In this document: positions 1-64,000 of the stretch, piece by piece
Layout of the letters: each line of letters opens with the position of its first letter
Numbering within the stretch: position 1 is the first letter of the stretch
NCBI GenBank assembly: GCA_964016885.1
Contig: OZ024743.1
Span: 262,136,001-262,200,000 of the forward strand
Direction: 5' to 3'
DNA: 64,000 bases
Origin: Eledone cirrhosa
Taxonomy: Eukaryota
The notes under the pieces: model-generated
The model's input: the letters and a program-made list of their open reading frames with translations, nothing else
Databases searched by the model: none
What the model was told of the DNA's origin: nothing
Made by a program: the position numbers and the translations under genes

Positions 1-601
1 AAAATGATGATCTAGCCAATCAATGAAATATAGATCAATAGAGTAATTGGCAAACTGAAATAAGTATTGGGGTCACTACAATCAACTAAAAACCCTTGAT
101 GTTGGAGACCCAGCATGGTTGCAGTCTAGTAATGGAACCAGTAAAAGAGCCAAAGAATTAGTAGGATGCCACAGCAGTAGCTTTATTGAATGGTTGAAAG
201 GAAAGCAAATTGCATTATATATGAGTTAGTGTGTTGATGTGGTTAGGATGTTCATTTTATAATGAGTGAAATCTGGTAGATTGAAACTGTGTAGATGCCT
301 GTCATGTGTGTATGTGTGTGTGTGCACATTGATGAAAGATATGCACATCAGTGGGTAAACCAATTAACAGTGGTGAATTGAGCATCTGGATGGAATGCTT
401 TGCAGCATATATTCCAGTTCTATGCATTCTGAGTTCAAATCTTGCTGATTTCAACTTTGCCTTTCATTCTTCCAGGATTGTTAAATAAAGAATCAGTCTA
501 GTGACAGGGACCAGTACAGCTTTTAGGTTACTGATACATACACCAATTATCATTGCACAATACTCTTCACCTTTGTTAGTGTGAAATGAAATTAAATTGG
601 T

Positions 602-758
602 CAGTGTATCAGAACCAAACTGATGAGAATTCCTGGGTTCCTTAGACTTCTCTAGGTATTTATTCAACAAGGTGGGACAGTGTATCAGAACCAAACTGAT
701 GAGAATTCCTGGGTTCCTTAGACTTCTCTAGGTATTTATTCAACAAGGTGGGACAGTG
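602..758. repeat. Perfect 76-bp tandem duplication
   Basis: 602-677 is identical to 678-753. The unit begins with CAGTG, which recurs at 754-758 (junction microhomology). Confidence 0.95.
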
Positions 759-904
759 AAGGCTTTCTTTTTATTTATACTATTATGTTTATTGTTGTTG
801 TTGTTATTGTTTCTATGCGTGTTATTGCTATTGTTCTTTGTGTTATTGTTGTTGTGATAACTTGGTAGTGGCGGTGATGTTGGTTTTGTTACTGTGGTAG
901 TAGC

Positions 905-945
<41 letters not shown>

Positions 946-1312
946 CAACAGCAGTGGTGGTATTTGCTGATATTGTTGCTGTTGATATTGTTGTGACTAC
1001 AACTGATAATATCTGATAATTTTGCTTTCAAACTCACTCATTCTCCCTCTTTTAACTGTCACTCTCTCTTTCTTTCCTTTTCTAATTTCCTCACTCTCTT
1101 TTCTTTCTTTCCACCCCTCTTTCTTTCTATCTGTCTTTCTCTCCATCCCTCTTACTCTTTTGCTCTCAATATTTCTTTTCTTTCCTCTTTCTCTCCATCC
1201 CTTTTTCTCTTTATCTCTCGATCATTTTTTCCACCCCTCTTTCTCTATATTCAATCTTTCTATTCACGCCTCTCTCTCTCTTTCTCTAATTCTCTCCATT
1301 CTTCTCTATTTC

Positions 1313-1314
<2 letters not shown>

Positions 1315-1376
<62 letters not shown>
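1315..1376. repeat. (CT)n microsatellite
   Basis: Seen directly. Confidence 0.95.
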
Positions 1377-1379
<3 letters not shown>

Positions 1380-2041
1380 CAATTTCAAGTAGAATACAAG
1401 AGATATTGGAGACCTCTTTGTTCCATTGCCAGTCTCCTGTTTCTGCTTGTAAACCATTAATGCTGTTCACTCATCCATGGAAGGTTAATGTTGTATTCAC
1501 TGTCTTGATTCACTGAGAATCTCAGCCAGAATGGTAAACTTTTAAGTGCCATTACTGTAGAATTTAGCTTTACTTGTCTGGCCCATTGACATTTTGGAGT
1601 AATTCTTCATAGTATGTATGTATATATGTATGTATGTATGTATGTGTGTGTGTGTGTGTGTATGTATGTATGAATGTGTGTGTGTGTGTATATATGTATG
1701 TGTATGTGTGTGTGCATGCATATGTTTATATGTATCTATGTGAATATGTGTGTTTAATATATATGTATTTGACTGTCATCTATATATGTATAATCATCAT
1801 CATCACGTAATATGTATACAATATGTGTGTGTCTGTGTGTAAGCTTGTACCTTCAATTCCTTCTCTTGTTATCTTCCTCTTAGATATTTGTTGTAGTCAA
1901 TATCCTGTTGAGGGGCTATGTTGGCCCCTGTACATGTAGCACTCATTTTATCAATGCTCTGAGAGAGAGAGAGAGAGCGATGTGACCTCTTTAGTGATAA
2001 TCCAATAAACCATTATAGGTTATATAAACACTTTCATTTCC

Positions 2042-2183
<142 letters not shown>

Positions 2184-3204
2184 AGTCTCTCCCTTGACCT
2201 TTCATTACCATAAATCTATTATTGTTTATCATTTTGGAAATAATCAAGAATTTAGAGGTATTTAATAATATAATTAACTTTTTCATTATTAAGCTGATGT
2301 TTGGAACATAACTTAAGAAAGGTTCTGACATAAAATGATGATGGAGTGTTTTAGATAAACATGTTAAAAACAAACAGTTTTGTATCATAAAACCCAATGG
2401 TCATTTCAGGCAGTTTTGTATCAAATGGGTTAAACACCATGTTGAATACTTCATCCAATCCTTTCTCCCCAGGACTGAATCCCTCCCTGTTCATATTTTC
2501 CTTTGCAGATATCTACAGAAAATATTGTTGTTATATTTCACACCTGTGCAGGTTTTGTCTGTCACCTATGAGGTTGCATCTTGGAAAAGGTTTCTTGGCT
2601 GTTTTAATTTTATGGGCTCTTAGTCCTATCATGTTACCATTCTTTTTGTGATAAGAGGTGGGATTTGAACTTATAATTCATAAAGATGGAACAGATACTG
2701 CAAGGTGTCTTATCCAATACTTTAACAATTATGCTAAACCACTATGCCTGGACTGGTACTTACGTTATTGACCTCGCTGAAGGATGAAAGGTAAAGTTGA
2801 TGTAGGCATGATTTGAACTTATAACACAGATGCCCAGAACAAATGCAACACTTTAGGACAACAGCTGCAACATTCTAGGACACACCTCACCACTTCCTCC
2901 TTCTCCCCCCTCCTCATCATCATTCTCCACCACCAGCAGTGCTACTACCACCATTGACACCAACACTAGTACCACCATCACCGATGCCACTTCAACCATC
3001 TAACCCCATCCCTATCTTCTTCAGCCATTTAAGAAAGAAATGTGTTTTACACTCAGTTCCCTATTTGTATGGGCGTAATCATTTATTTGTTGAAGGCAAT
3101 TGTTTTTACAGCTGGATAGCTGCCACATATCCTACTGCTAACCACTGAACTGTGAAGTAGGAATGGAGCAAACAGTGATAGGGCCTTATTGAGAGCCATT
3201 ATCA

Positions 3205-3461
3205 GTAATGCACTGGGTAATTGCTGGCCTTGTGCCTAAAGTAGAAACAATTATATAAAGACAGTGAATTGGCAGTATCGGTAGAGGGTCGGACGCCATG
3301 CTTTGACGCATAGAGTTACGGCCCTTGCCATTCTGAGTCCAAATCCCGTCGAGGTTAACTTTGCCTTTCATCCTTACGGGGTCGATAAAATAAAGTACCA
3401 GTAATGCACTGGGTAATTGCTGGCCTTGTGCCAAAAGAAGAAACAATTATATAAAGACAGT
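3205..3461 (+). mobile_element. tRNA-derived SINE family S1 copy, preceded by a duplicate of its own 3' tail
   Basis: A-box-like TGGCAGTATCGGTAG, B-box-like GAGTCCAAATCC, body GCCTTTCATCCTTACGGGGTCGATAAA..GTACCAG. The tail GTAATGCACTGGG...AAAGACAGT occurs at about 3205 and again at about 3401. Near-identical copies at 34876-35052(-), 51876-52058(-) and 53207-53375(+). Confidence 0.85.
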
Positions 3462-4241
3462 AGTGAAATCACAGGTTATGACCATGTAATCTCAGTTAGT
3501 CATCATCATTGTTTATGTCTTCTTTTCCATATTGACATGGGTTAGATGAGTCAGTACAACCTAGGTCAATACTAAATCAGAGCTACTGTCCTCCCTGACT
3601 ATCCAGGGCCATGTATGGCTTATACTTCAATTTCTGGCATGATTTCCTCAGCTGAATGCCCTTCCTACTGAACTGGTTGCATTTTATCATGGCACCAACA
3701 TCTTAACTTGACTAAAGAGTCTTTTCAACCCTTTTTTTTAGTATGGTTCTATGGCTGGATGCCTTCCTTATATGAACCACTCCACGAAGGTTGTCATATT
3801 CTTGGCATGATTGAAAAGTCTTCTCAATCCATTTTTGGCATGGTTTCTGTGGTTGGATGCCCTTCTTTATGCCATCCACTTCAGAGGGATTGTCATGTTT
3901 TTGAGGTCACTGAAGAATTTAGAATTAAATCAAATTTGAAACTGAGGAAACTGTTGATGGACTATGTTGGTTACAATAGTAATAGTAAATCCAGAAGATT
4001 TTGATGTATGTCAATAAATCTGGTTGCCACAGGGGATAGAAAAATCTGATATTTCAGTCTATGGCTCTTCGTGGTCAAATGATAACCAGTGTGTTGGCAG
4101 AGTAATTAGAATGTTGGATTGAATACTTTACTGTGTTTGTTCCAGCTCTCTGTACTTTGACACAAATTCCACTGAGGTCAACTTTGTCTTTCATTTTTTT
4201 TGTGGTCAATAAATTAAATACTATTTCAAAGCAGTGGATTG

Positions 4242-4510
4242 GCAGAATTGTTAGCATGTTGAATGAGTTGTATCGCTGTATCTATTGTAGAATTGTTAGT
4301 GTTAGATGAAATGCATTGCAGAATATACTGCAGAATTGTTACAGCATTTGATTAGATACATTGAAGCATCTATTGCAGAATTGTCAGAGTGTTAGATGAG
4401 GTTCATTGCAGTATCTATTGCAGAATTGTTAGTGTTAGATGAGGTTCATTGCAGTATCTATTGCAGAATTGTTAGAGCGTTGGATGAGGTTCATTGCAGT
4501 ATCTATTGCA
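4242..4510 (+). repeat. ~44-bp minisatellite (about 6 units) derived from the SINE S1 head
   Basis: Unit GCAGAATTGTTAGAGTGTTRGATGAGGTTCATTGCAGTATCTATT. The first unit follows GTGGATTG, as the SINE head does. Confidence 0.75.
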
Positions 4511-5004
4511 GCTGTGCATTATCTGAAATATCAGAAATGACATAAGTCTGGGCCCCTTATTATTAAAACACCTTAAGAAACCTCCTATAAGATGCCACCC
4601 TATAGGAAGCTATCTAAACCAATGCAGAGTTGAACTGCAAAAACAAAAAAATAAAAAGAATGGCTAATGGAAGTGAAAATGAAGGGTGATAGGAACCATA
4701 AGAGTTTTGTTGTGACACGCCTGCAAAAATATGGGATGGTCATATCTGGAACTCTTTTAATTATAGGTTTACTTGATCAAGTTAGACTTATGGTTCGGTT
4801 CTACTGCATGGTATTTTTGGCAAGTGTCTTTACCAAAGACTTTGGTTAAACCATACCGTGTAAGTGAAATTGTGTAGCCAGAAACTGTACAATAGCCTGC
4901 TGGATGGATTATACCTGTAATTCAAAGGCCAAGCCTTGTCACATATTGCATCATGTTGATTTTTGCTTAAGGATTACATTAAGAGTACATGTGTCACTTA
5001 CACC

Positions 5005-5223
5005 TTAACTCTTTATGCCTGTACCATATAAAACCACATGTGCAAGACATAATGAAAAGTACAAAGCAGCACTATGACTGCATCACATTAAAAATTAAAT
5101 TCTTTACTCTAATACTGCAAATCTTCACAACAATCTGTCCACTAGTAAAGATACTATAAACATTTGAATTAAGAAACCTATTTTTTTTTTTTTTTTAAAT
5201 ATTTTCAGGGTGTTAAGAGTTAA
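5005..5223. mobile_element. TTAA-flanked MITE inserted into a SINE tail
   Basis: Termini TTAACTCTT...AAGAGTTAA interrupt a sequence that matches the SINE tail at 18.3-18.4 kb. Confidence 0.55.
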
Positions 5224-5590
5224 TTCATGAGTTGAACATTCAGTTAATGATACTATCAAATATACTCATTGTCAAAACAAAGGGGTGACCTGGGGTTAAA
5301 CGAGAAGAACAACTTGAAACATTTGTTAAAAACATAATACTGTAATTAGATTAGTCTTAGTTTCAGGAGTAAACTGAAGTAAGCTAGAAAAAGCTGTGTT
5401 CAGTTCCAACAGTGTGGAAACTAAAAAAGATCCAGTTTTGATTGTTTGGTGTTCTTGCTTCTAAATTATTGACTTGTCTTGGAGGGCAATTCTACTGAAA
5501 TAATCCGATCTGCATTGGAAAAGTTTTTAAAAACTTCTTAGATATTTAAGCCTGTAAGTTACATCTCTGTCGTATGTGTGTGTATTTGTG

Positions 5591-5631
<41 letters not shown>

Positions 5632-5909
5632 ATGTGTGTATATTTGTATATATGTATATATATTTATGTGTGTGTGTGTGTATGTATGTATATATATGTG
5701 TGTGTGTGTGTGTTTATATATATATAAAATATGTAATACAGAAGCCCAGCCTTCACATGAGCACAGGCTGAAGCATACATCTGGTATGCACCATCTTCAT
5801 ATCCCCCCCCCCCCTTCCTTACACCTCCCACGTCCTAATACTCCATCACGGCTATATACCCACCTCCCCAATGTCCTCACCTTTCCCACCAAAGTTCATA
5901 TTGAAAAGT

Positions 5910-6282
5910 GTTCATGTAGGTGTCACAACAAAAAGCACCCAGCCTACACTGTAAAGTGGTCATGTAGGTGTCACAACAAAAAGCACCCAGTCCACACTGT
6001 AAAGTGGTTATGTAAGTGTCACGACAAAAAGCACCCAGTTCACACTGTAAAGTGGTCATGTAGGTGTCACAACAAAAAGCATCTTATCCACACTGTAAAT
6101 TAGTTGTGTAGGTGTCATGACAAAAAGCACCCAGTACTCACTGTAAATGTGGTTGGCATTAGGAAGGGTATCCCACCATAGAAACCAAGCCCAAATCAGT
6201 TCTGTATGAGCAAGTCATTGTCACCTGACCTGGCATATCTCACAATAGGACAACTAGTATAACCCATGGTGATGATGATGAT
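5910..6282 (+). mobile_element. RTE-type 3' UTR/tail with about five tandem ~48-bp units
   Basis: Repeats of GTCATGTAGGTGTCACAACAAAAAGCACCCAGTCCACACTGTAAAGTG, then GGTTGGCATTAGGAAGGG and a (GAT)n end. Confidence 0.8.
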
Positions 6283-6320
6283 ATATATATATTATATATA
6301 TTATATATATATATATATAT

Positions 6321-6733
6321 CATCATCATCATCATCACCTTTTAACAGGACGTGTAGGTGCCATGGAAAAAAGCACCCAGCACTCACTGTAAATGAGGTT
6401 GGTGTTAGGAAGGGCATCCAGCTGTAGAAATCAAGCCAGAATCAGTTCCCGTATGAGCAAGGCATGGTCAGCCAACCGGGCTGATTCTGGCTTGATTTCT
6501 ACAGCTGGATGCCCTTCCTAACACCAACCTCATTTACAGTGAGTGCTGGGTGCTTTTTTTCCGTGGTTCCTACACGTCCACTTTACAGTGTGGGCTGGGT
6601 GCTTTTTTGCCGTGGCACCTCAACGACCACTTTGCAGTGGGAGGGGGTGGGGGCATGTTGTCTATATGCTTCAGCTTCGGTTTATACCCGTGGGAAGTCG
6701 GGTCTTCTGCATTACAGCTTGACGCCAGAGGTC
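6321..6733 (-). mobile_element. RTE subfamily-2 3' fragment with internal inverted duplication
   Basis: 6481-6733 is the reverse complement of the 3' end seen at 51325-51575. 6348-6445 is an inverted copy of 6481-6579. (CAT)n tail at 6321-6337. Confidence 0.8.
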
Positions 6734-6738
6734 ATATA

Positions 6739-6774
<36 letters not shown>

Positions 6775-6872
6775 TGTATGTATGTATGTATGTATGTATG
6801 TATGTATATATATGTACATATATATATATGTATATGTATGTATATATATGTACATATATATATATGTATATG

Positions 6873-6904
<32 letters not shown>

Positions 6905-6906
6905 TA

Positions 6907-7602
6907 GTATAAATGAACTAAGTGAGAAATTAGGAATAAGAGGGATCAGATGCTGTTTACTCAAGAGAAGACTATGTTGGTATGGCCACGTGATGCGCAT
7001 GAAAGACGACAGCTGTATAAAAAAGTGCTGGGCGATCAAAATTGATGGTAGTTACGGAGTAGGTATACCCAGAAAAACCTGGGACGATCTGATAAATTCC
7101 GACCTCACACTCTTGCACCTCTCTAAGACAATGTCACTGGACCGAGATCTTTGGCGCTACGCAGTAATACAGAAGACCCGCCTTGCCTATGTACAAAGAG
7201 AAACCTAGTCAGTAGGCACCTCTTAACCAAATATACACCCCAATCCACTTCCCCTACCCTATCCTCCCACTCCCATCAACACCACTCTCTCTCTATAAAG
7301 TTGGTACCACAACATCCAGTCCAAATAAATGAGATAAATGAGATCGAGATCGTGTAGGTGTCACGAGACAAAAACACACAGTCCATACTGTAATGTGACT
7401 GTGTAGGTAACACGGTAAAAAGTTCCCAGTTCCACACTGTAAATGTGGTTGGTGTTAGGAAGGGCATCCAGCCGTAGAAAACCTGCCAGATAGTCCTATA
7501 TGAGCGAGACACGGTCACCCGACCAACCTTGCCTCAAGTGGGACAACTCCCGTCTAACCCATGCTAGCGTGGAAAATGGACGTTAAACGAAGATGATGAT
7601 GA

Positions 7603-7605
<3 letters not shown>
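6907..7605 (+). mobile_element. 5'-truncated RTE LINE (C-terminal domain plus 3' UTR)
   Basis: Translation [32 protein letters not shown]...GIPRKTW matches the RTE C-terminus. (GAT)n tail, flanked by (TA)n. Confidence 0.9.
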
Positions 7606-7664
<59 letters not shown>

Positions 7665-7695
7665 GTGTATATATATATATGTATATATGTATATA

Positions 7696-7770
<75 letters not shown>

Positions 7771-7788
7771 CATCATCATCATCATCAT

Positions 7789-7825
<37 letters not shown>

Positions 7826-7828
<3 letters not shown>

Positions 7829-9120
7829 TGTTATGCATAATACAGAGACCACCCCAATAATGTTATTATGTTAATACTGAACAAGGTACAATTATTAGAT
7901 AAAAACAGTATATTATTACAAACATACAACAAAAAAGCATTATACTACAAATTGTTTATTCCAAATTAGTACTTTGATGACCTTTAGCAGCTATTACTGC
8001 AGCAATTCTGCGAGGCATTGATTCCACCAAAGAGGCACATTATTCAGGAGTAATGTGTTGTGTCCATTACAGTAAGAGTGTTTTGTTGTAAATCAGTAAT
8101 TGAGCTGGGATTTAGCTTGTCTTTCATCAGTTTCCAACTGTTTTCAATTGGGTTGAAGTCAGGACTTGAACCTAGCCAACGTGCCAGCACTTCAATGTCA
8201 ATTTCTTGAAAATATTGGTTAATGGTTTTTACCCTATGGCAAGTAGCACCATTTTCTTGATATATCTTGCAACCATGCCTCTCCACCCCTAATGGGACCT
8301 TTTCTCGTTTGATTTCCATACATGTTTGCATTTACAGTCTTTCCTGCTGGAATTATGATCAGTGCAGCTCCTCCCTTTATGTTTATTGATCTCCAGACCA
8401 GCAATGGTTGTGAATGTTCAACTGTTAGTTTGACATAACAAGAATTATAACATTGTTCACGTGGTCTTCTTACATGGTGATTATAAGGGGCAAATTGTCT
8501 AATTATTGTTTCATCACTAAACATTACCTCACCCCATTGAGCATCAGTCCAGTGACAATAAGTGTTGTTGAACAACAGATAGTCCTTGATTCTTTTATTT
8601 GAAAGTTGAGGCTTGGCAGTTGGCTTAAAAGCCCCAAAGCATTGTCGGATGGTAGAAGATGATATGTTTGTGTCTTGAGGAAGATGAGCTTGGATATCTG
8701 AGCTGGAATTAGTTGGATTTGACACTTCAAGTTGGCGTATCATGTGATCTGTTTGAATACTTGTCTTGCGTAGTCTTCCAGTCTGGTGTTGCATTGTGGG
8801 CAAGTGTTTTTTTAACACCAGTCTTAGATACACCCAATCGTACAGATATTTGGCGCTGGGAATATCCTTCCTCATGAAGTAGGATGATATTTGCATGTTT
8901 TTTGCTTGAAATGGGAGCCATGTTAGTACTAAAAAATGTATTAAAATGCTGACTATATATATGAAAATACGACAAATAATGTGATTGGTCGACATATATT
9001 CAATGATTGAAAAAACAAAAATTAAGTGTGATGATATTTGCACGCTTGTGTGTGTGTACTAAGGTTATTAATAATATGACAGCTAAAATGCAGGTGGTCT
9101 CTAAATTAAGCACAACACTA
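7826..9120 (-). mobile_element. Tc1-family DNA transposon, decayed (~1.3 kb)
   Basis: Degenerate TIRs CAGTGTTATGCATAATACAGAGACCACC / GGTGGTCTCTAAATTAAGCACAACACTA, TA on both sides, internal transposase remnants. Confidence 0.9.
7966..8921 (-). pseudogene. Tc1 (DD34E-type) transposase pseudogene
   Basis: Frameshifted pieces: HTH LHEEGYSQRQISVRLGVSKTGV, GRLRKTS, WGEVMFSDET (D1), IYQENGATCH (D2 changed to E), WLGSSPDFNPIENSW (E). Confidence 0.9.
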
Positions 9121-10594
9121 TATGCTAGCATGGAAAAATGAATGTTATATAATGAATGTTATATAATGATGATAAAATGAATGTTATATAATGATGATGA
9201 TATATGTATATATATATATGTGTGTGTGTGAATGTGAATGCGTATGGTCTGTACATTTACTAAAGGCTTCAAGAACATTGGTTTTTTACATCAGCACAAG
9301 ATCAGAAATATATAAGAGAGAGTACAGCAGATTGAATTACCCCTCCTCCTTCCCTTCAGTTCATCACAGTACTTATTTTATTGACAACAGTAACAACAGA
9401 CAGTGTTTTAAGGTCTTTTTTACCCTCTGCTAAAGTAGGTTTAACCTTGTGGAGCCCATAAAGGTCCCATACACATCATGAAGTTCTTTTTGAAGCAATG
9501 TTTTAGGGTTGAATACCCTTTTGCTAGCACTAAACCTTTTAGTTGCTTCTTTTGGCATGCAGGGATACAGTGTGCCTATCCTAAACCAGACACACACTGG
9601 AAGTATTAAAGATAAAGTTGACTCTTGTAGGATTTGACCTCATGACATTAATGAGACAGAAATAACTTCTGTAAATTACTTTTGATACCAAACCACCCAA
9701 AACTAAACCTGGTTCTGTTCTGTGATATAAAGCAGTTTCTTTATCTAAAAACCTTCCGTCATAATTTTGTGCAAGAACCTTCATTAAGTTATTTTTTCAA
9801 ACACCAGTTTAATAATGAGAAAGTTAGTTATATTATTAAATTTTTCCAAATTATTGATTCTATTCAAATTTCTTTGAAAATCATAGCCTAGTGTGTTTTA
9901 TTAGAAATATGGTAATGAAAAAGTTAATGCACTACTGTTTTTGACTTTTTAATTGTTGTAAAATGTTTAACACTTCCTCATCCCTAACAATTTTTGAGAG
10001 AAGTTCAATAATTGTACAGCCTCTATATCAGTCTACAGATTTAGTCAACAGCCTTTACCTACAAAGCCACTGGAATGTGTTAAATAATAATGGTTCCTAT
10101 ACTATTGGCATCGAGACACAAATATTGGGTAGAAGGTTATAATCAATTTAATCAATCTCCAGTACATATAGGATGGCATTAAAATAATTGGTTGCAACAC
10201 ACAGTTTAAAGAACCACAAACAAAGGAAGAAAATAGAAAAATAAAAAAAAATTTACCATTTTCTGTAATTCTACTCCACCTCCTTCCCTTCAATGTATTT
10301 CCAACATATTTTCACTGATTCTGTTGCCAATGTCAGTAGCTTGAAGCAGTTTTAACAAGACAATTCCTTTTCTTGCTTTCTCATTCAATCAGTTTTTCTC
10401 CAATCTTTGTAAATAAAACGTTGATCTTGCTCTAATTTAAATCAGTTTTTCTAACTCTGCCTTCATTGCTTTTATTTTTAATTAGTTTTACTGTTAGCTT
10501 TGGTGACTTGTATCACTGGGTTTAAAGAAATTTCACAATAATAATCATTCCCAGATCAAAAAGATTCACATTTCTAAAAAATTGGTTAGTCTTA

Positions 10595-10960
10595 TATGTG
10601 TGTATCCAGTTTAGAATACGTACACCATATTCCTGCATGTCATAAGAGGCAACTAAAAGAGATGGTGCTTGGTATCTGGTCATAAAACATTGTTTCGGAG
10701 ATGACGCCATGATGAGTATGAAGTCTGTTGTGGAGCCTGCATTGCTAACTCTTGCTTTAAAGGAAAAAGAGCTTAAAATGTTTGTTGTTGTTAGTCAGAA
10801 GGAAGGGTCTATGACCTTTTCAGGGTCTCTGAGATGCATGGGAGAGAGGGAAGAAAGTATCCTCAAACTGCAAGCCTTGTCCAAATGTTTGCAACATGAT
10901 GTTAAACTGCTTGACAGATTAAGTCTACCACTCAAGAAAATATCATTGCTCAACTCTAAT
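10595..10960 (+). mobile_element. Possible decayed 5' end of an I/Nimb-group LINE
   Basis: TATCCAGTTTAGAATACG...CCTGCATGTCATAAGAGGCAACTAAA resembles a conserved invertebrate LINE 5' motif (GCATGTCGTAAGAGGCGACTAA, recalled, not searched). Followed by a non-repetitive open frame 10709-10960. Confidence 0.35.
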
Positions 10961-10972
10961 TTCCATAATGCT

Positions 10973-11415
10973 AAACAAATAAGAGACATACTTGTCCAAC
11001 CCTCCCTCCATAAGACACTGCATTATTTAAACAGATAAGAGATAAACTGACCCCCCTCCCCCTAAGGACACTTGGTTATTTAAACAAATAAGAGATAAAC
11101 TGGCTCACCCCTCCCCCATAGGACACTGGGTTATTTAAACAAATAAGAGACATACTGCTCCCCCCCCTCCTCCTCCATATGACACTGGGTTATTAAAACA
11201 AATAAGAGACATACTGCCTCCCTCCCCCATATGACACTGGGTTATTAAAACAAATAAGAGACATACTGCCCCCTCCCCCATAGGACACTGGGTTATTAAA
11301 ACAAATAAGAGATATACTGCCCCCCCCCCCCCCTCCCCTCCATAGGACACTGGGTTTTTTAAACAAATAAGAAATAAACTGGCTACCCCCCCCTCCATAG
11401 GACACTGGGTTATTT
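10973..11415. repeat. ~51-61-bp minisatellite, 8 units with a variable C-tract
   Basis: Unit AAACAAATAAGAGACATACTG-(C-rich)-CCATAGGACACTGGGTTATT. Partial extra unit near 11490. Confidence 0.92.
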
Positions 11416-11692
11416 ACTGTTTATTTTGCTTCCAGCTTCATAATGCTTAACAGATAATAGATATATTGGCCTATCCCTCCTTCCTTCCCCTAATAGGACA
11501 CTTGGTTATTTGTTCTATATCTCCCATCTTCATGCCCCCCCCCCCCACACACATACACTCAAATTTACATGCATAAACACTTGAATATACAGAAACACGC
11601 ACCCACTCCCATGTGGCCAGTTGTAAAAACTTTTGCCTAATCACTTCAACACAACAGGACAATCAACATCATCTCTAAGAGACTTATCTTTC

Positions 11693-13745
11693 ATCATCAT
11701 CATCATCATCGTTTAACGTCCCTGTTCCACGCTTGCATGGGTTTGGACGGGGGTTTTCCCACTTGAGGCAAGAGTGGTTGTCTTGCTCGCATAGGACTGT
11801 CTGGCGGGTTTTCTACAGCTGGATGCCCTTCCTAACACCAACCACATTTACAGTGTGGGACTGGGAGGTTTTTACCGTGTTGCCTACACGGCCACATTAC
11901 AGCGTGGACTGTGTGTTTTTTTGTCGTGACACCTACACGATCTCGTTTGTTTCGGCCTGGATGTTGTGGCACCAACATAACTTTGCATTGAAGGAGGCGG
12001 TGTGGATGGGGTGGGACGGGGGTGTATTTTGTTAGAGATGCCTACTGACTAGTAGGTTTTACTTTGTATTTAGGTAAGGCGGGTTTTCTCTGTTACTGAG
12101 TAACGCCAAAGGTCTCGGTCCAGTGACATTGTCTTGGAGAGGTGTAAGTGTGTGAGGTCGGAATTTATCAGCTCGTCCCAGGTTTTCCTGGGCCTGCCTA
12201 CTCCGTGGCTACCATCTATCTTTATTGCCCTGCACTTTGTTATACAGCTGTCGTCTTTCATGCGCATCACGTGACCATACCAACGTAGCCTTCTCTCGAG
12301 TAAACATCTGATCCCTCTTATTTCTAATTTTTCCCTTAGTTCGTTTATGCTTTGCCGTTCACGTATATTACTATTACACATCCAGCGGAGCATGCAAGCT
12401 TCGTTCCTCTCTAGTCTGCGTATATCCTCTGCACACAATGCCCAGGTCTCACTGCCATGCAACATTGCTGTTCGTATGCAGGCATCATACAACCTGCCTT
12501 TCATTTTTAGGGAGAACCCTTTAGCGGCTAATAGTGGTATAAGCTCTCTGAACTTTTTCCATCCAGTTCTGACTCTAGCTACTGTACTTTCAGCGCACCC
12601 TCCCCCACTGCTGATTTTGTCACCCAGGTAACGGAAGCTGTCCACTATTTCAGCAGGTTTGCTTTCAGGAATTCCCACTGTTCCTCTACCTTGTACGACT
12701 CTAATTGCTCTTCCTTACTGTCGAAAGCATCAAGTAATATGCTTTGAAATTTATTTCTGGCTGTGGGATCCTTTAGCTTCCATATTTTTCTCCTGAGGAT
12801 AGTCCTCTTCTGCTGTTTAGTACGTCTCGTCCTGACTATGAGGTTGCTAATTATCAGTCTATGTTGGGAGGTGCATTCTTCATGGGGGAGGGATTTAGTG
12901 TTTACAACAGACACTCTGTCACGTCTTCTGGTAAGGATATAATCTACCTGGCTGGTATGTTCTCCTGATCTGTAGGTGATCAAGGGATTGTCTCGTTTTT
13001 TTAAGTTAGTGTTACAGATAGTTAGGTTGTTCGCATCACAGAATTCCAGGATTCTGGAGCCTTCCTCGTTTCTAGTACCAAACCCATAGCCTCCGTGGAT
13101 TCCGTCATAGCCGTCACAATGTTGTCCAACGTGACCATTTAGGTCGCCAGCAATAATTATATAGTCACTGTCGATTATTTGGGAGGTAGTGAGCATCAGT
13201 GTCTCATAGAATCTGTCTTTTATAGCGCCAGGCAGTCCGGATTGGGGCGCGTATGCAGATATTACTGTCACGGTAGTTCTGTTTAGAACAAGTCTTATTT
13301 TAATTATTCTGTCATTCACTCTATTTTCATCTATTATCTTATCCACCCATTTTTCTGCTAACATGATTCCTACCCCACCTATCCCATTGTCATTCCCCAC
13401 CCAGAAAAGCTTATAGCAACGTTTTTTACCCACAATGAATCTAGCAGACCCGCCCCTCCACCTGGTCTCTTGGATACAGCAAACATCAACCTCCTTACGT
13501 TCAAGCATTTCTACAACCTCGTTAGAGCGGCCTTTTAAGGTGCCTACGTTCATGGTACCAACTCTGAAGTTTTGGATTGTGTTTGAAGGATGGGGCGCAG
13601 GGAGGGGTGAGGGGAATGAGTTTGGGGTTATGTTGGCCATCCGCGGCCGAAACAAATAGGGGGGGGGGCCTTGCCCCTTCGTCCGGCAGCATGAGGTGAA
13701 TTTGTCGTTATCTTTGGCATTGTCATCGAGTGTCCAGATTCTTCA
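11693..13745 (-). mobile_element. RTE LINE subfamily 1 retaining its 5' region, with a ~1.5-kb internal deletion removing RT
   Basis: APE ORF 12645-13655 (VGTMNVGTL, CIQETRW, SAYAPQ, GDLNGHVG, SQVDYIL, SQHRLI) is joined directly to IVDSFRYLG and the C-terminus (12070-12650). 3' UTR and (CAT)n tail at 11693-11710. Confidence 0.95.
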
Positions 13746-14105
13746 GACTCTCCAGAAATTCCTTAGTCCATCCATCATATCGAAAAGCAGCCAGTAGTGA
13801 TAGCATAGGCCGTTGACTTGTGATTGGTCCAAATAGTAAAGGTGGAGAGTGGGGGCGGGAGGGAGGGATATGGGATAATCTTTAATCCACCAGTACTGTA
13901 CTTCAGAGCTAGTTCCTGTTTTCATGAAACTCAATTTTTCCACCTCTATAAGTATTTATCATAATCTATGGAACCACATAATGATTTCTGATTTAGACAT
14001 TAGGCCAACAATTTGGTGGTGGGAGAGAAAGTTAATTAAATCGACTCCAGTGCATTATTTTAATTTTATTTTATTGACACCGTAAGGATGAAGGACAAAG
14101 CTTAA

Positions 14106-14240
14106 CCTTAGCAGGATTTGAACTCATTGAAGTACATAATAGAATGTTTCATTCCTTCTAAAAAAAAGACACCTTAGCGGGATTTGAACTCATGGAAGTA
14201 CATAATAGAATGTTCCATTCCTTCTCCAAAAACACACCTT
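14106..14240. repeat. ~65-bp imperfect tandem duplication
   Basis: ACCTTAGCRGGATTTGAACTCATKGAAGTACATAATAGAATGTTYCATTCCTTCT occurs twice. Confidence 0.85.
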
Positions 14241-14437
14241 CTCTAGTACTACTACTTTAGTGCCATCATTTCCAGCATCTGAGGCTGGTTGAAACCATTA
14301 TTTTGAAATGTTTCCCATTCTCAGAACTGTTCACTAGAACTGTTTCCATGAATCCAACTCTACCAGAAACTAGTTCTGCTACACCATACTCTAGTGTTCT
14401 CTTATTCTTGAGATGGTTTGTGAAAGTATTGTTTCTT

Positions 14438-14670
14438 TTAACCCTGACATTACCATATTCCTAATGATATACACTGTATTAATTAGTGAATTTTTCTAAA
14501 GAATTTACTAAAATTATTATTTATTTCATTATAAAAATAGTATTTGTATCAAATGATTCCTATATAGTCATTTTGAAAGGTTTTAATTTAAATAGGAACC
14601 CTCTAAAATGTATGGTTTTGTTTCAGAGAACCAGGCGTAATTTGGGGCAGGTTGGAATCAAAAGGGTTAA
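14438..14670. mobile_element. TTAA-flanked MITE
   Basis: TTAACCCT...AAAGGGTTAA termini. A similar left end occurs near 27655. Confidence 0.55.
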
Positions 14671-16093
14671 CATAAGCTTGCCAAGTAGCCAGACTATGTA
14701 TGGGCTCCATTGAAGTTTGTCATTGCAGTTTATGCTGTTGAGGTTCTCTCTCACCTATATTCTTTCCACCCTTGTGTATATGTTCAGTTAGGTCCTCTAC
14801 ACTTATTTTTTATCCAGGCCAAGTATGTGGACACACTCTTGACTACATGACTAGAAGTAATTATATCTATTATCCAAGCTGAGTTTTAACCACTATAATA
14901 ATGTTGGATTTTTTTATGATAGTGATACTCTATTAAATGTTCATTATCTTTCATAAACTACTACAGCTGTCATTTACAATTGAATATGATTTGGTAGTGT
15001 GTACAATGCTTTCTCTAAAGCTATTATATGCTGATGCAGTCACGAGCAGACAAGCAGACGCAGACACTCTCTTGATCCAGCAGTGCATTCAGGATGTTAC
15101 AGTTGGAAGGAACTAGGGCTTACCAGCACTGGACTGGTACTTTCTTTATCAATCCTGAAAGGATGAAAAACAAAGTGGATCTCAGGGGTAATTGAACTTG
15201 GAATGCAGAAATATTCAACTTTCTTTTTATATTTTATGTCTCCATTATCTATTAAAATCTTATAATGATTTAGCAGAAACTATCTAAAAATGGGTTTGTT
15301 AAATTCAAGTGTGTATAGTAGTTTTACTATAGGATAGATCATTGTGAAAATTTACATTATTAGATAGCATAGAGACTTTAACTTTTAATGTTAAGCAGTC
15401 ATAGTGTTGTTTTGTACTTTTCAAGAATGTCTTGCTAATGTGATTTCATGTGGTACAGGACATTAAGAATTAAGGATGCAAATTTTATGTTGCTGGTGCC
15501 AATATTGATACACCTTGCATGATATTTACAAACATTGATCACTATGTATAGTTGTCCATAATGGAAATCTTATTGATCAATATTCGATTAAATAAAGTAA
15601 AATTTTGTTCATGTATTGTTGATATGAAGTAATCAGAAAATAAAATTGAAATTGGTTGCAATGAAAGATTTTTTGTTTGTTTGCTTTTATCTTGAAGGAA
15701 ATTCACATAAAGTGATGTCTGACTTTCTACTATAGATAGATAGATAATGTCTTCGTCATTGTTAGTGTCAACACGATTTATGTCCAAAGTATTTACTTTC
15801 ACAGGAAAGGAATAATGAAACACTGGAGTGGTTTAAAGTGTTTTAATCACATGTAAGTTTTAGCAATGCAGCAGTTACAAAACACTGATGTAAAGTAATG
15901 ACATTAAGCACATTTTAGCAGATTGATCATTTTCACTTCACTCAGATTTTCCATTTGTGAAATTTAATTAAAATGTAGACATTAGCTTTTAATGCATTTA
16001 CACAGTTCTTATATAGAATTCTAGTGACTCACCATTGAAACCAAATCTATTGCTCCACTACTGTCTATGTTAAGGACATAACATGGCCTAAGT

Positions 16094-16541
16094 CAAGGGT
16101 TTCAAACTCAAGGACTCAAAAGGACCATTACATCCTGGTGAAGAGGTACAGCAGGTCTAAAGTGAGATGAGGTGGTTTCCACTAATTATAATGCTAATCT
16201 GTAATAAAGCTAATAGGCTGATATTTATTATTATTTTAGTCAAAATAAATATGCATATGATAGTGAGATATGTGAATTAGTAGAAAATATAGGGGGACAA
16301 ATTTTCTGTTTCAAATTTTTCTTGATTCTGTTTTTAATTTTGGTTTATTCTCTTTTTGCCATTCTCACTTTTGATAAATTTAGTTTTATCCATTTTTTTG
16401 TATTTTTTGTATTTCGTAAATTGCAATAAATTTTACTATAAATATTATTAAAATATGGAAAACAAAAGCAATGTGCTCTGAAAGTTGTTCTGTGACAGAT
16501 CATAGAAAAGTAGTTTGTGAGCCATGTATTTGAGACCCCTG
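16094..16541. mobile_element. hAT-type MITE
   Basis: TIRs CAAGGGTTTCAAAC / ATTTGAGACCCCTG. 8-bp TSD GCCTAAGT/GTCTAAGT. Confidence 0.8.
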
Positions 16542-17484
16542 GTCTAAGTTGTCTGCATAGTGTATGTCTTAGCCATTTTTACCAACAGTTATTTTGAGTT
16601 TTTTCTTAAAAAAAGATGTGATCTTCACTGCCAGACAGTGAATTTTTTATGCAACATTTGAAATATTAAGGAAAAATTAATGTGTATTATACACAAGAGA
16701 TATTTTTTCCCTATTTAGGGGTGCACATTATATATGAGTCTGTATTATACTTGAATAAATTTGTTATCTATAGTTTTAGGTACAGTGTTGTCTCAAATCT
16801 ATAGATATGATCTGTAGTACAGAATAGCATTGAAATAAAATACTGTTAAAACAACAGTAATTTATTATTTTGACTTGCTGCAGAGAATGTGTTAAAATAG
16901 ATGAAAATTGGTCTAGCCAATTTACTTGTTAGTAATAGTGGCTTTATAAGCTGTCTCTGATGAAAGTTGATGGTATTACTTAATCAATGCTGAAATTTCA
17001 ACACAGAATTGAAATTTCTCTGGCTCTGAAATTTTGGAATTCCTGGGAAGAAGGAAATTTTCAGATTGTGGACGAATTGGTTTCTATATCTGAAAAGAAG
17101 AGAGTCTGTGTAGCTATTTGGTAACTTTCAAGGGCTTCTCACACATTATCAATTTAATTAATATGCTATTTATTTCTGCAATAATACCAATAACACTCAG
17201 GTTTTAACACTTTAAGAATAAAGCTGTTTAAAAATAAGGCAGATACCTTAATCCAGTGTTTGATATTTTCTGAGTCTGAGAAGCATTTGTAATGGTTATT
17301 TTTAACATTTTGTAAATAATCTAAGTCTTTTAACCATAATTTATCATGTAAATAGACTTACCACACAAAATTAAATTAAAACTGGATAAGCAGGGGTTAA
17401 CTGCATGTTAAAATAATCATTGGGTTTTTGTTAGTTGTCAAAGCAGGATATCCTGGTTAGTCTAATGAGATAGATACACCTACA

Positions 17485-17560
17485 TCAGTTCAGTTAACAA
17501 ATCTCTTTCATTTCTCCACTTTGCTTCACACAATCAACACAACAAACAAGCATGGTAAGT
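17485..17560 (+). promoter_or_regulatory. Candidate TSS and first exon ending in ATG|GTAAGT
   Basis: Overlapping TCAGTT initiator-like motifs at 17485-17495, a CAA-rich leader, then ACAAGCATG immediately followed by a consensus GTAAGT donor. Lies in a TE-poor stretch. Confidence 0.3.
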
Positions 17561-18169
17561 TTTTAAAAGAAATTTCCCTCACACCATTTCATTGCTATTT
17601 TAAAAATTTTTTTTTTTATTAGAGCCACTTTTATTACTGATTAATTGTCATTAATATGTTTTAAATGGAATAATCATCGACAATTAGTTTCAATAGTAAA
17701 ATTTGCAATATTTGAGTAAAGACTTCAATTTTTAATATGGTGCAGAACATTTTGCTATCTTGGTTTCATGTGGAATAAGCTATTGATAGCAGCTTCAAAT
17801 TGTCCATGGGAAGCCTGTCATTATCAAAGCTAACAGAGTGTAGAGCATACAAATGAGGATATAGAAAACATGTTTGTGACATGGATATAAGTAGAGAAGT
17901 GCAATGATCAGAGTGCTAACCTTTGATTCATTCAGTTAATGAAAGATCAGACCAATAATGTCAGTAGCAAGGTGTTTCCATAGGAGTTTCTCTTTGGATG
18001 CTGAGTAATGATCAGGTTAAACAGTGTTCAAAAACATAAAGAACTAGGAAGAATTGAAAAGATAGTTGGATTAGCTGTAGAACCTAACACATGTCACCAG
18101 AGAATGAAGTGTATGTAATTTTAGCATCTGTACAGCACTGATGTATCTACAACACCTTAAATAATTACA

Positions 18170-18465
18170 AAGTGGCTCTGTGGTTAGGGTGTTCAGCTCA
18201 TGATTATACATTCATTAATTTGATTCCCTTCTTCAATAAGACACTTTATTTCATGTTGCTCCAGTCCAGTCAGCTGGCAAAAATGAGTTGTATCTGTAAT
18301 TCAAAGGCCCAGCCTTGTCATATATTATGTCATACTGAATCTCCCTGAGAATTACATTAAGAGAACACATATCTGTGGAATGCTCAGCCACTTTCACATT
18401 AATTTCATGAGCAGGATGTTTCATTGTTTAAACAACATGGAACATTGATCATTGGAACCAATAGA
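18170..18465 (+). mobile_element. tRNA/CORE-type SINE family S2, old copy with tail type c
   Basis: GTGGCT..GTGGTTAGG head, AAGACACTTTATTTCATGTTGCTCCAG core, tail CTGTAATTCAAAGG..CAGCCTTGTCA also seen near 4915. Confidence 0.7.
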
Positions 18466-18999
18466 GGGTCACACATGCACACACGCACACGCGTAGACAC
18501 ACACTCACACACACACATCTACACTGCCTCAAACAGCTACATTTCCTACATCTACATCACTTAAAACAGCTACAACCACCACATGGTTCACCACCTCAAA
18601 CAGCTACACCGATTCCTACATGGTATACCAACTAATACCTCTATATCAATTGAAGTATCTACTAGTCAAACATCAAAAGAATTAATATGCTGTGTATGCT
18701 AATAAAATGTCTTTCTGTTGTCTATTATATTTTTAATTAGTTTAGCTTTCACAGATTTCAGTTCGTTAATAAAGTGTCCAATACCTGATGTCTATTACAT
18801 TAATATATTTTGCTGAAAAAAATGTTAGACATTTGATAGAATACCAAGGCATTCTATCAATATCCATTGGTAATGTACAGAAGGTCAAAATGAATTGATA
18901 GTCTATACTATCTAGATAGTCTATACAGTAGTTTCACTCAGTGTCTGTCTGTATGTATGTATTTGTGTGTGTGTGTGTGGTTGTTTGTGTATGTACATT

Positions 19000-19297
19000 T
19001 TGAGTACGTTTTTGACCGGCCACCTTCCTGGTGGCAAGCTTGGAAAGAAATTGTCATCCCTTGAACGCAAGAATGTTTTGCAAATTTTGAAGGTGCCAGC
19101 TATCATAGCCATTTGTAGTCTATGAATTAGGGAGCTGTGCTCTTTGTCCACAAATCCAAGTTCAGTCATACTTTGGTCCAAGCAGGTTGGTATAAAACCT
19201 GTAGCTCCAATAATAATGGGTATGAAGCTGAAGTTGTATCTTGGATACTGGATCTGCAAACTCCTCATCAATGGTCTGTAGATGGCCTCCTTCTCCT
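19000..19297 (-). mobile_element. 3' fragment of an R4/Dong-like (RLE-type) non-LTR retrotransposon
   Basis: EKEAIYRPLMRSLQ...FIPIIIGATGFIP...LG...RLQMAMIAGTFKICK matches the C-terminus after a restriction-like endonuclease. Bounded by (TACA/TATG)n. Confidence 0.7.
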
Positions 19298-19469
19298 GTA
19301 TGTATGTATGTGGAGTGTACATATGTATATATATAACGGTTGTCTTGTTTTCAATCTTCATTTTCGAATTTTTTTTGTCTTTACTGGATTTTTTCTGTTT
19401 CTCCATTGCGATCCTGTCTCTATTTGCACTCCTGAAGAAGGGCTTAAGCCCGACTCGTCGAACTTTCAT

Positions 19470-19695
19470 GGAAGGCATGTGGCTGAGTGGTTAAAGAATT
19501 GGATTCACAATCGTGAGGTTGTGAGTTCAATTCCCATACTAGGCAATGCGTTATGTCCTTGAGCAAGACACTTTATATCACATTGTTCCTCCTACCTGGA
19601 GATGCGACTGACCGATAGATAGTATTAGCAATTGGAAAGACAAATGGAAACATTGTTTCCCCTGTCTGATTAAGCGAAAGTCGATTGACTGTCGA
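19470..19695 (+). mobile_element. SINE family S2 with tail type b
   Basis: GGCATGTGGCTGAGTGGTTAAAG head, GAGTTCAATTCC B-box, GTCCTTGAGCAAGACACTT core. Second copy at 62912-63130. Confidence 0.85.
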
Positions 19696-20069
19696 TATAT
19701 ATATATATACACACACATATATATATATACATACAAAACATGTAGTGGGCACACAGGACAATGACAACGGATAAACAATCCTATCTCCTCAATCAACCTC
19801 TGGAAATCACTACAGTTTCAATGGCTTTTTTTTTTTTCCTCTACACCTTTTTCTCACTTTTTCTCTATTATTCCCTCTCCTTCTCTGGAAGAAATCAACT
19901 GTGTTCAGACCTGGAGAGGCGATGGGCTCTGCAAATTTTTTTTAAATGCCCAAGAAACACTGTATGTCACTGCAGTGCCCCTATGACACTACCAGGAGTT
20001 ACTGGTACATACATACATACACACACACATACACACATATGTACACATACATACATACACATACATACA

Positions 20070-20683
20070 TACATGGTGACTGCCAACTCGTTTTCGAGTA
20101 CGGCCACTACTTTATATCCATGTAGGAGAACCCCTACCGATGCGCTGAACGAGTGTGACTTTTTAGTCCAGCCAGCGACTTGAAAACTCTGGTACAAACA
20201 CTACACTTGTGACAATTACTGACACATAGTGCTGGGCCCATTGTACCCTGTGATGACAAGTGCAGAGAGATCTACAGATATAAAGCAATGCCTGTGCCGT
20301 GAAGCTTTTATAGTGAGCAAAGGCACTGCACAAAGCCAGTCCCACTCTCTTAACCAAGATGATATTTACTAAAAAGAAGAACAAGTCAACATCATTGGAT
20401 ACCATCAGGGTTGCAGGTGTTATATCAGAGTTTTCCTTCTCCTAGAATTCTGCCTTGACAAAGGCTAAAGGGTCATCTCTCCCGGTGATTTTGGATGGCT
20501 ATTGACTCTTAAGAGCTCCTTTGCCCTTTTGACAGGTTTTGTTTTTAGTCCTGCTGGATGTCCAAAGTCACCTACCTCACCAAGAAACCTTGGTGGGGTT
20601 GCCAGTTTAGTCGCCAACGACCTGACCATGGGACAGGTTGTACTGGGATACATGTTACCAGTAGCACCAACTGGTGACCTGAC
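20070..20683 (-). mobile_element. Non-autonomous RTE-derived element (~610 bp) with (ATGT)n tail
   Basis: Contains the RTE 5'-UTR-like motif CTAGGAGAAGGAAAACTCTGA (recalled) and no RT. Highly similar 5'-truncated copies at 62272-62770(+) and 63653-64000(+). Confidence 0.75.
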
Positions 20684-20710
20684 ATACATATATATATATA
20701 TATACACATA

Positions 20711-20741
<31 letters not shown>

Positions 20742-20765
20742 ACACACATATATATATATATATAT

Positions 20766-22859
20766 GTAGGCAGGAGGAGAGTAACATGGTGGTGGAACAG
20801 TAGGGTGGAGGGGTCAATTAAGGCCAAAAAGCAGGCTTGGAAAGTATGGCGGGATGGGGGAAGTAGAGTAGACTATCAAGTGGCCAGGAGGGAAGCTAGG
20901 AGAGAAGTGTACTTAGCAAGAAGGGAAGCTGAGGAAAGAAAGTTCAAGCATGTTCTACAACGCGATGACCAAAAACGTGAGGTGTTCAGGATTGCTAGGC
21001 AATGCGTCAAGGAAAACCGTGATATTGTCGGGGAGAAGTGTGTACTTAACGATGATGGCATACTTGCCGTCACCGACACTGATAAGAAGGTAGCTTGGAA
21101 GTGTCACTATGAAAGGCTACTAAATGAGGAGAATAAATGGGAGAAAGACAGTCTCCCCCATATCGACCCAATAGAGGGACCAGCAGTGTTAGTCGAGGGG
21201 AGTATAATAAGTAAGGCAATCAAGGATATGAAGACGGGTAAGGCGGCTGGGCCTTCGGAAATAGTTGCTGAGATGCTGAAGGCATCTGGCACGGTGGGAC
21301 ACACCATGGTCACCCGCATAGTTAACCAAGTCGTACAGAATGGGGTTGTTCCGAAGGACTGGCATAACAGCATCATCGTTAACTGTTATAAGGGTAAAGG
21401 AGACGCCCTAGATAGGAGTAACTATAGAGGCATTAAATTAATCGACCAGGTCATGAAGGTCACGGAAAAAGTAATAGCGCAACTAATCAGAGAGAGAATT
21501 GACCTAGATGAAATGCAGTTCGGGTTTGTGTCAGGCAAAAGCACCACAGACGCTCTTTTCATTGTACGACAACTACAGGAGAAGTACCTAGCTAAAGGTA
21601 AACCCCTCTACTTAGCTTTTGTCGACCTGGAGAAAGCCTTCGACAGAGTCCCCCGCTCCATTATCTGGTGGGCTCTTAGAAAACTAGGCGTTGACGAATG
21701 GCTTGTGAGGGCTATACAAGCCATGTATAAAGAAACAGTCAGCAAGGTTAGAATTAACAACGAATATAGTGAAGAGTTTAGCGTAAAAGTTGGCGTCCAT
21801 CAGGGCTCTGTTCTCAGCCCCCTACTATTTATTATTGCCCTTCAGGCTATAACAGAGGAGTTCAAGACAGGCTGCCCATGGGAACTCCTATACGCAGACG
21901 ACCTGACACTCATAGCGGAATCAATGGCCGAGCTAGAGAAGAAATTCCAAACATGGAAGCACGGCCTAGAGTCAAAAGGACTTAAAATTAACCTGGCTAA
22001 GACCAAAGTTCTAGTTTGTAGGAAAGAAAACAAGGCGGCGGTCCCTTCTGGGAAATGGTCGTGCTCGGTGTGTAGGAAAGGCGTAGGTAGAAACTCCATT
22101 TTATGTCCTAAATGCAAAGTATGGGTGCATAAAAGATGTAGTGGGATCACAGGTAAGCTAACTAAGAACATAGATTTTACATGTGGCCGGTGTTCTGGTG
22201 CAATAAGTAGCAGCAAGTGCCCACAAAATACTAGCTCTTTCAATTGCGCAGAGGGTTCTATAGAAATAGTGGACAGCTTCCGTTACCTGGGCGATAAAAT
22301 CAGCAGTGGGGGAGGGTGCTCTGAAAGTACTGTAGCTAGAGTCAGAACTGGTTGGAAAAAGTTCAGAGAGCTTATACCACTATTAGCTGCTAAAGGGTTC
22401 TCCCTAAAAATGAAAGGCAGGTTGTACGATGCCTGCATACGAACAGCAATGTTGCATGGTAGTGAGACCTGGGCATTGTGTGCAGAGGATATACGCAGAC
22501 TAGAGAGGAACGAAGCTTGCATGCTCCGCTGGATGTGTAACAGTAATATACGTGAACGGCAAAGCATAAACGAACTAAGGAAAAAATTAGAGATAAGAGG
22601 GATCAGATGTTGTTTACTCGAGAGAAGGCTGCGTTGGTATGGACACGTGATGCGCATGAAAGTCGATAGCTGTATAACAAAGTGCAGGGCAATAAAGATA
22701 GACGGTAGCCACGGAATAGGCAGACCTAGAAAAACCTGGGATGAGCTGATAAACTCCGACCTCACACACTTACACCTCTCCAAGACAATGTCACTGGACC
22801 GAGACCTTTGGCGGTACTCAGTAACAGAGAAGACCCGCCTTGCCAGTAGGCATCTCTAA
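20766..22859 (+). CDS. 5'-truncated RTE LINE ORF: RT with inserted PHD finger plus C-terminal domain, uninterrupted
   Basis: [74 protein letters not shown]. The ORF-track extension to 20502 is spurious read-through of flanking repeats. Confidence 0.93.
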   Translation, partial: VGRRRVTWWWNSRVEGSIKAKKQAWKVWRDGGSRVDYQVARREARREVYLARREAEERKFKHVLQRDDQKREVFRIARQCVKENRDIVGEKCVLNDDGILAVTDTDKKVAWKCHYERLLNEENKWEKDSLPHIDPIEGPAVLVEGSIISKAIKDMKTGKAAGPSEIVAEMLKASGTVGHTMVTRIVNQVVQNGVVPKDWHNSIIVNCYKGKGDALDRSNYRGIKLIDQVMKVTEKVIAQLIRERIDLDEMQFGFVSGKSTTDALFIVRQLQEKYLAKGKPLYLAFVDLEKAFDRVPRSIIWWALRKLGVDEWLVRAIQAMYKETVSKVRINNEYSEEFSVKVGVHQGSVLSPLLFIIALQAITEEFKTGCPWELLYADDLTLIAESMAELEKKFQTWKHGLESKGLKINLAKTKVLVCRKENKAAVPSGKWSCSVCRKGVGRNSILCPKCKVWVHKRCSGITGKLTKNIDFTCGRCSGAISSSKCPQNTSSFNCAEGSIEIVDSFRYLGDKISSGGGCSESTVARVRTGWKKFRELIPLLAAKGFSLKMKGRLYDACIRTAMLHGSETWALCAEDIRRLERNEACMLRWMCNSNIRERQSINELRKKLEIRGIRCCLLERRLRWYGHVMRMKVDSCITKCRAIKIDGSHGIGRPRKTWDELINSDLTHLHLSKTMSLDRDLWRYSVTEKTRLASRHL

Positions 22860-23220
22860 CAAAATACACCCCGTCCCGCCACCACCCCCACCCCATCCAC
22901 ACCACCCCGTTCTATGTAAAGTTATGTTGGTGCCGCGCCATCCAGGCCGAAACAAATGAGATCGTGTAGGTGTCACGACAAAAAAACACACAGTCCACGC
23001 TGTAATGTGCCCGTGTAGGCAACACGGTAAAAACCTCCCAGACTCACACTGTAAATGTGGTTGGTGTTAGGAAGGGCATCCAACTGTAGAAAACCTGCCA
23101 GACAGTCCTATGCGAGCAAGACAATCACTCTTGCCTCAAGTGGGACTACCCCCGTCCAAACCCATGCAAGCATGGAACACGGACGTTAAACGTTGATGAT
23201 GATGATGATGATGATGATGA
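20766..23220 (+). mobile_element. RTE LINE subfamily 1 copy with 20-bp TSD
   Basis: 3' UTR and (GAT)n tail. TGGTGACCTGACATACATAT at 20672-20691 and at 23371-23390. Confidence 0.92.
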
Positions 23221-23229
23221 TATATACAT

Positions 23230-23332
<103 letters not shown>

Positions 23333-23417
23333 CACACATATATATATATATATATACATACACACATATATGGTGACCTGACATACATATGTACACACAC
23401 ATACATACATACATACA

Positions 23418-23591
23418 TTTATACCTGTGATTATTGGGTCACTGGGGTATGTTAGTAACTGTCTCAATACAAATGTTGAGAAGCTAGGCTTCACAGAAAC
23501 AGAAAGAACACGACTAGTTAGAAAATTACAAGAACAATCCATTAATGGAACAGTAAAAATGTGTAAACCAATCCAAAAATTCTGCATCTAA
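23418..23591 (+). mobile_element. Second R4/Dong-like 3' fragment
   Basis: Hand translation [50 protein letters not shown] aligns with the 19.0-19.3 kb peptide. Starts at (TACA)n. Confidence 0.7.
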
Positions 23592-23717
23592 TAACTGCAT
23601 ACACACATACAGATACAAAGCATATGTACATGCACACATATAACTCAAAACACACATACACGCATGCAGACGTACATACATATCTATCTAATTGATGTTG
23701 TTTAAATTCGAATGAGT

Positions 23718-24140
23718 GAAGGCACATGGCTTAGTGGTTAGAGCATTGGGCTTGCAATCGAAAGGTTGTGAGTTCAATTCTCAGACCGGGTGATGTGTTG
23801 TTTCCTTGAGCAAGACAGTTTATTTCACATTGCTCCAATTTACTCAGCTGTAGAAATGAGATGATAGGACTGGCGCCCTATCATTCCACTGCAAAGTGGT
23901 CGTGGAGGTGCCACGGCAAAAAAGGCACCCAGCCCACACTGTAAAGTGGACGTGTAGGCGCCACGGAAAAAAAGCATCCAGCACTCACTGTAAATGAGGT
24001 TGGTGTTAGGAAGGGCATCCAGCTGTAGAAATCAAGCCAAAATCAGTTCCTGTATGAGCAAGACACGGCTCAGAACAGGACAATCCGTCTAACCCATGCT
24101 AGCGTGGAAGAACGGATGTAAAACGGTGATGATGATGATG
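23718..24140 (+). mobile_element. SINE family S2 with RTE-derived tail (type a)
   Basis: tRNA-like head plus CORE-like segment, then a 3' half shared with the RTE subfamily-2 3' UTR, ending in (GAT)n. Confidence 0.9.
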
Positions 24141-24935
24141 AGAGTCTTGTGTATATGTTAGAAACCAACTCTCTCTCTATTGGTAAAAATTTATAAAATT
24201 ATAAAACCAGAACAACATACATATAGTGTTGTTAGGTAAGTAGGTATGCATTTTAGAAAATGTCTGTAAATTCAAAATAACTCATCATCATCATTTAATA
24301 TCCACTTTTCCATGTTGTCATGTGTTGAACAGAATGGACCAAGTCACTGTTGTCTCACTGATGAACCTGGTGACCACATCCCATTTACTTATATTCTGAT
24401 TTTAGTATGGTTTCTATGAATGTATGCCCTTCTTGTCATCAACCATTTTACAATGTGTTCTGGGTGCATTTTTATCATGGCATCGGTAATAGGGAGGTTG
24501 TGATGGTTTTGCCATAACAGAAGAGTAGTCCTTTTGACACTTTACTTAGCATGTTTTCTATGGCTGAATGCCTTTCCTAATGTTCTAAAGTACTAGGGGA
24601 ATTTTATCTGTGACATAACTAAAAATTCTTCTTTACCCTATTGGCAGAGTTTCTATGGCTTGATGTCCTTCCTAACATCAATTACTTTACAGAGTTTATT
24701 GGGTGCATTTTGTCAAGACATTGACAAAAGGGAGGCTGTCAGTCTTCAACTAAAGAACTTTCTCTTCTCTATGAAGGAGAGGGACTCCCTATGATTTCTG
24801 CATACATTAACATAAATTAGGCAATATTCTTGAATACCAGCCACTTTTTTTTATAAACACTCGTCATCCAATCTTTCATTTTGACTCACATGTGTAAATA
24901 TATGAAATTTCAAAAGAAAAACTAATGCAGTAATC

Positions 24936-24992
<57 letters not shown>

Positions 24993-25278
24993 ACTCTCAC
25001 TCTCTCTCTCTCCCTTCTGTCTTCTCTTAGGGGAGATCAAAGTACGCAGGAAATGTGAAATATGTGGTTCAATTCCCTTTGGTTGTGATGATGATGGTGG
25101 TGGTGGTGGTGTTTAGAGTATGCTTTTGTTTTTGTTTTTTTTTAACTTAGAAATTCATTTAACTTTCTGAATCGCATTAGTTTACATATTTCCTAAATAG
25201 ATGTGTGTGTGTGTAAATATATATATATATAAGGAACTGTTCTGTTTCATCTATTTAAAAAAAAATATATATAATCGA

Positions 25279-25366
25279 CTGTCTGAAGAGCCGATCGATA
25301 ATGGAGTCGGATCCATAACTTCTATGGGTGACCCTCAGTCAATACTCAGCGAAACTCATGTAACAG
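25279..25366 (+). ncRNA. Candidate type I hammerhead ribozyme with extended stem II
   Basis: CTGT-CTGAAGA-GC...GC-GAAA-CTCATG-TA-ACAG: stem I CTGT/ACAG, GUA cleavage triplet. Lies in a ~180-bp unit between (TA)n runs. Confidence 0.6.
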
Positions 25367-26255
25367 GTTGATACACAATAAAATACTAAATTGAAATCGT
25401 TTTTCTTTATATATATAAGGAGAGGTGGAGTTAGCTGATCTCAAGATGTTGAACCTCACAAAGAAGATGACGAAGGAAAGAAACAAGTGGAGAGACTCTT
25501 CTAACCCATGTGAGCAAAGGAAAGCAGGTATGAAAAAATAGTGGTGATGATGATGATTATATATATCATCTTTATAATCATCATCATTCAACGTCTATTT
25601 TTCCATGCTTGCATGAGTTAGACAGTTGTCACATTATTAGACATGTCAGGTCATATAGATCTGTATTTTGGCTTGGTTTTTATGGATGGATGCCCTTCCT
25701 AATGCCAACCACATTACAGTATGGACTGGGTACTTTTTCGTTGTGTCAACAGTACGGCAACCACACAGGGTGGACAGGGCACGTTTTGTCGTGTCACAAG
25801 CACAAATACCTTACAAGGTGGACTGTGTGCTTTTTTTTGTGTCACCCACATGACTACCTTACCGGGTTGACTCAGTGCTCTTTTCTCATGTCACCAGCAC
25901 AACCACCTTACAGGGTTGACTAGAAGCCTCTTGAGTCACTAGCATGGCTACCTTACAGGGTGGATTGGGTGCTGCAAATATATATATACATATATAAATA
26001 CAAATACATATACAAATATATTTACACTGTAAATGTGGTTGGTGTTAGGAAGGGCATCCAGCCGTAGAAAACCTGCCAGATACAGTTCTATACGAGCGAG
26101 ACATGGTCACCCGATCAATCTTGCCTCAAGTGGGACTATTCTTGTCTAACCCATGCTAGCGTGGAAGATAGATGTTAAACGATGATGATGATGATATATA
26201 TATCATCATCATCATCATTGTTTAACGTCCATCTTCCACGCTTGCATGGGTTTGG

Positions 26256-26361
<106 letters not shown>

Positions 26362-28014
26362 GTGTTGAAAGGAAAAAAAGAAAGATGTTCTGTAGTTGTC
26401 ATAAATAGTTGAAACAAAATCATTGCTTATGTTTCAATGATTTTTTGGGGAAAGTCAATGTATTTTTCTAGAACATTTCAAAACATACGGGTAAAGAATA
26501 TAATGATTTATTTAGTTTTATAACTTTTAATAAAATACACGATTTGATCAAACATCTCTTAAAGTGAAATTGCCAAGCCAACGACTATATCCTGACATAT
26601 TTTGGATAGCTTTGTATATATACGTATATAAAAAAACAAACTTTGTATATTCTTTTACTGGTTGTGTCTATATAAATATTTGATATGTATAATGCAGCAT
26701 AACTATAACTATGAATGTTTGGAGTTTTTTCTGAAAATTATTCAACTTGCCAAAAGTTCAATCAAAGAGAAATGGCTCAGGCAATTGATTGATTTTGGCT
26801 CAACTCTTTGTGAACATTTTTTAACAGTTTTTTTCAATATTCAAAGTTTTTGAAAACAGATGTTAAATGATGATGATGAGGATATATGTATGTAAACAAC
26901 CAATTGACTTAAGAGGCACTAGGAAAATTTAGTCATCCTAATGCAATAATAATAGTCAGTTACTATAAATAATAGTCGAGGTAAAGTATCTCTGGAGATA
27001 AACAAGTGTGAACAGAGATGCCTGCAAAGGAAATAAACCCAGCCTCCGCCCACTTTTTCCCCTCTTCAGGGGAACTAATTTTTCTCGACTATTATTTTGG
27101 TCATTTGCATTGGGGGGACTACATTTCAAATATATATTTATATTCATACACACCCACATGTAGACATCTTTGTCCACTTTTTTTGTCTTGAGGGATACTT
27201 TACCAATTTATTCAACTGTTTTCCATAGCTGTCAACTGTTATTATAATTATCTGCATTGTGGAAACCATATATATTTATATATATTTATTATCATTGTTT
27301 AACATCCGCTTTCCCTGCTAGCAACAGTTGGACTGGTCTACATGGACCAAGTGAGTACTGAAGCGAGGCTACTGACCTCCAGACAGGCCAGGAGGTCTGC
27401 ATCTTGCTTGTGTATGGTCATACATTTTATTTAGTGCACAAGAGAGGTTGTCATGTCTTTTGATACAAACTGAAGGGTCCTCCCAACCCTTTGTTTGGCA
27501 AGCTTTCTATGATTAGATGCCCTTCTTATCACCAACCACTTTACAGCGTGTACTGGGTGCATTTATCATGTAGATCACCAACACTAGGGCAATAAATCAG
27601 AAAGACAGAATGCCACATGTCTACCATAAAAACCATATCTTAATATATTTCCTTTTAACCCTTTCATTACCATATTTCCTTGTCACAACTGAAGGGTCCT
27701 CCCAACTCTTTATTTGATAAGCTTTCTCTGGATGGATGCCCTTCCCATCAGCAATGAATTAACAGCATGCATTGGGTGCATTTCTCCTGTATATCATCCC
27801 AAAAAATACGTTTCCTTGTGGCTGATTAGATGTTATACACACCTTCTGTTGAAGGCCCAGTTAGATATGAAAAACTCAATTTACAGGAATGTTTACATGC
27901 CTACATATTAAATATGTGTATATTTATATACACATTGATGCAGTCTTAATTATGCACTCTATATGTATACAAATATACCTTTATGATACATATATGTATG
28001 TGTGTGTATGTGTG

Positions 28015-28059
<45 letters not shown>

Positions 28060-28066
<7 letters not shown>

Positions 28067-28430
28067 GTTAGTCCTTCATCAGTGATCTTCCAACCATCAT
28101 TGGTATTTCATTGCTTTAAAGACCATATACCTCCGGTTGGTGCGAGCAACGGCTAAAAAAAGTCGTTGGGACACGTAAATAAAGGGGACACGAGAGTGTA
28201 AACAAACAAAGATGGTGAAGCAACGAAAAGTGAGGAAGAATGAGTCAAGTCCCAAATTTCCATGAATATAAGTTCGGTGAAATCGTGAACGAGAGAGAAT
28301 AAAGACCATCAAACCTGGTTGGAATGTGAGCAATGAAGGAATTCCGTACAGGTCTAATGGGAGGAAGAAGGAATCTAGTCTGTGAATTCGGTGAACATAA
28401 GTTCTGTGAAATCGTAGACGAGAGAGAGAG

Positions 28431-28484
<54 letters not shown>

Positions 28485-28588
28485 TAAAATAACAGATTAA
28501 AATATTTGCTCTACGGTTCTTATATATTTGATATATATTTATCCTTATCGAGCCCTCTTTGGATTTTAGTCTTGAAATTTATTATTAT

Positions 28589-28592
<4 letters not shown>
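28060..28592. mobile_element. (TA)n-embedded Penelope-pLTR-like fragments
   Basis: 28070-28120 resembles 32722-32775. 28481-28592 shares sequence with 40765-40876. All pieces are bounded by (TA)n. Confidence 0.5.
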
Positions 28593-28632
<40 letters not shown>

Positions 28633-28633
<1 letters not shown>

Positions 28634-28972
28634 CATCATCATCATTTCATTTTATGTCCACTTTTCCCTGCTTGCAAGGGTGGGACGGCAACTGATTCTG
28701 GCTTGATTTCTACAGCTGGATGCCCTTCCTAACACCAACCTCATTTACAGTGACTGCTGGGTGCTTTTTTGCCGTGGCACCTCCACGACCACTTTGCAGT
28801 GGAATGATAGGGACCCCAGTCCCTATCATCTGATTTCTACAGCTGAGTAAACTGGAGGAATGTGAAATAAAGTGCCTTGCTCAAGGAAACAACACATCGC
28901 CTGGTCTGCGAATTGAACTCACAACCTTTCGATTGCAAGGCCAATGCTCTAACCACTAAGCCATGTGCCTCC
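28633..28972 (-). mobile_element. SINE family S2 with RTE-derived tail
   Basis: Reverse complement of the 23.7-kb type, with a shortened tail. Confidence 0.9.
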
Positions 28973-29509
28973 ATTATATATATATATATAATGAATGAAA
29001 ATAAATCACTATGTTGCGTGTAAAATACTATAGGGATCATCGTAAGTACATCTCAAGTTCTCCAAACAACTACATACATACAGATTTTTATGTAGATATG
29101 TATCACCTACGCATATATATGTATATATACACAAAGCGAAAATAAATCCTACTATTTTGTGTGAGAGACTCTAAAGTGACCATTGTACATACATTGTAAG
29201 CACTTTACACTGCATGCACTCTGGATATAGACTTCATTTCCGGCCTACATACGTCTCTTAAATTAAACGTGTGTAGATCTTTTTGTTGTGGCCTAGCGAT
29301 AGGTACTAGAGAAAGTGGAGATCCTAGTCATGGGTTCAATCCTGTTCCAGAGTACATACATACAACACTTAGGAAAACGGAAACAAAAACATTTTATTTA
29401 TCTACTTATTGGCCCTTGTGGCCAATAAATGAAACTATTATTTATCTACTTGACAAGTGTGTGCTATACTTACGCATATCTGTTTGTTTTCTTCTTGTTA
29501 TATTGTTTG

Positions 29510-31880
29510 GATGGAGAGACAGAACAAAATTGCTATGACGACATGCATGGGTTAAGTGTGTGACAAAACTGGTCGCTGTTCCAAAATAGAACATTGCCCG
29601 GATAATCACATCTGTCATTTATACACAGAACCCGAGAACTCTTTCAAATTTGATGGGTTGTATGTGGTAAATGCCATGTTTCTGTCTACCTTCAATGTGC
29701 TACAAACTTTCCAAAGATCCCAGGTCAAAAAAAGGGCCACCATATTTCTATGATGAATGGACTCTGGGAAATTGTCCAGCTACCAAATTGGTCCTTTCAG
29801 TGCCTGGCCTGAGTTTCTTCCCCTACCATTGCTGTTGAACAACAACAAAAACTGTCTTCTCCTACCATTATTATTGAAGAACATTAACAATGACAACAAA
29901 AGCTGACAGTGTCTTCCTTTCCCATTACTCTTTAACAACGACAACAAATATCTACCATCGATAAGGAAATTCAGAAACTGATTTCTGATCTAAGACTAGA
30001 AATAGTAGGAATCTTATTGGAGTGCCTTGCTTAAAAATCTGCCATCTCTAGATGCATCGAGAAAGCCACCGAATCTGCCACCCACAAAGTAATTGCCATC
30101 GGTGTATCAGAAGACATAACTGATCTTCAGGCATTTACTGGCAACTAGTCCAAGGACCTAGACTGTGTTCCTCCAAAAAGTGCTCTCTGCCTTGGTCAAC
30201 TAAGTCCAAAATCTAGACTAATTAGGCTGTCATTTGCAACCTCTACTGAGACATGTGCATAGCATTTAGCCTCTGAAAAGGCTAGGCATGAAAATCAAAT
30301 TTCCTTTCAAATTCATTATGGCTTACAACTGATGGACAGCAAAAACTTCATGCTGTAGCTTCCTTAAATAGCAACTAAGCACCACGTGAAAGTTTTAGCC
30401 TGCATGAGGATGGGCAGATATGGAAATTTGTCATGTCTTGTGAGACATGGAAAAGAGATACCAGCTGGTCTGAGCATAGTGTACTCACAATAGCTGGCAA
30501 TGAAAAATCTGTGGGAAACTAAACAAGAACAACCTGCCATCCCCTTTATATCATAAGCTGAAATTCAGATACAAATTATTGTCTTTAAATGCTCATAGTT
30601 CATGCAACAAGATCCATCTTTTTGATTCTTATGTCAAAAGTATCAACCCCGATTTCATTATAGTCCTGGAAACATGGGTACATTCTTTACTCTGCGATGG
30701 TGTTTTTAGCATAGCTAGTTACAACTTGTTTCACAAAGACTGCATTAATCATGGTGGTGGTGGTGTGATGGTCAACGTTCATTCAAACTTTTCAGCAATT
30801 CCTTATGATGATTTGAACCTATCACAAGAGGTATTTTTCTGTGATATACGTATGACTATGTCAACACTTCTACTTAGAGTTGTTTACTGAATTTTTAACG
30901 ATCTCAAAGAATACACAGAACTTATTGCTGAATGCTATGCAGGCATGTTTACTTTTGAAAATCAAAATGTACCATCTCCACCACCTCTGACATAAAATTC
31001 TGTAGCAACTATGGAATTTACACCTGCAATGCTATGATGCAACATCAAGAATAAATGCAACTATGCCTCTCCTGGTCTTGAGGGTGTTACGCACCTACTT
31101 CTCAAACACGGTGGGCTCTTCTGCACCAGTTTTTACTCTTCTTTCAATTCTGCCTTAACAATGGTGTTGCCCCGAAGCAATGGAAAACCACCAGTGTCAT
31201 TCCTCTGTCAAAAAAGTGTGATCGCATATCACCTGTCAGATATAGTCTAGTCAGTCTTACTAGCTTACTGCATCGCCAAACTGAGTCCTCTGTCAGATAA
31301 ACACTCTAGAACTTCTGGAACTCTTACAGCCTTACCTGACCCTTGCAATTTGGATTTACCGCTAACTCCAGCTGCTGTGGCCAACTCATTGAGTTTCTTG
31401 AAGTCATTACCTAAATCACTGATGGTGGCTCATGGGTGGATGTTATTTATTTTGACTTTGCTAAAGCTTTTAATTATGTGCCACATAAATGACTTATGGC
31501 AAACTGTCTGCAATGGGTATGAGAGATGATCTTTATAACTGGTTGAAGTTCTTTATTCTCAGTCAAAAAGAGATAGTTATAGTTCTAGGACAGCATTCTT
31601 CACTCTATGAGATGACATATGATGTACCACAGGGATCTGTTCTTGATCCCCTTTTGTTTGTTGCATATATTAATGACATAGATGCCAACTTGAAGAATGT
31701 TGCAGTGCTGGAATATGCAGATGACATCAAGCTGCACTTTGAGATAAAAAGGACAGATCTAGTATGCTATAGATCTTACCTGCAATCAGACCTAGACACA
31801 ATGCAGCAATGACTTATGGACTGGCAACTAAAGCTGGCTGTGGACAAGTGTACCATCATGCATTTTGGGAAGAAAAACTA
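29510..31880 (+). pseudogene. Decayed CR1-like LINE (ORF1 remnant, APE, RT)
   Basis: APE: LNAHS..NK, IIVLETW, KDC..HGGGGV (30579-30890). RT: WVDVIYFDFAKAFNYVPH, VPQGSVLDPLLFVAYINDI, EYADDIKL. Many stops and deletions. The 5' boundary is approximate. Confidence 0.8.
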
Positions 31881-31892
31881 TTATTATTAGGG

Positions 31893-32097
31893 TGGTAGAT
31901 TGGCAGTATAGGTAGAGTGTCAGACACAATACTCTGAAGTATAGAGTTATGGCCCTTTACGTTCTGAGTTCAAATCATGCTGAGGTTAGCTTTGCCTTTC
32001 ATCGTCGATAAAATAACATACCAGGAATGCACTGGGGTCAATTTAATCGACTTTCCCCTCCCCCAAAATTACTGGCCTTGTGCCTATATAAGAAACT
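31893..32097 (+). mobile_element. SINE family S1
   Basis: TGGCAGTATAGGTAG head, GAGTTCAAATC, GCCTTTCATCGTCGATAAA. Confidence 0.8.
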
Positions 32098-32115
32098 ATT
32101 CCTCATCATCCTCAT

Positions 32116-32628
32116 CATTTTACGTCCGCTTTTCCCTGCTTCCAAGGGTGGGACGGGAACTGATTCTGGCTTGGTTTCTACAGATGGATGCCCTTCCTAA
32201 CACCAACCTCATTTACAGTGAGTGCTGGGTGCATTTTTCCGTGGCACCTACACAACCATTTTGCAGTGGAATGATAGGGACCCCAGTCCCTATCATCTCA
32301 TTTCTATAGGTGAGTAAACTGGAGCAATGTGAAATAAAGTGTCTTGCTCAAGGAAACAACACATCACCCGGGTGATGTGTTGTTTCCTTGAGCAAGACAC
32401 TTTATTTCACATTGCTCCAGTTTACTCAGCTGTAGAAATGAGATAATAGGGACTGGGGTCCCTATCATTCCACTGCAAAATGGTCGTGGAGGTGCCACGG
32501 CAAAAAAGCACCCAGCACTCACTGTAAATGAGGTTGGTGTTAGGAAGGGCATCCAGCTGTAGAAATCAAGCCAGAATCAGTTCCCGTCCCACCCTTGCAA
32601 GCAGGCAGGGAAAAGTGGACGTAAAATG
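32116..32628. repeat. Spacer-less ~255-bp-arm palindrome of headless SINE S2
   Basis: 32116-32369 is the reverse complement of 32370-32628 (about 10 mismatches). Centre CACCC|GGGTG. Confidence 0.93.
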
Positions 32629-32898
32629 AAATGATGAAAATGAAATGATATATATATATATATATATAAAATATGGGGAGAAGAATACTGCTGGTTGTAC
32701 ATGGATAACATGTTATAAAATGAGTCCCTCATCAGTGATTTGCCAACGGTCATTGGTATTTCATTGCATTAAAAATATATATATATATATGTGTATGTAT
32801 GTATGTATGTATGTGTGTGTGAGTTCTGTTATTATTTCTGGCAATATTATTACAACAATATGACCCTCCTCAAGTATAACAATATATATATATATGTA

Positions 32899-32990
32899 CA
32901 GTGAAACCTCAGTTCACAAACTTAATTCGTTTCTTAAGATCGTTCGACACCTGAAATGTTTGTAAACTGAAACTAATTTTCCCATATGAA
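32899..32990 (+). mobile_element. Pogo/Tigger-like terminal fragment
   Basis: TA-CAGTGAAACCTCAGTTCACAAACTTAATTCGTTTC resembles Tigger-type TIRs (recalled). No partner end found. Confidence 0.5.
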
Positions 32991-33057
32991 ATGTTGAGAG
33001 AGAAATACAGTGAAAGACAGATAGATATCAACATAGTAACTAACTACACAGCAAGTG

Positions 33058-33091
<34 letters not shown>

Positions 33092-33925
33092 GTGTGTGTG
33101 TGTTTGTGTGTTTGTAGTAACTAACTACACAGCAAGTGACACACACACACACACACATATATATATATGTGTGTTGTGTGTTTGTACTACTCGATGCATG
33201 ATCAGCTGCTGGGTGGGTATAGTGAAGATATAGAGTGCCAACAGTGAGTCCAACAAATTGAATACACTGGGCTTCTCCAGTTTCCATCTACCAAATTTCA
33301 CTCACAAGGTATTAGTCAACCTATCACTAGAGTAGAAGATTCTTGCTCAAGATGCCATCTAGCAGGATTGAACGCAGAACCATGTGGTTGCAAAGCAAAA
33401 AGCCTTAACCACACAGTCATAAACACACACACACACACACCTTGTTTACATTACAGTAACAGTGGTGCAGAGAAAGTTTAGACTTGTAAGGAATTTGAAA
33501 TCTATATCCCAAGATTTTTTTGCTGCTACTCTCCTACTTTTTACCATTTCTTTACTTCTTTTGTTCATTTGCTACTTTTAGACACATCAGGATTCTCTCA
33601 GAATTCTCTTCATGCTGCTTAATTTGCTTCAAACCAATATACCACAATCTATTCTAAACAATTACCCTGTTTTTCATCCATAGATATTTCACTGCCAACC
33701 AACTATATTCACTAGAAATATAGAACAAGAGGTTAGAGTATGCTAGACTTGCTAGTCATTTTTTATGTCCTTTTTTTCTTTCTTTTTATTTTTTTCATCT
33801 ATATCCTTCCTTTCTTTTCTCTCCTTCCTTGCTTCACCGTATAATTGGCAGTGGTTTTTTTGTTTGTTTATATTTCACTGATATTTTTGTGGGTTTTTTA
33901 CACACATACACACATCTCTCACTTC

Positions 33926-33973
<48 letters not shown>

Positions 33974-34060
33974 GTCTATCTATTTATCTGTCTGTCTGTC
34001 TGTCTGCCTGCCTGTCTGTCTGTATGTCTGTCTGTCTGTCTGCCTGTCTGTCTGCCTGCC

Positions 34061-34093
<33 letters not shown>

Positions 34094-34110
34094 GCCTGTC
34101 TGTCTGTCTG
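33926..34110. repeat. (TCTA)n/(TCTG)n compound microsatellite
   Basis: Seen directly. Confidence 0.9.
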
Positions 34111-34675
34111 TATACGTATGTGTGTGTGTTTATATCCCATCCTTGTATGAAAAAAAGAGGCTAAATGATGCTGATGTTAATAATATATATATCACAACAC
34201 AACATTCTCTCTAGTGCTGGTGCCACAAAAAATGTCCCTAGTACACCTTGTAATGGCTGGTGGTAGGAAAGGCAAGCAGCTGTAGAGAACTTGCCAAACA
34301 AAAGGTCAATAAAACTCTTCAGTTATGTTGGAGACATGACAATCTCCCTAGTGTTGGTGCACTCAGTAGTGTGCGGGGTGAGTGGTGTGTGTGTATGTTA
34401 GCGAGATGCTTACCCTTTCCTACCTGCTATCCTGCCCTGGCCTGCTATCCTGCCCTGGCCTATCTGAGAGGTCTGTAACACCAATCAAGTATTAACATAG
34501 CCTATGACAACCAGCTTAACCCTGAAAACAGATATTAAATTATGATGATGATGATCGAGATTAGTCCAACCCATGCCAACATGGAAGTATGGATGATGAG
34601 TCTTCTTCTTTTGTCATCAAGCTTAACGTATACACACACATATTTATATATATATATATGTGTGTGAGTGTGTGT

Positions 34676-34717
<42 letters not shown>

Positions 34718-34718
34718 A

Positions 34719-34770
<52 letters not shown>

Positions 34771-34778
34771 TATATGCT

Positions 34779-34809
<31 letters not shown>

Positions 34810-35526
34810 ATGTACTCACTCACACACACATATATATATAAATATATATATATATAGAGAGAGAGGGGATAATATAATTGTTTCTACTTTTGACACAAGG
34901 CCACCAATTATCCAGTGCATTACTGGTACATTATTTTATCAACCCCGTAGGATGAAATGCAAAGTTAACCTCAACAGGATTTGAACTCAGAATGGCAAGG
35001 GCCATAACTCTATGCGTCAAAGCATGGCATCCGACCCTCTACCAATACTGCCGGGGGATAATATAATATCAATTGATAACTGATACGAGTAAGACCATTA
35101 TTCAACTTAGTACTCCTTACTTTAAGGAAAGTAGTGTAGAATGTATATAGAATGTGTGTGTGTTTATATATATATATATTATATATACACACACACACAC
35201 ACACATATATAAAAAATATATATGTGTGTATGTGTCATGCTTGATTTCTCAGGTATTTATCTCCCTACTCTCCCATATTCCACAAATAAATGAACGTGAG
35301 CCAAATTATGGTAACTAAGATTCTTTTACTGAATTGCTCTGGCAAATCTATCTCAGAAATCTCGATCAGCTAAATTAATTATTAAGAGATTTCAGTAATA
35401 GCTGTTGTTGTTGCTCTTGTTGCTGTATTTATGATAACTTGTCAGAATATCATTGGCAACAACCAAAGCAGCACTGAGCTTTTTGATTATCTCCATTCTC
35501 GAGACAGATATATATATATATCAATC

Positions 35527-36125
<599 letters not shown>

Positions 36126-36373
36126 GTGTGTAGATTCTATTCTTCTTGCAGACCTACCTACTTATCTGTCTGTCTATCTCCTTACTTTCTAAATACCTAC
36201 CTATTTACCTATCTATGTACCTACTTGCCTACCTATTCATTTATCAATATATCTATCTCCCTATCTATCTATTTTAATCTTCGTTTATCAATTTTTCTAT
36301 TTATCTATCTATCTACTTATCTATCTACCTATCTATATACATATTCTATCTATCCACTTATCTATTCATCCAT

Positions 36374-36441
<68 letters not shown>

Positions 36442-36443
36442 AT

Positions 36444-36474
<31 letters not shown>

Positions 36475-36509
36475 CATACATATATATATATATATATACA
36501 CACATACAT

Positions 36510-36577
<68 letters not shown>

Positions 36578-36579
36578 AT

Positions 36580-36610
<31 letters not shown>

Positions 36611-36615
36611 CATAC

Positions 36616-36678
<63 letters not shown>

Positions 36679-36681
<3 letters not shown>

Positions 36682-39104
36682 TCATCATCATCATCATCAG
36701 GTTTAGCATCCGTGTTCCACGCTTGCATGGGTTTGGACGGGGGTTTTCCCACTTGAGGCAAGAGTGGTTGTCTTGCTCGCATAGGACTGTCTGGCGGGTT
36801 TTCTACAGTTGGATGCCCTTCCTAACACCAACCACATTTACAGTGTGGGGCTGGGAGGTTTTTACCTGTTGCCTACACGGCCACATTACAGCGTGGACTG
36901 TCTGGCGGGTTTTCTACAGCTGGATGCCCTTCCTAACACCAACCACATTTACAGTGTGGGGCTGGGAGGTTTTTACCGTGTTGCCTACACGGCCACATTT
37001 ACAGCGTGGACTGTGTGTTTTTTTTGTCGTGACACCTACACGATCTCATTTGTTTCGGCCTGGATGTTGTGGGACCAACATAACTTTACATTGAAAGGGG
37101 CGGTGTGGATGGGGTGAAGGTGGTGGGACGGGGGTGTGTTTTGATAGAGAAGCCTACTGACTGTAGTAGGTTTTTACTTTGTATTTAGGTAAGGCGGGTC
37201 TTTATTACTGAGTACCGCCAAAGGTCTCGGTCCAGTGACATTGTCTTGGAGAGGTGTAAGTGTGTGAGGTCGGAATTTATCAGCTCGTCCCATGTTTTTC
37301 TGGGTCTGCCTACTCCGTGGCTACCGTCTATCTTTATTGCCCTGCACTTTGTTATACAGCTGTCGTCTTTCATGCGCATCACGTGACCGTACCAACGTAG
37401 CATTCTCTCGAGTAAACAACATCTGATCCCTCTTATTTCTAATTTTTTCCTTAGTTCGTTTATGCTTTGCCGTTCACGTATATTACTATTGCACATCCAG
37501 CAGAGCATGCAAGCTTCGTTCCTCTCTAGTCTGCGTATATCCTCTGCACACAATGCCCAGGTCTCACTGCCATGCAGCATTGCTGTTCGTATGCAGGCAT
37601 CGTATAACCTGCCTTTCATTTTTAGGGAGAACCCTCTAGCGGCTAATAGTGGTATAAGCTCTCTGAACTTTTTCCATCCAGTTCTGACTCTAGCTACTGT
37701 ACTTTCAGAGCACCCTCCCCCACTGCTGATTTTGTCACCCAGGTAACGGAAGCTGTCCACTATTTCTATAGAACCCTCTGCGCAGTTGAAGGAGCTAGTA
37801 TTTTGTGGGCACTTGCTGCTACTTATTGCACCAGAGCACCGGCCACATGTAAAATCTATGTTCTTAGTTAGCTTACCTGTGATCCCACTACATCTTTTAT
37901 GCACCCATACTTTGCATTTGGGACATAAAATGGAGTTTCTACCTATGCCTTTCCTACACACTGAGCATGGCCATTTCCCAGATGGGACCGCCGCCTTATT
38001 TTCTTTCCTACAAACTAGAACTTTAGTCTTAGCCAGGTTAATTTTAAGGCCTTTTGATTCTAGGCTGTGCTTCCATGTTTGGAATTTCTTCTCTAGTTCG
38101 GTCATTGATTCAGCTATGAGCGTTAGATCATCTGCGTATAGGAGTTCCCATGGGCAGCCGGTCTTGAACTCCTCTGTTATAGCCTGAAGGGCAATAATAA
38201 ATAGTAGGGGGCTAAGAACAGAGCCCTGATGGACACCAACTTTTACGCTAAACTCTTCACTATATTCGTTGTTAATTCTAACCTTACTGACTGTTTCTTT
38301 ATACATGGCTTGTATAGCTCTCACAAGCCATTCGTCAATACCTAGTTTTCTAAGAGACCACCAGATAATGGAACGGGGGACTCTGTGGAAGGCTTTCTCC
38401 AAGTCGACGAAAGCTAAGTATAGGGGTTTACTTTTAGCTAGGTACTTCTCCTGTAGTTGTCGTACAATGAAAAGAGCGTCTGTGGTACTTTTGCCTGACA
38501 CAAACCCGAACTGCATTTCATCTAGATCAATTCTCTCTCTGATTAGTTGCGCTATTACTTTTTCCGTGACCTTCATGACCTGGTCGATTAATTTAATGCC
38601 TCTATAGTTACTCCTATCTAGGGCATCTCCTTTTCCCTTATAGCAGTTAACGATGATGCTGCTACGCCAGTCCTTCGGAACAACCCCATTCTGTACGACT
38701 TGGTTAACTATCCGGGTGACCATGGTGTGTCCCACCGAACCAGATGCCTTCAGCATCTCAGCAACTATTTCCGAAGGACCAGCCGCCTTACCCGTCTTCA
38801 TATCTTTGATTGCCTTGCTTATTGTACTACCCTGGACTAACACTGCTGGTCCCTCTATTGGGTCGATGTGGGGGAGACTGTCTTTCTCCCATTTGTTCTC
38901 CTCATTTAGAAGCCTTTCGTAGTGACACTTCCAAGCTACCTTCTTATCAGTGTCGGTGATGGCAAGTATGCCATCATCGTTAAGTACACACTTCTCCCCG
39001 ACAATATCACGGTTTTCCTTGACACATTGCCTGGCAATCCTGAACACCTCACGTTTTTGGTCCTCACGTTGTAGAACATGCTTGAACTTTCTTTCCTCTG
39101 CTTC

Positions 39105-39108
<4 letters not shown>
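36679..39108 (-). mobile_element. RTE LINE subfamily 1, 5'-truncated
   Basis: Highly similar to 20766-23220. ~111-bp tandem duplication in the 3' UTR (about 36785-37010). (TA)n on both sides. Confidence 0.93.
37185..39107 (-). CDS. RTE ORF fragment: RT, PHD and C-terminal domain, uninterrupted
   Basis: ORF track 37185..39218 (the N-terminal part is microsatellite). YADD is intact. AFD is changed to AFH. Confidence 0.9.
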
Positions 39109-39147
<39 letters not shown>

Positions 39148-39152
39148 TATAC

Positions 39153-39187
<35 letters not shown>

Positions 39188-39235
39188 TATATATATATAC
39201 ACACACACACATATACATATATATATATATATATA

Positions 39236-40414
39236 GTTTTGCGAGGTTTTTGATATGAAATGAGTGTGTCGAAACAAATATTGTTATACTTGGGGAGGGT
39301 CATATTTGTGTAATATTGCCAGAATTAATAACAGAACACACTCACTGTTTGGTTGGTTTTCGCTTTTCGCTTCTGTGTCTTTTATATCACTAATCTAATT
39401 TATTCGGTCCTCAATGTTGCCATTGACTGACCAACGGTCAAAAATAATACAGATACAGTATAGACACAAACACATATATATAGTTTATCAAAGTTCTTTT
39501 GTTGCACATCTGCAACATCGTCAGTGGTGCTATTGTTTCCTCCCGTAACATTGTATTTTCTACGCCATCTTTATTTAGTCTGTTTATGTATTTATTTATT
39601 TGTTTATTTTATTTTGTCTTCTTTGCGCATGCGTTTGCGTGTGTGTATAGTGTTTTGTTTGATGTGTGTTCGTGATTGGGTGACTGTGTATTGGTTAATG
39701 TATTCTATCTTTACTAGTGTGTGTTTATATGTGTTACACGACGGTAACATAGACAACATAGAAATTAGAATAATATCTAAACATAGAAATGACCCAGCAG
39801 ATAGGCAAATCAGAGAGGCCAGTGAAATAGAACTTAGAAGGCCAAGGCTAAACAGAAAGAATGAATGGAATAACAACAACACCCAAACAAACAACACTGA
39901 CCTAAGAGAAGTATAAATAAATAAATAGATAAATAAATAAATACATACACAAGCACAATAACAACAAACACATATAAACACACTAGTAAAGATAGAATAC
40001 ATTAACCAATTCACAGTCACCCAATCACGAACACACATCAAACAAAACACTATACACACACGCAAACGCATGCGCAAAGAAGACAAAATAAAATAAACAA
40101 ATAAATAAATATATAAACAAACTAAATAAAGATGGCGTAGAAAATACAATGTAACGGGAGGAAACAATAGCACCACTGACGATGTTGCAGATGTGCAACG
40201 AAAGAACTTTGATAAACTATATATATTTGTTTGTGTCTATATTGTATCTGTATTATTTTTGACCGTTGGTCAGTCAATGGCAACATTGAGGACCGAATAA
40301 ATTAGATTACCGATATAAAAGACACAGAAGCGAAAAGCGAAAACCAACCAAACAGTGAGTGTGTTCTGTTATTAATTCTGGCAATATTACACAAATATGA
40401 CCCTCCCCAAGTAT

Positions 40415-40421
<7 letters not shown>
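39236..40421 (+). mobile_element. Penelope-like element: 3' GIY-YIG fragment plus pLTR, preceded by an inverted pLTR
   Basis: ~455-bp inverted arms at 39279-39735 and 39967-40421. The spacer encodes NIEIRIISKHRNDPADRQIREASEIELRRPRLNRKNEW (GIY-YIG C-terminal E..I....P.LN motif). (TA)n flanks. Confidence 0.85.
40172..40213 (+). ncRNA. Minimal type I hammerhead ribozyme
   Basis: ACCA-CTGACGA-T-GTTGCA-GATG-TGCAAC-GAAA-GAACTT-TGAT. Identical at 48286-48327. The inverted-arm copy (39487-39528) has GAAA changed to AAAA. Confidence 0.65.
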
Positions 40422-40465
<44 letters not shown>

Positions 40466-40466
40466 T

Positions 40467-40499
<33 letters not shown>

Positions 40500-40695
40500 T
40501 CTCCCTAGCTATATTTACCTACCTACTAACCTATTTACATCTCTCTACCTAACTATATCAATTAAAATTAAAGAACTTTCAAAATTGTGTGGTTCTACGT
40601 GAAGACCATTGGGCATATACCATTTATATACTTAGTTTCCAATTTTTCATGTAACAAACCTGGAGGCATCTGAAGTTATACATGATTAATTCTTA

Positions 40696-40762
<67 letters not shown>

Positions 40763-40764
<2 letters not shown>

Positions 40765-41380
40765 GTAATAATAATAAATTTGAAGACTAAAATCCAAAGA
40801 AGGCTTGATAAGGATAAATATATATCAAATATATAAGAACCGTAGAGCAAATATTTATTAAAATAACAGATTAAAGTTTAAGCAAAGAATCGCTGCTTTC
40901 ACCCTTAACGGGATCTTCTGAAACTAACAAAGTCAATCTGTAAACGCAGAACTGGATATTTCAAAAAACGTTGCAACCGGAGGAAGACAGGAAGACGATA
41001 CTTTGGTTCGTGGAATTGTTCGTGCTATTGTTTTCCACGCTCCACATATGACGTATTATCTTCGTTTTTTTCATTCATTGCCAGAGAACGTCTCTATGCA
41101 CCACCTAAGAGAACATTAGTCTACGACCTCTTTTATGCCATAAACGTGGTTCTGTCTTTGCGTGTAATTGTTTTTCACCGCTCCTATTAATGACGTATTA
41201 TATTCGTTTTTTCCCGTTCTTAGCCAGCGAACGTTTCCACGAACCAAAGTATCGTCTTCCTGCCGTCCTCCGGTTGCAACGTTTTTTGAAATATCCAGTT
41301 CTGCGTTTACAGATTGACTTTGTTAGTTTCAGAAGTTAAGGGTGAAAGCAGCGATTCTTTGCTTAAACTTTAATCTGTTA

Positions 41381-41388
<8 letters not shown>
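40763..41388. mobile_element. Second (TA)n-embedded inverted-repeat element, probably Penelope-like
   Basis: ~155-bp inverted arms at 40857-41015 and 41235-41388. Internal ~65-bp direct repeat at about 41028 and 41168. Confidence 0.65.
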
Positions 41389-41419
<31 letters not shown>

Positions 41420-42214
41420 GAGAGGTATAGAGATTGTTTTAGCAAGAAGCTAACGGCATTCTATAACATATATGCGACTATAACGTCAAGATGGGAAAAG
41501 TAGTTAACGAAAGATTTAGGAAAAATAACTCAAACTCATCTCAAAAGAGAATCAGGATATAAATTCATCCACAGAATTTAGTAAAATCCAGGGAAAAATC
41601 TATAGATTTAGTGCCCAAGTCATGACAGTACCCCTATGACTTAATCAGGAGTTATGGGGCCATACATACATATACATACACTGCTGATCAGGGATTTCAA
41701 TATTCCCAAATATAGCAGATGCTCAGTAATTTTTATGTGCTGATAATGGAGATATATAAACGCCATAGGAACATAAAAACTATTGGTACCTGAAGTAATA
41801 CATTAGCGTAATATTGACTGTTCATGGTGATTTGAATAGTTCATATAAATTGATCTTTGGGAAACTATTGCTTAAGCTGCTGGTGTAAAATACTTTTGAT
41901 TTATTTAAAGTATAGTTCATAAAAGCCCATGTTAATTGATGGTACAGCAAATATGTTGATGGGATATTAACATTTCTTTGAAAATATCATGTCTAAGATG
42001 AGAGTAGATCAACTCAGGAAAGCAGACATTAATTGATGGTGATAATGATGATGATGATTTATAGAGCAGAGGGCTATTTTTATTCTTATTTAAGTTCATT
42101 CAACAACCAATTTGAGGTATGCAATTATTGAAATCTCATGTAGAGGAATTGTGTTACTGGGTCAGTTTTGTCATGGCATTCACCATTCTTAAGAAATTAG
42201 AAATGTATTTATAG

Positions 42215-45200
42215 TGGGCAGATAAGATAATAGACGTAAATAGAGTGAACGACAGAATAATTAAAATACGACTTGTCCTCAATAGAACTACGGTGACAGT
42301 AATATCTGCGTACGCACCCCAATCCGGACTGCCCGGCACTATAAAAGACAGATTCTATGAGACACTGATGCTAACTACCTCCCAAATATCCGACAGTGAC
42401 TATATAATTATCGCAGGCGACCTAAATGGTCACGTTGGACAACATTGTGACGGCTACGACGAAATCCATGGAGGCTATGGGTTTGGTACTAGAAATGAGG
42501 AAGGCTCCAGAATCCTGGAATTCTGTGATGCAAATAACCTAACTATCTGTAACACTAACTTCAAAAAACGTGACAATCACCTGATCACCTATAGATCCGG
42601 GGAACACACAAGCCAGGTAGATTATATCCTTACCAGAAGACGTGACAGAGTGTCTGTTGTTAACACTAAATCCCTCCCCCATGAAGAATGCACCTCCCAA
42701 CATAGACTGATAATTAGCGACCTCATAGTCAGGACGAGACGTACTCGACAACAGAAGAGGACTATCCTCAGGAGGAAAATATGGAAGTTAAAGGACCCCA
42801 CAGCCAGGAATAAATTTCAAAGCATATTACTTGATGCTTTCGACAGTAAGGAAGAACATTTAGAGTCGGACAATATAGAGGGAGAGTGGGAATTTCTGAA
42901 AGCAAACCTGCTGTTGGCGACAGACGAGGTCTGTGGCTGGAGCAGGCCTGTAGGCAGGAGGAGAGTAACATGGTGGTGGAACAGTAAGGTGGAGGGGTCA
43001 ATTAAGGCCAAAAAGCAGGCTTGGAAAGTATGGCGGGATGGGGGAAGTAGAGAGGACTATCAAGTGGCCAGGAGGGAAGCTAGGAGACAAGTGTACTTAG
43101 CAAGAAGGGAAGCTGAGGAAAGAAAGTTCAAGCATGTTCTACAACGCGATGACCAAAAACGTGAGGTGTTCAGGATTGCTAGGCAATGCGTCAAGGAAAA
43201 CCGTGATATTGTCGGGGAGAAGTGTGTACTAAACGACGATGGCACACTTGCCATCACCGACGCTGATAAGAAGGTAGCTTGGAAGTGTCACTATGAAAGG
43301 CTTCTAAATGAGGAGAATAATTGGGAGAAAGGCAGTCTCCCCCATATCGACCCAATAGAGGGACCAGCAGTGTTAGTCGAGGGGAGTATAATAAGTAAGG
43401 CAATCAAGGATATGAAGACTGGTAAGGCGGCTGGGCCTTCGGAAATAGTTGCTGAGATGCTGAAGGCATCTGGCACGGTGGGACACACCATGGTCACCCG
43501 CATAGTTAACCAAGTCGTACAAAACGGGGTTGTTCCGAAGGACTGGCATAGCAGCATCATCGTTAACTGTTATAAGGGTAAAGGAGACGCCCTAGATAGG
43601 AGTAACTATAGAGGCATTAAATTAATCGACCAGGTCATGAAGGTCACGGAAAGAGTAATAGCGCAGCTAATCAGAGAGAGAATTGACCTAGATGAAATGC
43701 AGTTCGGGTTTGTGTCAGGCAAAAGTACCACAGACGCTCTTTTCATAGTACGACAACTACAAGAGAAGTACCTAGCTAAAGGTAAACCCCTCTACTTAGC
43801 TTTTGTCGACTTGGAGAAAGCCTTCGACAGAGTCCCCCGCTCCATTATCTGGTGGGCTCTTAGAAAAACTAGGCGTTGACGAATGGCTTGTGAGGGCTAT
43901 ACAAGCCATGTATAAAGAAACAGTCAGCAAGGTTAGAATTAACAACGAATATAGTGAAGAGTTTAGCGTAAAAGTCGGCGTCCATCAGGGCTCTGTTCTC
44001 AGTCCACTACTATTTATTATTGCCCTTCAGGCCATAACAGAGGAGTTCAAGACAGGCTGCCCATGGGAACTCCTATACGCAGACGACCTGACACTCATAG
44101 CGGAATCAATGGCCGAGCTAGAGAAGAAATTCCAAACATGGAAGCACGGCCTAGAGTCAAAAGGACTTAAAATTAACCTGGCTAAGACCAAAGTACTAGT
44201 TTGTAGGAAAGAAAACAAGGCGGCGGTCCCTTCTGGGAAATGGTCGTGCTCGGTGTGTAGGAAAGGCGTAGGTAGAAACTCCATTTTATGTCCTAAATGC
44301 AAAGTATGGGTGCATAAAAGATGTAGTGGGATCACAGGTAGGCTAACTAAGAACATAGATTTTACATGTGGCCGGTGCTCTGGTGCAATAAGTAGCAGCA
44401 AGTGCCCACAAACTACTAGCTCTTTCAATTGCGCAGAGGGTTCTATAGAAATAGTGGACAGCTTCCGTTACCTGGGCGATAAAATCAGCAGTGGGGGAGG
44501 GTGCTCTGAAAGTACTGTAGCTAGAGTCAGAACTGGTTGGAAAAAGTTCAGAGAGCTTATACCACTATTAGCTGCTAAAGGGTTCTCACTAAAAATAAAG
44601 GCAGGTTGTACGATGCCTGCATACGAACAGCAATGCTGCATGGCAGTGAGACCTGGGCATTGTGTGCAGAGGATATACGCAGACTAGAGAGGAACGAAGC
44701 TTGCATGCTCCGCTGGATGTGTAACAGTAATATACGTGAACGGCAAAGCATAAACGAACTAAGGAATAAATTAGAGATAAAAGGGATCAGATGTTGTTTA
44801 CTCGAGAGAAGGCTACGTTGGTATGGACACGTGATGCGCATGAAAGTCGATAGCTGTATAACAAAGTGCAGGGCAATAAAGATAGACGGTAGTCACGGAA
44901 TAGGCAGACCTAGAAAAACCTGGGACGAGCTGATAAACTCCGACATCACACACTTACACCTCTCCAAGACAATGTCACTGGACCGAGACCTTTGGCGGTA
45001 CTCAGTAACAGAGAAGACCCGCCTTACCTAAATATATAGTAAAACCTACTCCAGCCAGTAGGCATCTCTAACAAATACACCCCGTCCCACCACCCCCACC
45101 CGATCCACACCACCCCGTTCTATGTAAAGTTATGTTGGTGCCAGCGCCATCGAGGCCGAAACAAATGAGATCGTGTAGGTGTCACGACAAAAAAACACAC

Positions 45201-45425
45201 AGTCCACGCTGTAATGTGGCCGTGTAGGCAACACGGTAAAAACCTCCCAGACCCACACTGTAAATGTGGTTGGTGTTAGGAAGGGCATCCAACTGTAGAA
45301 AACCTGCCAGACAGTCCTATGCGAGCAAGACAATCACTCTTGCCTCAAGTGGGACTACCCCCGTCCAAACCCATGCAAGCGTGGAACACGGACGTTAAAC
45401 GCTGATGATGATGATGATGATGATG
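42215..45425 (+). mobile_element. Near-full-length RTE LINE subfamily 1 with two frameshifts
   Basis: ORF pieces 42245-43879, 43803-44687 and 44606-45031 give APE, RT, PHD and C-terminus. Frameshifts at about 43865 and 44595. (GAT)n tail. Confidence 0.95.
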
Positions 45426-45551
45426 TGTGCGTGTTTAAATGCATATATATGTGAGTATGTGTTCATATGTTTTTGTATAATAATAATAATAATGAAATTA
45501 TTGTGTACAGTGCTCAGGTGCACTACAACTCATCAAAGGTGCATGTCAACC

Positions 45552-46655
45552 TGGCCTTGCTCAGTATGTAGTAAAGGTGTAGGTAGGAACTCCATTCTCT
45601 GCCCCAAATGCAAACAATGGGTACACAAGAGATGTAGCGGGATCTCAGGAAGCTTAATTAAGAATGTAGGATTCACATGCAGCAGCTGTGCTGAAACAGC
45701 AAGCAAACAGCCACAGGAAACAAGTACCACCAATCTCTGGGAGGGCCCTGTAGAAACAGTAGACAGCTTCTGCTACCTAGGTGACCGAATTAGCAACGGA
45801 GGTGGGTGCTCAGAAAGTACAATAACTAGGGTAAGAACGGGATGGAAGAAGTTTAGGGAACTACTACCACTGCTAGCTGCAAAAGGCTTCTCCCTCAGAA
45901 TGAAAGGCAGACTGTATGATGCGTGTATCCGAACAGCAATGTTGCATGGTAGTGAGACCTGGGCGCTGAAGGTGGAAGACTTACGTAGATTAGAGAGAAA
46001 CGAAGCCTGCATGCTCCGATGGATGTGTAACAGTAATATACATGAACGACAAAGCATAAAGGAATTGAGAGAGAGACTGAGCATAAGAGGAATCAAATGC
46101 TGCGTGCAAGAAAAGGCGGTTACGCTGGTATGGACATGTGATGCGTATGAAGGATGACAGCTGCATAAAAAGGTGCAGAGCACTAGAAGTTGATGGAAAC
46201 CGCGGAGTGGGGAGACCCAAGATGACTTGGGATGAGGTGATAAAAGCCGACCTTACCCAACTACACCTCTCAAAGACAATGACACATGACCGTGACTTCT
46301 GGCGTCACGCAGTAATACAGGGTACCCCGACCTCCCATGGGTACATGCTGAAGCGTATAAACAATATGCCCCCACTCCCCCCACCGCAAGGTGGTCGTGG
46401 AGGTGCCACGGCAAAAAAGCACCCAGCCCACACTGTAAAGTGGACGTGTAGGCGCCACGAAAAAGCACCCAGCACTCACTGTAAATGAGGTTGGTGTTAG
46501 GAAGGGCATCCAGCTGTAGAAATCAAGCCAGATCAGTTCCTGTATGAGCAAGGCATGGTCAGCCGACCAGACACTGCCCACAACAGGACAACCCGTCTAA
46601 CCCATGCTAGCGTGGAAGAACGGACGTAAAACGGTGATGATGATGATGATGATGA
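45552..46655 (+). mobile_element. RTE LINE subfamily 2, 3' fragment starting at the PHD
   Basis: [43 protein letters not shown]. Distinct 3' UTR. Confidence 0.92.
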
Positions 46656-47187
46656 TATATATATATATATATATATAAATGGAATAGAATGAAGCGAAAT
46701 TTTATTTCTCACTCTTAGTACGGCACTTACTTAAATGTATGTATGTATGTATACGTACATACATATATGAATACAGATGTACAGTAGTATGTATATATAT
46801 ACATACATGCACACATATATATGCACGTATCGGTCTACCGAACATTTATTATAATGCTCTGTTTGTTTGTTTGTAAACAAACAAACAGGCCGAATTACGC
46901 CGTACAGTGTTTAGGCAACCACGTCACCTTTTTGTTCAACACTGACACAGGAACGATGTACTAGTTTCAAGCTTATTAGCTATCGTCGGCATCGTATACC
47001 TTCCTGCCAGATGGTTGAACGTCTGAGAGTATATACTTTCCTTATGCATATTAACGGCTGAGCAGCCTAATTTGCATATCGAGTGAGTTCAGTCGCCCGG
47101 GTGCACCGAAAATAATAAATGGAATAGAATGGAATAGAATTCCATTTATCGTTTTCGGTGCCTCCATTGTATATATATATACACAAT

Positions 47188-47442
47188 GGAGGCACATGGC
47201 TCAGTGGTTAGAGCATTGGCCTTGCAATCGAAAGGTTGTGAGTTCAATTCTCAGAGCGGGTGATGTGTTGTTTCCTTGAGCAAGACACTTTATTTCACAT
47301 TGCTCCAGTTTACTCAGCTGTAGAAATGAGATGATAGGGACTGGGGTCCCTATCATTCCACTGCAAAGTGGTCGTGGAGGTGCCACGGCAAAAAAGCACC
47401 CAGCACTCACTGTAAAAGCATCCAGCTGTAGAAATCATGATG
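47188..47442 (+). mobile_element. SINE family S2, tail a with an internal deletion
   Basis: Matches the copy starting at 23718. Confidence 0.88.
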
Positions 47443-47488
47443 ATACATATATATATACATATATACATATATATATATACATATATAC

Positions 47489-47551
<63 letters not shown>

Positions 47552-47558
<7 letters not shown>

Positions 47559-48530
47559 AGATCAAAAGATTGTTAAAGGAGTTCCATGTATTTTATTATG
47601 CGCATTTCAAAAACAAACATCATCATGCAATAATATTTGTGTTTTCATCAGATAAAACAGGAGAACATGATATGAAGGCTAAAAAACACTTGTGGATAGT
47701 NNNNNNNNNNNNNNNNNNNNNNNNNNNNNNNNNNNNNNNNNNNNNNNNNNNNNNNNNNNNNNNNNNNNNNNNNNNNNNNNNNNNNNNNNNNNNNNNNNNN
47801 NNNNNNNNNNNNNNNNNNNNNNNNNNNNNNNNNNNNNNNNNNNNNNNNNNNNNNNNNNNNNNNNNNNNNNNNNNNNNNNNNNNNNNNNNNNNNNNNNNNN
47901 AATGACCCAGCAGATAGGCAAATCAGAGAAGCCAGTGAAATAGAACTTAGAAGGCCAAGGCTAAACAGAAAAAATGAATGGAATAACAACAACACCCAAA
48001 CAAACAACACTGACCTAAGAGAAGTATAAATAAATAAATAGATAAATAAATAAATACATACACAAGCACAATAACAACAAACACATATAAACACACACTA
48101 GTAAAGATAGAATACATTAACCAATACACAGTCACCCAATCACGAACACACATCAAACAAAACACTATACACACACGCAAACGCATGCGCAAAGAAGACA
48201 AAAAAAATAAACAAAAAAATAAATATATAAACAGACTAAATAAAGATGGCGTAGAAAATACAATGGAACGGGAGGAAACAATAGCACCACTGACGATGTT
48301 GCAGATGTGCAACGAAAGAACTTTGATAGACTATATATATGTGTTTGTGCCTATATTGTATCTGCATTTTTGACTGTTGGTCAGTCAATGGCAACATTGA
48401 GGACCGAATAAATTAAATTAACCGATATAAAAGACACAGAAGCGAAAAGCGAAAACCAACCAAACAGTGAGTGTGTTCTGTTATTAATTTTGGCAATATT
48501 ACACAAATATGACCCTCCCCAAGTATAACA
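47552..48530 (+). mobile_element. Penelope-like element spanning the assembly gap
   Basis: 47901-48530 closely matches 39788-40420. The pre-gap part has weak linker/GIY-YIG-like remnants. Confidence 0.75.
47701..47900. other. Assembly gap (200 N)
   Basis: Seen directly. Confidence 1.
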
Positions 48531-48645
48531 TATATATATATATATATACATATATATACACATATATACATATATATATATATATACACATATATACATA
48601 TATATATATATACACATATATACATATATATATACACATATATAC

Positions 48646-48676
<31 letters not shown>

Positions 48677-48742
48677 TATATATATACACATATATACATA
48701 TATACACATATATACATATATATATATACATATATATATATA

Positions 48743-51681
48743 TGACGAACTTAAGGATAGATTTTACGAGTTCCTAATGCACACTACTGCTCTAACAAAC
48801 GACAATGACTTCCTAATCATCGCAGGAGATTTTAACGGACACGTAGGTAAACACTGTGACGGCTTCAATAGAGTCCATGGAGGTCATGGGGTTGGCACAA
48901 GAAATGAGGAAGGATTCAGACTTCTAGAATTCTGCGACGCCAATGACATGTCGATATGTAACACAAACTTCAAAAAACCCGACAACCACCTGATCACCTA
49001 GTCAGATAGATTTTATCCTCATCAGAGGACGTGACAGATGGACGGTCGTAAACACCCTAGTGAGGAATGTACCTCCCAACATAGCTTAGTTGTCAGCGAC
49101 CTCACGGTCAGAACTAGACGAACCTGGAAACAGAGGCCAACCTGGAGAAGAAAGATCTGGAAGCTGAAAGACCCCTCAGCCAGTAACAGATTTAAAGATA
49201 TTTTACTCAACGCCTACGACAGTAAAGAAGAACAGATAGAGACATTCAATGTAGAAGAGCACTGGGAGTTCCTAAAAAATAACTTACTAGAGGCGACGGA
49301 TGAGGTCTGTGGCTGGAGTAAGACCACAAGCAGGAGGAGAGTGACTTGGTGGTTGAACAATAAGGTAGATGAGGCAGTTAAGGCCAAGAGACAGGCATGG
49401 AAAGAATGGAAGAACGGGGGAGCAGGGTATATTACATAGAGACCAAGAGGGAAGCTAGGCGACAAGTATACTTAGCTAGGAGGGAAGCAGAGGATAGAAA
49501 ATTCAAGCATGTTTTGCAACGTGACGACCAGAAACAGGAGGTGTTCAAGATTGCGAGGCAGTGTGTTAGAGAGAATTGTGATGTCATTGGAGAGAAGTGT
49601 ATCCGGAATGGTAAAGGTGAGCTTGCCCTCACAAGTGCTGAGAAAGAAAGATGCATGGAAGAGCCATTATGATAGATTACTAAATGAGGAGAATGCATGG
49701 GAAGAAGAGACCCTACCCCAAGTAGACCCTATAGAGGGGCCAGCAGCAGCGTAGTAAGTAAGGCAATCAAAGATATGAAGATGGGGAAGGCAACCGGTCC
49801 ATCGGGTATAGCTGCCGAGATGCTGAAGGCATCTGGGTCTGTAGGTCACACTATAACCACACGTATTGTTAACCAGGTAATACTAGAAGATGTCATACCA
49901 AAAGATTGGTGCAGTAGCATCATTGTCAACTGCTACAAAGGTAAAGGTGATGCACTAGATAGAGGAAACTATAGAGGTATAAAGCTGATGGACCAGGTCA
50001 TGAAAGTAACAGAAAGAGTTATAGCACAGTTGATTAGTGACCGGGTGAAAATAGATGAGATGCAATTTGGGTTTGTACCAGGAAGAGGCAGTTACAGGAA
50101 AAGTACCTAGCTAAAAGTAAGCCACTCTACCTGGCATTCGTCGATCTCGAGAAAGCCTTTGACAGAGTTCCACGTGCTGTAATCTGGTGGGCTCTTAGAA
50201 AACTAGGAGTAGATGAATGGCTTGTGAAAGCTGTACAAGCCATGTATAGGGGAGCAGTCAGCAAAGTTAGGATTAGCAATGAGTATAGCGAGGAATTTAG
50301 CGTACAGGTCGGTGTCCACCAGGGCTCTGTTCTTAGCCCTCTCCTGTTCATTATAGTTTTGCAGGCAATAACGGAAAAGTTTAAGACCGGATGTCCATGG
50401 GAACTCCTATATGTGGATGATCTCACACTTATAGCTGAATCTATGGTGGAACTAGAGAAGAAATTCCAAACATAGAAGCTGGCACTAGAAAGAAAGGGTC
50501 TCAAAGTCAACCTGACAAAGACTAAGGTTCTTGTAAGTAGACGAGAAAACAGAACCCAGATCCCCTCAGGGAGATGGCCTTGCTCAGTATGTAGCAAAGG
50601 TGTAGGTAGCAACTACATCCTCTGCCCCAAATGCAAACAATGGGTACACAAGAGATGTAGTGGGATCTCAAGAAGCTTAACTAAGAATGTAGGCTTCACA
50701 TGTAGCAGCTGCGCTGGGACAGCAAGCAGCAAACAGCCACAGGAAACAAGCACCACCAAACTTTGGGAGAGCTCTGTAGAAACAGTAGACAGCTTCTGCT
50801 ACCTTGATAACCGAATTAGCAGTGGAGGTGGGTGTTCAGTACAATAACTAGGGTAAGAACGGGATGGAAGAAGTTCAGGGAGCTATTCCCACTGCTAGCT
50901 GCAAAAGGCTTTTCCCTCAAAAGAAAGGCAGACTATATGATGCGTGTATATGAACAGCAATGTTACTTGGTAGTAAGACCTGGGCGCTCTGTGTAGAAGA
51001 CTTACGCAGATTAGAAAGAAACAAAGCTTGCATGCTCCGATGGATGTGTAATAGTAATATACGCGAACGGCAAAGTATAAACGAACTGAGAGAGATACTG
51101 AGCATAAGAGGAATCAAATGATGTGTGCAGGAGAGGAGGTTGCGTTGGTATGGACATGTGATGCGTATGAAGGATGACAGCAGCATAAAAATGAAAAAGG
51201 TGCAGAGCACTAGAAGTCGATGGAAGCCATGGAGTGGGGAGACCCAAGAAGACCTGGGGATGAGGTGATAAAAGCCGATCTTACCCAATTGCACCTCTCA
51301 ACGGCAATGACACACGACCGTGGCCTCTGGCGTCACGTAGTAATGCAGAAGACCCGATTTCCCACGGGAACAAGCCGAAGCTGAAACATATAGACAATAT
51401 GCCCCCCATCCCCTCCCACTGCAAAGTGGTCATGGAGGTGCCACGCAAAAAAGCACCCAGCCCACACTGTAAAGTGGACGTGTAGGCGCCATGGAAAAAA
51501 AGCACCCAGCACTCACTGTAAATGAGGTTGGTGTCAGGAAGGGCATCCAGCTGTAGAAATCAAGCCAGAATCAGTTCCTGTATGAGCAAGGCAAGGTCAG
51601 CCGACTGGACACTGCCCACAACAGGATAACTCGTCTAATCCATGCTAGCATAGAAGAACGGACGTAAAACGGTGATGATGA
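48743..51681 (+). mobile_element. RTE LINE subfamily 2, decayed
   Basis: Fragments [35 protein letters not shown] and WYGHV, with many frameshifts and stops. (GAT)n tail. Confidence 0.92.
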
Positions 51682-51738
51682 TATATATATATATATATAC
51701 ATACACATACATATATACATACATATATATATATAATG

Positions 51739-51769
<31 letters not shown>

Positions 51770-52092
51770 CACATACATACATATATACATACATATATAT
51801 ATATAATGATGATATATATATATATATATATATATACATACACATACATACATATATACATACATATATATATATAATTGTTTCTACTTTTGGCACAAGG
51901 CCAGCAATTATCTAGTACATTACTGGTACTTTATTTTATCGACCCCGTAAGGATGAAAGGCAAAGTCAACCTCGGCGGGATTTGAACTCAGACCGTAAAG
52001 GGACGTAACTATGCGTCAAAGCATGGCGTCCGACCCTCTACCGATACTGCCAATCCACATTATATATATATAATGATGATATATATATATAT

Positions 52093-52124
<32 letters not shown>

Positions 52125-52595
52125 GTGCTATATACTCATATTTTTTAACTTCCCTGATCCATTAATAAACCACAACTTATTAAGAAGGGAGTATTTTCGG
52201 TATAGGTGTGGGAATGTGGTTGATATAAACCATGGCTCAGGAATAAATTCCTCTCTAATATCATCATCCATCCTTCCTATTGTAAAACATACATCCGCAA
52301 CTATGTTTTAGCATTCTTCTAGCCTTGTCTGCCTCAGTATAATGTACTTCTGTATCTGTTCACTCATAAATGTTATTGCTCCAGCTTGGCCACAGACCAT
52401 GGGCTTGAACTGGTAAAAGAATAAACGAAACAGCTCTATGTCCCTTTACATTCTAAATTTAAATCCCAGTGGGGTCAACTTTGCTTTTCATCCTTCAGGG
52501 GTTGATAAAATAAAGCACCAGTCAAATACTGGCCATGGGCCTATGTTTAGAAACAATTGCGAGCAGTTTATTGGCAGTACCAGGACTGACCTGAG

Positions 52596-52727
52596 GCAGC
52601 AGCAGCAGCAGCAGCAGCAACAACGACAACAACAACAGCAGCAGCAGCAATAACAATAACAACAATAAAAACAGCAATAACAAAAATAACATCAGTAACA
52701 ACATCAGCAACAACAATAACAATAGCA
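52596..52727. repeat. (CAG)n/(CAA)n low-complexity tract
   Basis: Seen directly. Confidence 0.9.
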
Positions 52728-53072
52728 GTCAAACCCTCAGTGCACCTGTTGGCTCCACGTTGCCTCTACACACACACACACACACACACACGTTTGCATG
52801 TATATATATATATACACACACACAGTAACTATGTAAATATCTTTAAAATTGTTTGCCAGAGATAAAATCAAACTTGCAGTGGTTATGGATATGCGTATGT
52901 ATGTATGTGCTGTTGTGTATATATGTTTATGTATGTTCGCTGTTATGGTAGTAAACAAATTCAGGTTGTATGAGTGTGTGTGTGTGTGCATGTGGTTTTA
53001 TGTATGTGTGTATCTGCATGTGGTAAATGGATGTGTAAATATATGCCTGTGTACATGTATGTCTGTGTAAGT

Positions 53073-53592
53073 CAGAGGTTCTCAGACATTTTGGGCCACC
53101 GCACCCGTCACAGCCACATAATACCTTCAACACACCCACTCCTATTTCCAGAGAGACCTGCCTACATGCAAATTGTAAATAATATATAATAAATAAAATC
53201 ATTAATTTAGAGGGTCGGACGCCATGCTTTGACGCATAGAGTTACGGCCCTTGCCATTCTGAGTTCAAATCCCGCCGAGGTTAACTTTGCCTTTCATCCT
53301 TACGGGGTCGATAAAATAAAGTACCAGTAATACACTGGGATAATTGCTGGCCTTGTGCCTAAAGTAGAAACAATTTATATATAATAAATAATATAATATA
53401 TACTATGTATAAATAAATATTATTTTTTATTTCACTATATTTATATATATGTATCATTTGATATTTGATATACTATTATATCATCTCTACCCCCCCCCCC
53501 CCCCCCCTTGCCATCCCCCTTAGGGTCCAATACCCCTCAGGACCTTTTCAACGCCCCCCGGGGGCGGCAGCGCCCACTTCGAGAACCTTTTG
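53073..53592. mobile_element. hAT-type MITE with nested SINE S1 (53207-53375)
   Basis: Ends CAGAGGTTCTC / GAGAACCTTTTG. Degenerate 8-bp TSD GTGTAAGT/GTGTTAAT. Confidence 0.65.
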
Positions 53593-55599
53593 GTGTTAAT
53601 AAATGAAAAAGCATTTGTTGTTGTTTAACACCAGGTCAGCATAGATTGAGCAGGCCTACGATCATTCAGCCATGAAATTTCCATCCTTCGACTATGTATA
53701 GAGAATCCAGGAGAATATTATCCAATGTGTCCCTAATTTTATGATGGTAGGGAGGGATTTGAGGCAGATTTGACTGTTATATCTAACAGGTTGAGCGACC
53801 ATATAAAAACTCCCATGTTGACTCTGAATGCATATGTGTGTACTTAGGTTGTATATAAATGTGGAGTGTAAGTGTGTATTATGTAATGCATGTGTATATT
53901 GTATATGAGTGTATTATGTAGTATATGTGTTTGTATGTATGTGTCAACATGATTATATAAGTGTGAATTGTGCAGTGTGCATGTATGTGCGTTTGTGTCT
54001 GTGCACATGGTATGAAAATATACGGGTGTGCTGTTTATCAATGTGTTTATGTGTGTGAAAATGTATGGGCGTGTTCACAAATAAGTGTGGGTGTAGTGAA
54101 GTGTATGGGTGTGTTGTTTATCAATGTGTGTGAGTATACTTGTGTGTGTATCAATGTTGAGTATATTTGTAGATGTATATGTGTGCAATGCATATCAATG
54201 TGCGAGTGTGTGAGTTTGTGTGGGTGTGGAGCTGTATGAGTGTATGTATGTGAGTGTGTGTCTGTATGGAGCTGTATGGGTGTATTTATGTATGTGTGAA
54301 TGTGTGTATGGTTGTATGTATGTGTATGTGTGTGTGTAGTTGTTGGTAGTTAGGTAGAGAATTACCAAACAATATGTTGGTAGTTAGTGTTGTATCATTG
54401 CTTCCTCAACAGTGAACCACTGCATACCACAATGTACCACCATGACCTTTCACTGGTTTGGGTGCATGAGCCTCTATGTAGTCACCTAACTGTTAGGAAT
54501 AGCAGCCACATTCACAAAAATCATACTCTACTCACTTAAGAAAGGAATGATGGTCGCAGGTGAAATACCTTTGGTCATATGTCTGCTTAATCAGAATCAG
54601 TGCTGACCCAGAGCTGAACAACAACAAAAACTATTCTAACTATTAACCTCCACCATCGAGACATTTTTGTAAATGTAATCTGTAAGGGTATGGAGTTAAT
54701 GGCGTTGTCAGCTCCCATTCAAATTTGAAGTTAATGGTTTCCTCTTCACTCTTTTCTTCTATATTTTATCTACCCACTTGTACCTTTTGAGGTGTCACAG
54801 GAAGAAAGATCTATATCATTTAGTAAATGGTTGGAAGGCCTGTGTCATGGTTTGATCTCATATGATGTCAAGGTTGTAGTGAGTGAAGAACTATATGTTC
54901 TTAATTGAGTTGTTGGTATTAGTGATGTGAATTAATCCATTATTTATTGTGGTTGCCAAAAGTAGAAACAATTATTTATTGTGGTTTGGCAGGAATTTTG
55001 CAGTAGTAAAGTTTTGCTTGATGGGTGAATGTATAAGGTTGGTCTGCCCTATATAAACCGCTGTTTGTAAATGAACAATAAACAAAAATCGCTACTTTAA
55101 TAATTTTATTACTTAATAACTTGCAGTAGATTGGTAGTTTTGGTAGTTTTGGACAGCATGCTTTGCAGCATAGAGTTACTGCCCTTTACTTACTGAGTTC
55201 AAATCCCGTCAAGGTTAGCTATGCCTTTCATCCTTACAGGGTCGATAAAATAAAGTACCAGTAATGCACTGGGGTTGATTTAGTCGACTTTCCCCTCCCC
55301 AAAAATTGTTGGCCTTGTGCTTAAATCATAGGAAAATAAAGATATTCACAGTTGAATTGGGTGATGTGTCTGAGTGTGTAGATAGTCCGAAACGATGCAT
55401 GGGACTAAACTTTGTTAAAGTTGAATGGGAGTATAGTTGCTTCGGCCTGCTGGCTGAGAGAGCCGAAGTGAGTGTCTGATACACAACTACATTGCTCTGT
55501 TTTTGCTGGAACAAAGTGATCTGTTGTGTCTACCTCAACAGTTGAGGGCAGAATGAATTTATGAAGCTAGTTATCTCTTGACAAACTGAAGATGACCAC

Positions 55600-55763
55600 C
55601 AGGCATGGGTAACCTTTTTTGAGCAGTGGGCCACATAGAATGTAGCTCTTCATAAGGCGGGCTGCACTAATAAAAAATTTTAAGCAATTTTTAGATTAAG
55701 AATGCCATTCAGAAAGCCAAATGGGCTGCATGCGGCTTGCAGGCTGCAGTTTGCTCATGACTG
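55600..55763. mobile_element. hAT-type MITE
   Basis: CAGGCATGGGTAA ... TTGCTCATGACTG termini. Confidence 0.55.
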
Positions 55764-56893
55764 TTCAAAAAGAATTATTTTTCTAATCAGTACCTTTGTC
55801 TAATGCAGTGCTAAAAGGTAAAAAGAACTAATTTTAGTAAATCTTACATAATTTAAGACCCTTCCATTTAAAAAGATGTAATTTTATGCAAAATCTTAGC
55901 TACCTGGGTACTAAACTATGACCTACAACTTGGAACATCCATATATCCATACATTCATTCATTTTTATATATTGTGATATTACTGAAGTGAACAGCTCTA
56001 TCTGTCAACCTCTCAGCCCCAAAATTATGGGCTGAGAGGTTGACAGTCATCTTAATAGGGTTAAAATCAACTATTGCTTTATTGAAATAAATTCTTTCAA
56101 GTGATTTTCTCTGTTTCTTTAGAAATATGTATGTCTCCCACCCTACCTCCATATCCCTTTCTCATTTTACTTCTCTACAATCAAACCACATACATCTGTT
56201 GTATACACACTCACACACACAAGCTTCATTGAACCATACATTCACATTCATTTATACATGCTCATCATATCCATATTCCGATATATATATACACATACAC
56301 ACATCTATGTTCATTCTCCATCTTATTTCTTTTATCCGCACACACACACACACGCAGATACACACTAATGAATCTTCCTTACATTTGCTATTAATAAATC
56401 TATAATAGATATTTGCAGTTGATCAGAAATCAATATAGACCCGCACCACCTCCTCCTCCTACACATTCTCTTCCTCTGCCTCTTGTTATTTTTTTATTCA
56501 TTGTTTCTTCATCTCTCTCTTCGTGCCTATTCTCCTTATTCTTTAATATACTCTTTTATTTCTCTTCATTAACTTTTACTTCTATTTTCTTTCTTCTTCT
56601 TTTATTAAATTCTCTCTGTCTTTATCTCCTTCCTCTTCACTCTTTCATTTTTTAAAATCTTTTCCCTGAAGCTCTTTGTCTCTTTTACTTGTGTGTATCA
56701 TCATCGTCATTTAATGTCTGTTTTCCCTACTAGCAAGGGTTAGATGGGTTTTCATACACACATGCGTGTGCACGCACACACACTCACACATATATATATG
56801 TATATATAAATATGCATACCCCCCACTCTCCTGAGCGTGAATCTAATAAACATTTGTCGTACTGCCTCTCTGTTCTGTCCCTGTTCAATTTTT

Positions 56894-56931
<38 letters not shown>

Positions 56932-57157
56932 GTATGTATTTATAGTTATTTTATAATGATATTACACAACATTTGGTCAGATAATCATTAGTTTCTCATG
57001 TTGTGCATGAACTAATTGGTGTTAAAATCATGCCATAGCTGAAAACATAATTCAACAAACCCTTGTTTTCAATATGGTTGTAGGAGTCATTGTAAGAGTG
57101 GTAAGCTCGTCTTTCATATTGACGAGTTGTGTACATTTGATAATTAGAAAAGGTGTG

Positions 57158-57389
57158 TAACCCTTTAGCATTTAAACCGGCTGTATCTGACCAGAATTCT
57201 CTCACCTCTTTCATCAGTATGAGCAGCTATAACTGGCTGCTCATACTGATGTTAAGGTATTGTTCTCAAAATAAATAAAATCAAAATCTCATAGATTCGA
57301 CATTATGTGAGATAATTATGTAAAATAAAGTGTTTACCATGAAAATATAATTGTAAATATAAAGTAATGTAAATGCTAGACGGTTTAAT
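57158..57389. mobile_element. TTAA-type MITE with a 16-bp internal hairpin
   Basis: TAACCCTTTAGCATTTA / TAAATGCTAGACGGTTTA termini. Hairpin at 57212-57251. Confidence 0.65.
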
Positions 57390-57479
57390 ATGTGTATATT
57401 AGAGATATTTTAGAAGTTCAGAACGAGGGAGTTGCCAATCACATTGAGTCAGATATTGTTGAGGAAGATGGTTTGGAGG

Positions 57480-58950
57480 ATGAGTCTTTCAGCTTTCAAG
57501 ATTGTATTGCTTGAAATAAGGGCAAGTTTTGAATATTACAATTTTAGAATTGAGACAGACATTACGGTTTTTCACTCCTTGGATGGTTAAGATGTTTTTT
57601 AGTGGTGCAATGTCTGTATCTTCTGGATCCATTATTATAGGCCTTAGGTTTCTCAAGCTCCCTTCATTTGATATAATACTCTTTCCTATCTTTCAAGGCC
57701 TAAATGTGATTTAGCCATGAAAGTTGTTTAAACTCCATGTTTCAAGAATGAGATGCGAGTGTAATATCTATGCTTAAAGTTACCTTTAACTGAACTAATA
57801 TAGTATTTTCTGTCTATTATTTGGTTTGGTGTGGTTGAGATGACTTTGACCTTATTTAAGACTGACTTGATATTACATTTCTGGTTTAATAGGCATTTAT
57901 TCTTTCTGCATGAACATCTTGGATTTAGGTGTTATAAAGGATTTCATATTAAGAACAAAGGAGTAGCTGATCTTAATAGACTGTCTACTATACTGATGTG
58001 ATGGAAAATGTTTATCTAACTGAGCCAGGAATTTCTTGATATTTACTGAAGCATGGGGCAGACGACTTTCCTGGGTCTATTATTTGACCTTTTTTGGTGG
58101 AGAGGGTGTAATAAATCTTGATTTTGAAACTGCTGTCTAGTAGGGCCCTATTGTAGTTGAGACCACCTTATCTAATATAATTTTTTGGAGGATAGATTAG
58201 AGATTCTATGACTAGTATTAGAGATAAAGTTCTTAAAGGCTTGTAGAAGGGCTTATATGTACTAGTTGTTAAGTCAAGTATTACAGCTAGAAAAATCACC
58301 TTGGTTAAGTTGTTATCTTAATTATGAACATCCTATACCACATGAACCACATTAGCAAAACATTGTTGAAAAATACAAAACAACATTATGATTGCGTCAC
58401 ACAAAAAATGAATGCATACTGAAAACTAATACTGAAAATTTCCCCAATGATCTGCCCACCAGTAAAGATACAAACATTTGAAATGACAGACTGATATTTT
58501 TAGATTGTTTTTAGATTTGCTAAATTATTACAAGATGTTAAAAGTTTAGGCTTATATTATAAAAGGTAAATATTAGTTGTTTACTGAAGGCGTCTAATGT
58601 GTGACTATCACAATGCTAGAGAAAAGGCAAGACTGTCATCACTGTTTAGACCAATATTGTGATTAAGAAATCTATAACTTAGGAGGTCCAGGACATACGA
58701 ACTGATCTGGTCACACACCAATACTGTTATCTGACCTCTATCGAGATATGAAATAGTTATTCTGGTTCAACATTTTTCATCCAAGGGTCTTGTGTGTATA
58801 CATAGTAAGGTCTGTCTGAGAGTCATTAATGGTGATGAATCTGTTGAATTTAAAGCCTTAACTAATAGTTGTCTTAGGGTTAGGGTTAAAAGTCTGAAAT
58901 ATGAAACTAGGTGAACTGAGATTTAGGTTTACAGATTAAAAAGGGAAGGA
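57480..58950 (-). pseudogene. Highly decayed Neptune-like Penelope element (RT plus GIY-YIG)
   Basis: Hand translation across frameshifts gives, in order: LLVKALN, PWMK, GLNSDDSLA (YRDDG-like), VIFLAVILDLTTSTYKPFYKP, KKFLAQLDKHFP, SIKISYS, KAYNNGSRR, LNSK..IFKTCP. Confidence 0.7.
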
Positions 58951-60682
58951 AATATTTAACAATGTAGTACTAGATATACAAATAAATAGGATGGTCACGT
59001 TTGGAATGTTTTTTATCATACGTATGCTCAATCAACTTTACCTGGGGTTAAACGACAAGTAAAACTGCTGGTGTTATACTTCCTTCTTCCACCACCACTA
59101 GTATAATTATTACTACTGCCACCGTCGCCACCGCTATTATAATTACTATTGCTACCACCGCCACCACCACCATTAGTATAATTAAGAATACCGCCAACGC
59201 CAGTATAATTACTATTACCGCCACCACCAGTATAATTACTGCCACTATTACAACCACCATCTCAATCATCGATCTCTACAATCACTTCCACGCCTACAAC
59301 AATAGAGCAATGTTTCTCAAACATGTTTTATTGTAGAACATTTATGCAATTTTTCCAAAATTCGCGGAACTCATATCTATATTTTACGGACAATTCTCTA
59401 TCACTCTAATTCCTTCTCTTTTTAACCGATAACACCTGTTGGAGTTGTAGGGGCACCATAGTGTCATAAAGTGTTTCTTGAGTGCTTTTAAAACCTGGCA
59501 GAGCCCATCACCTCTCCAGGTTGGAACACAACAAATTTCTTCTTGAGAATGATAGAGAGAAGAAGTGAGAAATAGATATAAAGGAAGATATGACCCCAGT
59601 ACTGGACTGGTACGTTTTTTTATCGATGCCAAAGGTAAAGTTGACCTAGTCGAGATTTGAACTCTGAGTGTAGAGAACCGGAAAAAATACTACAAAACAT
59701 TCTATCCGGCATTCAAGTGACTGCCAATTCGCTACCATACCACTCTAATTAACAAAACATTAAATGAAACAAAAATAGGTTTAGACACAGAATGTATTTT
59801 TTTAAAATATTTTCTTATTTTACATTCCATTCTTTCTTCTCAATCTAATTTTTTTCCTTTTTCTATTAGAATGTATCCACTAAAATCAAAACAAAAACAA
59901 CAAAAAAAAAAACAACACAAACAAAAATAAAACATATATCTAAAGATCTTATCGCGTGGAACTAATTTTTTGTTGATGTTTTTGTTTAGTTAGTAAAGGA
60001 ATGGTAGTTCCCTATAGTCTTTTCTATATCTCAGAGATTGGTGGGAGAGAAGAGATGAAGGTATCCTTAAACAGGAGACCTGATTCCGATAGAGACACCC
60101 AAAGACTAGGTGGTGGTGTAAAACCGGACAACAAATGAAATCTACCATCCAAGTAGGTCGCAGTGAGATTTGAACTCAGAACTCAAAGAGTCGAAACAAA
60201 AACGGCAAAGCATTTCGTCCGAGTCTTAACATTTCTGCAAATCTACTACCTAGGTGTTAGTATTTTATTTTATCAATGAAAGTCAAAGTTGGCCTTGGTG
60301 GGATTTAAACTTCGAAGCCACTTTCGTAATAACACCATAATAAAAGTACATAGTATGTACCATCACTGTCACCAGCACTATCATCTCGACTCTCACCGTC
60401 ACCACATCTGTACTAAATAAATAAAACTGGCACTCAGTCGGTTACGAAGACGGGTTTTGAAGGAGAGAAAAAAGAACAAGTTAAATAGATACTTCAAACT
60501 CTAAATAAAAACAATAACAAAACTCGGAGCCACTCCGTCGACGCTCGGTCTGTTAGAAGTAGCTGTCAAATCACCTTCAAATTACACCCTTCTGTTTTAA
60601 CAAAGGGAAGAACAAGAGATGGTGTAATCTTGGATACGAGATGGTCATGATTGAAATATCTTCGATCTGTTGAATTAGAGCT

Positions 60683-60940
60683 GGCGGCGCGTGGCCTAGT
60701 GATTAGGGTGTTGGACTTACGATCGTAATGTCGTGGGTTGGATTCCTAGATCGAATTGTTGTATGATGTGTTTTTGAGCAAAACACATCATTTCACGTTG
60801 CTCCAATACACTCAGCTGAAAATGAGTACCAGCAGTAGGTAGCGGGTTAACATTGCGATGGACCGCCGCTCTGTCCATGGGGGAGTCGTTTAACGCCAAG
60901 GAGACCACGATAAGCACCGTCCTGGTGATACCAACTTTAG
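60683..60940 (+). mobile_element. SINE S2-like with tail type d (V-domain-like)
   Basis: GGCGCGTGGCCTAGTGATTAGG head, TTGAGCAAAACAC core, then TGCGATGGAC...CTGTCCATGGG. Confidence 0.7.
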
Positions 60941-62271
60941 ACTTTTGGGGTTAAACAAAAACAGTAAATTGTGGTCTTGTTATTTCTCAAAAGTGTATGG
61001 AAGTGTCCCACTACAACTACCACCATCATTATCACCACTTTGCGGACATTAACAATCACGACCACAACAAATAAAGTGAGTTTGTTATTTCGCAACAATG
61101 TATTGAAGTGTTCCACCATCGCCACCATCATCACTAACATCACCAAAACAACAATAAACAATCACGACCACAACAACAATAAAGTTAGTTTCTGTTATTT
61201 CGCAACAATGCATTGAAGTATTCCACCTCCACCACCATCATCACCACCACCATCATCATCCTCACCACCATCATCATCATCCTCATCATCACCACTCTGC
61301 GGACAACTACAATATCAACAGATCTCCACGAAGAGAAGTAATTTTCATACTCTCATTGTCAATAACTTTTTTCACTCTTACTCTCTTTGTATCTTTTTTT
61401 TCTCTCCTATTTTATATCAACCATCCCTCTTCCTAGCCCCTCTCCTTCACACTCTCTCTTTATATACTTTTTCTGTCACTCTCCACATTCAACTTCCTCA
61501 CATCTCTCTCTCTCTACTTTACTTTTGTCACTCTCCGCCTTCCACTTTTTCATATCACCCTCTCTCTATCTTTTTCTTTCTCTCCGCCTTCCACTCTTTC
61601 ATGTCACTTCTCCTTCCATTTCTCTTCACCCTCTCTCTTTATCTATTAAGCTCCACCCCACTCTCTCAGTCAACCAGTTATGTATATTACCGTCTGCCTC
61701 CATTCTAAACACTTCTCTCTCCCATAAGACACCGGTTGTCGTCTGCAGCCGCATGTTTTGGATATGTTCACACTTTCTCGTAAGTATATATACACACTAT
61801 ATACAACTCTATATGTTCAAACTTTCTCATAAATATATACACATTATATACAACTCTATATTCACACCTTATACAAATGTCAACACACACGCTCGATACA
61901 CCCATATATATACACAAGCACTAGCATAAATGTTTGTGGATGGACATGTGCATACACACTCACACAATCACATATACACGAATCTATACGCAGTCGTATG
62001 TAATAGTGAATCTCAACTCAATGAATAACTTTCTGAATACACACACATATGTACCACACAAATATCTATTTGTATAAAGCCGAATGTAAAAGTAAATCAC
62101 AACTATTGATAAGCTTATAGATCTCTCTCTCTCTCTTACTCTCTCTGTTTGTATATATATATATGTATGTATGTATATGTATATATGTATATATATATAT
62201 ATCTGTATGTATATATATATATATATATATGTATATGTATGTATATATATATATGTATGTATGTATGTATG

Positions 62272-62770
62272 TGACTTTGGACATCCTGCAGGACTAAAAA
62301 CAAAACCTTACAAAGGGCAAAGGAGCTCTTAAGAGTCAATGGCCATCCAAAATCACCGGGAGAGATGACCCCTTAGCCTTTGTCAAGGCAGAATTCTAGG
62401 AGAAGGAAAACTCTGATATAACACCTGCAACCCTGATGGTATCCAATGATGTTGACTTGTTCTTCTTTTTGGTAAATATCATCTTGGTTAAGAGAGAGGG
62501 ACTGGCTTTGTGCAGTGCCTTTGCTCACTATAAAAGCTTCACGGCACAGGCATTGCTTTATATCTGGAGATCTCTCTGCACTTGTCGTCATATGGTACCA
62601 TGGGCCCAGCACTATGTGTCAATAATTGTCACAAGTGTAATGTTTGTAGCAGAGTTTTCAAGTCGCTGGCTGGACTAAAAGTCACACTCGTTCAGCGCAT
62701 TGGTAGGAGTTCTCCTACATGGATATAAAGTAGTGGCCGTACTCGAAAACGAGTTGGCAGCCACCATGTA
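62272..62770 (+). mobile_element. Non-autonomous RTE-derived element, 5'-truncated
   Basis: Reverse complement of 20070-20571, embedded in (TATG)n. Confidence 0.85.
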
Positions 62771-62911
62771 TGTATGTATATGTATGTATGTATGTATATA
62801 TATATGTATGTATGTATATTGTATGTATATATATGTATGTATGTATGTGTATGTATGTATGTATATATATGTATGTGTATATGTATATATATGTTTGTGT
62901 GTATATATATG

Positions 62912-63130
62912 TGAAGGCGTGTGGCTGAGTGGTTAGAGAATTGGATTCGCAATCATAAGGTTGTGAGTTCGATTCCTGAACCAGGCGATGCGTTATGTCC
63001 TTGGGCAAGACACTTTATTTCACGTTGCTCCTTCTACCTGGAGTTGCGACCGATAGATAGTATTAGCAATTGGAAAGACCAACGGAAACATTGTTCCCTC
63101 GGTCCGATTTGACGAAAGTCGATCGACTCC
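62912..63130 (+). mobile_element. SINE family S2 with tail type b
   Basis: Matches 19470-19695. Confidence 0.85.
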
Positions 63131-63308
63131 TTTATATATATGTATGTATGTATATATATATGTATGTATGTGTGTATGTGTATATGTGTATGTATATATA
63201 TGTGTGTATATATATATATATATGTGTATGTGTGTATGTATATATATGTATGTGTGTATGTATATGTATGTGTGTATATATATGTGTGTATGTATATAGA
63301 TGTATGTG

Positions 63309-63339
<31 letters not shown>

Positions 63340-63602
63340 ATGTATAACAAAGGAGTTGTGGTAAGGAACCAGATGGACCATAACGCACCAGAGTACTCAA
63401 TACTTAGGGTAGTAGAGTGGGAAATAAGAAAAAAGTATGACCCCGACGGAAGAGCTCAGGCCGATTCGACGGCTATTTCTATGTGTATGTATGTATGTAT
63501 GTATGTATGGATAGATATGTATGGATAGATATGTATGTATGTATATGTATATATATATAAATGAAAGGTATAGAAAATATTGTAGCATAAAGCCAACAGT
63601 AT

Positions 63603-63636
<34 letters not shown>

Positions 63637-63652
63637 TGTATGTATGTATGTA

Positions 63653-64000
63653 TGACCCCTTAGCCTTTGTCAAGGCAGAATTCTAGGAGAAGGAAAACTC
63701 TGATATAACACCTGCAACCCTGATGGTATCCAATGATGTTGACTTGTTCTTCTTTTTGGTAAATATCATCTTGGTTAAGAGAGTGGGACTGGCTTTGTGC
63801 AGTGCCTTTGCTCACTATAAAAGCTTCACGGCACAGGCATTGCTTTATATCTGGAGATCTCTCTGCACTTGTCGTTACATGGTACCATGGGCCCAGCACT
63901 ATGCGTCAATAATTGTCACAAGTGTAGTGTTTGTACCAGTTTTCAAGTCGCTGGCTGGACTAAAAAGTCACACTCGTTCAGCGCATCGGTAGGGATTCTC
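63653..64000 (+). mobile_element. Non-autonomous RTE-derived element, runs off the window
   Basis: Matches 62366-62712. Starts after (TATG)n. Confidence 0.85.

Follow-up and report, generated by a model that had tools for sequence, protein, structure and literature searches.

Complementary 5′ and 3′ segments in one clade of octopus RTE-type LINEs, their origin and their possible pairing

The locus and its element copies

The window, by which we mean the whole 64-kb stretch of Eledone cirrhosa DNA under study, carries several copies of single-ORF non-LTR elements with an AP endonuclease, a reverse transcriptase (RT) and a (GAT)n tail. Their one long ORF combines the endonuclease and RT domains (Pfam PF03372/PF14529 and PF00078) with no separate ORF1 and is open over 1041-1110 aa in several copies; (GAT)n microsatellite tails and frequent 5′-truncated copies are further features of these elements. 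Their assignment to the RTE clade goes by this architecture, by a first-pass annotation of the window and by general knowledge of the group. A Cys/His-rich PHD-like finger follows the RT domain at ~22060-22200 (+) of the window (Pfam PF00628, 24.2 bits, at the cut-off). No HDV-like ribozyme was among the 19 Rfam matches (E<=1) in three loci (L334, L037, L178), outside which the true 5′ end may fall.

The copy of central interest belongs to subfamily F1a and lies on the reverse strand at 11690..13877. It has lost ~1.5 kb internally at 12650/12649, retains both of its ends, and is possibly flanked by a 6-bp target duplication. Two short segments near these ends, hereafter the 5′ and 3′ arms, are complementary. 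The 5′ arm of the first-pass annotation was confirmed, at 13660-13627 (-), and all four 3′ arms that it listed in the window were recovered; a fifth, diverged arm at 7297-7333 (+) had been missed. The features are as follows:

11690..13877 (-): F1a copy, 5′-truncated within its 5′ UTR and with an internal deletion
13718..13720 (-): probable start AUG (MPK/MSQ), present in all nine subfamily majorities
13659..13668 (-): poly-C tract, length-variable in F1a; it shifts the frame in the window copy
13627..13660 (-): 5′ arm of the duplex; coding, N-terminal linker S/Y-L-F-R-P-R-M-A-N-I-T
13638..13640 (-): internal AUG within the duplex, formerly taken for the start codon; ACG in F1b
12650..13565 (-): AP-type endonuclease portion of the ORF (Pfam PF03372 and PF14529)
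11942..11981 (-): the cis partner, or 3′ arm; a tandem unit of the 3′ UTR in remodelled form, which begins ~275 nt ahead of the (GAT)n tail
11690..11941 (-): remaining 3′ UTR, with ~49-nt tandem units, the GGAAGGGCATCC block (11821-11839), a terminal motif and the (GAT)n tail
22921..22960 (+): 3′ arm of a 5′-truncated F1b-type copy (20.8-23.2 kb)
37045..37084 (-): 3′ arm of a 5′-truncated copy closest to the F1c-type L281
45129..45169 (+): 3′ arm of a young F1b copy (42215-45420)
7297..7333 (+): 3′ arm, diverged, in an F3 copy (6906-7606); the starting point of the covariation test
48744..51690 (+): F2 copy that lacks the 3′ arm; negative control

In the window's F1a copy the cis duplex reaches -41.9 kcal/mol with main helices of 12+5+11 bp, and the outermost A of its 5′ arm is a private variant of a position that is C in the family. 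The helices of 13, 6 and 10 bp originally described here had joined this F1a 5′ arm to an F1b-type 3′ arm; that combination was not found in cis, and the F1b 5′ arm differs. The window also holds tRNA-headed SINE-like elements with an F2-type tail and without the 3′ arm (~23750-24140, 28630-28990 and 32100-32610), including a head-to-head pair at 32.1-32.6 kb, and a 455-nt inverted repeat (39278-39732 / 39968-40422; 97% complementary, spacing 235 nt) to which a piece near 47.6-48.3 kb is related.

Extent and origin of the complementarity

The complementarity of the two arms is real, family-wide and far beyond chance. A typical F1a duplex comprises ~31 bp in four helices (3+12+5+11 bp) at -45.2 kcal/mol, which ranks first among the 167 element windows scored against the 3′ UTR and is reached by none of 132 dinucleotide shuffles (mean -29.5, sd 3.1), lying ~5 sd beyond them; the 5′-3′ match as originally reported is upheld by both measures. 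The 5′ segment, which might have been unique to the one copy first described, recurs widely. In the 3.0-Gb host genome it gave 2687 first-look candidates, all 40 of those scored matching at 96-100%. Both arms stand in cis, ~3.2 kb apart, in 19 of 20 fetched F1a copies, as they do together in 17 of 20 F1b copies and also in F1c, F6 and F3. The duplex of F1b, the youngest family, is weaker than that of F1a, and that of F3 (-21.5) is no better than background. F2, a family of 1895 first-look candidates, has neither arm in the 20 copies examined, which bears out the earlier observation that the second subfamily lacks the 3′ segment, and a search of F2 and F8 for an alternative 5′-3′ complement found none common to the copies.

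Subfamily majorities were taken after the removal of five atypical copies (L226, L229, L274, L305 and L316), and copies with an arm spacing of <3 kb were left out of the trees. A comparison of arm and flank conservation gave no discrimination, the neighbouring 3′ UTR repeats being equally conserved among subfamilies; hence the near-invariant outer helices and the variable bulge to which attention had been drawn, while present, say little about constraint on the duplex.

As to the origin of the arms, the position orthologous to the 3′ arm is occupied by a plain tandem unit in F4 (22 copies aligned), the family that the tree joins to the arm-bearing clade as its sister. Relative to this unit the 3′ arm has a deletion and two patches of replaced sequence, and it is precisely these patches that are complementary to the 5′ arm. 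The retained middle of the unit supplies the bulge and the central helix, and no arm-bearing subfamily has lost the bulges. The linker of the outgroup F8 holds a homologue of the 5′ arm (SFQTQKANT versus LFQTRMTNK and LFRPRMANI), an alignment that identifies the 5′ arm as an older coding linker; the 3′ array of F8 is of another kind and contains no complement to this homologue. For F4 itself no 5′ end turned up in cis, those fetched belonging to F8, so that the age of the 5′ arm is read from F8 alone. Because F4 has the plain unit and F8 has a 5′ arm homologue without a complement, the arms are not simply inverted copies of each other. As reconstructed from these comparisons, the match was built de novo on the stem of the clade from two different ancestral sequences, ~16 matching bases arising in two patches on a stem of 0.065 substitutions per site. 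So many matching changes on a short branch suggest templated patch copying, strong selection or both, and under either process the two regions are likely to have met.

Other rearrangements were seen at the ends of these elements. In the old family F8 (L429, L433, L440) the 3′ UTR tandem array is longer and different, with the same terminal block at its end, and one old copy has a fold-back inversion of ~55 bp (86% match) at its 5′ junction (L353, 251-377). The GGAAGGGCATCC block, which occurs in the 3′ UTR of F1, F2, F3, F4, F6 and F8, stands upstream of the ORF in one F5 copy with a very short 3′ UTR (L178 (-), near 1398). The long 3′ UTR may accordingly be a captured bipartite 5′+3′ piece, as far as one F5 copy can tell, an adjacent insertion at that place being the alternative.

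Reading frame, covariation and 5′ truncation

All nine subfamily majorities have in common an AUG that lies 49-60 nt upstream of the 5′ arm and is likely, from its conservation, to be the start codon. Translation upstream of the endonuclease gives the linker N-terminus MTMSQIKINSPP in frame in 23 of 27 F3 copies, MPKIKTNSPH in F6 and F1b and, when the variable poly-C tract is in frame (~21 of 52 F1-like copies), MTMPKITTNSPH in F1a. This tract (window 13659-13668) arose within the F1a coding linker. Because of it, over half of the F1-like copies read no longer have the upstream AUG in frame, a disruption that may in part be assembly error. The frame of the linker thus places the duplex AUG internally, at residue ~19-21 or later, and in all arm-bearing F1b copies read (18 and 26, in two sets) it is replaced by ACG. 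That AUG, which begins MANITP, had been called the first in-frame one; it is so only because the poly-C tract of the window copy (13668-13659) shifts the frame, and the family ORF starts upstream.

Starting from the diverged arm at 7297-7333, we arrived at F3 (85% identical), F6 (91%), F1c and F1b, and these sister families appear to hold some covariation between the arms. Two pairs underwent double changes, one from A-U to G-C and the other from A-U to C-G via mismatches. On the ORF tree, F3 and F6 have A-U at the former (pair 7), F6b and F1 have G-C, and copies with G.U sit basal to the G-C clades; among the 86 copies classified out of 95 (the nine unclassified being omitted), this pair is G-C in 43, A-U in 36, G.U in 3 and A.C in 4 in cis, that is, Watson-Crick in 79. 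The latter (pair 14) forms the series A-U (F3), C.U (F6), C.C (F1c) and C-G (F1a). Two further positions alternate between Watson-Crick and G.U. In F1b the middle of both arms has changed and re-paired in a shifted register, the outer helices being unchanged, and its 5′ arm favours its own 3′ arm (-34.8 versus -31.8 with the F1a 3′ arm). On the other side of the ledger stand seven pair-breaking lineage-level changes, and four of seven 5′ arms (F1c, F6b, F6a and F3) pair better with the 3′ arm of another family. A perfect complement predicted for the F6 3′ arm had only one match in a genome-wide pattern search, and this prediction failed.

Neutral simulation of pair-improving events, started from a root of our own reconstruction, gave p 0.003-0.009 when all events were counted and p 0.07-0.14, which is not significant, when probable recombinant repeats were counted once. 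Since F6b shares derived indels with F1, the conservative count is the apt figure. On the covariation that the first-pass annotation had suggested testing in sister families, the evidence is divided: the two double-change pairs and the full count speak for it, and the conservative figure and the seven breaking changes speak against it. When contigs of four other organisms were set against one copy (L313), coverage of the arms was slight, a single contig extending over each arm, in different runs.

The 3′ arm has also been lost. Six F3b copies among 20 loci lack it, and five of these form one clade (support 0.96) that also contains one arm-bearing copy; subfamily F3b spread after losing the arm. 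F1b is very young (40 of 40 matches 100% identical over 346 nt; 517 exact 26-mer matches) and, by this identity, likely still active. Its 5′ part resembles F6 and its 3′ part F1, so that it may have arisen by recombination.

Predicted duplex formation depends on the folding model. With the ends joined, the mean pairing is 0.85 in F1a, 0.71 in F6, 0.45 in F1c and 0 in F1b, F6b and F3; the near-full-length (3.8-kb) MFE structure has the duplex formed in F1b (28 nt) and absent in F1a. Sense and antisense strands, compared under RNA and DNA parameters, showed no preference and about equal stabilities, so that the RNA and the cDNA are both candidates for the paired molecule.

The only functional-looking signal is a cluster of 5′ truncations in F1b. 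In a first set, 4 of 18 copies were truncated 12-40 nt upstream of the arm. The interval had been picked after viewing this set, and an independent replicate was therefore used: there, 4 of 27 truncations fell 17-44 nt upstream of the arm (expected 0.83, p 0.010), with none inside the arm and none in the next 85 nt. Pooled, 8 of 45 lie 12-44 nt upstream of the 5′ arm (p 5e-5), at +6 to +38 from the conserved AUG. Because the cluster sits between this AUG and the arm, it could stem from looping of the cDNA, from ribosome pausing, from trimming of the RNA or from some feature local to F1b. None of 25 F1a/c-like copies, a control that excludes the window's own copy, has a truncation in the interval (Fisher p 0.044), despite the strongest duplex, and among 29 copies of the F2 control none is truncated within 70 nt downstream of the AUG. 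The F1a and F1b 5′ UTRs (L035, L322, L333-L338) contain repeated, family-specific blocks of several hundred bases, which look like a monomer-like structure with switching of 5′ ends; many boundaries near -220 to -260 and -479 proved to be monomer variants and were rejected as truncations.

Possible roles and known systems

The reading we favour, held with belief and doubt in about equal measure, is that the complementary arms of this one clade pair and hold the ends of the element together as an optional aid to retrotransposition, and not as a cover for the start codon. The arms would meet physically in the element RNA or in the first-strand cDNA, and a chance seed (GGAUG/CAUCC, GGAC/GUCC) would have been extended by templated patch copying, by selection or by both. 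An elongating ribosome would open the duplex, which could close again on untranslated RNA, or else on cDNA close to where priming occurs; pairing there could affect the site of the 5′ junction and would modestly aid or shape retrotransposition. The pairing is dispensable and lineage-specific: F3b amplified without the 3′ arm and F2 has neither arm, so it is not strictly needed for transposition, and on the same grounds an obligatory form of the proposed switch between translation and reverse transcription is unlikely. The pairing may or may not favour full-length templates, the other role that had been suggested for it.

The principal competitor, to which we give a substantial but minority share of belief, takes the match to be a neutral by-product, one or two template switches having copied inverted patches of the 5′ linker into the 3′ UTR tandem unit. 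The mechanism behind such template-switch patch copying would be quasi-palindrome-type conversion. The match would since have decayed, with occasional re-conversion and recombination between subfamilies mimicking compensation. The ~16 matching bases on so short a stem are indeed reached more easily by copying than by stepwise selection; the loss in F3b, the decay in F3 and F1b, the seven breaking changes and the conservative p-value all fit, as do the signs of inter-subfamily recombination, and the fold-back inversion of L353 shows that the RT copies inverted templates. This account sits less well with a 7-nt bulge, a 2x1 loop and a single bulge that stay unconverted in every subfamily majority, with the restoration of pair 14 at one base in two steps, and with the replicated truncation cluster of F1b. 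Moreover, patch copying across 3.2 kb itself requires the ends to meet.

It is improbable, though the F1b truncations give it some purchase, that the duplex acts as a brake on translation, leaving the AUG unmasked and stalling ribosomes in the first 15-20 codons, so as to limit ORF output or make the RNA available to the RT; RNA 5′ ends a short way before the arm would then result from the stalled ribosomes or from decay that they trigger. The arm begins 49-60 nt past the AUG, the F1b truncations fall before it, and the F2 control lacks them. However, elongating ribosomes unwind helices of this kind, the F1a/c-like copies are absent from the cluster, and the duplex is dispensable. From the flaviviruses comes one point in favour of such a brake, in that circularisation inhibits initiation there (PMC6765113).

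The masking originally proposed, in which the initiator AUG lies concealed in the duplex and the RNA is accordingly either translated or reverse-transcribed, we regard as very improbable. F1-like copies in which the upstream AUG has lost the frame through the poly-C tract could start at the internal AUG; but the upstream AUG is kept in all subfamilies and is in frame in most F3 copies, and in the youngest family, F1b, the supposed initiator is ACG. A chance match is barely credible: the longest perfect helix (12 bp), taken alone, has E ~1.8 within one element, and a second 12-bp inverted match lies inside the ORF, but the full four-helix match stands far outside the shuffles and first among the scored windows, and both remodelled patches match the 5′ arm.

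Returning to the pairing of the ends as an optional aid, a bolder form of it, which we think doubtful though worth stating, is that the arms are a cyclization signal of a non-LTR element, new within one clade, that loops the front of the element to its priming end and sets where RT finishes and the 5′ junction falls. If this doubtful extension were correct, the arms would be the first example in a LINE of a cis-signal that positions the 5′ junction, with its evolutionary steps still readable in the genome. The matter bears on how LINEs complete their 5′ end and on why RTE elements so often retain both ends. The natural variants, in which the duplex is strong, weakened, re-registered, deleted or was never present, occur in nearly identical families and form a series for testing looping against yield and truncation; if true, this would be one of the rare long-range structures whose emergence, here out of two ancestral sequences unrelated to each other, can be followed. 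In the literature searched, with most subscription papers and the Repbase notes outside its scope, nothing came to light on end pairing of non-LTR or RTE elements, an absence that is unproven; the accessible parts of two octopus papers (PMC9115989, PMC13282606) make no mention of it.

Among known elements, RTE-2_OV of Octopus vulgaris has a single ORF with endonuclease, RT and zinc finger, a microsatellite tail and recent activity (Petrosino 2022, PMC9115989, in its accessible part). By description, which is the basis of this comparison, it shares the ORF layout, the tail and the recent activity with the present LINE, but its 3′ UTR is described as mostly microsatellite, unlike the tandem-unit 3′ UTR seen here. 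Bipartite non-autonomous RTE elements and SINEs often retain a 5′ piece together with the 3′ end, for a reason unknown; in the available text of that survey, complementary-strand matches were removed from the analysis and no pairing was proposed (Kojima 2018, PMC5786205). Like these, 9 of the 95 both-arm copies here are internally deleted, a raw count without a control rate. The bipartite pieces, however, are the 5′ UTR and the extreme 3′ end as far as that text goes, whereas the arms are a coding linker and a mid-3′ UTR unit.

The cyclization signals of other elements are instructive both in their likeness and in their difference, as far as the excerpts of the cited papers describe them. The CYC5 segment of Ty1 is situated in GAG. 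Its pairing with CYC3 is described as critical for reverse transcription and transposition, and it lies beside the tRNA primer-binding site (PMC3681743, in part). The octopus LINE resembles Ty1 in having short complementary arms near both ends of the RNA, the 5′ arm just within the coding region; it differs in that Ty1 is an LTR element with tRNA priming and strand transfer, whereas the LINE is non-LTR, is primed at the target DNA and has no primer-binding site, and in that its pairing is limited to one clade and can be lost. Flavivirus cyclization is essential and conserved, and the RNA polymerase that it serves binds at the 5′ end (PMC6765113, in part). In contrast, the pairing in the octopus LINE is dispensable, recent and known from sequence alone, with its 5′ arm downstream of the likely AUG; yet it shares with the viral system, as presented there, a long-range 5′-3′ pairing near the start of the ORF that has been proposed to separate translation from copying.
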